Source: Acutalibacteraceae bacterium (GTDB taxonomy: Bacteria; Bacillota; Clostridia; Oscillospirales; Acutalibacteraceae). Taken from it: DNA of 62,071 nucleotides. Within the stretch, counting starts at the first letter, position 1. Every line of letters starts with the position of its first letter. The position numbers were made by a program, and so were the translations under genes. The notes beneath the pieces are model-generated. The model saw only the letters and a list, made by a program, of their open reading frames with translations, did not search any database and was not told the origin of the DNA. This document shows positions 1-62,071 of this stretch, piece by piece. The stretch is from the NCBI GenBank assembly GCA_045648585.1, contig JAZROI010000106.1, positions 1 through 62,071 of the forward strand, in the 5' to 3' direction.

Positions 1-183
1 GTAGGTAAGGATATGGACGAAGCCTTCGGTCTTATCGAAACGGTTGAAAAAGCTGCTCAGCTTTATATGCTTGCTACTGCAAGCGGTAAGAGAATCAATA
101 CAATTACAGACGAAAACCTTTGGGCAATCGTAGAAAGATTCTCTCTTCAGGAGCAGTGCAGAAAAGATTTTCTTAATCTTTAA
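1..183 (+). CDS. C-terminal fragment of a class II aldolase/epimerase-family protein (5' end lies outside the window)
   Basis: Open frame from base 1 to TAA at 181-183. Translation is VGKDMDEAFGLIETVEKAAQLYMLATASGKRIN..., resembling C-termini of fuculose-P aldolase / ribulose-5-P epimerase-type proteins. Confidence 0.45.
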   Translation, partial: VGKDMDEAFGLIETVEKAAQLYMLATASGKRINTITDENLWAIVERFSLQEQCRKDFLNL

Positions 184-201
184 TAATTAAATTTAAAATA
201 A

Positions 202-236
202 AAAATCGTCTTACCGTTTGGTAAGACGATTTTTGT
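202..236. terminator. Bidirectional intrinsic terminator
   Basis: Stem AAAATCGTCTTACC / GGTAAGACGATTTT with loop GTTT, flanked by A-run and T-run, between convergent genes. Confidence 0.8.
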
Positions 237-249
237 TTATGTGATTTGT

Positions 250-1803
250 TTATTTTTGCTTTCTTGCTGCAATTTCTGCAACCATTTCTGCCTGACGTTT
301 CTCTGTAACCTTGTAGAACATTACGGGAACAGCACAAGCAAACATACTGATTACGCCTGAAAGAACAAGCATGTTCCAGAGTGTCTGTGCACCCTCAGCT
401 GAGATGAAGCCTGTTTCAGCATTGATACCTGCTGCAGAGAAGGATATAACACCGATAAATGCACCAACAGCCATACCGATTTTGTTGATAAGTGTCTGCA
501 TAGCGAAGCAGATACCTTCACCACGTTCACCTGTTTTCCATTCGAGGTAGTCAACGGTATCACCAATCATAGCGTAAGTAATAATGTTGTTAACACCCTG
601 AGGAATACCGAGAAGAACAAGACCGATAGCTGCGATAACGAGCTTCCAAGGTGCATCGTAGCCAACGAAATACATAATAGCCATTACAATACCGCCGAAG
701 AGGTGAACGGCAACGTAAGCCCATTTCTTTGTGAATTTCTTTGACATCCACGGAACAAGAAGAGATGCCACAAGACCGCCGGGAACAACAAGAAGAGTAA
801 TAAGGCTATACATACCTTCGTTCTGAAGAACGTATTTTGCAAAGTAAAGACCGCCTGTGTATGTATAAACCATTCTTGCACCGCCGAGAATACCGGAAAT
901 AACGATAAGTAAGAGCTGGTCGTTCTTGAAGAGAAGTTTCATATTGTGACCAAAGCTGGGGGGATTGTCGTCTGCTGTAAAACGTTCTTTTGTGTGCTTG
1001 AAGCCATAGAAGAACATAGGCACTGCAACAACAACGAGAACAACAGCTGCGATGAAGTAAATCCATTTAAGCATTTCTGCATTAGCGCTTTCCTGACCTG
1101 CGATAACTGTACCAATAAAGTTCTTTGCTGTTTCAGCATCTACGCCTTTATCAGCCATAATCTGAGTGATATCAGCATCTGTATATTTGAATTTTGCTGT
1201 AAGATTACCTGTAATAATAGGAACGAAAACAGTAACGATACCGGCACCTAAAGTACAAAGAAGACGAGTGATTGTAAGAAGGTTACCACGAACAACGGTG
1301 TCGTTAGTCATACATGTTGAAAGACCCCAGTAGGGTACGTCTGCAACTGTGTAAGCTACTGACCAAAGAACATAAATTATACCAACGATAATAAACGTTG
1401 AGGTTGCTTTTTCCTGGAATACAGGAAGGAAGCAAGCAATTGTCATTATAGCAATCGGGAATGCCATCCATTTAAGGTAGGGTCTGCATTTACCCCATTT
1501 TGTTCTTGTCTTGTCAACAATACTACCCATAATCGGGTCGTTAAATGCGTCAAAAATACGGGTGCCGAGCATAAGCCATGCAACAGCCATGGAACCTGTA
1601 ATTGAGCCGATTGTTACACCTTCAGCACCGAAAAGAAGTGCGTCGGTAAGGAAGATTGTAAGGTATGAGCCGATAATTGTGCAGATAAAGTTCTGACCAA
1701 AGCCTGCTATACCGTAAGCTAAAGCCTCTTTGGGCTGTAAACCGCTGCCACCGGGTGTTGTGCCGTACAGCTTGTGAAGAATGCCTTCAACTTTTGGATT
1801 CAT
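250..1803 (-). CDS. Glycoside-pentoside-hexuronide (GPH)/MFS-type sugar:cation symporter
   Basis: 517-aa polytopic membrane ORF with about 12 hydrophobic segments. MelB/XynP-like N-terminus and a DPIMG motif. Confidence 0.8.
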   Translation of the reverse strand: MNPKVEGILHKLYGTTPGGSGLQPKEALAYGIAGFGQNFICTIIGSYLTIFLTDALLFGAEGVTIGSITGSMAVAWLMLGTRIFDAFNDPIMGSIVDKTRTKWGKCRPYLKWMAFPIAIMTIACFLPVFQEKATSTFIIVGIIYVLWSVAYTVADVPYWGLSTCMTNDTVVRGNLLTITRLLCTLGAGIVTVFVPIITGNLTAKFKYTDADITQIMADKGVDAETAKNFIGTVIAGQESANAEMLKWIYFIAAVVLVVVAVPMFFYGFKHTKERFTADDNPPSFGHNMKLLFKNDQLLLIVISGILGGARMVYTYTGGLYFAKYVLQNEGMYSLITLLVVPGGLVASLLVPWMSKKFTKKWAYVAVHLFGGIVMAIMYFVGYDAPWKLVIAAIGLVLLGIPQGVNNIITYAMIGDTVDYLEWKTGERGEGICFAMQTLINKIGMAVGAFIGVISFSAAGINAETGFISAEGAQTLWNMLVLSGVISMFACAVPVMFYKVTEKRQAEMVAEIAARKQK

Positions 1804-1890
1804 TTCATATTCTCCTTGTCTTTTATTTATATTACAACAGTTTTCCTATTTAAAGGTCTTACTGTGGTTATATACTGTTTGCTTTGAGAT

Positions 1891-2385
1891 TTATTGGATA
1901 ACCTCAGCAGTTTTTATAACTATAGGTGTTACGGGAGTTGAGCTTTCACCGCCGAAACTCATTCTTCTTTCGATTTTAAGGAAATCGTCAACTGTTTCCA
2001 TACCCTCGGTTACTTTGCCGAAAGCAGCATACTGACCGTCTAAGAATGTGCAATCACCGTAGCAAATAAAGAACTGACTGCTTGCTGAGTTGGGGTTTTG
2101 TGAACGAGCCATTGAAATAACACCACGTGTGTGTGAAAGATTGTTATTAACGCCGTTCATTCTGAATTCACCTTTAATGTTTTCATCACTACCGCCGCAG
2201 CCTGTACCCTCGGGGTCACCGCCCTGAGCCATAAAGCCGTCAATTACACGGTGAAAGGTAAGACCGTTGTAGAAACCGCTTTTTACAAGCTTTAAGAAAT
2301 TTTCGCAAGTAATAGGTGCTTGCTCGGGGCAAAGCTCAACTATAAACTCGCCACCGTTTTCCATTGTGAATTTGATTCTTTCCAT
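1891..2385 (-). CDS. Cyclophilin-type peptidyl-prolyl cis-trans isomerase
   Basis: 164 aa containing FHRVIDGFMAQGGDP and SMARS...NSASSQFFI cyclophilin signatures. The start lies 1 nt after the upstream stop. Confidence 0.9.
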   Translation of the reverse strand: MERIKFTMENGGEFIVELCPEQAPITCENFLKLVKSGFYNGLTFHRVIDGFMAQGGDPEGTGCGGSDENIKGEFRMNGVNNNLSHTRGVISMARSQNPNSASSQFFICYGDCTFLDGQYAAFGKVTEGMETVDDFLKIERRMSFGGESSTPVTPIVIKTAEVIQ

Positions 2386-2386
2386 T

Positions 2387-3484
2387 TTAGTTAGCCTCCA
2401 CGGGATTGATTGTATATACTTCAGAGAAGTTTGTTATTGTAACTGTTTTCATTGTAAGGCCGGGTGTGCCGTCCTGATTTACCTGAGGTGCCGCGGAAAT
2501 ATCAGAAACACAAGAGTATTCATATCTTACTTCAACGGGTAAGCCTGTAAGCTTATCAACCTTTGAAATAATTTTTCCACCCTGTGTAGGAGCAGTATTG
2601 ATGTCGCTGCCGTAAAGACCTGCGAATTTTACTGAGTTGAGAGTAGAACCATCTGTTTCATCAAATGCAGGAATATTGAAAACCTTACCATAAGAAATAG
2701 TTTGCCATCTATCCTTAAAGCCGGCACTACCTGTAGGATACTCGTCACCGATATAAGTGTCGGTTTTCATAATAACCTCTCTGATTATGTAGCCGTCCTG
2801 CTCGTAGCAATTAATGCTTTCAATATCGGAAATATTAAGGAAACAAGCATAACCTAATTTGTTTACGGGGAATTCAGTATAGTGAGTGGGGTTAGCCTTT
2901 GTAACTGTAACTGTTTCAGTCTGTTCCTCGTAAAGCTGGCGAGCCTGAGTTCTCATATTTTCAAGCTCTTGTTTCATTTCATTTGTAAGGATAAAGCTAT
3001 ACTTATTTGTATAAGCAATAACCTTATCAACATAAACGTTAAATTCTGTGTTAGTAACGTTAAGAGAAGCATCGGGAGCGTTTGTTGTGGTTACCTTGGC
3101 AGATTTACAGAGTGAAGTGGAAACCTTTGTGAAACCCGGACGTACACTCTTAACACTGTCAAGCTCTTTCTTGAAAAGAGCAAGAAGATATTCGTTTGAT
3201 ACGCTAGCCTCTGAATCGATACCTGAAACCATTCTGAGAATTTTAGCTACGTCGTAATAATCTACGTAACCATTGCCGTCAAGGTCATATGTTTTACCTT
3301 CAATTTCTGCATCGATACCTGCAGAAACACGCAAAACTGCTTTTGCATCATTGATATTGATTTTGCCGTCATCGTTGTAATCGAAATCAGGTGTTGTTTC
3401 GCTTACGATTACAGCGTTAGCCCCAAGAGCGAAGCAGGGGACTAAAAGACATAAAACGGTAAAAAGACAAATAAATTTTTTCAC
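2387..3484 (-). CDS. Secreted protein with N-terminal dockerin module and uncharacterised C-terminal domain
   Basis: Signal peptide MKKFICLFTVLCLLVPCFALGANA. Two Ca-binding dockerin repeats follow (DYNDDGKININDA... and DLDGNGYVDYYDV...). Confidence 0.7.
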   Translation of the reverse strand: MKKFICLFTVLCLLVPCFALGANAVIVSETTPDFDYNDDGKININDAKAVLRVSAGIDAEIEGKTYDLDGNGYVDYYDVAKILRMVSGIDSEASVSNEYLLALFKKELDSVKSVRPGFTKVSTSLCKSAKVTTTNAPDASLNVTNTEFNVYVDKVIAYTNKYSFILTNEMKQELENMRTQARQLYEEQTETVTVTKANPTHYTEFPVNKLGYACFLNISDIESINCYEQDGYIIREVIMKTDTYIGDEYPTGSAGFKDRWQTISYGKVFNIPAFDETDGSTLNSVKFAGLYGSDINTAPTQGGKIISKVDKLTGLPVEVRYEYSCVSDISAAPQVNQDGTPGLTMKTVTITNFSEVYTINPVEAN

Positions 3485-3519
3485 AACTAATCACCTTTCT
3501 TTAAAAGAATTATAAAAAT

Positions 3520-4200
3520 TTATGATTTAAAATTGAATGCGGCTTTAAGGAATTTTAAGGTTTGCTCAACTATAAGCTCGTCGCTATCATGAGCTTGCTT
3601 ACCGGTGTATATAAAGAATCGTTCTTTATAATAATCACATGAGGTAGCAAATTGCAGCATCATAAATATATTATCAAGCAAAAATGCAAAGAAAGCGGGG
3701 TTAACGTCGTTTCTGACATCGCCAGTTTCCTGAGCCTTACTTATAGCAACGGTGTAAATTGAAGCCGACATTGCTTCAATGTGTTGGGAAATACTCGTGA
3801 GAAATTCTGAATTGTCAGTTGTAGTAAGCCGACAGTACAGCTTAACAAGTGCGGGGTTTTCTTTTGAAAAATCGAGTAAAGCACGAATAATGGTTTCAGC
3901 TTTTACGATAATATCTTCGGAAGAATCTGCAAGGCCAACCAGCAACTCTTCGAGAGAGGAAAGCCCACCGCGAACAACCATCGAAAACAAGGTTTCTTTA
4001 TTTTCAAAGTATTTGTATACAGAACCTACACTGATTTCCGATTTTTTTGCGATTTGTTGAATAGACGTATTTTCAAAGCCGTTGTTTGCAAACTCTTCTA
4101 CTGCCACTCGCAAAATACGGTCACGTTTTTCTGGTGGTAGCTTGTCAAAGGCGGCTTTGTGTAGCTTGATATTATCATTGGGGGTGTGGGGGGTTAACAT
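3520..4200 (-). CDS. TetR/AcrR-family transcriptional regulator
   Basis: 226 aa with an N-terminal HTH (ILRVAVEEFANNGFENTSIQQIAKKSEISVGSVYKYFENKETLF). Confidence 0.85.
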   Translation of the reverse strand: MLTPHTPNDNIKLHKAAFDKLPPEKRDRILRVAVEEFANNGFENTSIQQIAKKSEISVGSVYKYFENKETLFSMVVRGGLSSLEELLVGLADSSEDIIVKAETIIRALLDFSKENPALVKLYCRLTTTDNSEFLTSISQHIEAMSASIYTVAISKAQETGDVRNDVNPAFFAFLLDNIFMMLQFATSCDYYKERFFIYTGKQAHDSDELIVEQTLKFLKAAFNFKS

Positions 4201-4216
4201 TATGCACCTCGCAAGA

Positions 4217-4226
4217 GTAAATTTAC
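4217..4226. promoter_or_regulatory. Candidate TetR operator (perfect 10-bp palindrome GTAAATTTAC)
   Basis: The palindrome sits between the TetR RBS and an AT-rich promoter region. Confidence 0.3.
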
Positions 4227-4280
4227 CTACTTTAACTTATATATAATACCATTATTCTAAAGAAATTGCAACGAAAACAG

Positions 4281-4316
4281 AAAAAAACTCCCGTCAAAAA
4301 TTACGGAAGTTTTTTG
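4281..4316. terminator. Intrinsic terminator downstream of the CDF transporter gene
   Basis: Stem ACTCCCGT / ACGGAAGT with an A7 run on one side and a T5 run on the other. Confidence 0.6.
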
Positions 4317-4356
4317 GTTAGAGTTGATAAAAGATGTTAACGCTTAATGAACAGTT

Positions 4357-5377
4357 TTATATTTCGCAAGACGTATCGCAACAGTTGTTTTCAACGTCAA
4401 TTTGAAGTGTAAGATGGTTTATGCCGAGGCGTTTACTCGTTTCTATAACATTTTTCTGGGTTTCAGAATATTTATCAGGGAAAAATTCTTTTGATAACGT
4501 TATATGAATTGTAGCAAGGATAGTTTCATCGTCTAAAGACCATATGTGAACATGATGAACGTTTTCAACCCCTGATATTTTTAAGATTTCTGTTTCGTAA
4601 TCCTCAAAATTAAAGTCATAAGGTGTTTTTTCTAATAAAATGCTTACTATATATATAATGTTTTTTACAGAGTGAAATAAAAGAAATGCGGATATAACTA
4701 GCGAAAGTAAAGTATCTATAAAATACCATTGGAAAAGGTGAATGAAAACACTTCCTGTTAAGACGGCAATCCAACCGAAAACGTCTTCAAGCATATGAAG
4801 ATTTATCGCTCTTTCGTTTGCACCGCTGCCATGAGAGGTTTTAAAGGCGGCAACACCGTTTATAATAACGCCGAATACCGCAATTATCAGCATTGGTAAG
4901 CTTTTAATTTCCTCAGGGCTTTTAAATCTTTCAATACTACCGAAAATGATTGCAACGCTACCGATTATAAGGATTAACGAAGTTATTATTGCCGAAATTA
5001 AGGAGTAGCGTTTGTAACCGTAGGTGTATTTTTTATCAGGCTTTTTTTTGTGAGAATTTTTCAAAAAAGAATGCAAGACCGATTGCACCGCAATCACCTA
5101 AATCGTGAATAGCATCTGAAATGATAGCGTAAGAATTTGTCAGAATTCCACCTGCAATTTCAATGAAAACAAAGAATAAGTTGAGAAAAAATGCTACGGA
5201 AATATTTTTTTCAGATGATGAATGAGTGTGATGGTGGTGCGAATGACCGTGATGAGAGTGAAGGTGGTCGTGGCCACTACTTGAATTATGGGTGTGATGC
5301 GAAGCGTGGTCGTGGCTATGCTTATGTTCGTTTTTGTCGTGTGCTTCATTAGAAAAAGTTTTATTATTTTGACTCAT
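4357..5377 (-). pseudogene. czcD: Cation diffusion facilitator (CzcD/ZitB-type Zn/Co/Cd efflux) with His-rich N-terminus, interrupted by a frameshift in an A8 run
   Basis: Track ORFs 5036..5401 and 4357..5097 are the two halves. The first has the His-rich N-terminus and TM1-2 (...AIISDAIHDLGD...). The second begins ...KKPDKKYTYGYKR.... The frames join if the homopolymer at 5042-5049 is A7 rather than A8. Confidence 0.8.
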
Positions 5378-5726
5378 ATAAATGCTCAACCGCCTTTTCA
5401 AAAATATCCCTTACGTGAGAATCTGCTAAAGAATATATAACCTCTTTACCGTTTCGTTTGCATTTTACAAGATTATATTCTTTTAAAATTTTCAACTGAT
5501 GTGATACGGCAGATTTCGTCATATTTATAAGGAAAGCAATATCACAAACGCACATATTGCTTTTACTGAGTGCCCATAAAATTTGAACTCTGGTGCTGTC
5601 ACCGAACACCTTGAAAAAATCAGAAATATCAACAATAAAGCTTTTATCAGGCATATCAGGCTTTACAGTTTCAACTATTTCTTTGTGTAATACGTCACAA
5701 TCACATATATTTTCAGCTTTGCCCAT
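5364..5726 (-). CDS. ArsR/SmtB-family metal-responsive repressor
   Basis: Winged HTH (RVQILWALSKSNMCVCDIAFLINMTKSAVSHQLKILKE). ATG at 5726 is preceded by GAGGTGG. The 3' end overlaps the CDF gene start. Confidence 0.85.
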   Translation of the reverse strand: MGKAENICDCDVLHKEIVETVKPDMPDKSFIVDISDFFKVFGDSTRVQILWALSKSNMCVCDIAFLINMTKSAVSHQLKILKEYNLVKCKRNGKEVIYSLADSHVRDIFEKAVEHLYESK

Positions 5727-5757
5727 AAGCCACCTCAAAATGTTTTTTATTGATTAT

Positions 5758-5777
5758 AGTTGAACAGACGTTCAACT
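5758..5777. promoter_or_regulatory. Candidate ArsR/SmtB operator, 8-4-8 inverted repeat AGTTGAAC-AGAC-GTTCAACT
   Basis: Perfect inverted repeat about 30 nt upstream of the ArsR start. It has the TGAAC...GTTCA core typical of CzrA/SmtB-type operators. Confidence 0.55.
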
Positions 5778-5863
5778 GTCAAGAGCTTTTTTGAGCTTAT
5801 TTATAGTATTGGTAATTATTACTTTATAAATTAATAAATTATAATTTTATTCACAAATTATTA

Positions 5864-5892
5864 TTGAAATAAACAATAAATTATATTATAAT
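5864..5892 (+). promoter_or_regulatory. Sigma-A-type promoter of the large surface protein gene
   Basis: TTGAAA (5864-5869), 17-nt spacer, TATAAT (5887-5892). Confidence 0.55.
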
Positions 5893-5953
5893 CTATGATG
5901 TGTAAATTTCCGGTTAATGCATGGCATTTTCCAATAAAAATGGAGGTTTTTAA

Positions 5954-8900
5954 ATGAAATCCAAACGTGCTTCAACAAAGGCTTTATTAGCTTTTATTGT
6001 TACGTTAATTTTAGCAGTAAGCTTTTCTGTAACTGCTCTTGCCGCAGAAAGATACGAAAACTGCGGTAACAGATACGGTAGAATAATTCCTACTGATGAA
6101 AAGCTTGATGCTCAGGTTTATGATTATTATTTTAAGGGAGATAGTGCACCTATTCATTTTATGCGAATGAGCACAGGTGAGCCCGGTGCTTGTTATGCGG
6201 TAGAAATTTATGCCGACGCAGAATACACTACTCTCATAAAATATTTATCAAGAGAATATGACTCTACAGCAGGTCATTCACCTGTTGCTATTAATTTGAG
6301 CTTTGACGGCTTGAAAAGCGGTACGTATTACGGTAGGTGTTATACATACGTAACAAGGTCTGACGGAACAATATATGACCTTGATTCAATTCAGTGCTTT
6401 AACATTCATATTGACAGACTTTCCGGAAAATATGTTGTTTTGTCAGGTGCGTATAATACTGATGCCGGTATAAGTGTCAATTGGAATACTATTGCAACAG
6501 CTACTCAATATCACGTTTACAGAAAAGTAAACGGTGTGGGTGATTGGGTTTATGTTTCTAATTTAGGTGAAGGTTGTTGTAATTACGTTGATACTGATGT
6601 AGTGAACGGCAATTACTACACTTATACAGTCAGATGTAGTGACGGCGGTTATTCGAGTGGTTATGATATTAACGGTGTTACTACAGCAAGACTTTCAACA
6701 CCAAATCTTCAAGGTGTTAGAAGTGCAACGCCATCAGGCGATGTAATAATAAGTTGGGACACTGTTTACGGTGCAGACGGATACTATGTATATAGAAAAG
6801 GTGGCTCGTTGAGCAATTACGAGTGGAGGCTTATTGCAGATGTTCAGGGGGGCAACTCTAACTACTACATTGATACAACAGCAAAAAGCGTTAGCTGGAA
6901 TTATAATTACACTGTTGTTGCATATAAAGGTGCAAGTTTCAGTTCATATAACCCCGAAGGTGTAGAGTATTCTTATATGTATGCTCCCGTTGTGCACACG
7001 GCAATTAACCTTGATAACGGTGTGTATATTGAATGGGCTGACAACAATAGAAATACTAAAGCTTATAACGTTTTCAGAAAAGTAGTTGGTGGAAGCTGGG
7101 AGATGTTAGCTTCTGTTGAAGGTAAAAGCTTTATTGATACAACGTGCGTTTCCGGTGTGGATTATGCTTATACAGTCGTAGCATATTGTAACACTAACGA
7201 AAGTGCTTATGATGATAATGGTTTCGTTGTAAGATGTGTTGCTACACCACAGCTTAACGAAGTTTATTTTGATGCTTATAATAATGCCGTTGTTAGTTGG
7301 AATGCGGTGCCCGGTGCAGAAAAATATTGGGTTTACAGAAAGCTTAGTTATGAAAATGATTGGGTGTTCTATGGTGAAGCATATAACAATTTCTTCTATG
7401 ATGCTTGTGAAAAATATTCAGGAGAAACTTATACTTACACTGTAATAGCTGTAAGCGGTAATTATATCAGTAACTTTGATACGTACGGAAAGAGTGCCTG
7501 CTTTATTTCAGCACCTCAGGTTTATACAGCTAATACATACGTTTGGGATACCTCTTGTGTGCGCGTTAGCTGGGATTACGTAAACGGAGCAACCTCTTAC
7601 GATGTTTACAGAAGCGATTACGGTGTTGAGAACTGGGTTTGCATTTCTCAAGGTGTCACTGTAAACGAGTTCTATGATACTACCGCTTCAATGTATGGCG
7701 GTTACAGCTATGCAGTTGTTGCTACTAACGGTTATGCTTTAAGTAAGTTTAACGTTTCATCATTGGTTGCCTTACCTACACCTAAGCTTGAATATGCGAC
7801 GGGCGGTAGCGAAGGTGGATTTAATATAGGTTGGACAGCCGTTAACGGAGCGAATGTTTATCACATTTACAGAAAAGAAATAGACGGTAATTGGGTTGAA
7901 ATTGGAACAAGTGCAACTAATTGCTATACTGATTGGTCATGGGAAGCAGTGAATCAGTACGAAGTATATACCGTTGTAGCTGAGGCTTTCGGCTATTTAA
8001 GCGGCTATGACGCTTTAGGTATAGCAAACTTTGCTGAGGTAAGAAATCTTAACGGTGTACTCACTGAAGGCGATGCACCCTACATCAATGTTAACTGGAC
8101 ACTTGACGGATATGCACAATGGTATGAGCTTGTAAGAACTCATAATGGCGAAAGTGTTTTACTTGCGGTTTTCTCAAGTGAAAGTGGCATTACACAGTAC
8201 GTTGACACTGATATCAGCATTGGTAACGAATATACTTATTCAATAACAGCAGGCTGTGACGGTAGATTTAATAAAACGAATTCAGTTACCGTAAAATATC
8301 CTCTTCCTCCTGTTCCTGCAGTAGCTATAGGTGCAGTAAACGGATATGTATATAACGGAAAAGCTTGCGCCGATATCAGTTGGGGACTTGTTGATTACGC
8401 TGAATATTATACTGTATTCAGACGTACAGAGAATTCTGAATGGCAGGTTATAGCAACGTTATATCCTCAGGATATGGCAAACGGCCCCTTCTATACAGAT
8501 ACAACAGCTGATTTTGATGTAGTTTATTATTATACCGTAGTTGGCTACGCAAATAACAGAGAAAGCTATTACGATAATACAGGCGTACCTACTGTTATTC
8601 TTAAACCGATTGATTATCCTTACGGAATTACAGCAAGAGAGGATATAATCAATACACAAACTGTTGCAGTTATCGGTTGGGATGCAGTTTATAATGCAGA
8701 ATATTACAACATTTTCAGAAAAGATAATAACGGTGATTGGGTTTATTTAAACACTGTTGACAGTAACACACTTACTTATATTGATTACAGTATAGTTCAA
8801 GATGTTAAATACACATATACAGTTTCGGCAGGTGCTAACGGTAGAGGTGAAGCATATAATCCTTACGGTGCAACTTACCGTTGGAATATAGACGGAGCCG

Positions 8901-9760
8901 GATTAGTTCCTTCGGATTACACAGGTCTTTATGAGTATGCGGGTATATGGAGATACTTCGAAAACGGTAGAATTAATTATTTTAAAAACACACTCGTTAA
9001 TCACGGCGGTTATTGGTACTACGTTGAAAACGGTGAGGTTAATTGGAATTACACCGGCCTTGTAGAATATAACGGTTACTGGTTCTACGTAGTGAATGGT
9101 TTCCTTGATTGTAACGTAACAACGCTAGCATATTATAATGACGGTTGGTATTACGTAGAAAACGGTCAAATCAATTGGAACAGCAAAACTCTTTGCGAGT
9201 ATCAGGGCGGTTGGTACTACGTAGAAAATGGTGTAATTAACTGGAATTACACAGGTCTTGTAGAATATAACGGTGGCTGGTTCTACGTAGTGAACGGTTA
9301 CCTTGATTGGAACGTTACAACACTGACCTATTATAATGACGTATGGTATTACGTAGTAAACGGTTACCTTGATTGGAATGTGACAACTCTTACTTATTAT
9401 AATGACGTATGGTATTACGTAGAAAACGGTCAAATAAATTGGAATAGTAACACTCTTTGTCAGTATGACGGTAACTGGTATTATGTGCAAAACGGTGCAG
9501 TTAACTGGAACTATACAGGCCTTGTAGAATACGGCGGCAGGTGTTTCTATGTGGTTGACGGATATCTTGATTGGACAGTAACAACTATTGTAAATCACAA
9601 TGATATTAACTATTATGTATTGAATGGTGAAGTAGCAACTTGGTTTGCCGGAGAGGTAGAGGTTGACGGTCAGTCATACAAAGTAGTAAATGGTGTTGTG
9701 ACAGAGAAAGATTTTCAGATCGGCACAGACATAGATTTTGATATAAATCCCGTTTATTAA
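5954..9760 (+). CDS. Large secreted repeat protein: signal peptide, about 9 Fn3/Ig-like modules of about 90 aa, and 11 C-terminal 22-aa cell-wall/glucan-binding-type repeats
   Basis: 1268 aa. Signal peptide ...VTALAAE. The motif W..V.GA..Y.VYRK recurs about every 90 aa. The C-terminus is made of GWYYVENG.INWN-type repeats. Confidence 0.8.
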   Translation: MKSKRASTKALLAFIVTLILAVSFSVTALAAERYENCGNRYGRIIPTDEKLDAQVYDYYFKGDSAPIHFMRMSTGEPGACYAVEIYADAEYTTLIKYLSREYDSTAGHSPVAINLSFDGLKSGTYYGRCYTYVTRSDGTIYDLDSIQCFNIHIDRLSGKYVVLSGAYNTDAGISVNWNTIATATQYHVYRKVNGVGDWVYVSNLGEGCCNYVDTDVVNGNYYTYTVRCSDGGYSSGYDINGVTTARLSTPNLQGVRSATPSGDVIISWDTVYGADGYYVYRKGGSLSNYEWRLIADVQGGNSNYYIDTTAKSVSWNYNYTVVAYKGASFSSYNPEGVEYSYMYAPVVHTAINLDNGVYIEWADNNRNTKAYNVFRKVVGGSWEMLASVEGKSFIDTTCVSGVDYAYTVVAYCNTNESAYDDNGFVVRCVATPQLNEVYFDAYNNAVVSWNAVPGAEKYWVYRKLSYENDWVFYGEAYNNFFYDACEKYSGETYTYTVIAVSGNYISNFDTYGKSACFISAPQVYTANTYVWDTSCVRVSWDYVNGATSYDVYRSDYGVENWVCISQGVTVNEFYDTTASMYGGYSYAVVATNGYALSKFNVSSLVALPTPKLEYATGGSEGGFNIGWTAVNGANVYHIYRKEIDGNWVEIGTSATNCYTDWSWEAVNQYEVYTVVAEAFGYLSGYDALGIANFAEVRNLNGVLTEGDAPYINVNWTLDGYAQWYELVRTHNGESVLLAVFSSESGITQYVDTDISIGNEYTYSITAGCDGRFNKTNSVTVKYPLPPVPAVAIGAVNGYVYNGKACADISWGLVDYAEYYTVFRRTENSEWQVIATLYPQDMANGPFYTDTTADFDVVYYYTVVGYANNRESYYDNTGVPTVILKPIDYPYGITAREDIINTQTVAVIGWDAVYNAEYYNIFRKDNNGDWVYLNTVDSNTLTYIDYSIVQDVKYTYTVSAGANGRGEAYNPYGATYRWNIDGAGLVPSDYTGLYEYAGIWRYFENGRINYFKNTLVNHGGYWYYVENGEVNWNYTGLVEYNGYWFYVVNGFLDCNVTTLAYYNDGWYYVENGQINWNSKTLCEYQGGWYYVENGVINWNYTGLVEYNGGWFYVVNGYLDWNVTTLTYYNDVWYYVVNGYLDWNVTTLTYYNDVWYYVENGQINWNSNTLCQYDGNWYYVQNGAVNWNYTGLVEYGGRCFYVVDGYLDWTVTTIVNHNDINYYVLNGEVATWFAGEVEVDGQSYKVVNGVVTEKDFQIGTDIDFDINPVY
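8918..9643 (+). repeat. Coding tandem repeat array, 11 x 66 bp (22-aa units), with higher-order periodicity
   Basis: Adjacent units 9284-9349 and 9350-9415 are roughly 85-90% identical at DNA level. Units 3-5 resemble units 6, 8 and 9. Confidence 0.85.
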
Positions 9761-9772
9761 TTGAATAAAAAT

Positions 9773-9812
9773 AAAAAAGCTCTGAGAGTCTTATGATTCT
9801 CGGAGCTTTTTT
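9773..9812. terminator. Bidirectional intrinsic terminator
   Basis: 13-bp stem AAAAGCTCTGAGA / TCTCGGAGCTTTT flanked by A and T runs, between convergent genes. Confidence 0.8.
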
Positions 9813-9830
9813 GTAAGTCTATAACTCGTT

Positions 9831-10595
9831 TTATTTAATATTAAATAATTCCTTTGTGTTTTTTGATGTTGTATCTAAAACCTCTTGAGGAGGAATTTCT
9901 TTAATTTCTGCAACCTTTTGAGCAACGTAAGGAATATAAGCAGAGTAGTTTCTTTTTCCTCTCATTGGTACTGGTGCCATATACGGACAATCAGTTTCAA
10001 GAAGTAATTTATCAAGCGGTAGCATTTCGGCTACCTCAACAGGTTTTCTTGCATTTTTAAAGGTTAAAGCACCGCCAAGACCAATATACATACCAAGCTT
10101 TAAAACCTCTTTAGCCATTTCGGCACTTCCCGAAAAGCAATGTAAAACGCCTTTGGGTTTATGCTTTTTTAGTATATTTAAAGTATCCTCGTGAGCTTCT
10201 CTGTCGTGAACAATTATGGGTAAATTAAGCTCTTTTGCAAGTAGTATTTGCTCTTCGAAAACCTTTTTTTGTGCTTCCTTATTATCTTGACGCCAATAGT
10301 AATCAAGACCGATTTCGCCTATGGCAACGCATTTTTGGCTTTTAGAAAGCTCTCTTAAAATATCAATATAATTTTCAGGTAAGCTGTCAACCTCTTCGGG
10401 ATGCACACCGCAAGCAGCGTATATATAATCGTATTCCTCTGAAAGAGCTATAGAAGCTTTCGATGAATTTAAATCTGCACCGCAATTGATAACGCCACAA
10501 ATGCCCGATTCCTTAAGGGAACCGAGCATTTCTGTTCTGTCATCGTTAAAAGCTTTATCTGTATAATGTGCGTGTGAATCAAAAATATTATTCAT
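9831..10595 (-). CDS. tatD: TatD-family metal-dependent DNase/hydrolase
   Basis: 254 aa. Begins FDSHAHY, with later EIGLDYYW and HCFSG motifs. Conserved position downstream of metG. Confidence 0.9.
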   Translation of the reverse strand: MNNIFDSHAHYTDKAFNDDRTEMLGSLKESGICGVINCGADLNSSKASIALSEEYDYIYAACGVHPEEVDSLPENYIDILRELSKSQKCVAIGEIGLDYYWRQDNKEAQKKVFEEQILLAKELNLPIIVHDREAHEDTLNILKKHKPKGVLHCFSGSAEMAKEVLKLGMYIGLGGALTFKNARKPVEVAEMLPLDKLLLETDCPYMAPVPMRGKRNYSAYIPYVAQKVAEIKEIPPQEVLDTTSKNTKELFNIK

Positions 10596-12529
10596 TAGCT
10601 TAACTGTGTGCCTGCGGGCATACCTTCAACAAATGCAACCTTAACGTCTTCCTCAGAAACTTCACCTGCAAGAAGCATACCGTGACTTTCTACACCGCAA
10701 AGTGTTCTTGGAGCAAGGTTTGCAACTATGATAACTTTTTTACCGATAAGGTCTTCGGGGCTGTACCATTTTGCGATACCTGAAGCTATTGTACGAGGTG
10801 TTTTTGTACCGTCGTTAAGAGTGAGCTGAAGTAATTTCTTTGCTCTCTTAATAGGCTGACAGTCTGTAACCTCTGCAACGCGAAGCTCAACCTTTGCGAA
10901 ATCATCATAAACGATTTCTGCAAGACCTTCAATTTCTTTTTCCTCTTCCTTTTCTTCGTTTAAATCGGGAAGAGATGCTTCAATTTCAGCAAGTGTTTTT
11001 TCAACGTCAAGACGTGAGAAAAGGGGAGTAGCAACGCCTACCTTGTCACCTGCTGTAATAGCACCGAAGCTGTCAAGTGATTCCAGAGTGTTTACGTCTG
11101 TGCCGATTTGCTCAAGAATTTTATCGCTCGTTTCAGGCATAAAGGGCTTAAGAAGTACTGCAACAAAACGAATGCTTTCAAGAAGGTTGTAAAGCACGGT
11201 ACCGAGTCTTGCTTTCTTTTCTTCGTCCTTTGCAAGAGCCCAGGGCATTGTTTCATCAATGTATTTGTTACAACGCTTTGCAAGGTCGAATACAAGAGAA
11301 ATAGCATCACTTACTTTATAAGTGTCAAGAAGCTTTGCAACACCTGAAAGAGTACCTAAAGCAGTTGCTTTAAGGTCTTCATCAATTTCCTCTGATACTG
11401 TAGGAGCCTGAATAACACCGTCAAAATATTTGTTGTTCATAGCAACTGTACGGTTTACAAGGTTGCCTAAGGTGTTAGCAAGGTCAGAATTGAAGCGTTC
11501 GATAATTGTTTCGTAAGTAATAGTACCATCCTGAGCGTGAGGCATTTCGGAAAGAAGATAGTAACGGATAGCATCAACGCCGAAACGGTTACAAAGGTCA
11601 TCGGCATAAATAACGTTGCCCTTTGATTTACTCATTTTGTCGTTTCCGGAAAGAAGCCAGGGGTGACCGAATACCTGCTTGGGTAAGGGCTCGCCGAGTG
11701 CCATAAGCATAATGGGCCAGTAAATTGTATGGAAACGTAAAATATCCTTGCCGATAATATGAACGTCTGCAGGCCAGTATTTGTTATACATCTCTGACTG
11801 ATTGTCAGGGTCGTAGCCAAGACCTGTGATATAGTTTAAAAGAGCGTCAACCCAAACGTAAATAACGTGCTTTTCATCACCGGGGAAAGGAATTCCCCAT
11901 TTAAAAGTTGAACGGGAAATACATAAATCCTGAAGACCGGGCTTGATAAAGTTATTTATCATTTCTTTTTTACGGCTTTCGGGGTAAATGAAATCGGGAT
12001 TGCTTTCGATGTATTCTTCAAGCTGCTTCTGATATTTGCTCATTTTGAAGAAATATGCTTCTTCCTTTTCTTTGCGTACTTCTCTTCCGCAGTCAGGACA
12101 TTTACCGTCTACAAGCTGACTGTCTGTGAAAAAGCTTTCACAGGGAACACAGTACCAGCCCTCGTAAGCACTTTTGTAAACGTCACCTTTATCAATAAGC
12201 TTTTTGAAGATTTTCTGTACTGATTCTTCGTGGTCTTTATCAGTTGTTCGAATAAATTTATCGTATGTTGTATTAAGACAATCGCAGATATCCTTGATTT
12301 CATTTGCAACCTTGTCAACGTATTCTTTAGGAGAAATGCCTGCAGCTGCAGCATATTCTTCGATTTTCTGACCGTGCTCGTCGGTGCCTGTCTGGAAGAA
12401 AACATCATAGCCTTGCATTCGTTTGAATCTTGCCAAAGCATCGGCAAGTACGATTTCGTAAGAGTTACCTATATGAGGCTTACGAGAGGTATACGCAATA
12501 GCGGTTGTGATGTAATAAGGTTTGTTCAT
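10595..12529 (-). CDS. metG: Methionine--tRNA ligase with C-terminal tRNA-binding (EMAP/Trbp111-like) domain
   Basis: 644 aa. Contains a HIGN (HIGH-type) motif, KMSKS, a Cys-rich knuckle (CVPC...CPDCG) and a C-terminal LRVAEV...G.ESHGM domain. Confidence 0.95.
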   Translation of the reverse strand: MNKPYYITTAIAYTSRKPHIGNSYEIVLADALARFKRMQGYDVFFQTGTDEHGQKIEEYAAAAGISPKEYVDKVANEIKDICDCLNTTYDKFIRTTDKDHEESVQKIFKKLIDKGDVYKSAYEGWYCVPCESFFTDSQLVDGKCPDCGREVRKEKEEAYFFKMSKYQKQLEEYIESNPDFIYPESRKKEMINNFIKPGLQDLCISRSTFKWGIPFPGDEKHVIYVWVDALLNYITGLGYDPDNQSEMYNKYWPADVHIIGKDILRFHTIYWPIMLMALGEPLPKQVFGHPWLLSGNDKMSKSKGNVIYADDLCNRFGVDAIRYYLLSEMPHAQDGTITYETIIERFNSDLANTLGNLVNRTVAMNNKYFDGVIQAPTVSEEIDEDLKATALGTLSGVAKLLDTYKVSDAISLVFDLAKRCNKYIDETMPWALAKDEEKKARLGTVLYNLLESIRFVAVLLKPFMPETSDKILEQIGTDVNTLESLDSFGAITAGDKVGVATPLFSRLDVEKTLAEIEASLPDLNEEKEEEKEIEGLAEIVYDDFAKVELRVAEVTDCQPIKRAKKLLQLTLNDGTKTPRTIASGIAKWYSPEDLIGKKVIIVANLAPRTLCGVESHGMLLAGEVSEEDVKVAFVEGMPAGTQLS

Positions 12530-12604
12530 TGTTTTTATATCTCCTTTATACCGTCTTTCGAATGGGAAATTCGGTAAATTTATTATTGTGTATTTAAGTC
12601 AAGC

Positions 12605-14968
12605 TTATTCAGCTTTTAATTTGAGTGTTACCTTTTCGATGCCTTTAGCATCAATTGTTACGGTGATATCGCCTTTTTCACCCTTTGTTCTTATCCAGAA
12701 TGCTCTATCACCGCCGATAAGTGGGAATTCAGAAGGTCCGATAATAGAAGCGGCACCCTTAACTGTGACCTTAACAGCAGAATCTGCAAAAGGTACTCTG
12801 TTGCCATTCTGGTCACGGGCAATAATCTGAATTCTTGTTGCATCGTAGGTATCTTCCTCGCGAAGTGTATAAGAATCTGCTTTAACGTCAAGGTTAAGTG
12901 AGGTGACTGCGTTTCTTACAACGGTAGCAACGCATTCGCCGTTGATATATCCTTCAAAAGCATAAGTGATTTGCTCGTTACCCCAACCGCCAATGTATTT
13001 TGTTACGATATCAAACATTCTGTTAAAGGGAATTTTGCCTACAACCATTGCGGCACCCGCTTTAGCAAACTTTGAGGGGGGGAGCTTCCACTGTTTAGTT
13101 TGAGCGGCAACAAGAGTATCAGTAAGAAGAGCTGCTGCTTTGGGGTCTAATCCGTCATCAACTGTGAGAGCATCACCAATAAAGTCAGATGCAATCATCG
13201 GGGGATGAGGAAGGTTTTTAAATTTTGAATCCTTGGGATAAATTGTGCTTGTATATTTACCGTTTTTGTAAAGCTTAACGTAATCGCAGTTTGTAAATAC
13301 CCAAACATCGCCAATAACTCCGCCGGGATGCTCGCCGATATCCATAGCAGAAGCAACCTCAAGGAAGGGCTCGTTTTCTTTCTGCGAACGGTAAATTGCC
13401 GCACCAAGCTTTGGTACACGGAACATATCAGTTACACCGTGATAACAAATTCTGTCACCGCTGCCGAAATCCTTGTGAGTGTTATAGTCAGCCATACACC
13501 AACCGATAGCACCACTTGTACGACTGTTGCCGTAAGCAGAGTTAAGAACTCTTGTGTGACGTAAGGCATGCTCGGAACGAACGCCCTCTTTATCAAAGCT
13601 TTTTGTTGGGAACATATGACCGTTATGTTCTGTTACAAGGTAAGGTGCCTTAAGGCTCTTTGTAACTAAAGCAGGAGGTAAAAGATTTATCGCACCACCT
13701 GAATGAATAAAGTCGTTCATTGTATAAACATCTTCTAAAAGATGGCTGAAGGGCATATTTCTTACGCCTCCGGTCTGGCGAGTGTTATCAAGTGAACGGG
13801 CAATAGAATTTGTTTCTGTATAGAATTCGTCACAGTCAAGTCCCTCGTTAACACGAACACCCCAAAGGATTACGCAAGGATGATTTCTATCACGTAATAC
13901 CATTCTGCGAACGTTGTCCTTTGCGATTTCACGCCATTCACCGTCGCCCAAATACTGCCATGAGGGCATTTCTGTAAATACAAGAAGACCTATTTCATCG
14001 CAACGGTCAAGGAAGTGAACACTGTCGGGATAGTGAGATGTTCTTGCAAGATTAACCCCAAGCTCATATTTAAGAAGATCTGCATCTGCCTTTTGAACGT
14101 TTTTAGGCATAGCATAACCAACGTAGGGATAGCTTTGATGACGGTTAAGACCGCGGATTTTAATCTTCTTGCCGTTAAGGTAGAAGCCGTCTGTCATAAA
14201 TTTACATTCTCTGAAGCCGAAGCGTACAGAGATTTCGTCTTTATCATCAAGCTTTATTTTCATTGTGTAAAGGTTAGGATTATCAATATCCCAAAGCTTT
14301 ACGTCTGAAACAGCCCATTTTGCATTTATAACGGTACCCTTGAAATCGGTTTTCCTTTCACCGATTACCTTATCACCGTCAAAAAGAGTAAAGGTAAGCT
14401 GACCGCTTGTGCTTTGGGAAAGAGTGATATCCATATCAAGCACTTTTTTAGGCTGTAAAATATTGAGCGTGCGGATAAAGGCGTTGTCAATATAAACCTC
14501 GCTTACCTCTTCAAGCCAAACTTCTCTATATATACCACCGTAAACAAGGTAGTCAACAACGTTACCGAAGGGTGGAATTTCTTTTCTTTCTGATGAGTCA
14601 AGCTCAACTACGAGAAGGTTACCCTTTGCTTTTACTTTGTCCGTAATATCAAAGGTAAAGGGGTTGTACGCACCCTTATATTCACCTATAAATTCACCGT
14701 TAAGATATACCTTTGAATAAACTGCAGCACCTTCAAAATGAAGAATGTAACGTTTGCCCTCACTCTTTTTACCGATGTCAAAGGTTTTGCGGTAACAGCT
14801 GATAAACTGATATGATTTTTCATCAAAATAATTTAAAGGTAATTCTTTATTGGTGTGGGGAATATCAACCGTTTCGAAATGACTGTCATCATATTTTTTC
14901 TGGGTCATTTCTTTTTCGAAAGCAGGATAATATTTCCACCCGAAGTTAAGTGATTGTGAAGTACGCAT
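12605..14968 (-). CDS. Glycoside hydrolase family 2 (beta-galactosidase-like)
   Basis: About 787 aa with GH2 sugar-binding, Ig-like and TIM-barrel regions (NFGWKY..., RTSHYP, NHPCVILWG.RVNE). Start placed at the ATG at 14968, preceded by AAGGGTGA. Confidence 0.85.
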   Translation of the reverse strand: MRTSQSLNFGWKYYPAFEKEMTQKKYDDSHFETVDIPHTNKELPLNYFDEKSYQFISCYRKTFDIGKKSEGKRYILHFEGAAVYSKVYLNGEFIGEYKGAYNPFTFDITDKVKAKGNLLVVELDSSERKEIPPFGNVVDYLVYGGIYREVWLEEVSEVYIDNAFIRTLNILQPKKVLDMDITLSQSTSGQLTFTLFDGDKVIGERKTDFKGTVINAKWAVSDVKLWDIDNPNLYTMKIKLDDKDEISVRFGFRECKFMTDGFYLNGKKIKIRGLNRHQSYPYVGYAMPKNVQKADADLLKYELGVNLARTSHYPDSVHFLDRCDEIGLLVFTEMPSWQYLGDGEWREIAKDNVRRMVLRDRNHPCVILWGVRVNEGLDCDEFYTETNSIARSLDNTRQTGGVRNMPFSHLLEDVYTMNDFIHSGGAINLLPPALVTKSLKAPYLVTEHNGHMFPTKSFDKEGVRSEHALRHTRVLNSAYGNSRTSGAIGWCMADYNTHKDFGSGDRICYHGVTDMFRVPKLGAAIYRSQKENEPFLEVASAMDIGEHPGGVIGDVWVFTNCDYVKLYKNGKYTSTIYPKDSKFKNLPHPPMIASDFIGDALTVDDGLDPKAAALLTDTLVAAQTKQWKLPPSKFAKAGAAMVVGKIPFNRMFDIVTKYIGGWGNEQITYAFEGYINGECVATVVRNAVTSLNLDVKADSYTLREEDTYDATRIQIIARDQNGNRVPFADSAVKVTVKGAASIIGPSEFPLIGGDRAFWIRTKGEKGDITVTIDAKGIEKVTLKLKAE

Positions 14969-15017
14969 TTCATCACCCTTTTCTGTTGTTTTAAACAATT
15001 ATATTTATTCTATACTA

Positions 15018-16334
15018 TTATAATATATATGTCAATAAATCAGCTTTAGTGTTTTCTGCTTTGCCTTCAATAACCGCGTTTAAAAGTGTATCAAGAGCTT
15101 TGCCAATTTCTTCGCCCTTAAGACCTTTGTTTTTAAGGTCGTCACCTGTTATTGCAAGCTGAGATATTTTACAGCACTCGTTATTCTTTTCAATTTCGTC
15201 GAGCCATTTCAAACACTGCTCTGATTCTTTACTTATATCACGGTAGCTTTCGCTTAAAGCTCCGCGGTCACTTTTTTTAATTATCAGAAGTGTTTTAATA
15301 TCATCAACGGTTTTATTTTTTAAATGCTTTTTTAAATCAATTTTTGAAAGCGGTGGCTCAAAATCATGGTTTGCAACAAGATAGGAAACTCTGTTTATAG
15401 TCTTTTTATCAAGCTTAAGTCTTGTTAATATTTCGTGAGCCATATCACCGCCAACGGTGGCGTGGTTTTTAAAGGTGCTGTTACCGTTTTCGTCAAGCTT
15501 ATGAGTAGGCACCTTGCCTAAATCGTGAAGAAGCATTGTAAGACGCAAAATTCTATCCTGCGGAATAGTATCAACAGTATGGCAAATATGCTCCCATACG
15601 TCGTAGGCGTGTTTCTTGCCGTATTGCTTAAAGCCTACCGCAGATTTAATTTCTGGAATAAAAACTGCTAAAACGTCCCAGTATTCCATCAAAATATTAA
15701 ATGCATTTTTACCGCACACAAGCTTTGTAAGCTCAACGGCTAATCTTTCTGCAGAAATATTTTTTAAAAGGTCTTTGTTGTCGTGTATTGCTTTTGTGGT
15801 TTCACTTTCAATTGTAAAGCCTAATACGGAAGCGAAACGCAGTGCTCTCATTATGCGAAGCCCGTCCTCTTGAAAACGGGCTGAAGGGTTACCTACAGTT
15901 TTTATTATACTATTATATATATCCTCTTGTCCGCCGTATAAATCTACTAAACCCGTTTTGTCGTTATACGCTAATGCGTTTACGGTGAAATCTCGTCTTG
16001 ATAGGTCATCACTTAAGCTTTTAGTGAAATGTACGTTTTCAGGATGTCTGTTGTCGTTATAATCACCGTCAACACGATAGGTTGTAACCTCAAAGGGTGT
16101 TTTATCTATAATCACGGTAAGAGTGCCGTGCTTAAGCCCTGTATCAACTGTTTTATAATCTTTAAAGACCTTTACGGTATCTTCGGGTGAGGCTGAGGTG
16201 GTTATGTCCCAATCCGTAGGATTTAAACCCATTATTGAATCTCTTACTGCACCGCCAACGCAAAAGGCTTCAAACCCTGCGTTTTCCAACAGAGTAATGA
16301 TTGTTTTTGCTTTTGAGGGAATATTAAGAGTCAT
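15018..16334 (-). CDS. cca: CCA-adding tRNA nucleotidyltransferase (PolyA-polymerase head domain plus HD domain)
   Basis: 438 aa. Contains GGAVRD, DWD and RDFTVNA motifs and a C-terminal HD region (LLHDLGK). Confidence 0.85.
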   Translation of the reverse strand: MTLNIPSKAKTIITLLENAGFEAFCVGGAVRDSIMGLNPTDWDITTSASPEDTVKVFKDYKTVDTGLKHGTLTVIIDKTPFEVTTYRVDGDYNDNRHPENVHFTKSLSDDLSRRDFTVNALAYNDKTGLVDLYGGQEDIYNSIIKTVGNPSARFQEDGLRIMRALRFASVLGFTIESETTKAIHDNKDLLKNISAERLAVELTKLVCGKNAFNILMEYWDVLAVFIPEIKSAVGFKQYGKKHAYDVWEHICHTVDTIPQDRILRLTMLLHDLGKVPTHKLDENGNSTFKNHATVGGDMAHEILTRLKLDKKTINRVSYLVANHDFEPPLSKIDLKKHLKNKTVDDIKTLLIIKKSDRGALSESYRDISKESEQCLKWLDEIEKNNECCKISQLAITGDDLKNKGLKGEEIGKALDTLLNAVIEGKAENTKADLLTYIL

Positions 16335-16610
16335 AAGGGTGATCCTTTCAATTAAATATGCATATTTATATATATAATAGTATATATTATGACTGTAAAA
16401 ATACGGTGTGTCAATAAAAAATTACAATTTGAAGCATTTTATAGCATAAAAAGGGGGTAAAAGTTACAGTTTGTAATTTCTGCAATTGTTACAAAAGAAG
16501 TTACAGAACACTTGTCGTTTTTTAGATAAAAGACTTTGAAAGTGTTTGATTTATGTGTTTTGTGTTGAAAACCTTTGTGAAAAGTCAACAAAAACACCAA
16601 AATCGTTTAT

Positions 16611-16638
16611 TTGACTTAAATGAAAAGTTGAGTATAAT
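16611..16638 (+). promoter_or_regulatory. Sigma-A-type promoter for the YabE-like gene
   Basis: TTGACT (16611-16616), 16-nt spacer, TATAAT (16633-16638). This leaves a leader of about 130 nt. Confidence 0.5.
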
Positions 16639-16775
16639 ACCAAGTGCCATCGGATAAAACGGCGTTTTTGTTAGTAGTATAGAATTGAATTTGTGACAGC
16701 TTCAGTGCTTTATTGCTAATAAAAGAGCCTACAACGGCAACTTAAAAAAGTTGCTTGTCTAAGGAGAATTATACC

Positions 16776-18029
16776 ATGACAGTCAGACAAATAGGCGAGA
16801 TTGCAGTGCATTCACCGCTTAAAAGAGCTCTTCTTTTAGTTATTGCGGTTCTCTTCTTTCTTTCCGGAACTGCTTTCGCCGTACCGCCCGTAATGTACAA
16901 CGTTACAATTTACGACGGTTCATCAGTTACAGAGATTACTACTGCTGAAACTGATGCAAATAAGATTCTTGAAAATGCAGGAATTAAAATTAATGCTTCT
17001 AAAGCAGATGAAGTTGACCTTTGCAAGTTTACAAAGCTTGACGGTAGCGAGATTGTCATCAACAGAGGCGTTAAGGTTTCATTAAATAGCTTTGACGGTA
17101 CAGAAAAAACTGTATACGCTAACGGTACTGTTGAGGATGCCCTCGAAAAAGCCGGTATGACAGTTCCCTCAGGTTCTGTTACAAACTATTCAATGGATAC
17201 AAAACTTAAAAAGAATATGGTAATTGAAATTTACGGTGTTTATAACGTTACAGTTAAATGTGACGGTGCCGAGCTTACTTTTATAGTATCAGGCAAAACA
17301 GTAAATGACGTTATCAATGCTCTTCAGATTGAGCTTAACGGCGATGATTTTACAGAGCCTGCTCTTAATGAAGAAATCAGCGAAGGTATGGTTATCGAGG
17401 TTTTAAGAGTAACCTACGCTGAACGTTCAGAAACAGAAGCTATTGATTACGAAACTGAATACACTTATTCAGACTCTCTCAACAAGGGTAGAACAAAGGT
17501 CCTTGAAAAAGGCGTAAAGGGTGAAAAGGTTGTAGTATACAGAGATCGCTATATTAACGGTCAACTTGCTGATACAACAATTGCTTCAGAAACTGTTACA
17601 AAAGAACCCGTTAGATCACTCGTACAATCAGGCACAAAGGTTTACAACAGACCTACTTCAATTCCCGTAGGGAAGCCTATCAGCGAATTGAAAGCACCTG
17701 CTTCACTTAAAATCGGTGCAGACGGTGCTCCCACAAACTACAAATCAGTTATCAATGCTCAGGCAACTGCTTACTGTATTCCCGGCGGCATTACCTCAAC
17801 AGGTAAGGTTGCTCAGGCAGGCTACATTGCAGTTGACCCCAAAGAAATTCCTTACGGAACTCAGATGTATATAGTATCTGCAGATGGCAATTATATTTAC
17901 GGTTACTGTATAGCAGCTGATACCGGTAGCTACATCTACGACGTTGACTGGACAGTCGACCTCTTTATGAATTCAAATGAGCAGTGTGTTAACTGGGGTA
18001 GAAGAGATATTATAATTTATATATTATGA
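16776..18029 (+). CDS. YabE/RpfB-like cell-wall protein (DUF348 repeats, G5 domain, C-terminal 3D domain)
   Basis: N-terminal TM anchor, a G5-like segment (KGEKVVVYRDRYINGQ) and a 3D-domain C-terminus (ATAYC...GYIAVDP...ADTGS). The ATG at 16776 follows AAGGAGA. Confidence 0.8.
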   Translation: MTVRQIGEIAVHSPLKRALLLVIAVLFFLSGTAFAVPPVMYNVTIYDGSSVTEITTAETDANKILENAGIKINASKADEVDLCKFTKLDGSEIVINRGVKVSLNSFDGTEKTVYANGTVEDALEKAGMTVPSGSVTNYSMDTKLKKNMVIEIYGVYNVTVKCDGAELTFIVSGKTVNDVINALQIELNGDDFTEPALNEEISEGMVIEVLRVTYAERSETEAIDYETEYTYSDSLNKGRTKVLEKGVKGEKVVVYRDRYINGQLADTTIASETVTKEPVRSLVQSGTKVYNRPTSIPVGKPISELKAPASLKIGADGAPTNYKSVINAQATAYCIPGGITSTGKVAQAGYIAVDPKEIPYGTQMYIVSADGNYIYGYCIAADTGSYIYDVDWTVDLFMNSNEQCVNWGRRDIIIYIL

Positions 18030-18035
18030 CAAGGG

Positions 18036-18067
18036 AATCCACTGAACAGAGTTCAGTGGATTTTTTG
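18036..18067 (+). terminator. Intrinsic terminator
   Basis: 12-bp perfect stem AATCCACTGAAC / GTTCAGTGGATT followed by a T6 run. Confidence 0.85.
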
Positions 18068-18253
18068 CATAATATACAGAAAAAGTGAATAATATACATT
18101 TTTATGCATATTTTATTTAGGTTGTTTTCGGCTTGTACAGGTTGTACGTCTTGTGTAATACATATAAAAATACACAAAAACATACGTTGAAAAGCAGGGT
18201 TTTGTTGCAAAAAGCCAAAAATGAATAAAATAATAATTATTTATGTAAAACGG

Positions 18254-18282
18254 TTGACATTTTCTGATTAAAGGTGTATAAC
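18254..18282 (+). promoter_or_regulatory. arg operon promoter
   Basis: TTGACA (18254-18259), 17-nt spacer, TATAAC (18277-18282). Confidence 0.55.
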
Positions 18283-18295
18283 TATGCATGTCGAA

Positions 18296-18309
18296 TGAAT
18301 ATTTTTGCA
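18296..18309. promoter_or_regulatory. Candidate ARG box (ArgR/AhrC operator)
   Basis: TGAATATTTTTGCA matches the consensus TGAATWWWWATTCA at 12 of 14 positions. It lies just downstream of the -10 element. An AT-rich TGAATAAAATAATA sits upstream at 18222-18235. Confidence 0.45.
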
Positions 18310-18343
18310 AAGGGCATAGCTCTTATGTATGGAGGAAATAAAA

Positions 18344-19575
18344 ATGGATAAGAAAAACATCAAAAAAGTAGTTCTTGCTTACTCAGGCGGTCTTGATACT
18401 TCAATCATCATCCCCTGGCTTAAAGAAAATTACAACAACTGTGATGTTATCGCAGTTTCAGGTAACGTTGGTCAGGCTAGTGAGCTTGAAGGCCTTGAAG
18501 AAAAGGCTATCAAAACAGGTGCTTCAAAGATTTATATTGAAGATCTTACAAAAGAATTCCTTGAGGATTACGTTTTCCCCTGTGTTCAGGCAGGTGCTGT
18601 TTATGAAGAATATCTTCTCGGTACTGCTTTTGCACGTCCTCCTATTGCAAAAAGAATTGCTGAAATCGCAATTGCAGAAGGCGCAGATGCTATCTGCCAC
18701 GGTTGTACAGGTAAAGGTAACGACCAGGTAAGATTTGAGCTTGCAATTAAAGCTTATGCACCCGATATGCCCATAATCGCTCCTTGGAGAGAATGGGATA
18801 TCAAATCTCGTGAAGAAGAAATTGCTTATGCTGAGGCACACAACGTTCCTCTTAAAATAAACAGAGAAACAAACTACTCAAAAGATAAAAACATCTGGCA
18901 CCTTTCACACGAAGGTCTTGACCTTGAAGACCCCATGAACGAGCCCCTTTATAATAAAGAAGGCTTCCTTGAAATGGGCGTTTCACCCGAAATGGCTCCC
19001 GATAAGCCTACCTACGTTACAATTCACTTTGAAAAGGGTATCCCCACCGCAGTTGATGTGTTGTAATGGGTGCGGTTGAGCTTGTTACAAAGCTTAACGA
19101 GCTTGGCGGTGCAAACGGTATAGGCCTTCTTGACATCGTTGAAAACAGACTTGTTGGTATGAAGTGCCGTGGCGTATATGAAACTCCCGGTGGAGCAATT
19201 CTTTACAAGGCTCATAACGTTCTTGAAACAATTTGTCTTGATAAAGAAACAGCTCACTACAAAGCACTTGTTGCTCAGAAGCTTGCAGAGCTCGTTTACA
19301 ATGCACAGTGGTATACACCTCTTGTAAAGGCTATTCTTGCTTTTGTTAAATCAACTCAGGAAACAGTTACAGGTGACGTTAAGCTTAAGCTCTATAAGGG
19401 TAATATGATTAACGCAGGTGTTTGCTCACCCTTCTCACTTTACGACCCCGAAATTGCTACATTTGATGAAGATGAGGTTTATAATCAGGCTGATTCAGCA
19501 GGCTTTATCAACCTTTATGGTCTTCCCATCAAGGTTATGGCAAAAATGAAAGAGAAAAACGGTCTCGAAAAATAA
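18344..19575 (+). pseudogene. argG: Argininosuccinate synthase, reading frame broken by an apparent 1-nt deletion near 19057
   Basis: Track ORFs 18329..19066 and 19066..19575 are contiguous halves. The first carries AYSGGLDTS and ...[11 protein letters not shown]. The second begins [15 protein letters not shown]...[19 protein letters not shown]. Inserting one G (GAT G[G]T GTT GTA ATG) restores ...[12 protein letters not shown].... Confidence 0.85.
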
Positions 19576-19589
19576 TTAATAAAATTTAT

Positions 19590-19634
19590 TTGCACGTTTA
19601 GTGCCGACATAAATGACGGAAACTAAACGTGCAA
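19590..19634 (+). other. Intercistronic 13-bp perfect hairpin between argG and argH, with no adjacent U-tract
   Basis: TTGCACGTTTAGT pairs with ACTAAACGTGCAA across a 19-nt loop. Confidence 0.6.
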
Positions 19635-19661
19635 TAGCACTTTTGAAAGGGTATTTCAATT

Positions 19662-21053
19662 ATGGATAAAATGTGGGCAGGAAGATTTTCCAAGGCTCTT
19701 GATAAAGAGGCTGATGACTTTAATTCATCACTTCATTTTGACTGTAAAATGTTTAAGCAGGATATCCAAGGCTCAATAGCACACGCTCAGATGCTTGCAA
19801 AGCAGGGGATTATCACAAAAAATGACTGCGAAGAAATCATCGACGGTCTTTCTTCAATTCTTGACGATATAATCGCAGGAAAGCTTACCTTTGACAGCGA
19901 TGCTGAAGATATTCATATGTTTATCGAAAGTGAGCTTACTGCTCGTAAGGGTGATGTTGGTAAACGTCTTCACACCGCAAGAAGCAGAAACGACCAGGTT
20001 GCAGTTGATATAAGACTTTTCCTTCGTGATGAGGCTGAAAAGGTAAACGATTTGCTTTATACGCTTATTGAAGCGATTGTTAATAAAGCAGAGGAAAATC
20101 AAGATGCTATTCTTCCCGGCTACACTCATCTTCAAAGAGCACAGCCCATAACCTTTGCTCATCATTTACTTGCTTACGCACAGATGTTTATGAGGGATTG
20201 TGGCAGACTTTCTGATGCAGTAAAGAGAATGAATTATTCACCTCTCGGCTCTTGTGCTCTTTCAGGCACAACTTACGATACTGACAGAGAGTTTGAGGCA
20301 GAAAAGCTCGGCTTCTACGGTATTATGCAGAATAGCATTGACGGTGTATCTGACAGGGATTTCTGCGTTGAGCTTATGAGTGCATTTTCTGTAATTATGA
20401 TGCATCTTTCAAGATTTTCCGAAGAGGTTATTCTTTGGAGCTCTTGGGAATTTAAATTCGTTGAGCTTGACGATTCGTATACAACAGGCTCAAGCATTAT
20501 GCCTCAAAAAAAGAATCCCGATATGGCAGAGCTCGTAAGGGGTAAAACAGGTAGAGTTTACGGCGACCTTTTTGCTCTTCTTACATCTCTCAAGATCTTA
20601 CCTCTTGCTTATAACAAGGCTATGCAGGAGGATAAGGAGGCTATTTTTGATGGGATTGAAACTGTTGAGAAATGTTTAAGCATTTTCGCACCTATGATTG
20701 CAACAATGACAGTTTTAAAAGAAAATATGTGTTCTGCAGCACAAAAAGGCTTTATAAATGCAACAGACCTTGCAGACTACCTTGTTAAAAAGGGTATGCC
20801 TTTCCGTACAGCTTACAAAATCGTTGGGCAGACGGTTGCAGAGTGTATTGAAAAGAACAAGGTTCTTGAAACTCTTACTTTAGACGAATATAAAGCACAT
20901 AGCGAGCTTTTCGAAGAAGATTTATTTATTGAAATCTCTCTCGAAACTTGTATAAAGAAAAGAATTTCTGCAGGTTCAACAGGCTATGAATCAGTTAAAA
21001 AGCAGATTGAATACGTTACGGAGTTTATAAATGGCAAAAAAAGTATTTATTGA
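19662..21053 (+). CDS. argH: Argininosuccinate lyase
   Basis: 463 aa with fumarate-lyase family signatures (TARSRNDQV, GSSIMPQKKNPD). Confidence 0.95.
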   Translation: MDKMWAGRFSKALDKEADDFNSSLHFDCKMFKQDIQGSIAHAQMLAKQGIITKNDCEEIIDGLSSILDDIIAGKLTFDSDAEDIHMFIESELTARKGDVGKRLHTARSRNDQVAVDIRLFLRDEAEKVNDLLYTLIEAIVNKAEENQDAILPGYTHLQRAQPITFAHHLLAYAQMFMRDCGRLSDAVKRMNYSPLGSCALSGTTYDTDREFEAEKLGFYGIMQNSIDGVSDRDFCVELMSAFSVIMMHLSRFSEEVILWSSWEFKFVELDDSYTTGSSIMPQKKNPDMAELVRGKTGRVYGDLFALLTSLKILPLAYNKAMQEDKEAIFDGIETVEKCLSIFAPMIATMTVLKENMCSAAQKGFINATDLADYLVKKGMPFRTAYKIVGQTVAECIEKNKVLETLTLDEYKAHSELFEEDLFIEISLETCIKKRISAGSTGYESVKKQIEYVTEFINGKKSIY

Positions 21054-21972
21054 CGGTAAAGCAGGTACTACCGGTCTTAGAATATATGAAAGGCTTGAAC
21101 AGTTTGAGGGTATCGAGCTTATAAGCCTTGACGATGAAAAAAGAAAAGACAGAGAATGCAGAAAAGAAGCTCTTAACAGTGCGGATATTGCTTTTCTTTG
21201 CCTTCCTGATGATGCGGCAAGAGAATCAGTTTCACTTATTGAAAATGATAATACAGTTGTTATTGATACCTCAACTGCTCACCGTACACTTGACGATTGG
21301 GCGTACGGCTTCCCCGAGCTTTCAGCTTCTCACAGAGAAAAGCTTAAAAACTCAAAAAGAATAGCAGTGCCGGGTTGTCATGCAAGCGGATTTATTTCAT
21401 TAATTTATCCCTTAATCGAAGCAGGTGCGCTTGATGGAAGTGAAAATCTTTCTTGCTTTTCTCTTACGGGATATAGCGGTGGCGGTAAAAAGATGATTGC
21501 CGAATACGAGGAAGAGCCCGACGAGCTTTTAGGTGCCCCCCGTCAATACGGTCTTACTCAAAATCATAAGCATCTTAAAGAAATGGTGAAAATATCAGGT
21601 ATTAAAAATGCTCCTGCTTTTTGCCCTATAGTTTCAAACTTTTATTCAGGTATGGAGGTTACCGTGCCTGTATTTAAAACAGATTTGAAAAACGGCTTCG
21701 ATATAGAGAAAATAAAAGAAATATACAAAGCAAAATACAACGGACCTATCGTTAATTACTGTGATAATTTAAATGAAGAGGGCTTCTTGTCTTCTGCATA
21801 CCTTTCAGGTATGGATAATATGATAGTTTCCGTTTTCGGTAATGACGACAGAATTATTTTAACTGCACGTTACGACAATTTAGGTAAAGGTGCTTCAGGT
21901 GCGGCTGTTGAGTGTCTTAACATCGTTTTAGGAAACGGCGACACAACAGGACTTGAAATAAAGAAGGTGTAA
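21031..21972 (+). CDS. argC: N-acetyl-gamma-glutamyl-phosphate reductase (short, type-2 form)
   Basis: 313 aa. Contains GKAGTTGL, an active-site PGCHASG and a C-terminal DNLGKGASGAAV. Confidence 0.9.
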   Translation: MAKKVFIDGKAGTTGLRIYERLEQFEGIELISLDDEKRKDRECRKEALNSADIAFLCLPDDAARESVSLIENDNTVVIDTSTAHRTLDDWAYGFPELSASHREKLKNSKRIAVPGCHASGFISLIYPLIEAGALDGSENLSCFSLTGYSGGGKKMIAEYEEEPDELLGAPRQYGLTQNHKHLKEMVKISGIKNAPAFCPIVSNFYSGMEVTVPVFKTDLKNGFDIEKIKEIYKAKYNGPIVNYCDNLNEEGFLSSAYLSGMDNMIVSVFGNDDRIILTARYDNLGKGASGAAVECLNIVLGNGDTTGLEIKKV

Positions 21973-21974
21973 AT

Positions 21975-23186
21975 ATGGAATTTATTGAGGGCGGTATTTG
22001 TGCCGCAAAGGGTTTTACCGCAGGCGGTATTCATTGCGGTATAAGAAAAAATAAAACTAAAAGAGATTTAGCTCTTATTTTCAGTGAGAAAAAAGCATCT
22101 GCGGCAGCAGTTTACACAACAAACCTTGTAAAAGGTGCTCCTCTTGCAGTTACAAAAATGCATTTGATGAACGGTACTGCTCAGGCAGTTATCTGTAATA
22201 GCGGTAATGCTAATACCTGTAATGCAGACGGTATTGAGGTTGCTCAGAAGATGTCAAAGCTTACTTCTGATGCTTTAGGAATTGACGATGACGACGTTGT
22301 AGTTGCTTCTACGGGTGTTATCGGTCAACCTCTCGATATTACACCTATCAAGAATTCAATAAATGACCTTAAATCAGCTTTAGGTAATAACAGTAAAGAT
22401 GCGGCAGAGGGCATAATGACAACCGATACAGTTTTGAAAGAGGTTGCAGTTTCCTTTGATATTGACGGTGTGCCTTGTAAAATCGGTGGTATTGCAAAGG
22501 GCTCAGGTATGATTCATCCTAATATGGCAACTATGCTTGTATTTATTACTTGTGACGTGGCAATTGCTCCCGATATGCTTCAAAAGGCTCTTTCAAGCGA
22601 TATTCAGAATACTTTTAATATGGTTAGCGTTGATGGTGATACCTCTACAAACGATATGGTAGTTGTATTATCAAACGGTATGGCAGGTAATAAAGAAATT
22701 ACAGAAGAGGGAGAAGCTTTCGATACCTTTATGAAAGCTCTCAATACTGTTACGGTTTACCTTTGCAGAATGATAGCGGGTGACGGTGAGGGTGCAACAA
22801 AGCTTCTCGAATGTAAGGTAACGGGTGCTAAAGACGAAAAAACTGCTAAAATAGTTGCAAAAAGCGTAATTTGCTCGTCACTTACAAAAGCGGCAATGTT
22901 TGGTGCTGATGCTAACTGGGGTAGAGTGCTTTGTGCTATAGGTTACAGCGGTGCAGACGTAGACGTTAATAAAGTTGACGTTTCATTTACATCTGATAAA
23001 GGTACAATTCCTGTTTGCAAAAACGGTGCAGGTATTGATTTCTCAGAGGAAATTGCAAAAGAAATTCTTCTTGAAAAAGAAATTATTATAAACATAGGTC
23101 TTAACTCAGGGGATTATAACTCAACCGCTTGGGGTTGTGACCTTACATATGAATACGTAAGAATTAACGGCGATTACAGGACGTGA
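21975..23186 (+). CDS. argJ: Bifunctional ornithine acetyltransferase / N-acetylglutamate synthase
   Basis: 403 aa with an autoprocessing site motif ...ATML... and the ArgJ family pattern (GIAKGSGMIHPNMATML). Confidence 0.95.
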   Translation: MEFIEGGICAAKGFTAGGIHCGIRKNKTKRDLALIFSEKKASAAAVYTTNLVKGAPLAVTKMHLMNGTAQAVICNSGNANTCNADGIEVAQKMSKLTSDALGIDDDDVVVASTGVIGQPLDITPIKNSINDLKSALGNNSKDAAEGIMTTDTVLKEVAVSFDIDGVPCKIGGIAKGSGMIHPNMATMLVFITCDVAIAPDMLQKALSSDIQNTFNMVSVDGDTSTNDMVVVLSNGMAGNKEITEEGEAFDTFMKALNTVTVYLCRMIAGDGEGATKLLECKVTGAKDEKTAKIVAKSVICSSLTKAAMFGADANWGRVLCAIGYSGADVDVNKVDVSFTSDKGTIPVCKNGAGIDFSEEIAKEILLEKEIIINIGLNSGDYNSTAWGCDLTYEYVRINGDYRT

Positions 23187-23190
23187 TAAA

Positions 23191-24057
23191 ATGGAAGAAA
23201 TGAATCTTACTAATCTTCAACGTGCCGAGGTTATAACTCAGGCACTTCCTTACATTCAAAAATATCATAACAAAATCATTGTTATTAAATACGGCGGAAA
23301 CGCTATGATAAGTGAAGAGCTTAAAATGCAGGTTATGGAGGATATCGTTCTTCTTTCTCTTATCGGCGTTAAGCCCGTGCTTGTTCACGGTGGCGGTCCT
23401 GAGATTTCTGAAATGCTTAAAAGAGTAGGTAAAGAAAGCGTTTTCGTTGACGGGCTTCGCGTTACCGACAAAGAAACCGCAGAAATAGTTCAAATGGTTC
23501 TTGCAGGTAAAATCAATAAGCATCTCGTAAATCTTTTAGGCGAATACGGTGGCTCTGCAATCGGTATTTCGGGTATTGACGGTCATCTTATTGAAGCAGA
23601 GGTTAAAGACGAAAGATTAGGCTACGTTGGTGAAATTACAAAGGTTAACGTTCAACCCATTCTTGACCTTTTAGAAAAGGATTATATTCCCGTTGTTTCA
23701 ACCGTTGGTTGTGATAACGATGGTAACGTTTACAATATTAATGCTGATACTGCTGCTGCATATATCGCAGGTGCAATGAAGGCGGAAAGACTTGTTACAA
23801 TGACGGATATCCCCGGTATCTTAAGGGATGTTTCTGATCCTGATTCACTTATTAAATGCGTAACTATTCCCGAAGCATATAAGCTTTTTGAGGATGGGGT
23901 TATTTCAGGCGGAATGATTCCTAAGGTTGAATGCTGTATTGACGCTATTAAAAAGGGTGTCCACAGGGTAACTATTCTTGACGGTAGAGTGCCTCACGCG
24001 ATTCTTCTTGAAATGCTTACCGATGAGGGTGCAGGTACAATGGTAAAGGCGGAATAA
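23191..24057 (+). CDS. argB: Acetylglutamate kinase
   Basis: 288 aa. Contains VIKYGGNAM, VHGGGP and NINADTAA motifs. Confidence 0.95.
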   Translation: MEEMNLTNLQRAEVITQALPYIQKYHNKIIVIKYGGNAMISEELKMQVMEDIVLLSLIGVKPVLVHGGGPEISEMLKRVGKESVFVDGLRVTDKETAEIVQMVLAGKINKHLVNLLGEYGGSAIGISGIDGHLIEAEVKDERLGYVGEITKVNVQPILDLLEKDYIPVVSTVGCDNDGNVYNINADTAAAYIAGAMKAERLVTMTDIPGILRDVSDPDSLIKCVTIPEAYKLFEDGVISGGMIPKVECCIDAIKKGVHRVTILDGRVPHAILLEMLTDEGAGTMVKAE

Positions 24058-24059
24058 AG

Positions 24060-25226
24060 ATGTCTATTAAAGAAATTGATAAGCAATACGTTGCAAATAC
24101 TTATGCCAGATTTCCTATTGAACTTGTTAGCGGTAAGGGCAGTAAGCTTTATGATGCTGACGGCAAGGAATATATTGATATGGGTACCGGCATAGGTGTA
24201 AGCGTTTTCGGTGTTGGTGATGAAGAATGGATAAAGGCTGTAACAAATCAGCTTACAAAGCTTCAGCACACCTCAAATCTCTATTATAGCGAGCCTTGCG
24301 CATTACTTGCGGAGCATCTTTGCAAAAGAACGGGTGCCAAAAAGGTGTTCTTTTCAAATTCAGGTGCAGAGGCTAACGAATGTGCTATAAAAGCGGCAAG
24401 AAAGTATGCCGCAGCTAATAAAGGTGCAGAGTATTACAATATAATTACCTTGAACAATAGCTTTCACGGACGAACAATAACAACTCTTGCGGCAACGGGT
24501 CAGGATAATTTCCATAAAGATTTTCTTCCCTTAACTGAAGGCTTTTTATATGCAGATGCAGGTGACCTTCAGGGTGTAGAAGCACTTTTGAAAGAAAATG
24601 AAGTTGCGGCAATTATGTTTGAAACCGTTCAGGGTGAGGGTGGTGTAGTACCGCTTTCACAAGAATTTGTTTCAGGTCTTAAAAAGCTTGCAGATGAATA
24701 TAATGTGCTTTTAATTGTTGACGAGGTACAGACGGGTAACGGCAGAACGGGTGCTCTTTACGGATATATGAAATACGGCATAACACCCGATATCGTTTCG
24801 ACTGCAAAGGGCATCGGCGGTGGGCTTCCTTTAGGGGCTACAATGCTTTTCGAAAAAACAGAAAATGTATATACCCCCGGTGACCATGGCTCAACCTTTG
24901 GGGGAAACCCCGTTGCAACAGCAGGTGCATTAAATATTCTTGAAAGAATAGACGACGAGTTTCTCGCTTCTGTTGAAAAGAAAAGCGAATATATTATTAA
25001 CGAGCTTTCCTCTGTGGAGGGTGTTAAGGGCATAACAGGGCTTGGCCTTATGCTTGGTATTGAAACTGAAAAAGACGTTAACGAAGTGCTTTTATATTGT
25101 CAGCAAAACGGTGTTTTACCTATAAAAGCAAAAAATAAATTAAGACTTTTACCGCCTCTTAATATATCTTTTGAAGATTTAGAAAAGGCGATTAACGTTA
25201 TTAAAAAAGCGTGTGGAGTGAACTGA
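24060..25226 (+). CDS. argD: Acetylornithine aminotransferase (class III PLP)
   Basis: 388 aa. Contains SGAEANE, DEVQTG.GRTG and TAKGIGGG. Confidence 0.9.
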   Translation: MSIKEIDKQYVANTYARFPIELVSGKGSKLYDADGKEYIDMGTGIGVSVFGVGDEEWIKAVTNQLTKLQHTSNLYYSEPCALLAEHLCKRTGAKKVFFSNSGAEANECAIKAARKYAAANKGAEYYNIITLNNSFHGRTITTLAATGQDNFHKDFLPLTEGFLYADAGDLQGVEALLKENEVAAIMFETVQGEGGVVPLSQEFVSGLKKLADEYNVLLIVDEVQTGNGRTGALYGYMKYGITPDIVSTAKGIGGGLPLGATMLFEKTENVYTPGDHGSTFGGNPVATAGALNILERIDDEFLASVEKKSEYIINELSSVEGVKGITGLGLMLGIETEKDVNEVLLYCQQNGVLPIKAKNKLRLLPPLNISFEDLEKAINVIKKACGVN

Positions 25227-25227
25227 A

Positions 25228-26211
25228 ATGAATTTAAAGGGCAGAGATTTTTTAAAGCTTTTAGATTATACAAGTGAGGAAATTGAATATCTTATAAATC
25301 TTGCAGAAGACCTTAAAAAGAAAAAGAAAAACGGAATCCCCCACGATACACTCAAGGGTAAAAACATTGCTCTTATATTTGAAAAAACAAGTACAAGAAC
25401 ACGTTGTAGCTTTGAGGTTGCCGCAAGGGATTTGGGTATGGGTGTAACCTATCTTGACCCTAACGCTTCTCAGATTGGCAGAAAAGAAAGCATTGCAGAT
25501 ACCGCAAGAGTTTTATGCTCAATGTATGACGGTATTGAATACAGAGGCTACGGTCAGGATGTTGTTGAGGAGCTTGCAAAGTATTCTTCAGTGCCTGTTT
25601 GGAACGGCCTTACAAATGAATTCCACCCAACACAGATTCTTGCAGATTTCCTTACAATAAAAGAGCAGTTTGGCACACTTAAAGGTCTTAACTTTGTTTA
25701 TATGGGCGATGCAAGATATAATATGGGTAATTCTCTTATGGTTGGTTGTGCAAAAATGGGTCTTAACTTTACCGCTTGTGCACCTCAGAAATATTTCCCT
25801 GATTCAGCTCTTGTTGATGAATGTAAAAAAATTGCAAAGGAAAGTGGATCAAAGCTTTGCTTTGAAGAGGACCCTATAAAAGCAACGAAAAATGCGGATA
25901 TTATCTACACAGATATCTGGGTTTCAATGGGTGAGCCTGAGCTCGTTTGGGCAGAAAGAATCAACGACCTTGCTGGTTATCAGGTTAATTCAAAGCTTAT
26001 GAAGAATGCGAAGGATACAACAATCTTTATGCATTGCCTTCCCTCTTATCACGACAAGAAAACTGAAATCGGTAAACGCATTTGCGAAAAGTTTAATATG
26101 ACTGCTATGGAAGTTACCGACGAAGTGTTTGAAAGTGAGCAGTCAGTTGTTTTCCGTGAGGCGGAAAACAGAATGCATACAATTAAAGCAGTTATGTATG
26201 CAACTCTTTAA
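25228..26211 (+). CDS. argF: Ornithine carbamoyltransferase
   Basis: 327 aa. Contains STRTRCSFE, HPTQ and HCLP motifs. Confidence 0.95.
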   Translation: MNLKGRDFLKLLDYTSEEIEYLINLAEDLKKKKKNGIPHDTLKGKNIALIFEKTSTRTRCSFEVAARDLGMGVTYLDPNASQIGRKESIADTARVLCSMYDGIEYRGYGQDVVEELAKYSSVPVWNGLTNEFHPTQILADFLTIKEQFGTLKGLNFVYMGDARYNMGNSLMVGCAKMGLNFTACAPQKYFPDSALVDECKKIAKESGSKLCFEEDPIKATKNADIIYTDIWVSMGEPELVWAERINDLAGYQVNSKLMKNAKDTTIFMHCLPSYHDKKTEIGKRICEKFNMTAMEVTDEVFESEQSVVFREAENRMHTIKAVMYATL

Positions 26212-26530
26212 AAATCGATTCTGCTTGCTCGTTTGCGTTAATGATTTTTAAATTTATACAATTTCTGAAATAATCTTTAATATTATTACAGAAGCTATTA
26301 TCAGCACCGTAGTTTATAATTACTACGGTGCATTTTTTATGTAATCCGCAGAATTCTAAAAAGTCGGTAAGATTACAAATGCGATTGTAAATTGCCTCGT
26401 CATCAGAATAAAGAGGTAAGGCAAGCGTATAGCTTTCTTCACGCCAGGTTACAAGCTTAAAGACGAAAGAAAGTAAAACAAATACTATACCTAAAATACC
26501 GAAAATTAAAGCAATAATATCAGAAAACAT
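26192..26530 (-). CDS. Small membrane-anchored hypothetical protein
   Basis: 112 aa with an N-terminal TM helix. AGGAGGTG RBS lies upstream. The 3' end overlaps the argF 3' end by 20 nt (convergent). Confidence 0.5.
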   Translation of the reverse strand: MFSDIIALIFGILGIVFVLLSFVFKLVTWREESYTLALPLYSDDEAIYNRICNLTDFLEFCGLHKKCTVVIINYGADNSFCNNIKDYFRNCINLKIINANEQAESIFKELHT

Positions 26531-26590
26531 AAAAACACCTCCTGCAACATTTTATGCAAGAGGTGGATTTTGGTTAGCAGAAAAAATGGT

Positions 26591-26622
26591 AATAAAAATC
26601 CCCGTTGTTTAACACAACGGGG
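26591..26622 (-). terminator. Intrinsic terminator of the upstream metallophosphoesterase gene
   Basis: Stem CCCCGTTGT / ACAACGGGG, followed on the minus strand by a T-rich run. Confidence 0.7.
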
Positions 26623-26645
26623 AAAGGTTTATTTTGTGAGTTATA

Positions 26646-27686
26646 TTACTTAATATCGTAAACTTTTACACACTCTGCAAATTCACTTTCACTGAGGAAT
26701 TTACCATGACCGAAGTCTCTTGCATGGAAGATAACCTGATCGTTTGTAACCTCAACGTAAAGACCTGTTGCAGGGTTGTTGTATGTACCGTCTTTATTGT
26801 CAATACCAACAGAGGGAACGTTAACACCCTGAACGTTGTTTTCTTCGTTGATTACCTGATATGTGTTTTTACCGAAGCCTGTGTGAAGGTGACCTGTGAT
26901 GAAGAAAACGTTTTCATATTTTGAAATTATATCGTAAACTTCGTTTGTCTGGTCGCCGATACTACCTGTGAAATCGTAATCGTTTTTACGTTCGTAAGCG
27001 GGGATAGTACCTTTACCGTCAGAATCGCCTGAACCCCATGTGCTAGGAAGACCGTGAGCCTCTGCAAGAGGATAGTGGCAAAGAACGAATACGGGTTTAC
27101 CTGTTGCTGTAGCTTCTTTAAGCTCAACGTTGAGCCACTGAAGCTGAGCGTTGCTGATGTATGCATCTTCAAAACGAGATTCATCAGAGCCCATTACGAG
27201 GAAGGTATAACCGTCAACCATGTATTTGAAGTAGATGTTATTCTGAGCATTGTTACCGCCGTTAAGGTTGTTCATGAAATCAAGGAAACGGTTTTTGCTC
27301 TGTTCCCATTCACGAAGACGGATATCGTGGTTACCTGTAACCATAATAAAGTTCTTTGTGTTGAAATCAGCAATGTACTGAGTAACTCTCTGGAATTCGT
27401 CTTCCATACCGTTTTCAGCGATGTCACCAACGATGATGAAAGCGTCAAGCTCTTCTTCAGAATTTAAAATATCCTGTGATAAAGCCATAAGATTTGCTTC
27501 TCTTTCGGGCATATATGTACAAACCTGAGTGTCACCTGTAACAACAAAGTCGATGATAGCATCGGGATCTTTTGTTTGAACAGGGTCATGAGTTGAGGGA
27601 ACGGTAACCGCACCGATTGCTATAAGGAAAGACATAAGCAATGCGGAAATTTCGTTGAACAACTGAGTTAAATATTGCATTGTCAT
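26646..27686 (-). CDS. Calcineurin-like metallophosphoesterase with N-terminal signal/anchor
   Basis: 346 aa. Contains GD.Q, GDIAENG, GNHD and GHLH motifs. Paralogous to 31736..32695. Confidence 0.8.
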   Translation of the reverse strand: MTMQYLTQLFNEISALLMSFLIAIGAVTVPSTHDPVQTKDPDAIIDFVVTGDTQVCTYMPEREANLMALSQDILNSEEELDAFIIVGDIAENGMEDEFQRVTQYIADFNTKNFIMVTGNHDIRLREWEQSKNRFLDFMNNLNGGNNAQNNIYFKYMVDGYTFLVMGSDESRFEDAYISNAQLQWLNVELKEATATGKPVFVLCHYPLAEAHGLPSTWGSGDSDGKGTIPAYERKNDYDFTGSIGDQTNEVYDIISKYENVFFITGHLHTGFGKNTYQVINEENNVQGVNVPSVGIDNKDGTYNNPATGLYVEVTNDQVIFHARDFGHGKFLSESEFAECVKVYDIK

Positions 27687-27874
27687 AATATAATACCTCT
27701 TTTTATCGATATTTTTTTAAATTATAACATTTTGGAAAACTTTAGTCAATGTTTATTTTAATTTTCTCTAAAAACATTACAAATTATAAGACAAACTTTT
27801 ATTATTGAAAAAGTATACAATATATGATATTATAAAAAAGAATATGATTACTTTTTATAAAAAAGGAGATTATT

Positions 27875-29647
27875 ATGGAAAGATTACTTACAAGATGGGG
27901 AAAGACACTCGATAAAAACTTACCCCTTAACGATTACCCCCGTCCTCAGCTTAAGAGAGATAGCTTTATCAATCTTAACGGTGAGTGGAATTATGCTATC
28001 TACGACCAGTATAAAAAATTCGGCGGTTTTCAGGGTAAAATAATCGTACCCTTTAGCCCTGAATGTATTCTCAGCGGTGTTGAGAAAGTTTTACAGCCTA
28101 ACGAAATTCTTTATTATCAGAAATTATTCGATTTCAAAAGAACTAATCACAGAGTACTTCTTCACTTCGGGGCGGTAGACTATAAATGTAAGGTTATCTT
28201 AAATAACCGCGAGGTTGGTACTCATGCGGGCGGTTATCTTCCCTTTACTTTTGACGTTACAACATATATTCTTGACGGTGAAAACGATTTAAGAGTTATC
28301 GTTACAGACCCTACTGATACAGGCACTCAAGCAAGAGGCAAGCAGACATTTAAAAGAGGCGGTATCTGGTATACTCCTCAATCAGGTATCTGGCAAACAG
28401 TATGGCTTGAAGAGGTTTGCGAGGGCTATATTGAGTCAATAAAGCTTACTCCCGATATTGATAACGATGAAATTACCGTTGAAGTAAAATACAACGGTAA
28501 AGCAACGGACGAAATGGCAGCGGTGGTGCTTGATAAAGGTGAGGTTAAAACTGCTGTTAAGCTTACAGACGGCAAGGCTACAATAAAGCTTTCCGATTAT
28601 GAGCTTTGGAGCCCTGAAAATCCTTATCTTTATGATTTGAAGATTGCCGCAGGTAATGACCGTGTTGAAAGCTATTTCGGTATGAGAAAATATAGCGTAG
28701 GTAAGGACGACGAAGGCACACCCCGTCTTATGCTTAATAATAAGCCTTATTTCTTTAACGGTCTTCTTGACCAGGGCTATTGGAGTGACGGTATGTATAC
28801 TGCACCCTCAGATGAAGCCCTTATTTACGATATCCAGACAATGAAGGATTTAGGCTTCAATACTTTAAGAAAGCATATTAAAATCGAGCCTCTTCGTTGG
28901 TATTATCATTGTGACAGATTAGGTATGATAGTGTGGCAGGATGCTGTAAACGGTGGCGGTAAATACAACTTTATGGCTATAGGTACAGCTCCGTTTATGT
29001 CAATGCTTTTCAACAACAAGCATGCAGGTAAGGTGTCAGACGGTCCTAACCATTTCGGTTACTTTGCCCGTAAAGACCCTGCGGGTCGTCAAAAATATTA
29101 TTATGATTCAGAAGAAATGATTGACCTTCTTTATAACGTTACCTCTCTTGCTCTTTGGACTCCCTTTAACGAAGGCTGGGGTCAGTTTGAAAGCGAAAAA
29201 GCTTGTGAATATTACAGAGAAAAAGACCCCACCCGTCTTATTGACCATGCAAGCGGTTGGGTTGATCACGGTGCAGGTGACGTAAATAGCTTCCATATTT
29301 ACTTTACACCTTTCTTATTCCCCAAATTCAATAAAGACGATGAACGTCCTATTGCTCTTACTGAGTTTGGCGGATATTCAATGCAGCTTAAAGACCACTG
29401 CTTTAATAAAGATAAATTCTTCGGCTACCGCAAATATTATAAGCAGGAAAGCTTTGATAAAGCTATCAAGAATCTTTATGAAAATCGTATTTATAACTGT
29501 ATGAAAAACAAAGGTCTTTCCGCAATTATTTATACAGAGGTAAGCGATGTGGAAGACGAATGTAACGGTCTTCTTACTTATGACCGTGAAGTAATTAAAA
29601 TTACACCCGAGGTTATGAAGGCGGCTAATGAAAAATTAAAATATTAA
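27875..29647 (+). CDS. Glycoside hydrolase family 2 protein (short, about 590 aa form)
   Basis: DYPRPQ...NLNGEW N-terminus, IWYT.QSGIWQ.VWLE segment and RKH.K.EP...Y..CD..G..VWQD TIM-barrel segment. Confidence 0.8.
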   Translation: MERLLTRWGKTLDKNLPLNDYPRPQLKRDSFINLNGEWNYAIYDQYKKFGGFQGKIIVPFSPECILSGVEKVLQPNEILYYQKLFDFKRTNHRVLLHFGAVDYKCKVILNNREVGTHAGGYLPFTFDVTTYILDGENDLRVIVTDPTDTGTQARGKQTFKRGGIWYTPQSGIWQTVWLEEVCEGYIESIKLTPDIDNDEITVEVKYNGKATDEMAAVVLDKGEVKTAVKLTDGKATIKLSDYELWSPENPYLYDLKIAAGNDRVESYFGMRKYSVGKDDEGTPRLMLNNKPYFFNGLLDQGYWSDGMYTAPSDEALIYDIQTMKDLGFNTLRKHIKIEPLRWYYHCDRLGMIVWQDAVNGGGKYNFMAIGTAPFMSMLFNNKHAGKVSDGPNHFGYFARKDPAGRQKYYYDSEEMIDLLYNVTSLALWTPFNEGWGQFESEKACEYYREKDPTRLIDHASGWVDHGAGDVNSFHIYFTPFLFPKFNKDDERPIALTEFGGYSMQLKDHCFNKDKFFGYRKYYKQESFDKAIKNLYENRIYNCMKNKGLSAIIYTEVSDVEDECNGLLTYDREVIKITPEVMKAANEKLKY

Positions 29648-29657
29648 GGATATTTTT

Positions 29658-31721
29658 ATGAGTGTATTTAAAATAGGTGCTTTCCCTCAAAAAATAACGG
29701 AACATTTTGACGTTGAGGGAAAAATAAAATCAATTGCAGTTTCTTGCAACGGTACAATATACGCCTGTGCTGAAGAAGGACTTATAAAGTTCGTAAACGG
29801 AACGGGCTATCAGCTTTTTGCAGACGGTAGCTTTTCGAAGGTTTACTGTGATAAAAACGGTAGAGTTTTTGCTTCTAAAGATAAAACTGTTTATCAGATT
29901 ACCGATAACGGTGCAAAAGCCTTTGCAGAGTTTGATTATCCCGTAGTAGATTTAAAGGGCGATAATAAGCTTTACGTTCTTACGGTTAATTCTCTTCACG
30001 TTGAAACTGATGACGGTTTTTTCAAGCTTCAGGAAATGGAGCAAACTGAAAGAAGCCTTGCGGTAAGCGGTGACAAGGTTTGCGTTGCAAGCGAACTTTG
30101 CCTTCAGAGAATGGAGGGTAAAAGAAGAACGTGGAGATGTATTTTCCCTGCTCATTCAACAATGCCCGAAATTCATATAAACGTTATTGAGTTCGACAAG
30201 AACGGCTACCTTCTCGTAGGTGCCGACGAGGGCTTGTTTATTTACGATTATAAATGCGGTTGGTATAGCAACAACGAAATATCTGCTTTACCTAAAGAGA
30301 CTGTATATGATATTTGCGTTTGTGATGACGGCGGCTTTATTTTAGGTACTGATGCGGGTGCGGTTGCAATTAAAAACGGTTTAAAGAAATATCTCCCTGC
30401 TACCCGTTATGCTTTTGATACACACGTTACTGCAGTTGCATCTTGCAACGGTGAAATTTTCACAGCATCAGAAGGCGGTATCGTAAAAATCACTGAAAAA
30501 GAGATGACTATGGGTGAAAAGGCTCAGCAGCTTTTCGAGCTTACTGAGAAATACTTCCCCAGAAAGTTAGGCTTTGTTACATGGATAAAAACTGCAATAA
30601 ACACTGAGTGTTCTGCTTATACAGACAATGACGGTCTTTGGACACATACCTACCTTGCAGCCCTTAGTATGTGGTATTCAGTTGAGAAAAATGAAGAGGT
30701 TTTAAAGGCGGCAAGAAAGGCTAAGGATGCTATGCTCTTTTTAACAAGAGCACCTGAAATAAAAGGCTTTACAGCACGCGCAGTTCGTTTTCCTGATGAA
30801 TATGGCTGGGGTACAAACTTAGAAAGCAACGTTATCGGTAGAGAATGGCACCGTTCATCAGACGGTAGCTACGAATGGTTGGGTGAAACTTCAAGCGATG
30901 AAATGACAGGTCATTACGTTGGCTTTTATCTTTATTACGAACTTTGTGCCGATGAAAGCGAAAAAGCAGAAATAAGAGAAGCAGTTTGCAACATCACCGA
31001 CCATATTTTAGATAATGACGGTTATCTTATTGATAAAGACGGTATGCCTACCTCATGGGCTTGCTGGAATGAAAATGCTCTTAACAACGACAGTATGTGG
31101 ATGTGGGAAAAAGGCGTGAATTCACTTGAAATGCTTAATTTCCTTAAAATTTCTTATCATATGTCGGGTAATGAAAGATATCTTAAGAAATATAATGATT
31201 TAATCAGCAATCATCATTTCCTTTTGAATGCCGCTTACCATAAAAGAGCGGACGGACATTCTTGTCATATTGATGATAATCTTGCGATGATGAATACTAT
31301 TTCTCTTCTTTTACTTGAAAAGGACCCTGCAATAAGGCAGTATCTTTTAATGGGTCTTGCATCTCATTATGAATATGAAAAAATAGAGGGAAACCCTTAT
31401 TTTGCATTCGTTTATAAAGGCTTTACAGGTGCCCCATGCGATATAGACACAGTAGTAAAAGCTTTGCAGGATTATCCTATTGATATTGAAAACCGCAGAA
31501 TGATAAACAGTAACAGACGAGATATTGAAATGGATGAAGAGCCACTCCTTTGGTATGAAGAGCCTCACATTAAAGTTCCGTTTGCTTGGGATGAAAGAGG
31601 CTTCTCAAGGCTTGGACTTAACCCGTTCTCAATAGACAGCGGTTATCCTGACCGACGTGAAAGCGGAATGTCATTTTTGTTTATTTATTGGTTAGGCAGA
31701 TTTTTAGGAATTATTGAATAA
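29658..31721 (+). CDS. Uncharacterised two-domain protein (repeat-like N-terminal region plus helical C-terminal region)
   Basis: 687 aa with no signal peptide. The gene is tightly packed in the GH2-to-metallophosphoesterase run (10-nt gap after the GH2 stop, 14-nt gap before the next start). I recognise no family motif with confidence. Confidence 0.6.
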   Translation: MSVFKIGAFPQKITEHFDVEGKIKSIAVSCNGTIYACAEEGLIKFVNGTGYQLFADGSFSKVYCDKNGRVFASKDKTVYQITDNGAKAFAEFDYPVVDLKGDNKLYVLTVNSLHVETDDGFFKLQEMEQTERSLAVSGDKVCVASELCLQRMEGKRRTWRCIFPAHSTMPEIHINVIEFDKNGYLLVGADEGLFIYDYKCGWYSNNEISALPKETVYDICVCDDGGFILGTDAGAVAIKNGLKKYLPATRYAFDTHVTAVASCNGEIFTASEGGIVKITEKEMTMGEKAQQLFELTEKYFPRKLGFVTWIKTAINTECSAYTDNDGLWTHTYLAALSMWYSVEKNEEVLKAARKAKDAMLFLTRAPEIKGFTARAVRFPDEYGWGTNLESNVIGREWHRSSDGSYEWLGETSSDEMTGHYVGFYLYYELCADESEKAEIREAVCNITDHILDNDGYLIDKDGMPTSWACWNENALNNDSMWMWEKGVNSLEMLNFLKISYHMSGNERYLKKYNDLISNHHFLLNAAYHKRADGHSCHIDDNLAMMNTISLLLLEKDPAIRQYLLMGLASHYEYEKIEGNPYFAFVYKGFTGAPCDIDTVVKALQDYPIDIENRRMINSNRRDIEMDEEPLLWYEEPHIKVPFAWDERGFSRLGLNPFSIDSGYPDRRESGMSFLFIYWLGRFLGIIE

Positions 31722-31735
31722 TAGGTGGAAAACAA

Positions 31736-32695
31736 ATGTCGCTTGATATATTTATTACAAAATACGTTGCTCAGCTAAAAGCATTATCCCCAAAATACGA
31801 TACAATTTATACCGTTTCAAAGGATGAGCCTATTGAGTTTGAGGATAGCAAAAACGTAAGGCTTTCTTTTGCAACTATAGCAGATACTCATCTTGTAGAT
31901 AATGAGGGCTCTGAAAAAAATCTTGCAAACTTTTTTGAGGATATAGGCAACGCAAAAGAAAAATTTGATGCATTTCTTATGGCTGGCGATATCGCCGAAT
32001 ACGGAAAGAAAAAAGAGTATAAAAGATTTTTCAGCGTTACTGATAAGCAGACCGTTTTTCCTCACGTTTTTCTTACAATGGGTAACCATGACGTGCGTTT
32101 ACAGTATAAGAGAAACCAAAAAATCATAATGGATAAGGTTAACGAGTATCTTAAAATAGATACTAAAGGTAAAAGCTATTATTCTTATGACGTAAACGGT
32201 TACACGTTTATTGCTATAGGCACGGAAAAACGAGTGCTTGAAAAAGCGTACATAACTCAAGAACAAATTGATTTTCTTGATAAAGAATTAGAAAGAGCCA
32301 CCAAGGACGGCAAACCCGCTTTCGTAATGTGCCATCAGGCATTCCAAGAAACTCACGGTCTTCCTGAGGTATGGAAAACGGGGGATATGGGTGAGCAGTC
32401 AGATCTTGTAAGAGCCGTTATGGAAAAGCACAAAAACGTATTCTTTATAACGGGTCATCTTCACGGCGGTATTTTTGAGGGTACTTATGAGGTTTTAAAT
32501 AAAGAAAACAATGTTCATTCCTTGAGCGTGCCCGGCTACCGTAAGGAAAACAACTTCGGCATCAAGGATTGCGGTATAGGCTATTACTGCGAGGTTTACG
32601 ACGATAAAGTGGTTTTTAAAGCACGTAATTTCCAACAAGGTAAAAACGTTGTCGGTGACAGCGAGTTTTTAAGAATAGAAATCGCCTTGATATAA
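31736..32695 (+). CDS. Calcineurin-like metallophosphoesterase (cytoplasmic paralog)
   Basis: 319 aa. Contains DTH, GDIAEYG, GNHD and GHLH motifs. Clear similarity to 26646..27686. Confidence 0.8.
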   Translation: MSLDIFITKYVAQLKALSPKYDTIYTVSKDEPIEFEDSKNVRLSFATIADTHLVDNEGSEKNLANFFEDIGNAKEKFDAFLMAGDIAEYGKKKEYKRFFSVTDKQTVFPHVFLTMGNHDVRLQYKRNQKIIMDKVNEYLKIDTKGKSYYSYDVNGYTFIAIGTEKRVLEKAYITQEQIDFLDKELERATKDGKPAFVMCHQAFQETHGLPEVWKTGDMGEQSDLVRAVMEKHKNVFFITGHLHGGIFEGTYEVLNKENNVHSLSVPGYRKENNFGIKDCGIGYYCEVYDDKVVFKARNFQQGKNVVGDSEFLRIEIALI

Positions 32696-32710
32696 TTGAA
32701 TACATAAAGA

Positions 32711-32747
32711 AACAGCAGATAAAGACGGGTTGTCTTTATCTGCTGTT
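32711..32747. terminator. Bidirectional intrinsic terminator
   Basis: Stem AACAGCAGATAAAGAC / GTCTTTATCTGCTGTT, between convergent operons. Confidence 0.85.
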
Positions 32748-32765
32748 ATCATTAGTGATTATAAA

Positions 32766-33050
32766 TTATTCTTCAGTTACCTTATCAACAGTTATGGTAA
32801 CTTCGTTATTTTCTACTATTGCAAAGCCGTCGGAAATATGGGCTGAAAAGATTTTTTCGTCATTAACGGTTACAGTTACTTCGCCTTCCGAGAGAGCAAA
32901 AACCGCTTTTGTATGACCTTTTCTTATACCGTAATAGCCTGAAAATTCACCGTTTAGCTTGTCAGCTATCGGTAAACGGATGCCGTCACATTCTATAACG
33001 GGGATTTGGCGGTCAACGGTAAAGAATTTAACAGAAAGTAAATCCTTCAT
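32766..33050 (-). CDS. atpC: F1 ATP synthase epsilon subunit, beta-sandwich domain only (about 94 aa)
   Basis: Last gene of the atp operon. MKDLLSVKFFTVDR... The length is far short of the usual ~135 aa. An alternative GTG start at 33059 overlaps the atpD stop. Confidence 0.75.
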   Translation of the reverse strand: MKDLLSVKFFTVDRQIPVIECDGIRLPIADKLNGEFSGYYGIRKGHTKAVFALSEGEVTVTVNDEKIFSAHISDGFAIVENNEVTITVDKVTEE

Positions 33051-33055
33051 ATATA

Positions 33056-34459
<1,404 letters not shown>

Positions 34460-35299
34460 TTATTCTTCCTCTTTCATTGTGTATTCGGATGAGATTTCGA
34501 TAACGTCGGCAGTAACCTGACTTTGACGTTGGTGATTGATTTGCATTTCTAACTGTGCACTGTATTCACAAGCGGTATCGTATGCACTACGCATTGTCGT
34601 AAGTGTTGCGGCCTGAGCACCTAAAGCAGTTTCAAGTATCTTTTTATAAAGAATAGAAACAAGTATTTTCTCGGCAGTACATTGAATAACGGTTTGCCTG
34701 TCGGGAACAAATAAAGGTTCTTCAACGTTTGAAATTGCCATATCATCAAAGGTGAACAGCTCTTCACAAACAGGCTTTTGCACCATCATATTCGTATATT
34801 TGGGATACACTATTTTTACTGATGATATTTCGCCGTTTTCAATAAGCTTCTTAAGCTCGTTGAACAGCTCGTATGCATCAGAATAAGAGGGTACGTCTGA
34901 AAACAAATATGATTTGGTGTAAGAAATTTTCTTGTTATCAAGATAATCCGTGCCTTTTTTACCGCAAGTAATTATCTTAGGTGCTTTCTTCTGCTGTCGA
35001 AAAAGCTTTTCAAAGAATGCGGTAAGCTCACTGTTAAAGCTTCCGCACATACCTTTATCTGACGAGAGCAAAATATATAATATCGGTGCATCGGGATTTT
35101 TTAATGAGAAAACTGAATTTATATCATTACGGAAGCTTTCGTACATACGGCGGCATTGCTCTTCATACTTTTCGCAATCGGAATAAAGAGCAGACAGCTT
35201 TGCGTATTTTACCGTAGATGCAGTTTTCATAGCTTTAGTAATCTTTTGAGTTGAAAGAATTACCTGCAGCTTCTTTTTAAGGTTCTGTATGGTAGCCAT
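34460..35299 (-). CDS. atpG: F1 ATP synthase gamma subunit
   Basis: About 279 aa. MATIQNLKKK... N-terminus and ...QITAD(V)IEI C-terminal helix. The ATG at 35299 lies 2 nt after the upstream TGA. Confidence 0.9.
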   Translation of the reverse strand: MATIQNLKKKLQVILSTQKITKAMKTASTVKYAKLSALYSDCEKYEEQCRRMYESFRNDINSVFSLKNPDAPILYILLSSDKGMCGSFNSELTAFFEKLFRQQKKAPKIITCGKKGTDYLDNKKISYTKSYLFSDVPSYSDAYELFNELKKLIENGEISSVKIVYPKYTNMMVQKPVCEELFTFDDMAISNVEEPLFVPDRQTVIQCTAEKILVSILYKKILETALGAQAATLTTMRSAYDTACEYSAQLEMQINHQRQSQVTADVIEISSEYTMKEEE

Positions 35300-35301
35300 A
35301 A

Positions 35302-37512
35302 TCAAAACCTCTCAATAAATTCATCAAGAGCGTTGTGAAGCTCTGTTTTGAGCGTATCGTCTAATTTTTTAGCGGATTTTACTGCGAGAGAAAGCTCTGC
35401 TTTCTCAGTTTCAAAGAAACGGTAAAGCTCTTTTTCAAAGCGTTCCATATCTTTTACTTCAACGTTTTTAGCATAGCCCTCGCTGACAGCGTATATCAAT
35501 ACTGTTTGCAATTCATCTGCAATAGGTGAATATCTACCTTGCTTGAGGGCTTCGGTAAGCCTTTTACCTGCCTCAAGAGTAGCTTTTGTTGCATCGTCAA
35601 TGTCTGAGCCGAATTGCATGAATTCTGCAAGCTCTCTGTATTGAGCAAGTCTTGTACGAAGGCTTGCGGAAACCTTTTTCATAACGGGACTTTGAGCCGC
35701 ACCGCCAACACGGGAAACGGAAAGACCTACGTTTATTGCAGGGCGTTGACCCTCGTTGAAAAGCTCTGCATCAAGGAAAATCTGACCGTCGGTAATAGAT
35801 ATAACGTTTGTGGGGATATATGCCGATATATCACCCGCAAGAGTTTCGATTATGGGAAGTGCGGTAATTGAGCCGCCGCCAAGCTCATCCGAAAGATGGG
35901 CCGCTCTTTCAAGAAGTCTTGAATGAAGATAGAAAATATCACCGGGGTAAGCCTCACGGCCTGAGGGACGGTGAAGCAAAAGTGAAAGCTCACGGTATGC
36001 AACGGCGTGCTTTGAAAGGTCATCGTAAACTATAAGTACGTCCTTACCCTCATACATGAAATGCTCTGCCATTGCCGCACCTGAGAATGGGGCAATATAT
36101 TGAAGAGCTGCAGAGGCTGAAGCGGGGACGGCAATAATAGTTGTATAATCCATTGCACCCTTTGCCTGAAGCTTTTCTTTAATTTCAGCAACAAGGGTTT
36201 CTTTTTGACCGATTGCAACGTAAATACAAATTGTATTTTTACCCTTTTGGTTAATAATCGTGTCAATTGCGATTGCGGTTTTACCTGTCTGTCTATCACC
36301 AATAATAAGCTCTCTTTGTCCTTTACCGATAGGTACAAGAGCGTCAATAGCCTTAATACCCGTGTGCAAGGGGGAGTTAACGGGAGCTCTGTCAAGAATT
36401 GCTGGAGCCTTGAATTCAATAGGTCTTCGTTTTTCATAGGGAAGGTAGCCCATAGCATCAATAGGTTTACCTAAAGCATCTACAACTCTGCCTAAAAGGG
36501 CATCACCAACGGGCACGGAAGCGATTCTGCCTACACGTCTTACACGGCTATAGGATTCAATGTGAGCGAATTCGCCGAAAATAACGCAACCTATACGGTT
36601 CTGCTGAATATCGAGAACCATACCTTTTTCGCCACATTCAAACTCAACAACCTCACCGTACATAATATCGGCAAGACCGTCCATCCAACAAATACCGTCG
36701 GAAACGGATATAACACGGCCTAATTGATATTTATGAATTTTAGGTCTGAATTCTTCAGCTTTTTGGGTGAATTCCTGAATAAGTAAGCTTACGGTGTCGT
36801 CGTCCATAATCGGCTCGTGGTTCATATTCTTTTCGAAGTGGTAAAGCTCTTCGCTAACAGTGCCGTCGTAAACGGTATCACCTATACGAAGCTTAAGACC
36901 ACCGATAAGAGTATTATCCTCAAGCACCCAAAGAGACGTTTTACCGCCTACGCTGTCAAGAAGCTCTGTTGTTGCTTTATCGATTTTATCAACTAATTCC
37001 TTTTCAAGAGGAAAAGCAGAGGTAATAGTAACGTAAAGCACGTCGTGATGCTTAAGGTAAGACATATCACCGTCTGTAAGACGGATATCAGCTAAAATAG
37101 CGTCAACAACCTGACTATCAAGAGCCTTGATTTCGTTTGCATACTTTTCATAAGAGAAAAGCTTGATAACGTTTTCTTTCATAACGGAGAAAAGCTCTTT
37201 TCTTGCATCCTCAATCATTTGACGGTGGATTTCGCTATATTCTCTTTCACCGAAAGCTTTTATTGAGTTTATTTTTTCTTCTACGTTTGCCTTTGCTTTT
37301 AAAACCTCTTCAGTATCAGTATCTTCAATAATTTCTTGAGATACGGGCTCAAATACGGGCATTTCTAATTTTTCAATTTCCTCAGCCTCGTCAAGAGCCT
37401 TGTTGATTTTTTTAAGGCGGTCACCGAAAATACGCTTAATTGTTTTTCGACCCGCTAAAACAATAATGGCAACAAGAATAATAAAGTTAATTATTACGTA
37501 TTGTATTTCCAT
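35302..37512 (-). CDS. atpA: Single ORF encoding a b-like TM/coiled-coil segment, the delta (OSCP) C-terminal domain and a full-length F1 alpha subunit
   Basis: 736 codons from the ATG at 37512. Residues ~1-110 are b-like (TM helix plus charged helix). Residues ~160-235 match the delta C-terminus (SAFPLEKE...LIGGLKLRIGDTVYDGTV). Residues ~239-739 are a normal alpha (Walker A GDRQTGKT). There is no stop between the parts. Confidence 0.8.
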   Translation of the reverse strand: MEIQYVIINFIILVAIIVLAGRKTIKRIFGDRLKKINKALDEAEEIEKLEMPVFEPVSQEIIEDTDTEEVLKAKANVEEKINSIKAFGEREYSEIHRQMIEDARKELFSVMKENVIKLFSYEKYANEIKALDSQVVDAILADIRLTDGDMSYLKHHDVLYVTITSAFPLEKELVDKIDKATTELLDSVGGKTSLWVLEDNTLIGGLKLRIGDTVYDGTVSEELYHFEKNMNHEPIMDDDTVSLLIQEFTQKAEEFRPKIHKYQLGRVISVSDGICWMDGLADIMYGEVVEFECGEKGMVLDIQQNRIGCVIFGEFAHIESYSRVRRVGRIASVPVGDALLGRVVDALGKPIDAMGYLPYEKRRPIEFKAPAILDRAPVNSPLHTGIKAIDALVPIGKGQRELIIGDRQTGKTAIAIDTIINQKGKNTICIYVAIGQKETLVAEIKEKLQAKGAMDYTTIIAVPASASAALQYIAPFSGAAMAEHFMYEGKDVLIVYDDLSKHAVAYRELSLLLHRPSGREAYPGDIFYLHSRLLERAAHLSDELGGGSITALPIIETLAGDISAYIPTNVISITDGQIFLDAELFNEGQRPAINVGLSVSRVGGAAQSPVMKKVSASLRTRLAQYRELAEFMQFGSDIDDATKATLEAGKRLTEALKQGRYSPIADELQTVLIYAVSEGYAKNVEVKDMERFEKELYRFFETEKAELSLAVKSAKKLDDTLKTELHNALDEFIERF

Positions 37513-37517
37513 AATTC

Positions 37518-37943
37518 TCAAATCCTATGTGAGATTATATTTTTCGCAAACAAAGCTGCCGCTGTTTCCATTTTAGGAGCAACGGAGTCAACGATTTTAT
37601 CGTGTTCATCTTTAATGCCTTCTCTGTATTTTTGTACGTCGTCAAGGCATTGTCTTTGCGCGGCTTCAATTTCTTTTTTGCCCTGAAGCTGTATTTGTTC
37701 AAGCTTCTGCTTTGATTGTTTTCTTTTTTTCTCTTCAAATAAAACTCTTTCTTTTTCAATCTGAGCCTCATTTTCGAGAATTAACTTTTCAATAGTTGCT
37801 TTTTTCTCTTTAGCAGCCTCTGTTTTTTCGCGGCGGCTATCCATTATTTTTAAAATGGGAGTAAAAAGTAAATTTTTAAGTATTACGGTCAAAAGCAAAA
37901 AGCAAATTACAGTCCAGACCATTATTGATGGTTGAATATTCAT
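37518..37943 (-). CDS. atpF: Fo ATP synthase b subunit
   Basis: 141 aa with an N-terminal TM helix followed by a long charged helix. Confidence 0.85.
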   Translation of the reverse strand: MNIQPSIMVWTVICFLLLTVILKNLLFTPILKIMDSRREKTEAAKEKKATIEKLILENEAQIEKERVLFEEKKRKQSKQKLEQIQLQGKKEIEAAQRQCLDDVQKYREGIKDEHDKIVDSVAPKMETAAALFAKNIISHRI

Positions 37944-38012
37944 AATTTACTCCTTAGAAAATATCAAAACCAAGTTTTATATAGATGAAATTTCTGCTTC
38001 GGTATATAAAAA

Positions 38013-38243
38013 TCAGATTTTTGATATAAGCATAAATGCGATAAGAAGTCCGTAAATTGTAAGAGCTTCCATAAGAGCAAGAGCAATGATAAGAGTTGAA
38101 CGGATATCCTTTGCGGCATCGGGCTGACGGGCAATGCTTTCCATTGCTGCCTTTGCTGTTATACCCTGACCGATTGAAGGACCAAGTGTACTGATTGCGA
38201 TTGCGATTGCTGCTGCGATTGCGATAATTGCTGAGTTTGTCAT
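38013..38243 (-). CDS. atpE: Fo ATP synthase c subunit
   Basis: 76-aa helical hairpin with an RQPD loop and an ion-binding Glu in [11 protein letters not shown]. Confidence 0.95.
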
Positions 38244-38269
38244 ATTTATTACTCCTTAAAAATAAATTT

Positions 38270-38938
38270 TTATTCTGTAACCTCGTCAAGATAAATTGAA
38301 ACGAGCATTGTAAATACCATTGCCTGTAAAGCACAAAATAGTAAAGAGAGCACCATCATTACTACGGGTGCACCGATAGGGAAAATGTGATACAGCTCTT
38401 CCGTAACCATTTCCTCACCGAAAATGTTACCGTAAAGCCTAAGTGCCAAAGAGGCAGGTTTTATTATTTCATCAAGTAAAAGAAGCGGTAGCATAAAAAA
38501 CATCGGTGAAACGAAATGCTTGAAATAGTGCTTCGCATTGTGTCGTATACCTGAAATCTGTAAAAACAGGAAGGTAACAATACCTAATGCCGCCGTAACG
38601 GAAAGAGAGGCAGTAGGTGCTTTTACGTAGTCGGTAAGACCTACACCGGGTATCATACCCGAATAGTTTGAAAAGATAATGAAAATAAAAAGAGATGCAA
38701 GGAAGGTAAAATATTTTCTTGATTTCTTTTTGCCGAGAATGTCAGCGAAGAAGTTGTCAAGATATTCTACACCGGTTTCAATAACGTTTTGAAGCTTTCC
38801 CGGTCTTTCCTTAAGGCTCTTTTTGACTATAAGCGACAGCAACGTGATAAAGAGAAGCATTATCCACATCGTAATAACCTCGCCCGTTACGTCAAGTATG
38901 CCGAAAAGCTCGATAATAACCTCTGATTTTTCACCCAT
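38270..38938 (-). CDS. atpB: Fo ATP synthase a subunit
   Basis: About 222 aa, polytopic. Conserved LALRLYGNIFGEE motif. The ATG at 38938 lies 9 nt after AAGGAGG. Confidence 0.9.
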   Translation of the reverse strand: MGEKSEVIIELFGILDVTGEVITMWIMLLFITLLSLIVKKSLKERPGKLQNVIETGVEYLDNFFADILGKKKSRKYFTFLASLFIFIIFSNYSGMIPGVGLTDYVKAPTASLSVTAALGIVTFLFLQISGIRHNAKHYFKHFVSPMFFMLPLLLLDEIIKPASLALRLYGNIFGEEMVTEELYHIFPIGAPVVMMVLSLLFCALQAMVFTMLVSIYLDEVTE

Positions 38939-39260
38939 CGGCTTCACCCTCCTTTTCTTCTTTTTTAGTATCGGCAGTTTTATTAAAGCTTAAAAGCTTT
39001 TTTGTAAAATAAACCATAGGTATCGTCATACCTAAAACTGCACCGACAAGTAAGTACATTACGTTTGCAATTTCAGTTTTTGTTCCGATAAAATAAACTA
39101 AAACAAGGAAAAGAACTTGTAAAACCTGCCGTGCCATAGTTGTAAAAAGAAATTTGTCAGGCGTTTTTATAAGCACTTTCTTTGAAAAAGTGTAGTTTAT
39201 GAAAGCTACTAAAAAACCGGCAATTGCCGCAACGATAGCGCCAATAATATCCGGGTTCAT
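38931..39260 (-). CDS. atpI: AtpI/AtpZ-like small membrane protein
   Basis: 109 aa with 3-4 TM segments. First gene of the atp operon. Confidence 0.6.
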   Translation of the reverse strand: MNPDIIGAIVAAIAGFLVAFINYTFSKKVLIKTPDKFLFTTMARQVLQVLFLVLVYFIGTKTEIANVMYLLVGAVLGMTIPMVYFTKKLLSFNKTADTKKEEKEGEADG

Positions 39261-39313
39261 ATAATCACCAGCTTATACTAATTATTATAGTGAATATGCT
39301 ATATTCACTCTGT

Positions 39314-39341
39314 ATTATAGCACTTTGATTTCAATTTTCAA
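39314..39341 (-). promoter_or_regulatory. Candidate atp operon promoter
   Basis: On the minus strand: TTGAAA (39336-39341), 16-nt spacer, TATAAT (39314-39319). Confidence 0.4.
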
Positions 39342-39447
39342 TAGAATTATTTTACTTTTTTAAAGGGGCTTAAAAAGGTGTTTTTTGTTCATAATGTACA
39401 TTAAATTGACGGAACAAAAGTTGGAATAATATTTACTTAAAAATTCA

Positions 39448-39476
39448 TTGACATAGTAATTTTGCTGTGGTAAACT
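39448..39476 (+). promoter_or_regulatory. Promoter of the SCIFF locus
   Basis: TTGACA (39448-39453), 17-nt spacer, TAAACT (39471-39476). Confidence 0.55.
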
Positions 39477-39507
39477 ATATACGAAAAAATATAGGGAGGC
39501 CTTTCTC

Positions 39508-39660
39508 ATGGAACACATTAAAACAATTGAAACACGTAATTTGTGTGAAAGTGCAAAAAACGGTGGTTGTGGCGAGTGCCAGACATCTTGTCAGTCAGCT
39601 TGCAAAACAAGCTGCGGTATCGCAAACCAGGAATGTGAAAACGTTAAAGAAAGCAAGTAA
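39508..39660 (+). CDS. scfA: SCIFF-family Cys-rich RiPP precursor peptide (50 aa), not present in the ORF track
   Basis: GGGAGG RBS (39494-39499) lies 8 nt before the ATG. Translation is MEHIKTIETRNLCESAKNGGCGECQTSCQSACKTSCGIANQECENVKESK. The core GGCGECQTSCQSACKTSC is the hallmark of the 'six cysteines in forty-five residues' family. Confidence 0.9.
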   Translation: MEHIKTIETRNLCESAKNGGCGECQTSCQSACKTSCGIANQECENVKESK

Positions 39661-39676
39661 TTTTACATGCCGAAAT

Positions 39677-39700
39677 GCCGCCGGAACGGGCGGCTTTTTT
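39677..39700 (+). terminator. Intercistronic hairpin plus T6 (partial terminator/attenuator) between precursor and maturase
   Basis: GCCGCC-GGAACG-GGCGGC followed by TTTTTT, immediately upstream of the maturase RBS GAAGGAG. Confidence 0.7.
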
Positions 39701-39719
39701 CGTGAAGGAGATATATTAT

Positions 39720-41099
39720 ATGATTCATCAGTACAAGCAAGGTGGCTACAATATCGTGCTTGACGTTTGCTCAGGTGCCGTTCACGTTGTGGATGAGGTA
39801 GCTTACGATATTATTGCTATGTTTGAGGATAAAGAAAAGGATGAAATATTAAGTGTTTTATCCGAGAAATATAACGACCGTGACGATATCACCGATAACG
39901 ATATTGAAGAGTGTTATTCTCAGGTGCAGGGCTTAAAGGATTCAGGGAAGCTTTTTGCTCCCGATACTTTTGAGTCTATGGCAGGTACACTTAAGCAGAA
40001 AACTGCAGGTGTAGTAAAGGCTTTGTGCTTACACGTTGCTCATACTTGTAACCTTAACTGTGCTTATTGCTTTGCAAGTCAGGGAAAATATAACGGTGAA
40101 AGAGACGTAATGAGTCTTGAGGTCGGTAAACGTGCTCTTGATTTCCTCGTTGAAAATTCAGGTAGCCGTCATAATCTCGAGGTTGACTTTTTCGGCGGAG
40201 AGCCTCTTATGAATTTTGACGTGGTTAAAGAACTTGTAGCGTATGCAAGAAGCATAGAAAAAGAGCATAATAAAAACTTCCGTTTCACGCTTACGACTAA
40301 CGGCGTGCTTGTTGACGACGATGTTATTGATTTTGCTAATAAAGAGTGTAGCAACGTTGTTCTCAGCCTTGACGGACGAAAAGAAATTCACGACCGCTAC
40401 CGTGTTGACTATGCGGGTAACGGCAGCTGGGAAAAAATCGTTCCTAAATTCCAGAAATTTGTTGAAGCAAGAAATGGTAAAAATTATTATATGCGAGGCA
40501 CCTTTACCCACGCAAACCCTGATTTCCTTAAAGATATTCAGCAAATGCTCGATTTAGGCTTTAGTGAGTTAAGTATGGAGCCTGTTGTTTGTGCACCGGG
40601 TGACCCCTCTGAGCTTACCGAAGAGGATTTAGCAATCGTAATGAAGCAATATGAGGATTTAGCCGATTTAATGCTTAAAAGAGATAAAGAGGGCAAACCC
40701 TTTACCTTCTATCACTATATGATTGACCTTACAGGCGGTCCTTGTATCTACAAACGAATTTCAGGCTGCGGTAGCGGTACTGAATATATGGCGGTTACAC
40801 CTTGGGGCGATTTATATCCTTGTCATCAGTTCGTAGGCGATGAAAAATTCAAATTAGGTAACGTTTGGGATGGTGTTACAAACCACGAAATTCAAAGTGA
40901 GTTTGCCGCTTGTAACGTTTATGCTCATCCCGAATGTAAAGATTGTTGGGCAAGACTTTATTGCTCAGGCGGTTGTGCGGCTAACGCTTACCACGCAACA
41001 GGCTCTGTTACGGGCGTTTATGAAAGCGGTTGCCGTCTTTTCCGTAAGCGTATGGAGTGTGCGATTATGGTTGCAATCGCAAGAGCACTCGGAGAATAA
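39720..41099 (+). CDS. scfB: SCIFF radical SAM/SPASM maturase
   Basis: MIHQYKQGGYNIVLD... Contains a CNLNCAYC (CxxxCxxC) cluster and a C-terminal SPASM Cys pattern (CGSG...C..C.ARLYCSGGC). The ATG at 39720 follows GAAGGAG. Confidence 0.9.
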   Translation: MIHQYKQGGYNIVLDVCSGAVHVVDEVAYDIIAMFEDKEKDEILSVLSEKYNDRDDITDNDIEECYSQVQGLKDSGKLFAPDTFESMAGTLKQKTAGVVKALCLHVAHTCNLNCAYCFASQGKYNGERDVMSLEVGKRALDFLVENSGSRHNLEVDFFGGEPLMNFDVVKELVAYARSIEKEHNKNFRFTLTTNGVLVDDDVIDFANKECSNVVLSLDGRKEIHDRYRVDYAGNGSWEKIVPKFQKFVEARNGKNYYMRGTFTHANPDFLKDIQQMLDLGFSELSMEPVVCAPGDPSELTEEDLAIVMKQYEDLADLMLKRDKEGKPFTFYHYMIDLTGGPCIYKRISGCGSGTEYMAVTPWGDLYPCHQFVGDEKFKLGNVWDGVTNHEIQSEFAACNVYAHPECKDCWARLYCSGGCAANAYHATGSVTGVYESGCRLFRKRMECAIMVAIARALGE

Positions 41100-41101
41100 T
41101 A

Positions 41102-42442
41102 ATGAATACTCCCATTTGTGATTTTGTACGCCAGTACAACGAAAATTCAGCCTTGCGAATGCATATGCCGGGGCATAAAGGCAAAAGCTTTCTCGGCTTT
41201 GAGAATCTTGATATAACAGAGTTTGACGGTGCGGATGATTTATATAACCCAACGGGTATAATAAAACAAAGTGAGGATAATGCATCAAAATTATTCGGCT
41301 TTCCAACATATTATTCTACCGAGGGTGCATCTCATTGCATTCGTGCTATGATGTACCTTGTGGCTTTAAATGCAAAGGAAAACGGTAAAAAGCCTATTAT
41401 TGCTGCAGGCAGAAATGCTCACAAAACCTTTGTAAGTGCGGTGTCACTTTTAGATTTCAGAATTGCGTGGTTATATCCCGATAATGATGAATCCTACCTT
41501 TCCTGCAATATTTCACCCGAGGCTTTCGAAAGCTTTCTTGAAAATGCTGAAGAAAAACCGGTGGCTTTATACCTTACAAGCCCCGATTATCTTGGTAATA
41601 TTGCAGATATTGAGGGACTTTCCCGAGTATGCCGTAAACACGGAGTTCTTTTAGCTGTAGATAATGCCCACGGAGCATATCTTAAGTTTTTAGAGGAATC
41701 CCGCCATCCAATAGATTCAGGTGCTCATTTGTGTTGTGACTCTGCTCATAAAACCTTACCCGTTGTTACGGGCGGAGCGTATATTCATATTTCAAATGAG
41801 CTTTCCGATTTTTATTGTGAGGATGTAAAAAATGCTTTGGCACTTTTCGGCTCAACGAGTCCGTCGTATTTGATTTTGCAGTCTTTGGATGCTTGTAATT
41901 CATATCTTGAAGGCTACAAAAAGAAATTAGCCAATTTTTTGCCTTTAGTTGCAGAAACAAAAGCAAGTCTTGAGAAAAAAGGATATCGCTTCTACGGTGA
42001 CGAACCTATGAAGCTTACTATATCAGCTAAAGCTTACGGCTATACGGGCACGGAGCTTGCCGATATTCTTAAGGGAAACAATATTTTTTGTGAATTTTTT
42101 GACCCCGATTATCTTGTGCTTATGCCTACACCTGAAACGGAAAAATCAGGGCTTGAAAGGGTAACGCAGGCGTTAGCAGCAATTCCGAAAAAAGCTGTAA
42201 AAAAAGATATTCCACCCAAATTCGCAAAGCCTGAAAAGGTTATGAGTGTGAGAGAAGCGTCTATGTCACCGTCAGAAATACTTCCCATAGAAGAATGTGA
42301 GGGGAGAATACTTTCTGCTGTTACTGTAGGCTGCCCACCGGCAGTACCGATTATAGTTTGCGGCGAAAGAATAACAAAAGAGGTTATAACCGCTTTTAAA
42401 TATTACGGAATTACCAATTGCAGTGTAGTTTTGGAAGGATAA
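41102..42442 (+). CDS. PLP-dependent Orn/Lys/Arg decarboxylase-family protein
   Basis: MNTPICDF... Contains the MHMPGHKG motif and a SAHKTLP Lys-PLP motif. Confidence 0.8.
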   Translation: MNTPICDFVRQYNENSALRMHMPGHKGKSFLGFENLDITEFDGADDLYNPTGIIKQSEDNASKLFGFPTYYSTEGASHCIRAMMYLVALNAKENGKKPIIAAGRNAHKTFVSAVSLLDFRIAWLYPDNDESYLSCNISPEAFESFLENAEEKPVALYLTSPDYLGNIADIEGLSRVCRKHGVLLAVDNAHGAYLKFLEESRHPIDSGAHLCCDSAHKTLPVVTGGAYIHISNELSDFYCEDVKNALALFGSTSPSYLILQSLDACNSYLEGYKKKLANFLPLVAETKASLEKKGYRFYGDEPMKLTISAKAYGYTGTELADILKGNNIFCEFFDPDYLVLMPTPETEKSGLERVTQALAAIPKKAVKKDIPPKFAKPEKVMSVREASMSPSEILPIEECEGRILSAVTVGCPPAVPIIVCGERITKEVITAFKYYGITNCSVVLEG

Positions 42443-42447
42443 AAAGA

Positions 42448-42483
42448 AAAAGCCGGAGCAATGAAAGTTGCTCCGGCTTTTTG
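42448..42483 (+). terminator. Intrinsic terminator
   Basis: Stem AAGCCGGAGCAA / TTGCTCCGGCTT followed by a T run. Confidence 0.85.
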
Positions 42484-42559
42484 TGAGGGAGTTCAAGTCT
42501 CGCTTAGAACTCAAACAGAACAAAAAAATAAAGAGCAGTCAAAAGACTACTCTTTATTT

Positions 42560-42635
42560 TGGTCCGAGTGGCGAGACTTGAACTCACGGCCTCTTGACCC
42601 CCAGTCAAGCGCGCTACCAACTGCGCCACACCCGG
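42560..42635 (-). tRNA. tRNA-Pro (anticodon GGG), CCA encoded
   Basis: 76-nt cloverleaf built by hand. Acceptor CCGGGTG/CACTCGG, anticodon loop CTGGGGG, T-arm GTGAG-TTCAAGT-CTCGC, discriminator A, then CCA. Confidence 0.9.
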
Positions 42636-42696
42636 ATAGCGAATGATATAATATCATATCATTTTGCATTTTGCAAGTGTTTTTTTGATTTTTTTA

Positions 42697-42852
42697 TTAT
42701 TTTTTTATGTTTTTGTTAGAAAAAGTAAGAATTTCGCATTCGGAGGAGTTTATATACATATCTTCACACTTGTTTTGTGCCTCAATTAAAATATTTATTG
42801 CCTTTTCTGTTGCTCGAAATAACTCATAATACATTTCTTCAAAATCTGCCAT
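42697..42852 (-). CDS. Small hypothetical protein (51 aa), divergent from an XRE regulator
   Basis: The ATG at 42852 is preceded by GGTGA. Translation is MADFEEMYYELFRATEKAINILIEAQNKCEDMYINSSECEILTFSNKNIKK, predicted helical. Confidence 0.45.
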   Translation of the reverse strand: MADFEEMYYELFRATEKAINILIEAQNKCEDMYINSSECEILTFSNKNIKK

Positions 42853-42873
42853 ATCTATCACCAAACATATTTT

Positions 42874-42913
42874 AGGACAAATAGTCCAAAAAGTCAATAG
42901 GACGATTTGTCCT
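42874..42913. promoter_or_regulatory. Two copies of the palindromic operator AGGAC-N5-GTCC(T)
   Basis: AGGACAAATAGTCCA at 42874-42888 and AGGACGATTTGTCCT at 42899-42913, centres 25 bp apart, between divergent genes. Confidence 0.55.
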
Positions 42914-42939
42914 CGGGTATATTAGTATTGGTGATATAA

Positions 42940-43134
42940 ATGAAGCTTAGAATAAAAGATTTAAGAGAAGATAATGACCTTACTCAAAAGCAGGTTGCGG
43001 CAGTTCTTATGTGCGACCAATCGTTGTATTCAAAATACGAACGTGGTGAGAGAGTGTTGCCTCTTGAGTATGCAGTAAAGCTTGCCGAGTTTTACGGTAA
43101 AAGTGTAGATTATATAGTTGGCTTAACAGACTGA
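42940..43134 (+). CDS. XRE-family HTH transcriptional regulator (64 aa)
   Basis: LREDNDLTQKQVAAVLMCDQSLYSKYERGERVLP Cro/CI-type HTH. Confidence 0.85.
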   Translation: MKLRIKDLREDNDLTQKQVAAVLMCDQSLYSKYERGERVLPLEYAVKLAEFYGKSVDYIVGLTD

Positions 43135-43158
43135 TAACGAAAGTTGTCAGTCTTTTTC
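43128..43158 (+). terminator. Intrinsic terminator overlapping the XRE stop codon
   Basis: 11-bp stem AGACTGATAAC / GTTGTCAGTCT, GAAA loop, T5 run. Confidence 0.8.
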
Positions 43159-43214
43159 TTTTGTAAAAATAATTTTTATAAATACCGAATAGAATGTAAA
43201 AAGGAAGTGATATT

Positions 43215-44243
43215 TTGTTTTTACATTCTTTATCATCTTTATCACCGCTTTCGGTTACTACGGTGCTTCTGACCTTGGCGGTTGTTTTTGTCAACGGCTT
43301 AACTGATGCGCCCAACGCCATTTCAACTGTTGTTGTAACAAGGTGTATGAAGCTACGGTCGGCTCTTATTATGTCGGCGTTTTTTAATTTTTTCGGTGTT
43401 ACTCTTATGAGTAAAATAAACGACTCGGTAACCGTTACGATAAGTAATATAGTTGATTTCGGCGGTGATACAAAAAAGGCGTCTGTCGCCCTTGCCGCCG
43501 CATTGTTTTCAATCGTTTTATGGGCAGTTTTAGCTTGGTATTTCGGCATACCAACGAGCGAAAGCCACGCCTTGATAGCAGGGCTTACGGGAAGTGCGGT
43601 TGCTATAAACGGGGGCTTTGAGGCAATTAATTCGGCTGAATGGATAAAAACCGTAAAGGGGCTTTTCGTTTCTTGCTTTTTCGGGTTTGTTGCAGGCTTT
43701 TTGATATGCAAAATTATAGTTACAATTTTCAGGAATGTAAAAAGAAGTAGCGGCGAAAAAATTTTCAAATACGGTCAGATTTTAGGGGCAGCTTCTATGA
43801 GCTTTATGCACGGTGCTCAGGATGGGCAAAAGTTTATAGCAGTGCTTATGATGAGTGTGAATTTTTCAGGGATAAAAGCAGAAGAAAAACCCCATGAATT
43901 TATAATATTACTTTGCTCGGTTATAATGGCTCTCGGCACACTTACGGGCGGTAAAAAAATTATAAAATCCGTAGGAATGGATATGGTGAAGCTTCAAAAA
44001 TATCAAGGCTTTTCTGCTGATACAGCTTCTTCAATTTCACTTCTTTTAAGCACCATTTTCGGCTTTCCTGTTTCAACCACTCACGCAAAAACAACCGCAA
44101 TGATGGGAGCGGGGGCGGCAAAAAGCTTGAAATCGCTTGACGTGAACACAATAAAAGAAATTGCATTAACCTGGATTTTAACGTTTCCGGGGTGTAGTTT
44201 ACTTGGATTTTTTGTGACGAAAGTTTTTTTGAAGATGTTTTGA
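43215..44243 (+). CDS. PiT-family inorganic phosphate transporter
   Basis: 342 aa. Contains the NGLTDAPNAI motif and the second-half repeat HGAQDGQK. TTG start lies 7 nt after GGAAG. Confidence 0.85.
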   Translation: MFLHSLSSLSPLSVTTVLLTLAVVFVNGLTDAPNAISTVVVTRCMKLRSALIMSAFFNFFGVTLMSKINDSVTVTISNIVDFGGDTKKASVALAAALFSIVLWAVLAWYFGIPTSESHALIAGLTGSAVAINGGFEAINSAEWIKTVKGLFVSCFFGFVAGFLICKIIVTIFRNVKRSSGEKIFKYGQILGAASMSFMHGAQDGQKFIAVLMMSVNFSGIKAEEKPHEFIILLCSVIMALGTLTGGKKIIKSVGMDMVKLQKYQGFSADTASSISLLLSTIFGFPVSTTHAKTTAMMGAGAAKSLKSLDVNTIKEIALTWILTFPGCSLLGFFVTKVFLKMF

Positions 44244-44349
44244 ATTTCGATATGTTAAAAATCAGCGATAGCATTTTCATCCCTATTGGGCAGAGTCCAA
44301 CAGGGAGGCAAGGCTATCGCAATAACTTAACTTATGTATATAACCAATA

Positions 44350-44390
44350 GGTCTGCGACGCTTATAATGCTTCGCAGACCCTTTACTTTT
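44350..44390 (+). terminator. Hairpin GGTCTGCGACGC / GCTTCGCAGACC plus T-rich tail. It is a member of a hairpin family repeated at 61837-61920.
   Basis: 12-bp stem with 1 mismatch, loop TTATAAT, tail CTTTACTTTTT. Lies downstream of the PiT gene. Confidence 0.55.
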
Positions 44391-44418
44391 TCACTATTCA
44401 CTTTTCACTCTTCACTGC
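44391..44418. repeat. Degenerate heptanucleotide tandem tract (TCACTNN x4; AGTGAAN on the minus strand)
   Basis: TCACTAT TCACTTT TCACTCT TCACTGC. It lies immediately 3' of the GH38 stop on the minus strand. AGTGAAGAGTGAAAA recurs at 61266-61280. Confidence 0.8.
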
Positions 44419-44431
44419 GAACGAAGTAAGC

Positions 44432-47400
44432 TTAATAATTCTTTCCCCAATTTTTGCGCTCATAGAACTTTTTATCGTGAAGATTTTTCTTTTTTCTTCT
44501 CTCCTTGTACCAACGTTTTTCCTGCTTTGTCATTTTGAAAGTGAATTTTCTTTCGGGTACCTTTTCGCAAAGGGGAGAAACTGATTTTGCAGCTACCTCG
44601 TTAAGATTCGAAGCACTTATAATTACGATGTTTTTGTCTTTAGGAAGAACGATTTCTTTTTCACCGTTTAAATCAAAGCTTACCTCAAAGAAATACATAA
44701 TTTTTGCGGTAACGTCTTCCCAATCCTTGTGGCAATGGGTAATTTCAAGGGCAACCTTGCAGTCCTTGATTTTTGCAACCTCTTTGAAATCATACATATC
44801 CCATTTTGCAGGTCTTTCGAAAATATCGTGAATTGTTTTTTCGATTTCTTTACCGTCAATATTAAATTTAACTGTTTTGTCACCGTCAAGAGATGCGCAA
44901 AGAAGTGAAAGCTTTTTCGCATTTTCAGGTAAAGCTATTTTCTGACCTTGTGCTACAAGTGCATTGCTTTCGCGATCCTTGTTGATAACGTAATCAACGC
45001 CTGCAAAGGTGAATTTATCGGGAGTTATTTCATAAGGCAAGGTGTATGTAAAGCTACCTAACTCGCCTTGCTTTGTGATTATGTTTTTATTAAAGGGGAG
45101 CTCTACGGGATTTGAAATGGCTTTTTTTGTAGCAGCTTCAAAGGCTTTAAGCTTTAATGCAAATGATTTTATTTCGTAAGGCTTAAAGCTTGTTACAAGC
45201 TTTCCGTTTTCAACGGTTGCTTCACCTAAATATTCTTCGCTTGCATATACTTCTCTTGCACTTTCAATTCCGTTACCGAGAGTTAAAGTAAAGCTGTCAA
45301 TATTTTTCTTTGTACCCTCACCAAGACGTACAATGATTTCATCACTTTCTTCAGCCTTTTTAATTGCACGGATAATAACGGAATTATCTGAAATTGAGCC
45401 GAAGGAATATTCGTTACCTAAAATGCCATCGTGCTTTTCGCAAACGAAAGCCGCCATAGGCTGAACAAAGAGCCTTGCCTGAAGCTGAGTTTCTTTATCC
45501 AATTTTCCGTTGTGACTGTAAATTGCAAAGGAATGTCTGTTAAGACCTAAATCCATCATTGATTGCATTGAGTCAATGCGGTAGTTGTGCATAGGTGTAT
45601 GAACAACAGTTAAGCGAAGAGTGTTATTGTCGAATTTATCCCAGCCATATTTACATTCACTGAACACAGAAACACCGAAATCACCGCTTGCATCAGTAAT
45701 ATCTGCCCATTTCTGAGCAGGTACCTCGTAAAGCTGTTCGGTCATATTGCCTCTTTTGATAGCACCTAAGCCTAAATCGTAGGTAGCGTTTTCGTTATCC
45801 GCAGTAAATGAGAAGCAATTTTTAGCCATTGTGCGAAGTGATTGCCACTCAATTTCAGAATAAAATTCAACTGCTTCACCTCCACAGGAGAGAGCGATTA
45901 TTGTATTGAATTCGCTTCTGCCGTCTTTTTGTGTAACCTTAATGGCAACTCTTGCAGGGCCGTTTTCAATTATCTCTGATTTTACAAGAGTGGGGGCTCT
46001 GTCAGGGGCTTTTGCAGCCTCCTTGTAATTCATTTCCCAAGCGGGCCATTCCTCAGAGCCCGTGTAGTCGAAAAGACCTGTAACAACAGGTGCTTTAAGA
46101 AGCTCTCTGTTGCTTCCCGATTTATCAATAATAGAGCAAACGTCACCGTTAGAATTAAGCGTAACGGTATATTTCCCGTTTTCGAGAGTGTTATCTGTAA
46201 CAGCGATTTCAGATGTAACCTCGCAAGGAGTATTGCTTTCTCTAACATCGTAAACCTTTGTGCCGAGACTTTTAACATCAGCAACAAAAATAATCTCTGT
46301 TTTTCCGTCCGCCGATTTTTTGCATTGGCTTGCTACCTCTGCTTCACCGTCAAATACCTTAACATATTTTGATGAAACGTTATCAAGAACAGCAGTAACA
46401 ACGCCTTTTCTTTGAACTTCAACGGGGTTGAAAACTGTAATGGGTGTGCCCTTGCAGGAATCTGTTTTCAAAAGCTTAACTATAGCCGAAGCTGATGCTT
46501 CAAGCTCGCTTTCAAACTGATTCATTGAAACGTAAAGATCATTCCAAGAACGTTTATAAACACGTTGGCAGGAGGTACCCGGCATATCGTCGTGGAAATG
46601 GTGAGCAATAACTCTTTTCCATGAGCGTGTAAGGCTTTCGCGGTTGTAGTCTGCAGTGCCGAAATAATCAGCTATAACAGAACTTCTTTCCGTCATATCG
46701 GCAAGCTCTTCTGCACGTCTGTTCCAACGCTTGCTCATAACTCTTGAGGTATAACCACCGATAGCGTGTTCACTCATTACAAGCTCATTTTCCCATACGG
46801 GAAGCTTGTTTTTCTGCTCGTCTGTAAGCTCGTTTTCAATATCTCGGTAAACCTTGTCGGCAGGTGAAGCGATAACCTCTATATCACTTGTAGCATTTTT
46901 GTTTACTTCTTCGTCAACAAATGCTATTGATTTTTCTTTAGGTGCACCGCCTCGGTCACCTGTACCGTGGAAAACAGTTGTCCATGGGAGGTCGTAGGCT
47001 TCATTTTCTTTGAACTTTTCTTCTATAAAATCCCAACCGCGAAGCTTATCAAGAGATTTTGCGTAAGAGCCTAACTTTAAGGTTGAGTAAACCTCTTTGC
47101 CGTCAACGCCTCGCCATCTTCCTATATCAAAGGGAGTGCCGAAAGCACCGCCCCAGCTTAATTTCTGAGTTGTAAAGCCCTTTAAATTTGCATGGTGCAT
47201 AACAGAGGGTAAAGCCCAACCGAAGCCGAAGCAGTCAGGCAGATAAATATCGCAAGAGGTCTTGCCGAATTTGTTACGGAAATATGAGTTACCGATAAGA
47301 ATATTTCTGAAAAGTGCTTCGGGTGACGGTACGTTAACGTCACCGTTTTCAAAAGCAGAGCCACAAACGTTCCAACGGCCCTCGTTTACGTATTCAGTCA

Positions 47401-47611
47401 TCTTTTTGAAAAGCTGGGGGTAATACTCTTCCATAAGCTCATATCTGTATGAGCCTTCAAATGAAAAAGTATAATTCGGGTACTTTTCAAACATTCTGAA
47501 ATTGTCAACTAAAGTATCGTAAATATATTTATCAATACTTTCCTCTAAATCCCAACTCCACACGGTATCAAGGTGTGAGGTTGCAATTGTATAAATTCTT
47601 TTCTTTTCCAT
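44432..47611 (-). CDS. Glycoside hydrolase family 38 alpha-mannosidase
   Basis: 1059 aa. N-terminal IATSHLDTVWSW, then ...FHDDMPGTS... and the overall GH38 domain order. Confidence 0.85.
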   Translation of the reverse strand: MEKKRIYTIATSHLDTVWSWDLEESIDKYIYDTLVDNFRMFEKYPNYTFSFEGSYRYELMEEYYPQLFKKMTEYVNEGRWNVCGSAFENGDVNVPSPEALFRNILIGNSYFRNKFGKTSCDIYLPDCFGFGWALPSVMHHANLKGFTTQKLSWGGAFGTPFDIGRWRGVDGKEVYSTLKLGSYAKSLDKLRGWDFIEEKFKENEAYDLPWTTVFHGTGDRGGAPKEKSIAFVDEEVNKNATSDIEVIASPADKVYRDIENELTDEQKNKLPVWENELVMSEHAIGGYTSRVMSKRWNRRAEELADMTERSSVIADYFGTADYNRESLTRSWKRVIAHHFHDDMPGTSCQRVYKRSWNDLYVSMNQFESELEASASAIVKLLKTDSCKGTPITVFNPVEVQRKGVVTAVLDNVSSKYVKVFDGEAEVASQCKKSADGKTEIIFVADVKSLGTKVYDVRESNTPCEVTSEIAVTDNTLENGKYTVTLNSNGDVCSIIDKSGSNRELLKAPVVTGLFDYTGSEEWPAWEMNYKEAAKAPDRAPTLVKSEIIENGPARVAIKVTQKDGRSEFNTIIALSCGGEAVEFYSEIEWQSLRTMAKNCFSFTADNENATYDLGLGAIKRGNMTEQLYEVPAQKWADITDASGDFGVSVFSECKYGWDKFDNNTLRLTVVHTPMHNYRIDSMQSMMDLGLNRHSFAIYSHNGKLDKETQLQARLFVQPMAAFVCEKHDGILGNEYSFGSISDNSVIIRAIKKAEESDEIIVRLGEGTKKNIDSFTLTLGNGIESAREVYASEEYLGEATVENGKLVTSFKPYEIKSFALKLKAFEAATKKAISNPVELPFNKNIITKQGELGSFTYTLPYEITPDKFTFAGVDYVINKDRESNALVAQGQKIALPENAKKLSLLCASLDGDKTVKFNIDGKEIEKTIHDIFERPAKWDMYDFKEVAKIKDCKVALEITHCHKDWEDVTAKIMYFFEVSFDLNGEKEIVLPKDKNIVIISASNLNEVAAKSVSPLCEKVPERKFTFKMTKQEKRWYKERRKKKNLHDKKFYERKNWGKNY

Positions 47612-47640
47612 AAAAACACCTCTCGGGAGAATATAAGGAA

Positions 47641-47669
47641 ATTATATAATAACTATATGGTGTTTTCAA
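47641..47669 (-). promoter_or_regulatory. Promoter of the GH38 gene
   Basis: On the minus strand: TTGAAA, 17-nt spacer, TATAAT. Confidence 0.5.
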
Positions 47670-47802
47670 GAGTTTTATATGTGAAATATCCCCAAATAAA
47701 TGGGGAGATTTTTGTTATTAAATGCAGTAAAAATTTGTTGAAATATGGTTTTAAAATATTATAATGATAATTGTAATATAATGCGAAAGGTTGGTTTCGT
47801 TT

Positions 47803-48891
47803 ATGGAAAAGATTTTAAAAATTGGTATCATCGGTTGTGGCGGTATTGCTAACGGTAAGCATATGCCTGCACTTCAAAAGGTTGAAGACGTAGAGATGGT
47901 TGCTTTCTGCGATATTGTTAAAGAAAGAGCCGAAAAGGCTGCTAAAAAATTCGGTACACCCGATGCTAAGGTGTATGAAGATTACAAAGAGCTTTTAAAG
48001 GACGAAAGCATCGATATTGTTCATGTTTGTACTCCTAACCGTTCTCATAGCTTTATTACTATTGATTCTCTTGAAGCAGGTAAGCACGTAATGTGTGAAA
48101 AGCCTATGGCAAAAACCTATGAAGAAGCAAAGGCTATGTGCGAGGCTGCCGAAAGAACAGGCAAAAAGCTTTCTATCGGCTATCAGAATCGTCAGACTGA
48201 CGAAAATCTTTACGTTAAAAAGTGTGCGGAAAACGGTGAATTCGGTGAGATTTACTACGGTAAGGCTCTTGCTATACGCCGTCGTGCAGTTCCCACTTGG
48301 GGCGTTTTTCTTAACGAATATGAGCAGGGAGGCGGCCCTCTTATTGATATCGGTACTCACGCTCTTGATATGACTCTTTGGGTTATGGATAACTATGAGC
48401 CTGAAATGGTTGTAGGTCAGACCTTCCGTAAGCTTGCTGACCAGGAAGAACAGGGTAATGCCTGGGGCAATTGGGACCCTAAAGAGTTTACCGTTGAAGA
48501 CTCTGCGTTTGGCTTTATAAAAATGAAAAACGGTGCAGTTATCAACCTTGAATCAAGCTGGGCACTTAATATCGCAGACCCCCAAGAAGCTTGCTATATG
48601 ATTTGCGGTGAAAAAGGCGGTGCTGACACTATTAACGACCAAGCTCGTATCAACTACATAAAAAATCAGCGTCAGTGCATCGAAATTCCCAACCTTGATG
48701 CAGGCGGTGCCGCATTCTTCGAAGGTCAGAAGAGCGGTTCACCCGCAGAGATGGAAGCATCATCATGGATTCACGCTATAAGAACTGACACAGACCCCGT
48801 TGTTCTTCCCCGTCAGGCACTTGTTGTTACGAGAATTCTTGAAGCGATTTATGAATCAGCCAAGACTGGTAAACCCGTTTATTTTGATTAA
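47803..48891 (+). CDS. Gfo/Idh/MocA-family NAD(P)-dependent oxidoreductase
   Basis: Rossmann N-terminus KIGIIGCGGIANGKH and an EKP motif (CEKPMA). Confidence 0.85.
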   Translation: MEKILKIGIIGCGGIANGKHMPALQKVEDVEMVAFCDIVKERAEKAAKKFGTPDAKVYEDYKELLKDESIDIVHVCTPNRSHSFITIDSLEAGKHVMCEKPMAKTYEEAKAMCEAAERTGKKLSIGYQNRQTDENLYVKKCAENGEFGEIYYGKALAIRRRAVPTWGVFLNEYEQGGGPLIDIGTHALDMTLWVMDNYEPEMVVGQTFRKLADQEEQGNAWGNWDPKEFTVEDSAFGFIKMKNGAVINLESSWALNIADPQEACYMICGEKGGADTINDQARINYIKNQRQCIEIPNLDAGGAAFFEGQKSGSPAEMEASSWIHAIRTDTDPVVLPRQALVVTRILEAIYESAKTGKPVYFD

Positions 48892-49039
48892 ATCGCCCAT
48901 AGCACCTTTTGTTGCACGGGGCAGTATCGGTATACAGCACCACTCGCACCAAAAGGCACGCTGAACGATTTTCTCTAAAGTAAACTAAAGCACCTTTTGA
49001 TAGTTGGTGTAGTATAAACAATAATTAGGAGAAAATAAA

Positions 49040-49765
49040 ATGAAATTTGCAGTACAGCTTTATTCAGTTCGTGACCATATCAATAACGGTGACGATATGT
49101 TGGAAATTTTAGGAAAAGTAAAAGAAATCGGTTTTGACGGTGTTGAATTTGCAGGCTATTTTGATTTACCTGCCGAAAAGCTTCGTGCAAGATGTGACGA
49201 GTTAGGTCTTGAGATTGTCGGTAGTCATTTAGGTCTTGATGATTTCATTCCCGAAAATCTTGATAAAACTCTTGAATACGGAAAAGCACTCGGCGCAAAA
49301 TATCTCGGCGTCGGCGGTGCACCTCACTCAACATATGAGGAAGCAAAAAGCACAGGCGACGTTTTAAGCGCCGCAGGCGTTAAGGCTCGTGAAATGGGTA
49401 TGGATACTTATTACCATAATCACACGGAAGAATTTGAGGATATCAAGGACGGCAAAAACGCTATGGATATTATTTCCGAAAATGGCTGTAAGCTTGAGGT
49501 GGATACATACTGGAGCTTCTGTGCAGGTATTGATAACAGTAAATATCTTCCCGAAAACAAGGATAAAATAGTTCTCATTCATATAAAAGACGGTGTTGAC
49601 CATAAGCCTATGGCTCTCGGTGAGGGTGAAAACGATCTTAAGAAGGTTATTGAGGGTGTTAATGCTATCGGGCTCCAATGGGTTGTTCTTGAAAACGACG
49701 ACCCCGTTCCCACAGGCCTTGAAGATATCACAAGAAGCTTTGCTTGGTTAAAAAACAATTTCTAA
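49040..49765 (+). CDS. Xylose-isomerase-like TIM-barrel protein (sugar phosphate isomerase/epimerase family)
   Basis: 241 aa. Contains FDGVEF, HNH.EEF and IHIKD motifs typical of the family. Confidence 0.75.
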   Translation: MKFAVQLYSVRDHINNGDDMLEILGKVKEIGFDGVEFAGYFDLPAEKLRARCDELGLEIVGSHLGLDDFIPENLDKTLEYGKALGAKYLGVGGAPHSTYEEAKSTGDVLSAAGVKAREMGMDTYYHNHTEEFEDIKDGKNAMDIISENGCKLEVDTYWSFCAGIDNSKYLPENKDKIVLIHIKDGVDHKPMALGEGENDLKKVIEGVNAIGLQWVVLENDDPVPTGLEDITRSFAWLKNNF

Positions 49766-49787
49766 AAATCTAAAAGAGGTATAAAAA

Positions 49788-50759
49788 ATGAAACTCGGTG
49801 TATTAACAAATTTATTAGGTAGCGTTTCTCTTGAGGAAGCTCTTAAATATTTTCAGAGTCTTGGTCTTGAAATGGTTGAAATCGGTTGTGGCGGCTTCCC
49901 AGGTAAAGCACATGCAGACCCCGACATTCTTCTTAACGATGAAAAAGCACTTGAAGCTTTCAAGGCTCTTCTTAAAAAATATAACGTTGAAATCAGTGCT
50001 TTAAGCTGTCACGGTAACCCCGTTCATCCTAACAAAGAAATTGCAAAAAGCTTTGATGAGGATATGAGAAAAGCGATTCTTCTTGCAGAAAAATTAGGTG
50101 TTCATCAGATAAACACCTTCTCAGGCTGCCCCGGTGACTGTGAGGATTCAAAATATCCTAACTGGGTAACTTGCCCTTGGCCTAATGATTTCGGCGAAAT
50201 TCTTGAATATCAGTGGAATGAAGTGCTTATTCCTTACTGGAAGGAATTTGTAAAATTCAGCACGGCTCACGGTGTAGATAAAATTGCTCTTGAGCTTCAC
50301 CCCGGCTTCTGTGTTTATAACACAGAAAGCCTTTTAAAGCTTCGTAACGCAGTAGGTAAAGAAATCGGTGCAAACCTTGACCTTTCTCACCTGATCTGGC
50401 AGGGTATGGACCCGATAGCAGTTATTCGCGCATTAGGTAAAGAAAATGCAATCTTCCATTTCCACGCAAAAGATACTAAAATTGATGATATCAACACAGC
50501 CGTTAACGGTGTTCTTGATGTTAAATCTTATGCTGACGAAATTAACCGTTCTTGGATATTCCGTTCAGTAGGCTTTGGTAACGGTGAAAGCTACTGGCGC
50601 GACGTAATCTCTAATCTTCGTATGGTAGGCTACGATTACGCAATTTCTATCGAACACGAAGATTCTCTTATGAGTCAGAACGAAGGTCTTGAAAAAGCAG
50701 TTGAGCTTCTCAAAAAATGTATAATAAAGCAAGGTTTAGAAGCAGCCTGGTGGATTTAA
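49788..50759 (+). CDS. Xylose-isomerase-like TIM-barrel protein
   Basis: 323 aa. Contains ALELHPG, HFHAKD and SIEHED motifs. Confidence 0.75.
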   Translation: MKLGVLTNLLGSVSLEEALKYFQSLGLEMVEIGCGGFPGKAHADPDILLNDEKALEAFKALLKKYNVEISALSCHGNPVHPNKEIAKSFDEDMRKAILLAEKLGVHQINTFSGCPGDCEDSKYPNWVTCPWPNDFGEILEYQWNEVLIPYWKEFVKFSTAHGVDKIALELHPGFCVYNTESLLKLRNAVGKEIGANLDLSHLIWQGMDPIAVIRALGKENAIFHFHAKDTKIDDINTAVNGVLDVKSYADEINRSWIFRSVGFGNGESYWRDVISNLRMVGYDYAISIEHEDSLMSQNEGLEKAVELLKKCIIKQGLEAAWWI

Positions 50760-50776
50760 AGTAAAGGGATATTATC

Positions 50777-51826
50777 ATGGAAAAAATCAACGTTGCCGTA
50801 GTTGGCTACGGTGGTATGGGGCGTTATCACGCAAACCATATTGAAGAATTTGAAAGATTTAATCTTGTAGGTATTTATGACATCAAGCAGTCTGCTTGTG
50901 ACGTTGCTACCGAAAAGGGTGTTTATGTTTACCCGAGCTTTGAGGCTCTTCTTGAAGATGAAAGGGTAGAGCTTATCGTTTGCGCTACTTATAACGACTG
51001 TCATAAGGATATAGCGATAAGAGCTATGAAAGCGGGTAAGGCTGTTATCAGCGAAAAGCCCGTTACGATGTGTTCCGAAGATCTTGAAGAAATGATTAAG
51101 GCTTCAGAGGAAACAGGAAAGCTTTTCACAGTTCATCAAAACCGACGTTGGGATAACGATTACCGGATGGTAAAAAGAGTTTTAGAAACTAACGAATTAG
51201 GCAACGTTTTTTCAATTGATTCAAGAGTTTACGGTTCACGCGGTATTCCCGGTGACTGGCGAAGAGAAAAACAGCACGGCGGCGGTATGCTTCTTGACTG
51301 GGGCGTTCATCTTCTTGACCAGATTTTAATGCTCAACGAGGGTAAAAAGCTTCTTACCGTTTACGCTACGATGACTAACGTAACTAACGATGAGGTTGAC
51401 GACGGCTTCAGAGCAATTCTTAAATTTGAAAACGGTCCCGAATGTCTTGTTGAAGTGTTTACAAATAACTTTATTGAGGCTCCCCGTTGGTACGTTTGCG
51501 GTGAAAATGGTACTGCTATTATCAGAGACTGGGATATGAACGGTGAAATAGTTAAAATCAAAGACTGGGAAATTATGGATGCAGTTCCGATTCAAGCAGG
51601 TGCAGGTATTACTAAAACTATGGCACCGAGAACTGACGAAACTATTAAAAAATTCCCGTTTGAAAAGATATACGTTGAATGGTCGGATTATTACAACAAT
51701 ATCTACGACGTTCTTCGCAACGGTGCTCAGCAGCTTATAACTCACGACCAGCAACGCAGACTTATGAAGCTTATGGAAGCTATAATTGAATCTGCAGAGA
51801 AGAATGAAGTTATCAAATTTGAATAA
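50777..51826 (+). CDS. Gfo/Idh/MocA-family oxidoreductase
   Basis: VAVVGYGGMGRYH Rossmann N-terminus and SEKP motif. Confidence 0.85.
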   Translation: MEKINVAVVGYGGMGRYHANHIEEFERFNLVGIYDIKQSACDVATEKGVYVYPSFEALLEDERVELIVCATYNDCHKDIAIRAMKAGKAVISEKPVTMCSEDLEEMIKASEETGKLFTVHQNRRWDNDYRMVKRVLETNELGNVFSIDSRVYGSRGIPGDWRREKQHGGGMLLDWGVHLLDQILMLNEGKKLLTVYATMTNVTNDEVDDGFRAILKFENGPECLVEVFTNNFIEAPRWYVCGENGTAIIRDWDMNGEIVKIKDWEIMDAVPIQAGAGITKTMAPRTDETIKKFPFEKIYVEWSDYYNNIYDVLRNGAQQLITHDQQRRLMKLMEAIIESAEKNEVIKFE

Positions 51827-51830
51827 AATA

Positions 51831-51865
51831 AAAAGGCAGTTCATTATGAACTGCCTTTTGTTTTT
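51831..51865. terminator. Bidirectional intrinsic terminator
   Basis: Stem AAAAGGCAGTTC / GAACTGCCTTTT. Confidence 0.85.
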
Positions 51866-51869
51866 GTGG

Positions 51870-52520
51870 TTATCTGATTGTGTACTGATAGTTAACTCCA
51901 TCAACGGTAATGGTTAAAAATAAGGGGGCTGTTGAAGTTTCTACCTCTTCAGGACATTCAATAAGATATTTCATAGCTTGCGTTGAAAGTGGAGAAACTG
52001 ATGTAATATTTGCGTAGGTAAAATCGCCACCTTCATCAACAACAGCAAAACCTGAGTAAGTGTATCCGTTATTATAATCAGCTTTTACACCTAACAATTC
52101 GTCGCACTCTATATCAGCTTTACCATTATTTTTAACGTCAACAGATAATACGATATAAACTTTACCTGCATCAGGTGTGTAATGTGAGTAAAAACTATCG
52201 GGATTGTCAGGCATTACATCGTAAGAAAATTCACTCTTTTTGATAGTAACCTCTTTTGTTGGTGTTGTAATAACGTTACCATCAGTAATTGTTTGAACTT
52301 GCGGTGCAGGTGCTTGAGTTTCAACAGTATTGTTGTTATTGTCTACAACACCAACGTTTTGCTGATCGGCATTGTTATTGTTACCTGTTTGTGAATCATT
52401 TGAACCAAAACTGCCAATGATAATTAATGCAACTATAATAATAGCAGCTATTATTGCAATTTTTTTGCCTTTCCCTTTTTTCTTTTCAGGGTTTGTAGTG
52501 TGGCTGCTTTCTTCTGACAT
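51870..52520 (-). CDS. Membrane-anchored extracellular protein (Lys-rich N-terminus, TM helix, Asn-rich linker, DUF4352-like beta domain)
   Basis: 216 aa. KKKGKGKKIAIIAAIIIVALIIIGSFG anchor. The C-terminal beta-rich domain is assigned by resemblance only. Confidence 0.55.
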   Translation of the reverse strand: MSEESSHTTNPEKKKGKGKKIAIIAAIIIVALIIIGSFGSNDSQTGNNNNADQQNVGVVDNNNNTVETQAPAPQVQTITDGNVITTPTKEVTIKKSEFSYDVMPDNPDSFYSHYTPDAGKVYIVLSVDVKNNGKADIECDELLGVKADYNNGYTYSGFAVVDEGGDFTYANITSVSPLSTQAMKYLIECPEEVETSTAPLFLTITVDGVNYQYTIR

Positions 52521-52573
52521 AATAATACCTCCTAAGTATTTAGTTATTACATATTAACACATAAGCAGACACT

Positions 52574-52591
52574 TGTCAACATATGTTGACA
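52574..52591. promoter_or_regulatory. Perfect 18-bp palindrome TGTCAACATATGTTGACA containing back-to-back TTGACA -35 elements
   Basis: Located between divergent genes 51870..52520 and 52637..52870. Confidence 0.6.
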
Positions 52592-52636
52592 GTAAATCGC
52601 TTTCTGTAGATTAAACTGAAAGCGTGAGGTGGTATA

Positions 52637-52870
52637 ATGTTTGTTCCATCGTTAGATCCTAAAATAGTGGGTAATGTAATTGCGGAAATTCGCAAGAATA
52701 AAAAATTATCGCAAGAAGTTGTCAGTGGTTTGGCAGATATTGGAAGAACGCATTTAAGTGCAATAGAGCACGGTGAAAGAAAACCGACATTAGAAACATT
52801 ATATAAAATTTCGTGTGCTCTTAACGTCAAAATGAGTGATATAATTATTGAAATAGAAAAAAGAATATAG
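52637..52870 (+). CDS. XRE-family HTH transcriptional regulator (77 aa)
   Basis: IRKNKKLSQEVVSGLADIGRTHLSAIEHGERKPTLETL. RBS is TGAGGTGG. Confidence 0.8.
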   Translation: MFVPSLDPKIVGNVIAEIRKNKKLSQEVVSGLADIGRTHLSAIEHGERKPTLETLYKISCALNVKMSDIIIEIEKRI

Positions 52871-52906
52871 TCACTTGTTAAAAAATAAAATGTTTGAATA
52901 AAACTC

Positions 52907-52935
52907 TTGCAATTTTTGGCGATTAGTGTTAGAAT
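52907..52935 (+). promoter_or_regulatory. Promoter with extended -10
   Basis: TTGCAA (52907-52912), 17-nt spacer ending TGT, then TAGAAT (52930-52935). Confidence 0.55.
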
Positions 52936-52967
52936 GTAAAAAAATAGTCTTGAAAGGATGCTAACTT

Positions 52968-53516
52968 ATGAAAAAGGTTTTAGCGGCAGCACTTTGTTTG
53001 TGCCTTCTTTTCTGTGCATTTGTAGTTCCTACAAGTGCAGCAAATATTGTAGTTGATGAAATTGTTTCAGAAATCAGAATTTGCCCCGGCAAAGTTCTTG
53101 ATAAAGCTTTAGATGCTCCCGGCGTATCAGGCGTTGTTTACTCAGAAGGTTGGGAGATTTTATCTGCTGACGGCGTTTGGATTCCTTACGACGGTTCTCC
53201 TCTTGAAGAGGGCGAAATGTATATTAAATATTTCGCAGCAGATCCTGCAAACGCATATGAATACTCAAATGTTTGCCACGTAATCGTTGACCACAACCCT
53301 CAGGGCGGTTACGAGTATGACGGTATGCACCACTGGCGTGATTGCGCTGATTGCGGCGGTCAGGCAGAAAAGGGTTCTCACACAACTCTTGACCATAGCT
53401 ACACACCTAACGACACAATCTGTCAGGTATGCGGTCAGACAAGAACATCTCAGTATACAGGCATTAAGGCATTTATTGCATGGATTATGTCTCTTATCGG
53501 TATGTTACTTGCTTAA
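52968..53516 (+). CDS. Secreted Cys/His-rich protein with C-terminal TM anchor
   Basis: 182 aa. Signal peptide ...VPTSAAN, a HHWRDCADCGG...CQVCG motif and a C-terminal hydrophobic helix. Confidence 0.6.
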   Translation: MKKVLAAALCLCLLFCAFVVPTSAANIVVDEIVSEIRICPGKVLDKALDAPGVSGVVYSEGWEILSADGVWIPYDGSPLEEGEMYIKYFAADPANAYEYSNVCHVIVDHNPQGGYEYDGMHHWRDCADCGGQAEKGSHTTLDHSYTPNDTICQVCGQTRTSQYTGIKAFIAWIMSLIGMLLA

Positions 53517-53590
53517 TGAATAGTATTGTTGTTTGATAAAGGGATTCTTTTTGAATCCCTTTATTTTTTTGTTTTAATCCTTTGATTTTC

Positions 53591-53619
53591 TTGACATTTA
53601 TTTATTATTAGTTTATATT
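53591..53619 (+). promoter_or_regulatory. Candidate promoter of the mgtE leader
   Basis: TTGACA (53591-53596), 17-nt spacer, TATATT (53614-53619). Confidence 0.5.
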
Positions 53620-53625
53620 TATCTA

Positions 53626-53878
53626 TGGATTAGACATATTATAAAAGGAGTGTGACAGTTAATGGATTCGGGCAGTAGCGGACATGGGCGAAGTAGCATT
53701 TATTTAAAATCAGCGACCTTGCAGTCTGAGTTCATTGCAGACTGTTGATATTGCTGTTACGTTTCGTAACGGTAAGTATAATTTTTGTCGCTGAGTCGTA
53801 AGGCTCAGTTTTTTTATTTGCTTTTTACCCTCCTACATCTGCAAATCTGGGGTTTACCCAAGTAAAAAGGAGGATTTT
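53626..53878 (+). promoter_or_regulatory. Structured 5' leader of mgtE with terminator/antiterminator and anti-SD elements (class unassigned)
   Basis: Long-range pair CAGCGAC (53711-17) / GTCGCTG (53787-93) encloses hairpins 53722-44 and 53756-70. Its 3' arm overlaps the terminator at 53790-53815 (CTGAGTC-GTAA-GGCTCAG plus T7). CCCTCCT (53828-34) is complementary to the RBS AGGAGG. Confidence 0.6.
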
Positions 53879-55243
53879 ATGACAAAAGAGGTATTTGAAA
53901 GGCTTTTAAACGAAAAACAGTATAAAGCTATAAAAAGTATATTTGATACTATGAACCCCGTTGATACGGCGGTTTTATTACCTGAATTTGAAGACGACAA
54001 ATCATTAGTTATGCTTTTCCGTCTTATTCCTAAAGAGAATGCCGCAATGGTATTTACTTATATGGAGCCTGAGCAACAGCAGGTGCTTCTCGAAACCTTT
54101 ACAGACCGAGAATTAAAAACTATTATGGACGATATGTTCATTGACGATACTGTTGATATAATTGAAGAAATGCCTGCAAACGTAGTTGAAAGAATTCTTT
54201 CTGCGGCAGGTGGCAAAAGGGCGGCTATAAATACTATTCTCAACTACCCCGAGGATAGTGCTGGTAGCATTATGACTCTCGAATACGTTAGTCTTGCACC
54301 TACTATGACTATCGGTGATGCCCTTAAAAAGATTAAATCAAGAGGTGTACATTCTGAAACGGTTAACGTTTGTTACGTTATTGAAAAGCATAAGCTTCTC
54401 GGCACTGTTACTGCAATGGACCTTCTTATTTGCGATGATGACGAGTTTCTTTCAGATGTTATGGAGGAAAATCCAATATCAGTAAAAACCTTAAGCGATA
54501 AGGAAGAGGTTGCTCAGTTATTTAATAAATACGACGTTGTTTCACTTCCTGTTGTTGATAATGAAAACTGCATGGTAGGTATCGTTACCTTTGACGATGC
54601 TATCGACGTTATTCAGGAAGAGGCAGAAGAGGACTTCCAGAAAATGGCGGCTATTGCCCCTACTACTGATAAGCCTTACCTTAAAATATCAGTTTGGGAA
54701 TTATGGAAGGGTCGTATTCCGTGGCTTATTTTCCTTATGCTTTCAGCAACCTTTACAGGGATGATTATTTCATCGTTTGAAGACGCACTTTCAAAAATAG
54801 TTGTTCTTACCGCTTTTATACCTATGCTTATGGGTACGGGCGGTAACTCGGGTAGCCAGGCTTCAGTTACCGTTATCCGTGGTCTTTCGTTAGGAGAAAT
54901 TGACGTAAGAGATATATTAAGAGTTTTATGGAAAGAAATCAGAGTTTCCGTTCTTTGCGGTGTATCTCTTGCGGTTGCCTGCTTTGTAAAAATAATTTTT
55001 ATAGACGGAATGCTTCTTAAAACCCCCGGTGTTACAAACAACGTTGCTTTAGTTGTTGCTCTTACTCTTTGCCTTACTGTAATTTGTGCAAAGGTTATCG
55101 GTTGTGTGCTTCCTATTGTTGCTAAAAAGATGAAGCTTGACCCTGCTGTAATGGCGAGCCCGTTTATTACAACTGTTGTGGACGGTGTTTCATTGCTCGT
55201 TTATTTCGGTATAGCAAAAGCTTTTCTTCCCGAATTGATGTAA
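53879..55243 (+). CDS. mgtE: Magnesium transporter MgtE
   Basis: 454 aa. N-domain, tandem CBS domains and a C-terminal TM domain with GTGGNSGSQ. Confidence 0.95.
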   Translation: MTKEVFERLLNEKQYKAIKSIFDTMNPVDTAVLLPEFEDDKSLVMLFRLIPKENAAMVFTYMEPEQQQVLLETFTDRELKTIMDDMFIDDTVDIIEEMPANVVERILSAAGGKRAAINTILNYPEDSAGSIMTLEYVSLAPTMTIGDALKKIKSRGVHSETVNVCYVIEKHKLLGTVTAMDLLICDDDEFLSDVMEENPISVKTLSDKEEVAQLFNKYDVVSLPVVDNENCMVGIVTFDDAIDVIQEEAEEDFQKMAAIAPTTDKPYLKISVWELWKGRIPWLIFLMLSATFTGMIISSFEDALSKIVVLTAFIPMLMGTGGNSGSQASVTVIRGLSLGEIDVRDILRVLWKEIRVSVLCGVSLAVACFVKIIFIDGMLLKTPGVTNNVALVVALTLCLTVICAKVIGCVLPIVAKKMKLDPAVMASPFITTVVDGVSLLVYFGIAKAFLPELM

Positions 55244-55283
55244 TTAAAAGCTAAATTGGTTTATATAAAAGGCGGTAAAATTT

Positions 55284-56405
55284 ATGCAGTTGAATTTTAA
55301 AAACGGTAAATTCAGAATAATGCAGGTAAGCGACCCTCAGGACCTTCAGTTTGTAAGGCCTACTATGATTCGTATGCTTAATGCGGCTTACGATAGCTTA
55401 AAGCCTGACCTTATCGTGCTTACAGGAGATAATATTTTAGGTAACCATCTTTGCGATGCCCGTATAGGCTCAAAGCTTGTTATCAAAGATAAAGAGGGTG
55501 AAGCAGAGGCTATGAGAATAGCTATTGATAAGCTCGTTTCCCCTATTGAAGAAAGAAAAATACCCTTCGGTATGATTTACGGTAACCACGATGACAGAAA
55601 CCGTCTTACAAAGGAAGAGCAAGCCGATTTTTACAGAGCTTATAGCTGTAATCTTGGTCTTGATGATGAAGAATCCGGTGACGTTGCTACTTACAATATA
55701 CCGATTTATTCCGAAGACGGCGAGAAGATTAAGTTCAATATCTGGATGATGGATTCCGCTTGGCATGATAAAGCGGAAGACAAATGCTATGAATTAGTAA
55801 AGCCTCAGGCTATCGAATGGTATAAAAATAAAAGCAAAAAATTAAAAGAGGAGAACGGCGGCGAGCCTGTTCCTTCTTTGATGTTTCAGCATATTCCCAT
55901 GCTTGAAACCGTTGAGCTTATTGAAGAATGTGCCGAAGGCACTCCCGGTTCGGTAAAGGGTCCCGATAACAAGTACTTTAAGCTTAAAGACGGTGTTAAG
56001 GGTGAAATAGGCGAGTATCCCTGTATGGTAAGCGAAAAAACAGGTCAGCTTGAAGCAATGAAGGAGTGCGGTGATATTAAAGCCGTAGTTTTCGGTCACG
56101 ACCATTGTAACTGCTTTGAGGGCGTTGTTGACGGTATCAATTTCGTTCAGACTGCTTGTGCTTCATTCCGTTGCTACGGTACAAGAAACAAGGGTGTAAG
56201 AATTTTTGACATAGACGAAGCAACGGGTAACTACGAAACAAGATTTTATAACTTCCACGACCTCTGCGGTGGCGGACTTTACAACGAGCTTTGCTATATC
56301 TGGGATGCAGATGATATGGTAAAACAAAAAGCAGGTCTTATCGCAGGCTGTGCTGCAGGCGCTATCGGTATAGGTGTTGCTATAGCAAAATTACTTAAAA
56401 AATAA
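55284..56405 (+). CDS. Metallophosphoesterase with C-terminal membrane anchor
   Basis: 373 aa. Contains MQVSDPQD, LTGDN, GNHDD and GHDH motifs, and a terminal hydrophobic helix followed by KLLKK. Confidence 0.75.
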   Translation: MQLNFKNGKFRIMQVSDPQDLQFVRPTMIRMLNAAYDSLKPDLIVLTGDNILGNHLCDARIGSKLVIKDKEGEAEAMRIAIDKLVSPIEERKIPFGMIYGNHDDRNRLTKEEQADFYRAYSCNLGLDDEESGDVATYNIPIYSEDGEKIKFNIWMMDSAWHDKAEDKCYELVKPQAIEWYKNKSKKLKEENGGEPVPSLMFQHIPMLETVELIEECAEGTPGSVKGPDNKYFKLKDGVKGEIGEYPCMVSEKTGQLEAMKECGDIKAVVFGHDHCNCFEGVVDGINFVQTACASFRCYGTRNKGVRIFDIDEATGNYETRFYNFHDLCGGGLYNELCYIWDADDMVKQKAGLIAGCAAGAIGIGVAIAKLLKK

Positions 56406-56479
56406 AAGTTTACATTTTAAAGTTGAAATATTTAAAAATGTAATGTATAATTTTAACAGTGAAAGCGAGGTCGTTATAT

Positions 56480-57244
56480 ATGATTAACTGCAATGTTATT
56501 GCGCATAGAGGGGCTAATTTAGTAGCACCCCAGAATACTCTTGAAGCGTTCAGAAAATCAATGGAAATCGGTTGTGACGGCTTCGAAACTGATATTCATC
56601 TCACAAAAGACGGTATTCCCGTTGTTTGTCATAACTTTACAATAGATGAAACCTCAAACGGCGTAGGTGCTATTAAGGATATGACTCTTGAGGAGCTTCG
56701 TGAGTTTGATTTCGGTAAATATAAAGGCCCCGAGTTCGAAGGCACTAAAATTCCCACGTTAGACGAATTCCTTTCTTTAAGCGAGGAAATGGGCGACAAA
56801 ATGAAGGTGCTTGATATTGAGCTTAAAAGTGAGCATTTCGGTCAAGCGGGTACAGAGCTTGCCGAGAAAACTATCAATGCAGTAAAAGAGCACGGCCTTT
56901 TCGATAAGCTTCTTATTTCAAGCTTTGACCCTGCAATTCTCGTTGTATGTAAAAAAATTGATAAGGCGTGTAAAACGGGTATTCTTTATAGCCCTGACAG
57001 ACTTATTTCCGTAAAAATAGGTGCTCGTCCTGTAAGCTTTGCAAAGGAAATCGGTGCAGATGCTCTTCACCCTTATCATATGTACGTTACAAGGCTTTAC
57101 GTTGAGCGTGCTCACAGAGCAGGTATTCAGGTTAACCCTTGGACAGTAAACAAGGAAAATACTGCAAAGCATCTTATTAAATTAGGCGTAGACGGTATTA
57201 TAACGGATGATGCGGGCCTTATGAATAAACTTCTTGAAAAATGA
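56480..57244 (+). CDS. Glycerophosphodiester phosphodiesterase
   Basis: IAHRGAN...PQNTLEAF...ETDIHLTKDG.PVV.HN GDPD signature. Confidence 0.85.
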   Translation: MINCNVIAHRGANLVAPQNTLEAFRKSMEIGCDGFETDIHLTKDGIPVVCHNFTIDETSNGVGAIKDMTLEELREFDFGKYKGPEFEGTKIPTLDEFLSLSEEMGDKMKVLDIELKSEHFGQAGTELAEKTINAVKEHGLFDKLLISSFDPAILVVCKKIDKACKTGILYSPDRLISVKIGARPVSFAKEIGADALHPYHMYVTRLYVERAHRAGIQVNPWTVNKENTAKHLIKLGVDGIITDDAGLMNKLLEK

Positions 57245-57247
57245 CCT

Positions 57248-57273
57248 AAAGCAAAGCTTCGGCTTTGCTTTTT
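57248..57273 (+). terminator. Intrinsic terminator
   Basis: Stem AAAGCAAAGC / GCTTTGCTTT, loop TTCG, T run. Confidence 0.8.
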
Positions 57274-57348
57274 CATTTGAAAATACTTGTATTAAGTTTT
57301 AATAAGTGGTATTATTATTTTTGTAGACTTAAACGGAAGTGTTATTGA

Positions 57349-58524
57349 ATGACAGATTTATTGAAATCATTGCGTACATGGGTTGAAATAGACCTTGATG
57401 CTCTTGATTATAACTTTAACTGTGTAAAAGAATCATTACCTCAAAATATAAAAATGTTAGCTGTGGTTAAAGCAAATGCTTACGGTCACGGTGCTGTTAA
57501 GGTTGCAAAATTTCTTGAGAATAAGGCTGATTACCTTGCGGTTGCCGCAACCGACGAGGCTTTAGAGATAAGAAAAAGCGGTGTTAATTCACCTATTCTT
57601 CTTTTAGGCCATATTCCTTACGGCGATTACGATAACGTTGTAAAATATGATTTTACACCTACCGTTTCAGATTTTACAGAAGCAAAGCTTCTTTCCGATA
57701 GTGCTGTAAAGCTTAAAAAAGAAGCAAAGCTTCATATAGCGGTAGATACGGGTATGTCAAGAATTGGCTTTGCTGATTGCGATGAATCTATTGATGAAAT
57801 CAAAAAAATAAAACAGCTTCCCAACGTTACTATTGAAGGTGTTTTCAGTCATTTTGCTGCGGCAGATATAACCGATAAAGCCTATACAGAAATGCAGATT
57901 TCACGTTTTGACAGTTTTACCGAAAAGCTTGAAAAAGCAGGGGTAAATATTCCAATTAAGCATTTCTATAACAGTGCAGGTATTGCAGATTTAGATAGTA
58001 AATATAATATGGTGCGTCAGGGTATTATTTTATACGGCTTAAACCCCTCTGACGAGGTTGAGTATAAAAATATTGAAAAGCCCCGCCCTGTAATGAGTAT
58101 GAAAACAAGAGTTGTTCAGGTGAAAACCGTACCTGAAAACACAAGCATCAGCTACGGTTGTACTTACAAAACAAATGCACCTACAAGAGTTGCAACTCTT
58201 TGCGCAGGCTATGCCGACGGTGTGCCGAGGCTTCTTTCTAATAACGGTGAAGTCCTTATAAGAGGAAGGCGTGCAAGGATTTTAGGAAGAGTTTGTATGG
58301 ATCAGTTTATGGTAGACGTTACCAATATCCCTGAAACAGAGGTAGGCGACACCGCAACAATTTTCGGTAAAGACGGTGACGATTTTATTTCAGTTGACGT
58401 AATTGCGGAAAAAGCAGGTACAATCAACTACGAAATCGTTTGCGATATTAACAGTCGTGTTTCAAGAGTTTATATGAAAAACGGTGAAGCAGAAAGCGTA
58501 TTCTGCTATTTGCCACACGAATAA
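57349..58524 (+). CDS. alr: Alanine racemase
   Basis: 391 aa with the PLP-Lys motif VVKANAYGHG and the typical C-terminal beta domain. Confidence 0.92.
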   Translation: MTDLLKSLRTWVEIDLDALDYNFNCVKESLPQNIKMLAVVKANAYGHGAVKVAKFLENKADYLAVAATDEALEIRKSGVNSPILLLGHIPYGDYDNVVKYDFTPTVSDFTEAKLLSDSAVKLKKEAKLHIAVDTGMSRIGFADCDESIDEIKKIKQLPNVTIEGVFSHFAAADITDKAYTEMQISRFDSFTEKLEKAGVNIPIKHFYNSAGIADLDSKYNMVRQGIILYGLNPSDEVEYKNIEKPRPVMSMKTRVVQVKTVPENTSISYGCTYKTNAPTRVATLCAGYADGVPRLLSNNGEVLIRGRRARILGRVCMDQFMVDVTNIPETEVGDTATIFGKDGDDFISVDVIAEKAGTINYEIVCDINSRVSRVYMKNGEAESVFCYLPHE

Positions 58525-58531
58525 GACAGAA

Positions 58532-58559
58532 AAAACCACCCGAAATTTCGGGTGGTTTT
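58532..58559. terminator. Bidirectional intrinsic terminator
   Basis: Stem AAAACCACCCGAAA / TTTCGGGTGGTTTT. Confidence 0.9.
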
Positions 58560-58575
58560 GTTATTGTTAATTTAA

Positions 58576-60381
58576 TTACATATCACCGAAGCCGGCACCG
58601 CCAAATAAGATGTAGAACAATTTGCTTAATACTTCAACGATTTGAGCTAATGCATTGCCGAAATCCATATAAGCGCCGTTTTCCTTAGGTGCTTCGTTGA
58701 TTTCGCCGTTTTCGTATTTTTCAACCTTATCACAAACGCTGTAGAAGTTTGCCTTTGCAGCTTCAAAGCTGTTTATGTCAACTGCGGTCTGGTCAAGAGC
58801 TTCTTCAGCCTGAGCGATTGCCTCTTCAAGCTCTGCTTTTAACTCGGGTGAAAGCTTGCTTGTATCGTAAGCCTTCATTTTTTCAACGTCACGCATAAGA
58901 CCCTTTGAGTTTCTGCCTACGTTAAACTGAGGGAATCTGTCAGGATATGAGTGAACGCTTGTGAAGTTGTTGTCAGTAAGGATAGCCGCCGCAAGCTTCA
59001 TAATAACGTCGTTAGAGCCTGTTTTTTCATGATCCTGATTGTAGAAATAGAATGTTGTTTCAGGAAGAAGACCTGTGCAAACGTCTACGATACCGTTGGG
59101 GTCTGTGTGGTCATGGTTCTGAGGGTCTTCACAGTTAGAGTGAGTAGGAACGTAATCAGCGGGAAGCTTTTTGTCAACACCTAAGCTGAAAGCACCCATT
59201 GAGGTTGAGTCAAGCTGAATAATACCGTCAGCATTAACGTCATCATAAGAGTCAACTAACTGATAAAGAGGATAGTTGTAGTCAACAACGTCAAAAATCT
59301 CAACACCGTCAGCCTTTGCCTGAAGAATGTTAGCATCTGAATTGCACTGTGCTTCGTAATACCAGTCTGCCTGAGCTAAGATATTTTCAAGACCCTCGTC
59401 AAGAAGATACATTTCTCTGCAAGCAGGGTAGTTGCCAGAGGGGCAAAGTCCCCAAAGAAGAGTTGAATATCTCATATAATCTTCAATAAGAACTTTAACT
59501 GCAACGTCGAGAATGTTATTAATATCTGCGTTAGGCAAGATTCTGAGAATGATGTTTACAAGGTAGCTCATCATATCGTCTTCGCCCATAAGTGCAGGGA
59601 ACATTGTGTTGTAAAGCTCGTAGCTGTCGTCAAGAAGACCGTACTGATAAATTTCACCAACGAGTATAGAGCCGTCAAGAGCAGGTACAATGTAAAGAAT
59701 TCTGTGAATATCTTCAGCAACGCTTCTGCCGTTATCAGCATAAATCTGTAAAAGTGCGTTTGCAACAGAACCGCCCTGGCTGATAGGAACGATGTTTACC
59801 TTATCAGAGCCTGAATCGGCTTTTACAAACTGAATGAAATCGTAAAGCTCCTGAGCAGTGTCAATCATATTGCCTAATGAAGCATATGAGAAGAAATAAA
59901 GATTTTCTTCACCTGCGATATCGATATATTGCTGTAAGGGAATCTGGTCAAGAATATAATCCTGATCGTATGTTGAAAGATCTCTGAAGCTGTCGTTGTA
60001 TTTTGTAGCACGGATATCGTGAACAAACTTACCGTTTTCATCGCAACGGCTCTTTTCAAGAAGAACTTCACCTAAAAGGTCTGCAACTGCATAAGCTGCC
60101 TGTTCATCTTTATCCTCTTGATTAATAAGAAGATTTCCGATAGGAACGAGAGCGTCTGAAAGAGCCATACCTACGATATCAAGGGTATCGTCCATAAAGA
60201 AGGGCGCATTTGTCTGAACCTTTGCACCTTCGTAGTACTTTGTTTCGCTCTGGAAAATGCCGGGGATTACGATAGAGGGGATGTACTCGTTAGCAGTAGC
60301 AGCCTGAGCTGCAGCAGAACAGCACATTACGGACATAATAACCGCAAGCACCAAAGCAAGAGCCTTTTTTGATTTTTTCAT
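58576..60381 (-). CDS. Secreted alpha/beta-hydrolase (lipase/esterase-like) protein
   Basis: 601 aa. Signal peptide ...AAAQAATA. Nucleophile-elbow-like VPISQGGS. The family assignment is tentative. Confidence 0.55.
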   Translation of the reverse strand: MKKSKKALALVLAVIMSVMCCSAAAQAATANEYIPSIVIPGIFQSETKYYEGAKVQTNAPFFMDDTLDIVGMALSDALVPIGNLLINQEDKDEQAAYAVADLLGEVLLEKSRCDENGKFVHDIRATKYNDSFRDLSTYDQDYILDQIPLQQYIDIAGEENLYFFSYASLGNMIDTAQELYDFIQFVKADSGSDKVNIVPISQGGSVANALLQIYADNGRSVAEDIHRILYIVPALDGSILVGEIYQYGLLDDSYELYNTMFPALMGEDDMMSYLVNIILRILPNADINNILDVAVKVLIEDYMRYSTLLWGLCPSGNYPACREMYLLDEGLENILAQADWYYEAQCNSDANILQAKADGVEIFDVVDYNYPLYQLVDSYDDVNADGIIQLDSTSMGAFSLGVDKKLPADYVPTHSNCEDPQNHDHTDPNGIVDVCTGLLPETTFYFYNQDHEKTGSNDVIMKLAAAILTDNNFTSVHSYPDRFPQFNVGRNSKGLMRDVEKMKAYDTSKLSPELKAELEEAIAQAEEALDQTAVDINSFEAAKANFYSVCDKVEKYENGEINEAPKENGAYMDFGNALAQIVEVLSKLFYILFGGAGFGDM

Positions 60382-60620
60382 AATAACATTCCTTTCGAAT
60401 GAGTTATTTTATACGGAAAAATTATAACAGTTTATTTTGTTTTTGTAAACTATTTATAAAGAAAAAGAACATGAAAATTTATATAAAAAATTCTTTTTAA
60501 AATTTTAGGGCGAAAAAACAAAGTTTTTTATATGCAACCTGAGGTTGCTAAAATTTAAATTGCAATTGATAGACAGAAAAAATGATTTATGGTAGGATTT
60601 ACACAAAGGAGATGATAGCT

Positions 60621-61259
60621 TTGACAAGCTTCGGTGAAAGAATTTACGAGTTAAGAAATAAAAATAATATGTCCCAAGGGGATTTAGCTAATAAGCTTGA
60701 CGTTTCAAGACAAACTATATCAAAATGGGAAAATAATATGTGTCTGCCTGAAACTGAAAAGCTTGTTCAGTTAAGCGAAATATTTAATATTTCCATAGAT
60801 TATATATTAAAAGGTGAAGAAAAAACAGAAAAGGAATATGTATACGTTAAAGAAGACGATTTTCAGAATACATCTGCATATAACGAGAGGATTATAAGAA
60901 AATATGTTGGTATAGTTCTTGCGGTAGTGTTTTCAACTATAACGGTTGCTCTTTTGATTATGGGTGGCACTGTTTTAGCTATAATACCCGGTGCGGTGGC
61001 GCTACTCGGTGTGCTTCTTGCCAAAGACGTTAAACATCCGTGGCTATCAGTATGCTGGCTTGCTTATATAGTTTCTGTTGTAACGTTGCCGTTTTTTACA
61101 GTTATAAGTCCGTTTATGATTTTCGACCCCATTATATATACCGAGGGTTACGTAGGGCATTTGATTATAACCTTCGGTTTGTGGTTGATTTTAGCAATTC
61201 TTATTGTTTTAACGGTGAGGGCGAAAAAGAAAGGTTCTCTTAAAATAAACAGTAAATAG
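60621..61259 (+). CDS. XRE-family HTH domain fused to a polytopic membrane domain
   Basis: FGERIYELRNKNNMSQGDLANKLDVSRQTISKWEN HTH followed by about 4 TM helices. TTG start at 60621 lies 9 nt after AAGGAG. The upstream ATGs at 60582 and 60612 lack proper RBS spacing. Confidence 0.7.
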   Translation: MTSFGERIYELRNKNNMSQGDLANKLDVSRQTISKWENNMCLPETEKLVQLSEIFNISIDYILKGEEKTEKEYVYVKEDDFQNTSAYNERIIRKYVGIVLAVVFSTITVALLIMGGTVLAIIPGAVALLGVLLAKDVKHPWLSVCWLAYIVSVVTLPFFTVISPFMIFDPIIYTEGYVGHLIITFGLWLILAILIVLTVRAKKKGSLKINSK

Positions 61260-61265
61260 AAATTA

Positions 61266-61337
61266 AGTGAAGAGTGAAAAAACCGAATTCAATTTAATGA
61301 AGAATGAATGATGAATAATGAAAAATGAATAATAAAA
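61266..61337. repeat. Degenerate heptanucleotide tracts (AGTGAAN x2, then RATGAAN x6)
   Basis: AGTGAAG AGTGAAA at 61266-61279. AATGAAG AATGAAT GATGAAT AATGAAA AATGAAT AATAAAA at 61296-61337. Confidence 0.8.
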
Positions 61338-61340
61338 CGA

Positions 61341-61371
61341 AAATCCGCTCTCTTACGAGAACGGATTTTCG
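61341..61371. terminator. Intrinsic terminator between the XRE-TM gene and tRNA-Thr
   Basis: Imperfect stem AATCCGCTCTC / GAGAACGGATT with flanking A and T runs. Confidence 0.6.
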
Positions 61372-61373
61372 TT

Positions 61374-61449
61374 TGGAGCTGATAACCGGATTCGAACCGG
61401 TGACCTCATCCTTACCAAGGATGCACTCTACCACCTGAGCTATATCAGC
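61374..61449 (-). tRNA. tRNA-Thr (anticodon GGT), CCA encoded
   Basis: 76-nt cloverleaf built by hand. Acceptor GCTGATA/TATCAGC, anticodon loop TTGGTAA, T-arm ACCGG-TTCGAAT-CCGGT. Confidence 0.9.
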
Positions 61450-61578
61450 AAACTTAACTTAATAAGCAAATGATATTATACATATACTTGCCTTTGTTGT
61501 CAAGTTGTTTTTTGTTTTAATGAATACAAAAATTTGATGGGTTAAAGAAAAAATATTATAATTTAAAGCGTAGCTTTA

Positions 61579-61803
61579 CCTCCCTGTACACCGCAGGTGT
61601 ATAGGGAGGGGAACCGTTGCCGTAGGCAATGGTGGAGGGTAGTTCTCTAACTCATTAGGTTTATGCGGATAAAAAAATATATTTATCATTCTACATATAT
61701 AAATTTTAGTATTGTTAAAAATAAACCTGAGACGTAAGTGAACTACCCACCACCAAAAGCGGAGCTTTTGGTCCCCCTCCCTATCCGCCAAAGCGGACAG
61801 GGA
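61579..61803. repeat. 225-bp composite palindromic element: two ~65-bp inverted arms, each with two hairpins, flanking an AT-rich core
   Basis: Left arm has hairpin A (61579-61609, 14 bp), hairpin B (61614-61632) and IR-L GGTGGAGGGTAGTTC (61631-45). Right arm has IR-R GAACTACCCACCACC (61740-54), hairpin C (61753-71) and hairpin D (61778-61803). Confidence 0.8.
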
Positions 61804-61836
61804 TGAAAGGCTTCGCAAAGCTTTAAGTTTCTTCTC

Positions 61837-61920
61837 TCTGCGAAGCGACTGGCGACTGGTGACTGTTGACTGGTAACTGACGACTGGTGACTAATAATGC
61901 CGTCGCAGACCCTTTTCTAT
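61837..61920. repeat. Second copy (inverted) of the GTCTGCGA(A/C)G...CGCAGACC hairpin module, with seven GACTGGN heptads in the loop
   Basis: TCTGCGAAGCG (61837-47), heptads GACTGGC GACTGGT GACTGTT GACTGGT AACTGAC GACTGGT GACTAAT (61847-95), then CGTCGCAGACCCTTTTCT (61901-18). Confidence 0.75.
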
Positions 61921-61977
61921 TATCTATTCTATATTATCTTTTATCTATTATCTTGCGAATCCTCTGCCATCTTTAAT

Positions 61978-62055
61978 TGCGATATACAAGCAGGGCTTGT
62001 GCGATATATTTTGTTATACAAAATGCGATATATTTCGCTACGCTCAATGCGATAT
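61978..62055. repeat. Four direct TGCGATAT repeats at 22-24 bp spacing (iteron-like); the array may continue beyond the window
   Basis: Copies start at 61978, 62000, 62024 and 62048. An AT-rich TATTATCT-repeat tract precedes them at 61916-61955. Confidence 0.7.
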
Positions 62056-62071
62056 GATATAAATCCTTACT

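Follow-up and report, generated by a model that had tools for sequence, protein, structure and literature searches.

A single long reading frame in the atp operon of an Acutalibacteraceae bacterium encodes a triple fusion of ATP synthase subunits that is real, ancient and kept by selection. In it, a b/b'-type membrane stalk arm is followed, from the N- to the C-terminus, by the C-terminal domain of subunit delta, an 8-residue linker and a complete alpha subunit. By analogy with a colinear engineered enzyme, it is fairly probable that the fusion builds an obligately multi-stalk F-ATP synthase with one b chain tied to each alpha; the number of stalks and of a-subunits and the physiology are what we infer from this architecture. 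The stretch of DNA that was analysed, 62,071 nucleotides long, is referred to below as the window.

The fusion gene and its operon

The reading frame lies on the minus strand and comprises 736 codons from the ATG at 37512 (35302-37512), or 739 codons if a TTG start is used (35302-37521, minus strand). The fusion protein has a mass of ~82 kDa, alpha alone of ~55 kDa. The operon and the parts of the fusion are as follows.

38931-39260, minus strand: small atpI-like membrane protein, with which the operon begins; Pfam matches weak
38270-38947, minus strand: reading frame of Fo subunit a, which probably starts at its fourth codon (ATG)
38013-38243, minus strand: Fo subunit c, 76 aa (NCBIfam TIGR01260 ATP_synt_c, 56.8 bits, cut-off 43.95)
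37518-37943, minus strand: free b-type stalk subunit of 141 aa, which presumably pairs with the fused b' arm
37063-37512, minus strand: b' module, fusion aa 1-150 (TM helix, acidic tether and long helix)
36817-37059, minus strand: delta/OSCP C-terminal domain only, aa ~152-232 (Pfam OSCP, PDB alignments, AF2)
36793-36816, minus strand: junction linker EPIMDDDT, aa 233-240, holding the former alpha start codon (ATG 36805-36807)
35302-36807, minus strand: complete F1 alpha, aa 236-736 plus stop codon (TIGR00962, three Pfam alpha domains)
34460-35305, minus strand: reading frame of F1 gamma, with the gene placed at 34460-35299 (Pfam ATP-synt, E 2e-53)
33056-34456, minus strand: F1 beta, the only other alpha/beta-like gene in the 62-kb window
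32766-33059, minus strand: a short F1 epsilon of 94-97 aa, consisting of the N-terminal domain alone

An earlier, sequence-only reading of this DNA had assigned the fusion to 35302-37943; the fusion does lie inside this range, which also takes in the separate b gene (37518-37943). The canonical atp gene order without a separate delta, also noted in that reading, is borne out by the reading frames and by the conserved loci, since the order I-a-c-b-fusion-gamma-beta-epsilon is found in 69 of 79 loci and likewise in loci L081-L083. The free b gene is located directly upstream of the fusion in all 79. Only 7-11 nt, in most cases 8 or 10, separate the end of b from the start of the fusion, a spacing that leaves no space for a delta gene. 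No separate delta gene was found in the atp operon of the window and no second alpha in the 62 kb, where only beta matches; the search for additional atpA or atpH genes covered the window and, at each locus, some 6 kb of flanking DNA.

The remaining genes are those of an F-type enzyme. Subunit a is preceded by an AAGGAGG Shine-Dalgarno (SD) sequence 9 nt before its likely start and shows a mean identity of 90 % to the 76 orthologs found, and Pfam ATP-synt_A is present in its equivalents in loci L081-L085. The related locus L085 also has an atpI-like equivalent with a weak ATP-synt_I match. The free b subunit matches Pfam ATP-synt_B at 24.4 bits, under the 28-bit cut-off, and its best NCBIfam match, 'subunit B'', is under its cut-off as well. 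The SD sequence of gamma, GAGAGG, lies inside the end of the fusion reading frame, while for epsilon the NCBIfam models match only profile positions ~27-86, with scores under the cut-offs.

Domain composition of the fusion

The N-terminal part shows the characters of a b or b' subunit, namely one TM helix at the N-terminus and a long helix behind it, with membership in the ATP-synt_B family. Pfam ATP-synt_B is detected at aa 7-52 (739-codon numbering) with 24.8 bits against a cut-off of 28 bits; two distant fused homologs, P0214 and P0155, exceed the cut-off with 35.8 and 41.0 bits, in a match that runs across profile positions 2-126 of 132 and extends to about aa 125. Pairwise comparison with the free b subunit gave 23 % identity over fusion aa 1-150 (E 5e-4) and, as judged from such sequence similarity, the b' arm is a paralogue of free b. 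Its TM helix spans about aa 4-22 and a variable acidic tether occupies aa 49-67. The AF2 model, a monomer of moderate quality (mean pLDDT 69.8), has a helix at 2-48, disorder at 49-67 and a helix at 68-118, followed by short helices. About 130 residues thus lie outside the membrane ahead of the delta C-terminal domain, an extramembrane length which we take to resemble that of E. coli b.

The segment that follows is recognised by Pfam OSCP at aa 155-233 (739-codon numbering; 47.9 bits, cut-off 22.3), and it aligns to residues 117-173 of Bacillus PS3 delta (6n2y_I) and to residues 108-169 of 9o19_W, with pLDDT values of 84-92 in the AF2 model. The OSCP match is confined to the C-terminal domain (profile positions 96-172 of 172), as it is in four distant fused homologs; positions 1-95, corresponding to the delta N-terminal domain, find no counterpart in the window protein or in these four. 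This absence was overlooked in the sequence-only reading. The stretch aa 53-151 was considered as a hidden delta N-terminal domain and rejected, as the sequence is b-type up to about aa 125, judged from the distant homologs, and is predicted to form single long helices and no bundle.

The alpha part comprises 501 aa and scores 726.9 bits with the NCBIfam atpA equivalog TIGR00962 (cut-off 484.45), whereas the model for the alternate, N-ATPase alpha stays under its cut-off (602 versus 750.5). PF02874, PF00006 and PF00306 all match within aa 268-735 (739-codon numbering), and PDB alpha chains are matched at E around 1e-177 to 1e-185. It does not constitute a free-standing alpha of ~500 aa, for the reading frame has 736 aa and the former start codon is not conserved. 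The linker between delta and alpha is predicted to be non-helical in the AF2 model. Pfam, PDB alignments and AF2 therefore agree with the three parts recognised earlier from sequence (a b-like TM plus charged helix, a delta C-terminal domain and alpha), and the sequence details given at that time, the ATG at 36807, the NHEPI linker, a +1-frame TGA in AATATGAAC and the 501-aa alpha, are correct.

Conservation of the fusion

Proteins of 736-737 aa with a query coverage of 98-100 % were found in more than 120 independent 90 %-identity clusters drawn from ENA, NCBI, JGI and Logan assemblies. The hosts are Acutalibacteraceae and other Oscillospiraceae-like MAGs of the class Clostridia, and existing annotations call these proteins 'subunit alpha' or 'subunit delta, partial'. 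From 213 confirmed species-representative matches, 80 loci were kept. A single one-frame tblastn alignment reaches the last residue (736) in 79 of them; 78 of these alignments begin at residue 1, whereas that of L079 begins at residue 13. In the 80th, L011, the contig end cuts the alignment at aa 652. The 79 whole-gene loci show 73-98 % identity, and one of them is interrupted once by an in-frame stop. All 120 best matches in a second deep subfamily (around P0214), which shares 47 % identity with the window protein, are likewise fused (743-756 aa), and the operon of this subfamily reads I-a-c-b-[fusion]-gamma-beta-epsilon without a separate delta gene.

Purifying selection acts on all segments of the fusion, the linker included: dN/dS is 0.015-0.25 across b', delta C-terminal domain, linker and alpha (0.10-0.24 for the b' module), while dS exceeds 0.8 and is in most cases greater than 1. 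Of 102 unique junctions from both subfamilies, 99 have a span of exactly 65 aa from GDTVYD to SDGIC. The peptide that spans the junction of the window protein is NMNHEPIMDDDTVSLLIQEFTQK.

These observations refute an assembly artefact, the source of the fusion that the sequence-only reading had feared, in which a sequencing or assembly error of 1 nt would have deleted the delta stop codon; we give it practically no chance. The +1-frame TGA, 14 nt upstream of the alpha ATG, is indeed present in the window, and error-bearing contigs do occur (L085, L054). However, hundreds of assemblies made independently, taken from four data sources and with identities as low as 47 %, share the in-frame fusion, the TGA is found only in the subset reading AAT ATG AAC and is missing wherever the codon is CTT, CTC, CTG, TTG or TTT, and selection on the linker also argues against a sequencing error. 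Comparing the junction in orthologous operons, as had been suggested, showed an uninterrupted fusion in 79 of 79 whole-gene loci, so that every retrieved ortholog not cut by a contig end is also fused. A programmed frameshift to the +1-frame TGA with re-initiation was likewise considered and rejected, given the variability of the TGA and a junction free of synonymous constraint.

Several candidates for unfused intermediates were inspected. P0128 was rejected because a contig end cuts the gene; P0196/L085 is split by what seems to be a 1-nt frameshift, and the b gene is broken on the same contig as well; the short matches returned by a search with the N-terminal part alone proved to be fragments on 1-5 kb contigs. 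Among the homologs examined there are no convincing unfused relatives that could represent evolutionary intermediates.

Alternative readings of translation and processing at the junction

Even when the fusion is accepted, free alpha could be supplied if ribosomes also started at the ATG at 36807, giving a 55-kDa product. One fused and two free alphas per complex would then be assembled, and therefore a single, covalently anchored stalk; the 3:1 stoichiometry would be solved without any new architecture. The ATG at the old alpha start is kept in 65 of 80 sequences of the window's subfamily, the window included, and a GAG lies 6 nt upstream of it, so some internal initiation may take place in this organism. 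As a general mechanism, however, the sequence evidence disfavours initiation at the alpha Met (M239 in 739-codon numbering, as proposed in the sequence-only reading). The codon is other than ATG in 15 of the 80 (CTG in 10, CTC in 2 and TTG, TTA and TTT in 1 each), Met is absent from the position in the second subfamily and in further distant fused homologs, and 82 of 242 full-length fused proteins are without Met in the entire junction zone. The SD duplex of the internal ATG is the weakest (-2.2 kcal/mol, in line with the lack of a strong SD noted earlier), against -4.0 to -7.7 for the other ATG starts of the operon. Nor is the conserved GAG codon invariant: a dozen species have GAA and three have GCA instead. 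At the junction, synonymous entropy amounts to 0.77-0.86 versus 0.74 +/- 0.09 gene-wide; a sliding window of this measure showed no dip at the junction that would betray a hidden internal ribosome-binding site, and SD pairing there is weak. Taken with these data, dual translation appears unlikely.

The fused chain could also be a polyprotein that is cut within the N(H/R)EPI(M/L) linker into b'-delta C-terminal domain and alpha, with degradation of the surplus stalk modules, which would leave an ordinary single-stalk enzyme devoid of the delta N-terminal domain. Within the 736-aa subfamily the linker motif shows good conservation, and the non-helical nature predicted for the linker would suit a cleavage site. 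Between the subfamilies, however, the linker sequence diverges while its length is exactly kept, and therefore a geometric constraint, not a cleavage site, is indicated. Moreover, the operon is not accompanied by a protease gene, a freed delta C-terminal domain would barely be held on F1 without its N-terminal domain, and making three stalk modules in order to throw two away would be wasteful. We regard such processing as very unlikely.

A putative multi-stalk ATP synthase

In ordinary F-ATP synthases the delta N-terminal domain, a helical bundle of ~100 aa, caps alpha3beta3 on the three-fold axis and binds the alpha N-termini, and it limits the enzyme to one stalk. To our knowledge, the numbers of stalks and a-subunits of F-type ATP synthases have been treated as invariant at one, and H+/ATP has been thought to differ only via the size of the c-ring. 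In the enzyme proposed here, each alpha would be made with its own membrane-anchored b' helix, delta C-terminal domain and short linker of fixed length and, because both the delta N-terminal domain and a free delta gene are missing, each alpha is predicted to nucleate its own b/b' stalk. The delta C-terminal domain would clamp the tops of the b helices, and the stalk itself would be a heterodimer of the fused b' and the free 141-aa b, a pairing that we infer. Three covalently tethered peripheral stalks would result per enzyme, probably with more than one, and up to three, proton-conducting a-subunits around one c-ring. The multiplied H+/ATP would permit ATP synthesis at a very low proton-motive force in fermentative gut anaerobes; in reverse, more protons would be pumped per ATP. 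The sequence-only reading had remarked that three alphas per single delta or stalk pose a stoichiometry problem, which is the real point of interest here, and had offered a remodelled complex as one way out. This option is favoured by analogy, the fusion being colinear with PDB 9JC1, which forms a multi-stalk FoF1.

PDB 9JC1 is an engineered delta-deltaN-alpha fusion of Bacillus PS3 (Nat Commun 2025, PMC12229609), in which delta was fused to alpha because the delta C-terminal domain is poorly held on F1 without the N-terminal domain. Deletion of this domain together with the fusion broke the one-stalk rule: the construct carries up to three peripheral stalks and 2.2-fold a-subunit, its H+/ATP is 5.8 versus 3.0, and it makes ATP at half the membrane voltage (PMC12229609). 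Both of its b chains are free, and stalks were lost during preparation (PMC12229609). The host used to express the PS3 construct was E. coli DK8. The window fusion aligns to 9jc1_I from query 173-732 to chain 14-572 (E 7.8e-184), and a Foldseek search with its AF2 model places 9jc1_I, J and K in the top three. At the junction the GGSGG linker falls at the same place and the alignment is residue-for-residue except for 2 positions, a length difference. The three additional membrane-anchored arms might behave unlike the free-b engineered enzyme.

How many a-subunits accompany the stalks is a separate question. Conceivably, the other two stalks are passive braces and the enzyme, with its three fused alphas and three b/b' stalks, has one a-subunit; two brace stalks, as in V/A-ATPases, would therefore bring more stability at a normal H+/ATP. 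V-/A-type ATPases do pair 2-3 stalks with a single a-subunit, and the copy number of a is not fixed by sequence. However, the observed stalks of the engineered enzyme were all bound to an a-subunit and the a stoichiometry rose with stalk number (PMC12229609), the b-type TM helices here are ordinary anchors of the a-binding type, and the strong SD sequence of subunit a is a weak hint of high expression. An enzyme with a single a-subunit seems quite unlikely to us. The full alternative, three covalently tethered b/b' stalks with three a-subunits on one c-ring in gut and rumen Clostridia, we hold to be possible rather than probable; H+/ATP would then be about three times canonical, because one proton would pass per c-subunit at each a-subunit. 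Three a-subunits require a sufficient c-ring circumference.

The delta-alpha solution, with a covalent b' arm in addition, has become fixed in Acutalibacteraceae and other Oscillospiraceae-like bacteria (at least 213 genomes at the species level) as well as in the second deep subfamily. If the multi-stalk prediction is true, the energetic limits of fermentative gut anaerobes will need new estimates, and a natural, stable template for high-ratio ATP synthases would be available to bioengineering. With three a-subunits the enzyme would have the highest coupling ratio known, chemiosmotic ATP synthesis would be possible at a proton-motive force far under the textbook requirement, in a large clade of abundant gut and rumen Clostridia, and the triple fusion would be nature's answer to the stalk dissociation that limits the engineered version.

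Comparison with known systems

A known counterpart of the N-terminal part is the b-delta protein of mycobacteria and other actinobacteria (atpFH; PDB 7JG5 chain d, 8J0S chain d), where a b TM and stalk helix likewise precede delta and a second free b-type subunit (b') serves as partner, as free b is presumed to do here. The delta C-terminal domains align from query 172-226 to 8j0s_d 385-440. The mycobacterial b-delta (445-446 aa), however, has a full delta including the N-terminal domain and is separate from alpha, whereas the window fusion lacks that domain and has alpha attached; it is thus not of the mycobacterial type. The mycobacterial enzyme has one stalk, both in these structures and as generally described.

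V/A-type ATPases have 2-3 EG peripheral stalks and a single a-subunit, and hence share multiple stalks with the enzyme proposed here. Their stalk proteins are soluble, not membrane-anchored and not homologous to the b'-delta module.

With the engineered PS3 enzyme the window fusion shares the characters of a delta-deltaN-alpha protein: the delta N-terminal domain is deleted, a short linker joins delta in frame to alpha and the operon holds no free delta. The cut is at a near-identical point (PS3 delta residue 105 corresponds to about fusion aa 155-160), the linker from delta to alpha is GGSGG in one and NHEPI in the other, and the window epsilon is without a C-terminal domain, like the epsilon-deltaC background of the 9JC1 construct. 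One protein is designed and the other natural, and the latter has an extra ~150-aa N-terminal b'-type membrane arm that 9JC1 is without, because of which one chain per stalk would be covalently bound. The stalk partners would also differ, b2 in 9JC1 against a putative b/b' heterodimer here.

The authors of the engineered enzyme also pointed out natural delta-alpha fusions in Acidaminococcus and predicted a multi-stalk, low-pmf enzyme from them (PMC12229609), a mention that the sequence-only reading had overlooked. In these delta(deltaN)-alpha proteins (UniProt D2RLW6 of Acidaminococcus fermentans, and G4Q3K6 and A0A1I2C5T3; PMC12229609, Suppl. Fig. 9), compared here by the description in that paper, the delta N-terminal domain is missing as in the window. 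They belong to the class Negativicutes, whereas the window fusion is from Clostridia; no Negativicutes occur among the named members of our clusters, the names being Oscillospiraceae and Firmicutes. The paper describes a delta-alpha fusion alone (PMC12229609), whereas the protein reported here is b'-delta-alpha. Delta-alpha fusions in nature had thus been noted by 2025, and relative to that description the covalent b' arm is the addition made here.

The fusion gene and its operon

The atp operon of the window occupies 32766-39260 on the minus strand, and the ORF calls resolve it as follows.

ORF calls in the atp operon
38931-39260, minus strand, atpI-like
38270-38947, minus strand, subunit a
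38013-38243, minus strand, subunit c
37518-37943, minus strand, b (141 aa)
35302-37521, minus strand, long ORF (the fusion)
34460-35305, minus strand, gamma
33056-34456, minus strand, beta
32766-33059, minus strand, epsilon

Counted from a TTG, the fusion ORF has 739 codons, and 736 from the ATG at 37512; residue numbers follow the latter count, except Pfam positions, which are in 739-codon numbering. A sequence-only reading of this DNA had described a stalk and delta segment running in frame into alpha, and the elements it named are present: the operon inventory contains no separate delta gene, the NHEPI linker and the 501-aa alpha part are found in the sequence, an internal ATG stands at 36807 and a +1-frame TGA lies within AATATGAAC. 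The complete fusion has a calculated mass of 82.2 kDa, the part from M236 onward one of 55.3 kDa and residues 1-235 one of 26.9 kDa, and the computed tryptic peptide spanning the junction (aa 229-251 of the fusion) is NMNHEPIMDDDTVSLLIQEFTQK.

Conservation across species

The same reading had raised the concern that a 1-nt assembly error might have created the fusion, which is not borne out by the orthologs. Searching with the full-length protein yielded more than 120 separate clusters, defined at 90% identity, from ENA, NCBI, JGI and Logan assemblies; every one is 736-737 aa long, with coverage of 98-100% and identity of 79-99%. On scanning one genome per GTDB species, 213 matches were confirmed, and 80 of the matched loci were kept, from MAGs labelled Acutalibacteraceae, Candidatus Fimenecus, Oscillospiraceae or Clostridia and originating mostly from the guts of ruminants and other animals. 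In 79 of these 80 loci the protein is covered to residue 736 by one single-frame tblastn alignment (73-98% identity); 78 of these alignments begin at residue 1 and that of L079 at residue 13. In the remaining locus, L011, the fusion is cut at aa 652 by the contig end. The ortholog comparison of the junction, which had been proposed as a check, revealed neither a stop nor a frameshift between delta and alpha in 79/80 loci. The +1-frame TGA is confined to the codons AAT ATG AAC and is gone in many orthologs, which have CTT, CTC, CTG, TTG or TTT at the codon concerned. The fusion is not an artefact. The order I-a-c-b-fusion-gamma-beta-epsilon was recovered in 69 of the 79 loci, the other 10 showing contig-end cuts or no match for one gene, and the fusion starts 7-11 nt, mostly 8 or 10, from the end of the b CDS in the 79 loci.

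One species representative, L054 (JAZOAX010000210.1), carries a single in-frame stop at fusion codon 284, in the alpha beta-barrel region, and its 284-aa product recurs as the homologous protein P0279; the stop is due either to an error in sequencing or to recent pseudogene formation.

Distant homologues were sought by an exhaustive profile-free search with aa 1-241 as query. Three of the proteins detected are likewise fused, namely P0126 (745 aa), P0155 (751 aa) and P0214 (753 aa), with 39%, 31% and 26% identity respectively in the N-terminal part, and many contig-truncated fragments also run from the delta domain directly into alpha. P0214 and P0155 share the operon arrangement of the window, and P0214 is 47% identical to the window fusion overall. 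When P0214 itself was used as query, its best 120 matches were all 743-756 aa long, with names including 'Firmicutes bacterium CAG:555' and 'Oscillospiraceae bacterium'.

One apparent unfused relative was rejected as a contig-end fragment. Another, the related locus L085 (JGI Ga0530621_1948, 5472-8242), appears split into a 260-aa b'-delta protein and a 478-aa alpha; the N-terminal helix missing from this alpha can be read from the adjacent frame, and the contig carries a split b gene as well, so that these splits are probably indel errors, not a true unfused state.

Domain composition and structural model

Pfam assigns ATP-synt_B to aa 7-52 of the window fusion, OSCP to aa 155-233 (profile positions 96-172 of 172 only) and three alpha domains to aa 268-735. 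The alpha part scores above the NCBI atpA equivalog cut-off (726.9 vs 484 bits) and not above that of the alternate/N-ATPase alpha model. P0214 and P0155 match the Pfam b-subunit model nearly full length (positions 2-126 of 132) and above its curated cut-off, and again match OSCP only from profile position ~95; the domain order is therefore b/b' in full, then the delta C-terminal domain, then alpha. Judged from these profile matches, the fused family as a whole lacks the delta N-terminal domain. The free b subunit is a paralogue of the fused b' arm, with 23% identity.

An AlphaFold2 model built on a 25-sequence alignment (mean pLDDT 69.8) begins with a helix at 2-48, made up of the TM segment and its extension; residues 49-67 are acidic and disordered, and residues 68-118 form a helix of 51 residues. 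Short helices then reach aa 156, and the delta C-terminal domain, an alpha/beta fold modelled with confidence (pLDDT 84-92), spans 158-232. Residues 233-240 are coil, residues 241-253 form the alpha N-terminal helix, and the remainder of alpha comes next. The model contains no six-helix delta N-terminal bundle. The acidic, proline-containing segment MPVFEPVSQEIIEDTDTEE (aa 49-67; window ~37312-37368, minus strand) follows the membrane-proximal helix of b', is variable in the alignment consensus of the orthologs and has predicted disorder. It may serve as a flexible tether corresponding to the 'tether domain' of b.

The second-best PDB sequence match to the whole fusion, and the only one extending upstream of alpha, is 9jc1_I ('ATP synthase delta subunit, ATP synthase subunit alpha', 580 aa), a chain of an engineered Bacillus PS3 FoF1, with query residues 173-732 aligned to chain residues 14-572 (E 7.8e-184). 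At the junction the natural '...YHFEKNM--NHEPIMDDDTVSLLIQ' lies opposite the engineered '...ERIRRQLIGGSGGSIRAEEISALIK'. The top three Foldseek matches of the model are chains I, J and K of 9jc1.

Selection and geometry of the junction

Pairwise dN/dS values, for which dS is largely saturated (mostly >1), are 0.10-0.24 for b', 0.05-0.17 for the delta C-terminal domain, 0.015-0.25 for the linker and alpha N-terminal helix, and 0.04-0.09 for the rest of alpha. Of 102 distinct junctions from both subfamilies, 99 have a span of exactly 65 residues from GDTVYD, the last delta-domain strand, to SDGIC in the alpha barrel, although the linker sequence has diverged between the subfamilies. A fixed length with free sequence is as predicted for a covalent connection that stays intact under geometric constraint. 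Proteolysis of the linker, which would separate the two parts after translation, is unlikely, since a cleavage site would be expected to show sequence conservation.

Internal initiation had been proposed as a source of free alpha. Among 80 sequences (the window and 79 loci), 65 have ATG as the codon of the old alpha start, and the others have CTG (10), CTC (2), TTG (1), TTA (1) or TTT (1); the distant subfamily has Ser or other residues there, and 82 of 242 full-length fused proteins lack Met anywhere in the junction zone. The SD/anti-SD duplex before the internal ATG has an energy of -2.2 kcal/mol, whereas those at the ATG starts of I, c, b, fusion, gamma and beta range from -4.0 to -7.7 kcal/mol. 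Synonymous-site entropy at the junction is 0.77-0.86 of expectation (9-codon windows), close to the gene-wide mean (0.74, SD 0.09), hence no overlapping nucleotide signal is conserved. With a non-ATG codon in 15/80, a weak SD and unconstrained synonymous sites, initiation at the old alpha start is unlikely, and is not the general solution of the family to the stoichiometry problem; in the organism from which the window comes it may still occur as a minor route.

These comparisons show a predicted b'-deltaCTD-alpha polypeptide that is conserved and selected, encoded with no delta N-terminal domain, no free delta gene in the operon and no conserved internal start.

Other operon genes, neighbours and annotation

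The epsilon subunit (32766-33059, minus strand; 94-97 aa) consists of the N-terminal beta-sandwich only (profile positions ~27-86 of epsilon models) and lacks the C-terminal inhibitory helices; among relatives it is short in L082 (81 aa) and full in L081 (138 aa). Subunit a has a strong AAGGAGG SD 9 nt before an ATG at codon 4 (window 38938-38960, minus strand). Subunit a of E. coli is poorly translated; if it is translated strongly in this operon, that would agree with complexes needing more than one copy of it, which is only a hint. In the ion-binding region of the c-subunit (38013-38243, minus strand) Ala and Leu follow the carboxylate, where Na+-binding c-subunits have Ser/Thr, and this motif suggests H+ coupling.

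Divergent from the operon lies an ordinary Clostridia gene pair:
39508-39660, plus strand, SCIFF six-cysteine ranthipeptide precursor (TIGR03973, 80.5 bits)
39675-41099, plus strand, radical-SAM thioether maturase of SCIFF (TIGR03974, 765.5 bits)

Public annotations call the fused proteins 'F0F1 ATP synthase subunit alpha' and the fragments 'subunit delta, partial' or 'membrane subunit b/b'', so the triple fusion is invisible in functional annotation.

Proposed mechanism and comparison with known systems

In the intact fusion each alpha would carry its own membrane anchor and b-binding platform, and the free b subunit would complete three b/b' stalks. Each stalk would probably recruit an a-subunit, in which case H+/ATP could be up to threefold higher, as would suit fermentative anaerobes at low pmf. 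An enzyme with three stalks and a single a-subunit is quite unlikely.

Entry 9JC1 stems from 'Engineering of ATP synthase for enhancement of proton-to-ATP ratio' (Nat Commun 2025), whose authors reasoned that the delta N-terminal domain, placed on the pseudo-threefold axis, limits FoF1 to one stalk; in their construct, delta residues 2-104 are removed and 105-178 are joined to the alpha N-terminus (PMC12229609). The engineered enzyme had up to three b2 stalks with an a-subunit on each, averaging 2.2x a-subunit and 1.8x b-subunit, and reached an H+/ATP of 5.8 vs 3.0 with the equilibrium pmf halved; protons per turn were proposed to equal N(c) x N(a) (PMC12229609). Stalks were lost during preparation, and the authors stated the need for a stably bound version (PMC12229609), a problem that a covalent b' arm would solve.

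They also noted that delta, minus its N-terminal domain, is naturally fused to alpha in the operon of Acidaminococcus fermentans (D2RLW6) and in two further UniProt entries (G4Q3K6, A0A1I2C5T3), and predicted natural multi-stalk enzymes, 'which awaits further experimental verification' (PMC12229609). As such fusions are in print for three Negativicutes proteins, the phenomenon is not categorically new. A 2017 survey of atp operon fusions gives only the actinobacterial b-delta fusion (PMC5709465). On a limited literature search, there appears to be no earlier description of the triple fusion that includes b', of its being fixed in two deep subfamilies and hundreds of Clostridia species, or of the evidence against internal initiation.

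The junction geometry of the window fusion is equivalent to that of the 9JC1 construct shown to give multi-stalk FoF1, and its short epsilon parallels the epsilon-deltaC background of the engineered PS3 enzyme; unlike that construct and the published Acidaminococcus description, the window fusion adds a covalent b' arm.

Follow-up and report, generated by a model that had tools for sequence, protein, structure and literature searches.

Questions raised by the locus

A 50-codon ORF lies in front of a radical-SAM enzyme gene in the Acutalibacteraceae DNA analysed here (the window, that is the whole stretch of 62,071 nt), and a GC-rich hairpin separates the two. This raises the question of whether the short ORF encodes a genuine SCIFF precursor peptide and, if so, how the production of the peptide is balanced against that of the enzyme acting on it. 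The original prediction had placed the gene at 39508-39660, behind a TTGACA-17-TAAACT promoter and a ribosome-binding site, GGGAGG, that stands 8 nt from the ATG; the ORF, the promoter and the ribosome-binding site are indeed all found there. It had also called the gene unlisted; it is missing from the length-filtered ORF list, but it does appear once the minimum length is lowered to 30 aa. Length-filtered ORF lists thus miss scfA, and the loss of such small genes from lists of this kind has been noted as a problem before (PMC5300114).

The precursor gene scfA

The scfA gene runs on the plus strand from the ATG at 39508 to the TAA at 39658-39660, and its 50 aa product is MEHIKTIETRNLCESAKNGGCGECQTSCQSACKTSCGIANQECENVKESK. 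In profile searches, ScfA scored 80.5 bits against the SCIFF model TIGR03973 (cut-off 50; E = 6e-23), which bears out the proposed family identity, and 82.1 bits against PF13165 (cut-off 27). A SCIFF peptide is taken to have about 45-50 aa with six cysteines in its C-terminal half. In ScfA these core cysteines are C21, C24, C28, C32, C36 and C43, spaced in the SCIFF pattern C-x2-C-x3-C-x3-C-x3-C-x6-C, and together with an additional leader cysteine, Cys13, they amount to seven cysteines in 50 codons. A protein search returned 5298 homologues, the top ones being 94-98% identical and distributed across dozens of species, and some homologues carry the NCBI name 'six-cysteine ranthipeptide SCIFF'. 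By one criterion, SCIFF precursors are encoded at most 500 bp from an ScfB-type radical-SAM gene (PMC5300114), and the spacer of 59 nt between scfA and scfB is well inside this limit.

Upstream of scfA, the promoter scan identified a near-consensus sigma-70-type promoter with an extended -10 element (39448-39476, plus strand; score 10/12), consisting of TTGACA at 39448-39453, a 17 nt spacing and TAAACT at 39471-39476, with the TG at 39468-39469. Its position and quality are conserved among relatives: of 80 related loci, most have TTGAC[TA]-17-TGnTAnnnT equally far from scfA, the -10 element ending 30-36 nt before the ATG, and nucleotide homology with two of the related loci, L001 and L002, begins at 39429-39435, just 5' of the -35 element. 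The ribosome-binding site GGGAGG, read from the sequence at 39494-39499 on the plus strand, likewise has a GGAGG counterpart at the corresponding place in relatives.

The maturase gene scfB

The scfB gene (39720-41099, plus strand) encodes a 459 aa radical-SAM/SPASM protein and is preceded by a ribosome-binding site, GAAGGAG, read from the sequence at 39704-39710 on the plus strand, which starts 4 nt after the T-tract of the hairpin and lies 9 nt from the ATG. The assignment of this downstream gene as the SCIFF maturase is upheld by a score of 765.6 bits against TIGR03974 (cut-off 425) and by the presence of the expected CxxxCxxC and SPASM cysteines, and the score against the 'not_ScfB' exception model NF040492 is 572.4 bits, under its cut-off of 855. 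Pfam matches are to Radical_SAM, Fer4_12 and SPASM, with Radical_SAM and SPASM above their cut-offs. A match to PqqD, an RRE-like domain, at residues 12-64 is weak (17.9 bits, under the 23.4 cut-off). End to end, ScfB is 54% identical (E = 2.3e-165) to PDB entry 5WGG, which was deposited as 'Radical SAM domain protein' and which we take to be CteB, and its N-terminus aligns without a break with the N-terminal domain of that protein. The CxxxCxxC motif, C110/C114/C117, is conserved in 5WGG, and the SPASM-side cysteines C342, C350, C368, C406, C409, C415, C419, C438 and C447 all align with CteB cysteines. A longer scfB ORF starting at 39675, which would overlap the hairpin, was considered and rejected, as TIGR03974 and CteB align from residue 1-2 of the 459 aa form; judged from these alignments, the ATG at 39720 is the true start.

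The biochemically and structurally characterized SCIFF systems are CteA/CteB (thermocellin) of Clostridium (Acetivibrio) thermocellum and Tte1186a/Tte1186 of Caldanaerobacter subterraneus. As in both of these systems the precursor gene precedes the maturase gene, ScfA contains the invariant core GGCGECQTSCQSACKTSC of CteA and Tte1186a, and ScfB shares the architecture of a radical-SAM core and SPASM region behind a putative RRE, with the cluster cysteines of CteB kept. Unlike CteA and Tte1186a, however, ScfA carries Cys13 in its leader, has G-I-A rather than T-V-G at residues 37-39 and ends in a longer, charged tail. ScfB also matches the QhpD model TIGR03906 (262.8 bits, E = 4.9e-78), although under the cut-off of that model. 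QhpD makes non-alpha thioethers between Cys and Asp or Glu (PMC8326336). QhpC differs from ScfA in being a structural subunit of quinohemoprotein amine dehydrogenase rather than a free peptide, and the scfAB locus contains no dehydrogenase.

The hairpin between scfA and scfB

The 6-bp all-GC hairpin followed by T6 that had been predicted at 39677-39700 is present and is conserved in relatives. With its A-rich 5' flank it occupies 39672-39700 on the plus strand; the sequence GCCGCC-GGAACG-GGCGGC (39677-39694) forms arms at 39677-39682 and 39689-39694 around a 6 nt loop, and T6 follows at 39695-39700. It begins 16 nt past the scfA stop codon, and 19 nt separate the end of the T-tract from the scfB ATG. 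A GC-rich stem-loop, an immediate U-tract and a position 3' of a stop codon are the features of an intrinsic terminator. The local fold has an energy of -19.4 kcal/mol (z = -2.56), and the hairpin is retained when the whole transcript is folded. No Rfam family reached its threshold in the 5' UTR and spacer, whether the whole window was scanned at the gathering threshold or 39261-39760 was scanned permissively, the best match (E = 0.04) falling far under its gathering score.

Terminator-like hairpins were found in 66 of 75 related scfA-scfB spacers, compared with 67 of 1469 random segments of the same length (4.6%), and the majority of canonical loci likewise carry a hairpin in the spacer. The stems of relatives are 9-14 bp long with good U-tracts; the stem in the window has just 6 bp because a U-U mismatch stands where a U-A pair is usual. 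In the alignment of related loci, none of the ten stem pairs lacks a compensatory double change, and the loops are 3 to 8 nt long. In 61 species, conservation exceeds 90% in each column of the stem, between flanks that vary, and the stem sequence itself is kept over family-level divergence. The distance from stop codon to hairpin is also conserved, at about 10-20 nt. We also asked whether GCCGCC/GGCGGC stems are repeated in these genomes or serve them as a general terminator, and rejected this, since in the window and in the related loci the stem is found at this site alone; the 62-kb window has a single copy of the motif, where chance would give 0.01. We found no description of a SCIFF terminator in the literature.

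Proposed expression of the operon

We propose that the locus is an scfA-scfB operon encoding a SCIFF ranthipeptide system, and we assign the model that follows a probability of about 0.85. What the data show directly is the family membership of both proteins, the conservation of promoter and hairpin, the conserved gene order, and that the scan predicts no internal promoter. According to this model, synthesis of the 50 aa ScfA would rest on a strong ribosome-binding site and on a sigma-A promoter that is likewise strong and carries an extended -10 element. Most transcripts would probably stop at the hairpin; the resulting scfA mRNA would be short, abundant and possibly stabilized by the hairpin at its 3' end. 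The fraction that reads through would probably feed scfB and the translationally coupled gene for a PLP enzyme that follows it, so that substrate mRNA would lie far above enzyme mRNA. Termination and read-through in vivo are predicted; a real and conserved hairpin fits the earlier idea of an excess of precursor transcript. ScfB, with its putative N-terminal RRE, radical-SAM core and SPASM twin-cluster domain, would then bind the ScfA leader and install at least one non-alpha thioether (C-beta or C-gamma) from core cysteines, the chemistry and the position of these cross-links being predicted from homology. In other RiPP operons, for instance those of lantibiotics, a leaky terminator between precursor and modification genes provides precursor mRNA in excess. 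The present locus resembles these operons in its succession of strong promoter, short precursor gene, stem-loop and enzyme genes, but differs from them in that the sequence of the stem itself is conserved across bacterial families.

A rather unlikely alternative is that scfA is monocistronic, with the hairpin acting as an efficient terminator and 3' stabilizer, and that scfB and the PLP-enzyme gene are transcribed from a promoter inside the scfA coding sequence. The long stems and good U-tracts of the relatives do predict efficient termination, and a few relatives have spacers of 170-400 nt that could house a promoter of scfB's own. However, the promoter scan found no promoter-like site on the plus strand from 39476 to 40462, and the hairpin lies less than 30 nt from the start of scfB, both in the window and among most relatives.

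The hairpin had been called an attenuator. In its regulated sense this term would imply that translation of the cysteine-rich scfA senses the supply of cysteine or Cys-tRNA and tunes termination in the manner of amino-acid leader peptides, and a short cysteine-rich ORF that ends 16 nt ahead of a terminator, at a distance so conserved that a terminating ribosome would stand near the stem, is what such a mechanism would look like. We nevertheless consider it very unlikely, as neither the minimum free energy nor the centroid fold of the full transcript contains a competing antiterminator pairing, scfA belongs to a bona fide peptide family with its own maturase and is not a disposable leader, and the downstream genes do not serve cysteine biosynthesis. 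On the basis of these folds, leaky intrinsic terminator is the safer term.

The exceptional conservation of the stem between variable flanks, and the confinement of the palindrome ATGCCGCC...GGCGGCAT to this one site, could also be expected of a DNA operator bound by a dimeric regulator. This explanation is highly improbable: the gap between half-sites can be as short as 3 nt or reach 8 nt and more, other sequences take over the pairing in divergent loci (GGTGCCACC/GGTGGCA, ACCCGCATAAT/ATTATGCGGGT and GGCTGCT/AGCAGC), and a T-tract always lies 3' of the palindrome. Varying spacing, covarying arms and a constant T-tract are what an RNA terminator would typically show, and an operator would not. 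Lastly, the idea that this short ORF arose by chance or is the decayed remains of a gene, and is not expressed, for which nothing speaks except its size and its absence from the length-filtered list, is effectively refuted already by conservation at the sequence level, namely the family-model E value of 6e-23, the 94-98% identity to orthologues in dozens of species, and a promoter, ribosome-binding site and partner enzyme that are all conserved.

Lineage features of the peptide

Two features that had been taken as peculiar to this copy turned out to be shared. Cys13 is present in 80 of 80 related genome loci and in the best 120 of the 5298 protein matches, and the charged, KESK-like C-terminal tail is found throughout the lineage. 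A further difference concerns position 37, which is Gly here and in 80/80 lineage loci but Thr in 80/80 canonical loci, whereas Thr34 is retained in the ScfA of the window. For characterized SCIFFs, Thr37 has been reported as the thioether acceptor in vitro, and the literature is split over which of the two threonines, 34 or 37, accepts the thioether (PMC8326336). Because Gly replaces Thr37, the cross-link pattern of CteA or Tte1186a is not simply transferable to this peptide. Neither the change from Thr37 to Gly nor the conserved third gene described below formed part of the original prediction.

A third gene next to scfB

Immediately downstream, at 41102-42442 on the plus strand, lies a gene for a 446 aa PLP enzyme with the Orn/Lys/Arg decarboxylase fold. 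Its product matches PF01276 (103.5 bits) and PF03711 as well as PDB 2X3L (E = 1.5e-33), and 60 of 60 of these PLP enzymes have the S-x-H-K lysine motif. The gene starts 2 nt past the scfB stop codon and is probably co-transcribed with scfB. Such a gene lies immediately 3' of scfB at 62 of 67 evaluable lineage loci, compared with none of 57 canonical loci; with upstream in-frame ATGs from crude start-calling discounted, its start mostly falls about -4 to +10 nt from the scfB stop codon among the lineage loci. In the canonical-type metagenome loci sampled, by contrast, scfB is followed by secDF, tgt or recJ. The PLP gene is the sole conserved neighbour of the lineage scfAB loci; the upstream ATP-synthase operon was rejected as a conserved neighbourhood (0/80 loci). 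The closest related loci come from Acutalibacteraceae and Oscillospiraceae MAGs, with 79-83% nucleotide identity. Beyond the PLP gene, a palindromic hairpin of 15 bp with A5 and T5 flanks (42447-42482; reported on the minus strand, but symmetric) is a probable bidirectional terminator for the operon and for the convergent tRNA-Pro gene at 42560-42635 on the minus strand.

This linkage allows a tentative and, on balance, unlikely proposal: the Oscillospirales-type SCIFF would be a three-gene cassette of scfA, scfB and a YaaO/SAR0482-like fold-type-I PLP enzyme that works with the cross-linked peptide, a partnership that Cys13 and the change from Thr37 to Gly would accompany. Within such a cassette the peptide might be tailored by the PLP enzyme or might serve as its small subunit or regulator, as in QhpC/QhpD, a speculative likeness that serves to motivate the idea. 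In the literature, we found no link between SCIFF and either a decarboxylase or a PLP enzyme.

Significance for SCIFF biology

Going by its sequence, the scfA-scfB pair is an ordinary orthologue of a known and automatically annotated family. Most Clostridia have a SCIFF/ScfB pair, the family is covered by annotation models of its own and by a crystal structure, and its members are recognized as a matter of routine, so that the pair itself adds little, and the comparative by-products, namely Gly37, the terminator and the linkage to the PLP gene, are more useful. The earlier statement that no role has been established for the family in any organism is partly outdated: for Clostridium beijerinckii and C. 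ljungdahlii, which have the same two-gene system but belong to another order of Clostridia and carry another peptide subtype, the reviews PMC8326336 and PMC8102284 cite Chen et al. 2020 (Biotechnol J) for a role in quorum sensing and in cell regulation. In their account, knock-outs alter the expression of sporulation genes and of agr quorum-sensing genes, and this is the sole SCIFF system with a reported phenotype. This suggests a function in cell-density or regulatory signalling.

The strong conservation of the terminator argues for selection on the ratio of precursor to enzyme, and the existence of an entire gut and rumen lineage without Thr37 bears on the disagreement over the thioether-accepting threonine. 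The tight linkage of the PLP gene to loci that are otherwise free of synteny offers a lead on SCIFF biology that can be tested. If the three-gene cassette is true, the role of SCIFF in this lineage would be intracellular and enzyme-associated rather than that of a secreted signal, and it would provide a concrete handle on the old question of SCIFF function.

Results

The SCIFF precursor gene scfA comprises 50 codons on the forward strand, from an ATG at 39508 to a TAA at 39658–39660, and its product is MEHIKTIETRNLCESAKNGGCGECQTSCQSACKTSCGIANQECENVKESK. It is preceded by an extended −10 promoter, which scored 10/12 in a promoter scan (TTGACA at 39448–39453, a 17-nt spacer and TAAACT at 39471–39476, with TG at 39468–39469), and, on reading the sequence, by a ribosome-binding site GGGAGG at 39494–39499, with the ATG 8 nt further on. 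All of these elements are present where the original prediction had placed them. The gene had also been described as unlisted; it is indeed absent from the length-filtered ORF list, but the sole cause is the length cut-off, and the 98-aa out-of-frame ORF is an artefact of mechanical ORF calling. In profile searches, ScfA matched TIGR03973, ‘six-cysteine ranthipeptide SCIFF’, with 80.5 bits (cut-off 50), as had been anticipated, and PF13165 with 82.1 bits (cut-off 27). The database contains 5298 homologues, the best of which are 94–98% identical, and some, from Oscillospiraceae or Ruminococcaceae MAGs, carry the NCBI name SCIFF.

The adjoining maturase gene scfB (39720–41099, forward strand) starts at the ATG at 39720, with a ribosome-binding site GAAGGAG read at 39704–39710, and encodes a 459-aa product that scored 765.6 bits against TIGR03974, ‘thioether cross-link-forming SCIFF peptide maturase’ (cut-off 425), and 572 bits, below the cut-off of 855, against NF040492, an exception model for ScfB-like orphans. 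Along its whole length it aligns with PDB 5WGG/5WHY (E = 2.3e-165, 54% identity), entries titled only ‘Radical SAM domain protein’ which we take to be CteB of Clostridium thermocellum. The CxxxCxxC cluster (C110/C114/C117) and nine SPASM-region cysteines are kept between the two, in agreement with the cysteine pattern predicted for this gene. Both the family model and the CteB sequence align from residue 1–2, and therefore a start at 39675, giving an extended 474-aa form, was rejected as a further ORF-calling artefact. No record of the exact ScfB sequence was found in public assemblies, and the loci nearest to the window are from Acutalibacteraceae and Oscillospiraceae MAGs with 79–83% nucleotide identity. 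Taken together, the family-model, structure and homologue matches support the SCIFF interpretation and indicate that the pair is a known system, a new orthologue of a well-known and routinely annotated family.

The predicted all-GC hairpin between the two genes was found 16 nt 3′ of the scfA stop on the forward strand (GCCGCC-GGAACG-GGCGGC, 39677–39694, followed by six T). The region has a local folding energy of −19.4 kcal/mol (z = −2.56), and the hairpin is retained when the whole predicted transcript is folded, in both the MFE and the centroid structure. Under strict criteria (a perfectly paired stem of ≥5 bp with ≥3 GC pairs, a loop of 3–8 nt and a T-rich tail), a terminator-like hairpin was detected in 66 of 75 spacers from related genome loci, compared with 67 of 1469 length-matched random segments drawn from these loci (4.6%); several of the nine failures show hairpins by eye, with longer loops or weaker tails. 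The spacer has a median length of 72 nt in these lineage loci, and the hairpin usually starts 10–20 nt past the scfA stop and ends 15–30 nt ahead of the scfB start codon. When 61 distinct hairpins were aligned, the consensus was AAAUGCCGCC-loop-GGCGGCAUUUUU, with stem letters >90% conserved and loop and flanks freely variable; compensatory double changes were seen at least once at each of the ten stem pairs. In the 62-kb window, GCCGCC-N3-10-GGCGGC has a single occurrence (0.01 expected), and of the 46 fetched loci with the stem motif, almost all have it at the scfA–scfB site alone; it is thus neither a generic terminator nor a repeat of these genomes. Most canonical-type loci also have a hairpin 3′ of scfA, with sequences that differ from the lineage stem. 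Two relatives carry insertions in the spacer, L025 (6151–6558, 408 nt) and L030 (276 nt after the scfA stop); in the former, GTGAAGTT-like units recur alongside long inverted repeats, and on this basis the insertion may be a small element that is either mobile or structured.

The original prediction pointed out a seventh cysteine (C13) and a charged tail in this copy. Neither is peculiar to it: C13 is present in all 120 best protein hits and in 80/80 lineage loci, and a similar, KESK-type tail in nearly all of the 120 hits. A leader cysteine was found in none of 80 canonical loci, which are metagenome loci taken in order of their similarity to a canonical six-Cys query. A point that had been missed is a difference between the two samples at position 37: the window (scfA codons 37–39, 39616–39624) and all 80 lineage loci have C36-G37-[I/V]-A-N-Q, whereas the canonical peptides have C36-T37-V-G-N-Q, with Gly37 in 0/80. 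Thr34 is retained in the Gly37 lineage.

Two nucleotides past the scfB stop starts a third forward-strand gene (41102–42442), encoding a 446-aa PLP enzyme with an Orn/Lys/Arg-decarboxylase fold. The protein matched PF01276 (103.5 bits) and PF03711, and no NCBIfam equivalog came near its cut-off. Its closest match of known structure is 2X3L, a Staphylococcus aureus protein of 446 aa and unknown function titled ‘Orn/Lys/Arg decarboxylase family protein’. In tblastn searches, the gene directly follows scfB in 62 of the 67 lineage loci that could be evaluated, lies within 800 nt in two and is absent in three, compared with 0 of 57 evaluable canonical loci. In the canonical loci the usual genes after scfB are secDF, tgt or recJ, housekeeping surroundings that differ strongly from those in the window. 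When upstream in-frame ATGs from crude start-calling are discounted, the conserved start lies about −4 to +10 nt from the scfB stop in most loci, a spacing typical of translational coupling. An S-x-H-K motif, taken to be that of the PLP-binding lysine, is kept in 60/60 orthologues examined. When the two ORFs upstream and the three downstream were clustered across all lineage loci, the PLP gene was the sole conserved neighbour, the next largest cluster having four members. Between its stop and the convergent tRNA-Pro(GGG) gene (42560–42635, reverse strand), a perfect 15-bp palindrome with A5/T5 flanks (42447–42482) is probably a bidirectional terminator for the operon and the tRNA.

An ATP-synthase operon upstream of scfA, as in the window, was found in 0/80 lineage loci. 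In the window, a 109-aa hydrophobic ORF (38931–39260, reverse strand) at its head, divergent from scfA, has no Pfam match and may be an AtpI/AtpZ-like protein. A separate b subunit (37518–37943) and a 739-aa ORF (35302–37521) follow on the same strand, the latter being, according to Pfam, a fusion of an N-terminal membrane segment resembling subunit b with a delta (OSCP) domain and an entire alpha subunit.

Discussion

Most lineage loci have a promoter of the form TTGAC[T/A]-17-TGnTAnnnT that ends 30–36 nt 5′ of the ATG, and homology of the window to its closest relatives at the nucleotide level starts just 5′ of the −35. On this evidence, promoter, ribosome-binding site, peptide gene and terminator act as a single conserved module suited to high peptide expression. 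A window scan found no forward-strand promoter-like site between the scfA promoter and 40462, and the gap from the T-tract to the scfB ATG is only 19 nt; in the simplest model, therefore, scfB is transcribed by read-through of the scfA terminator. This supports the proposed excess of precursor over maturase transcript. Regulated attenuation, which had also been suggested, is unsupported, as the transcript fold contains no competing structure and no Rfam family reaches threshold in the window. A DNA operator is very unlikely, since variable half-site spacing, divergent yet paired variants and the constant T-tract point to an RNA terminator.

When two genes stay adjacent although the wider gene order is not kept, a functional or regulatory link is classically suspected, though not proven. 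We found no mention of the scfB–PLP gene adjacency in the literature, and a study of pig-gut isolates remarks only that SCIFF clusters have markedly different surroundings. A joint function of SCIFF and the PLP enzyme in the Cys13/Gly37 lineage is in our view unlikely, with a probability of roughly 0.15.

For the characterized systems Tte1186a and CteA, a single thioether between Cys32 and Thr37 has been reported in vitro, whereas co-expression of CteA and CteB in Escherichia coli gave a thioether from Cys32 to Thr34 (C-gamma) (review PMC8326336). The window lineage has glycine in place of the in vitro acceptor, and therefore the cross-link map of the characterized SCIFFs is not simply transferable to this peptide. 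A lineage lacking Thr37 but retaining Thr34 bears on the disagreement between the two acceptors.

The statement that no biological role has been established in any organism is partly outdated. According to the accounts of Chen et al. (2020) in PMC8326336 and PMC8102284, inactivating the genes for the precursor and the radical-SAM enzyme in C. beijerinckii decreased sporulation-gene expression and increased agr expression, and the peptides were proposed to participate in quorum sensing. To this family the present analysis adds modest leads at the level of the lineage, namely the conserved terminator stem, Gly37 together with Cys13, and the PLP-enzyme gene adjoining scfB.
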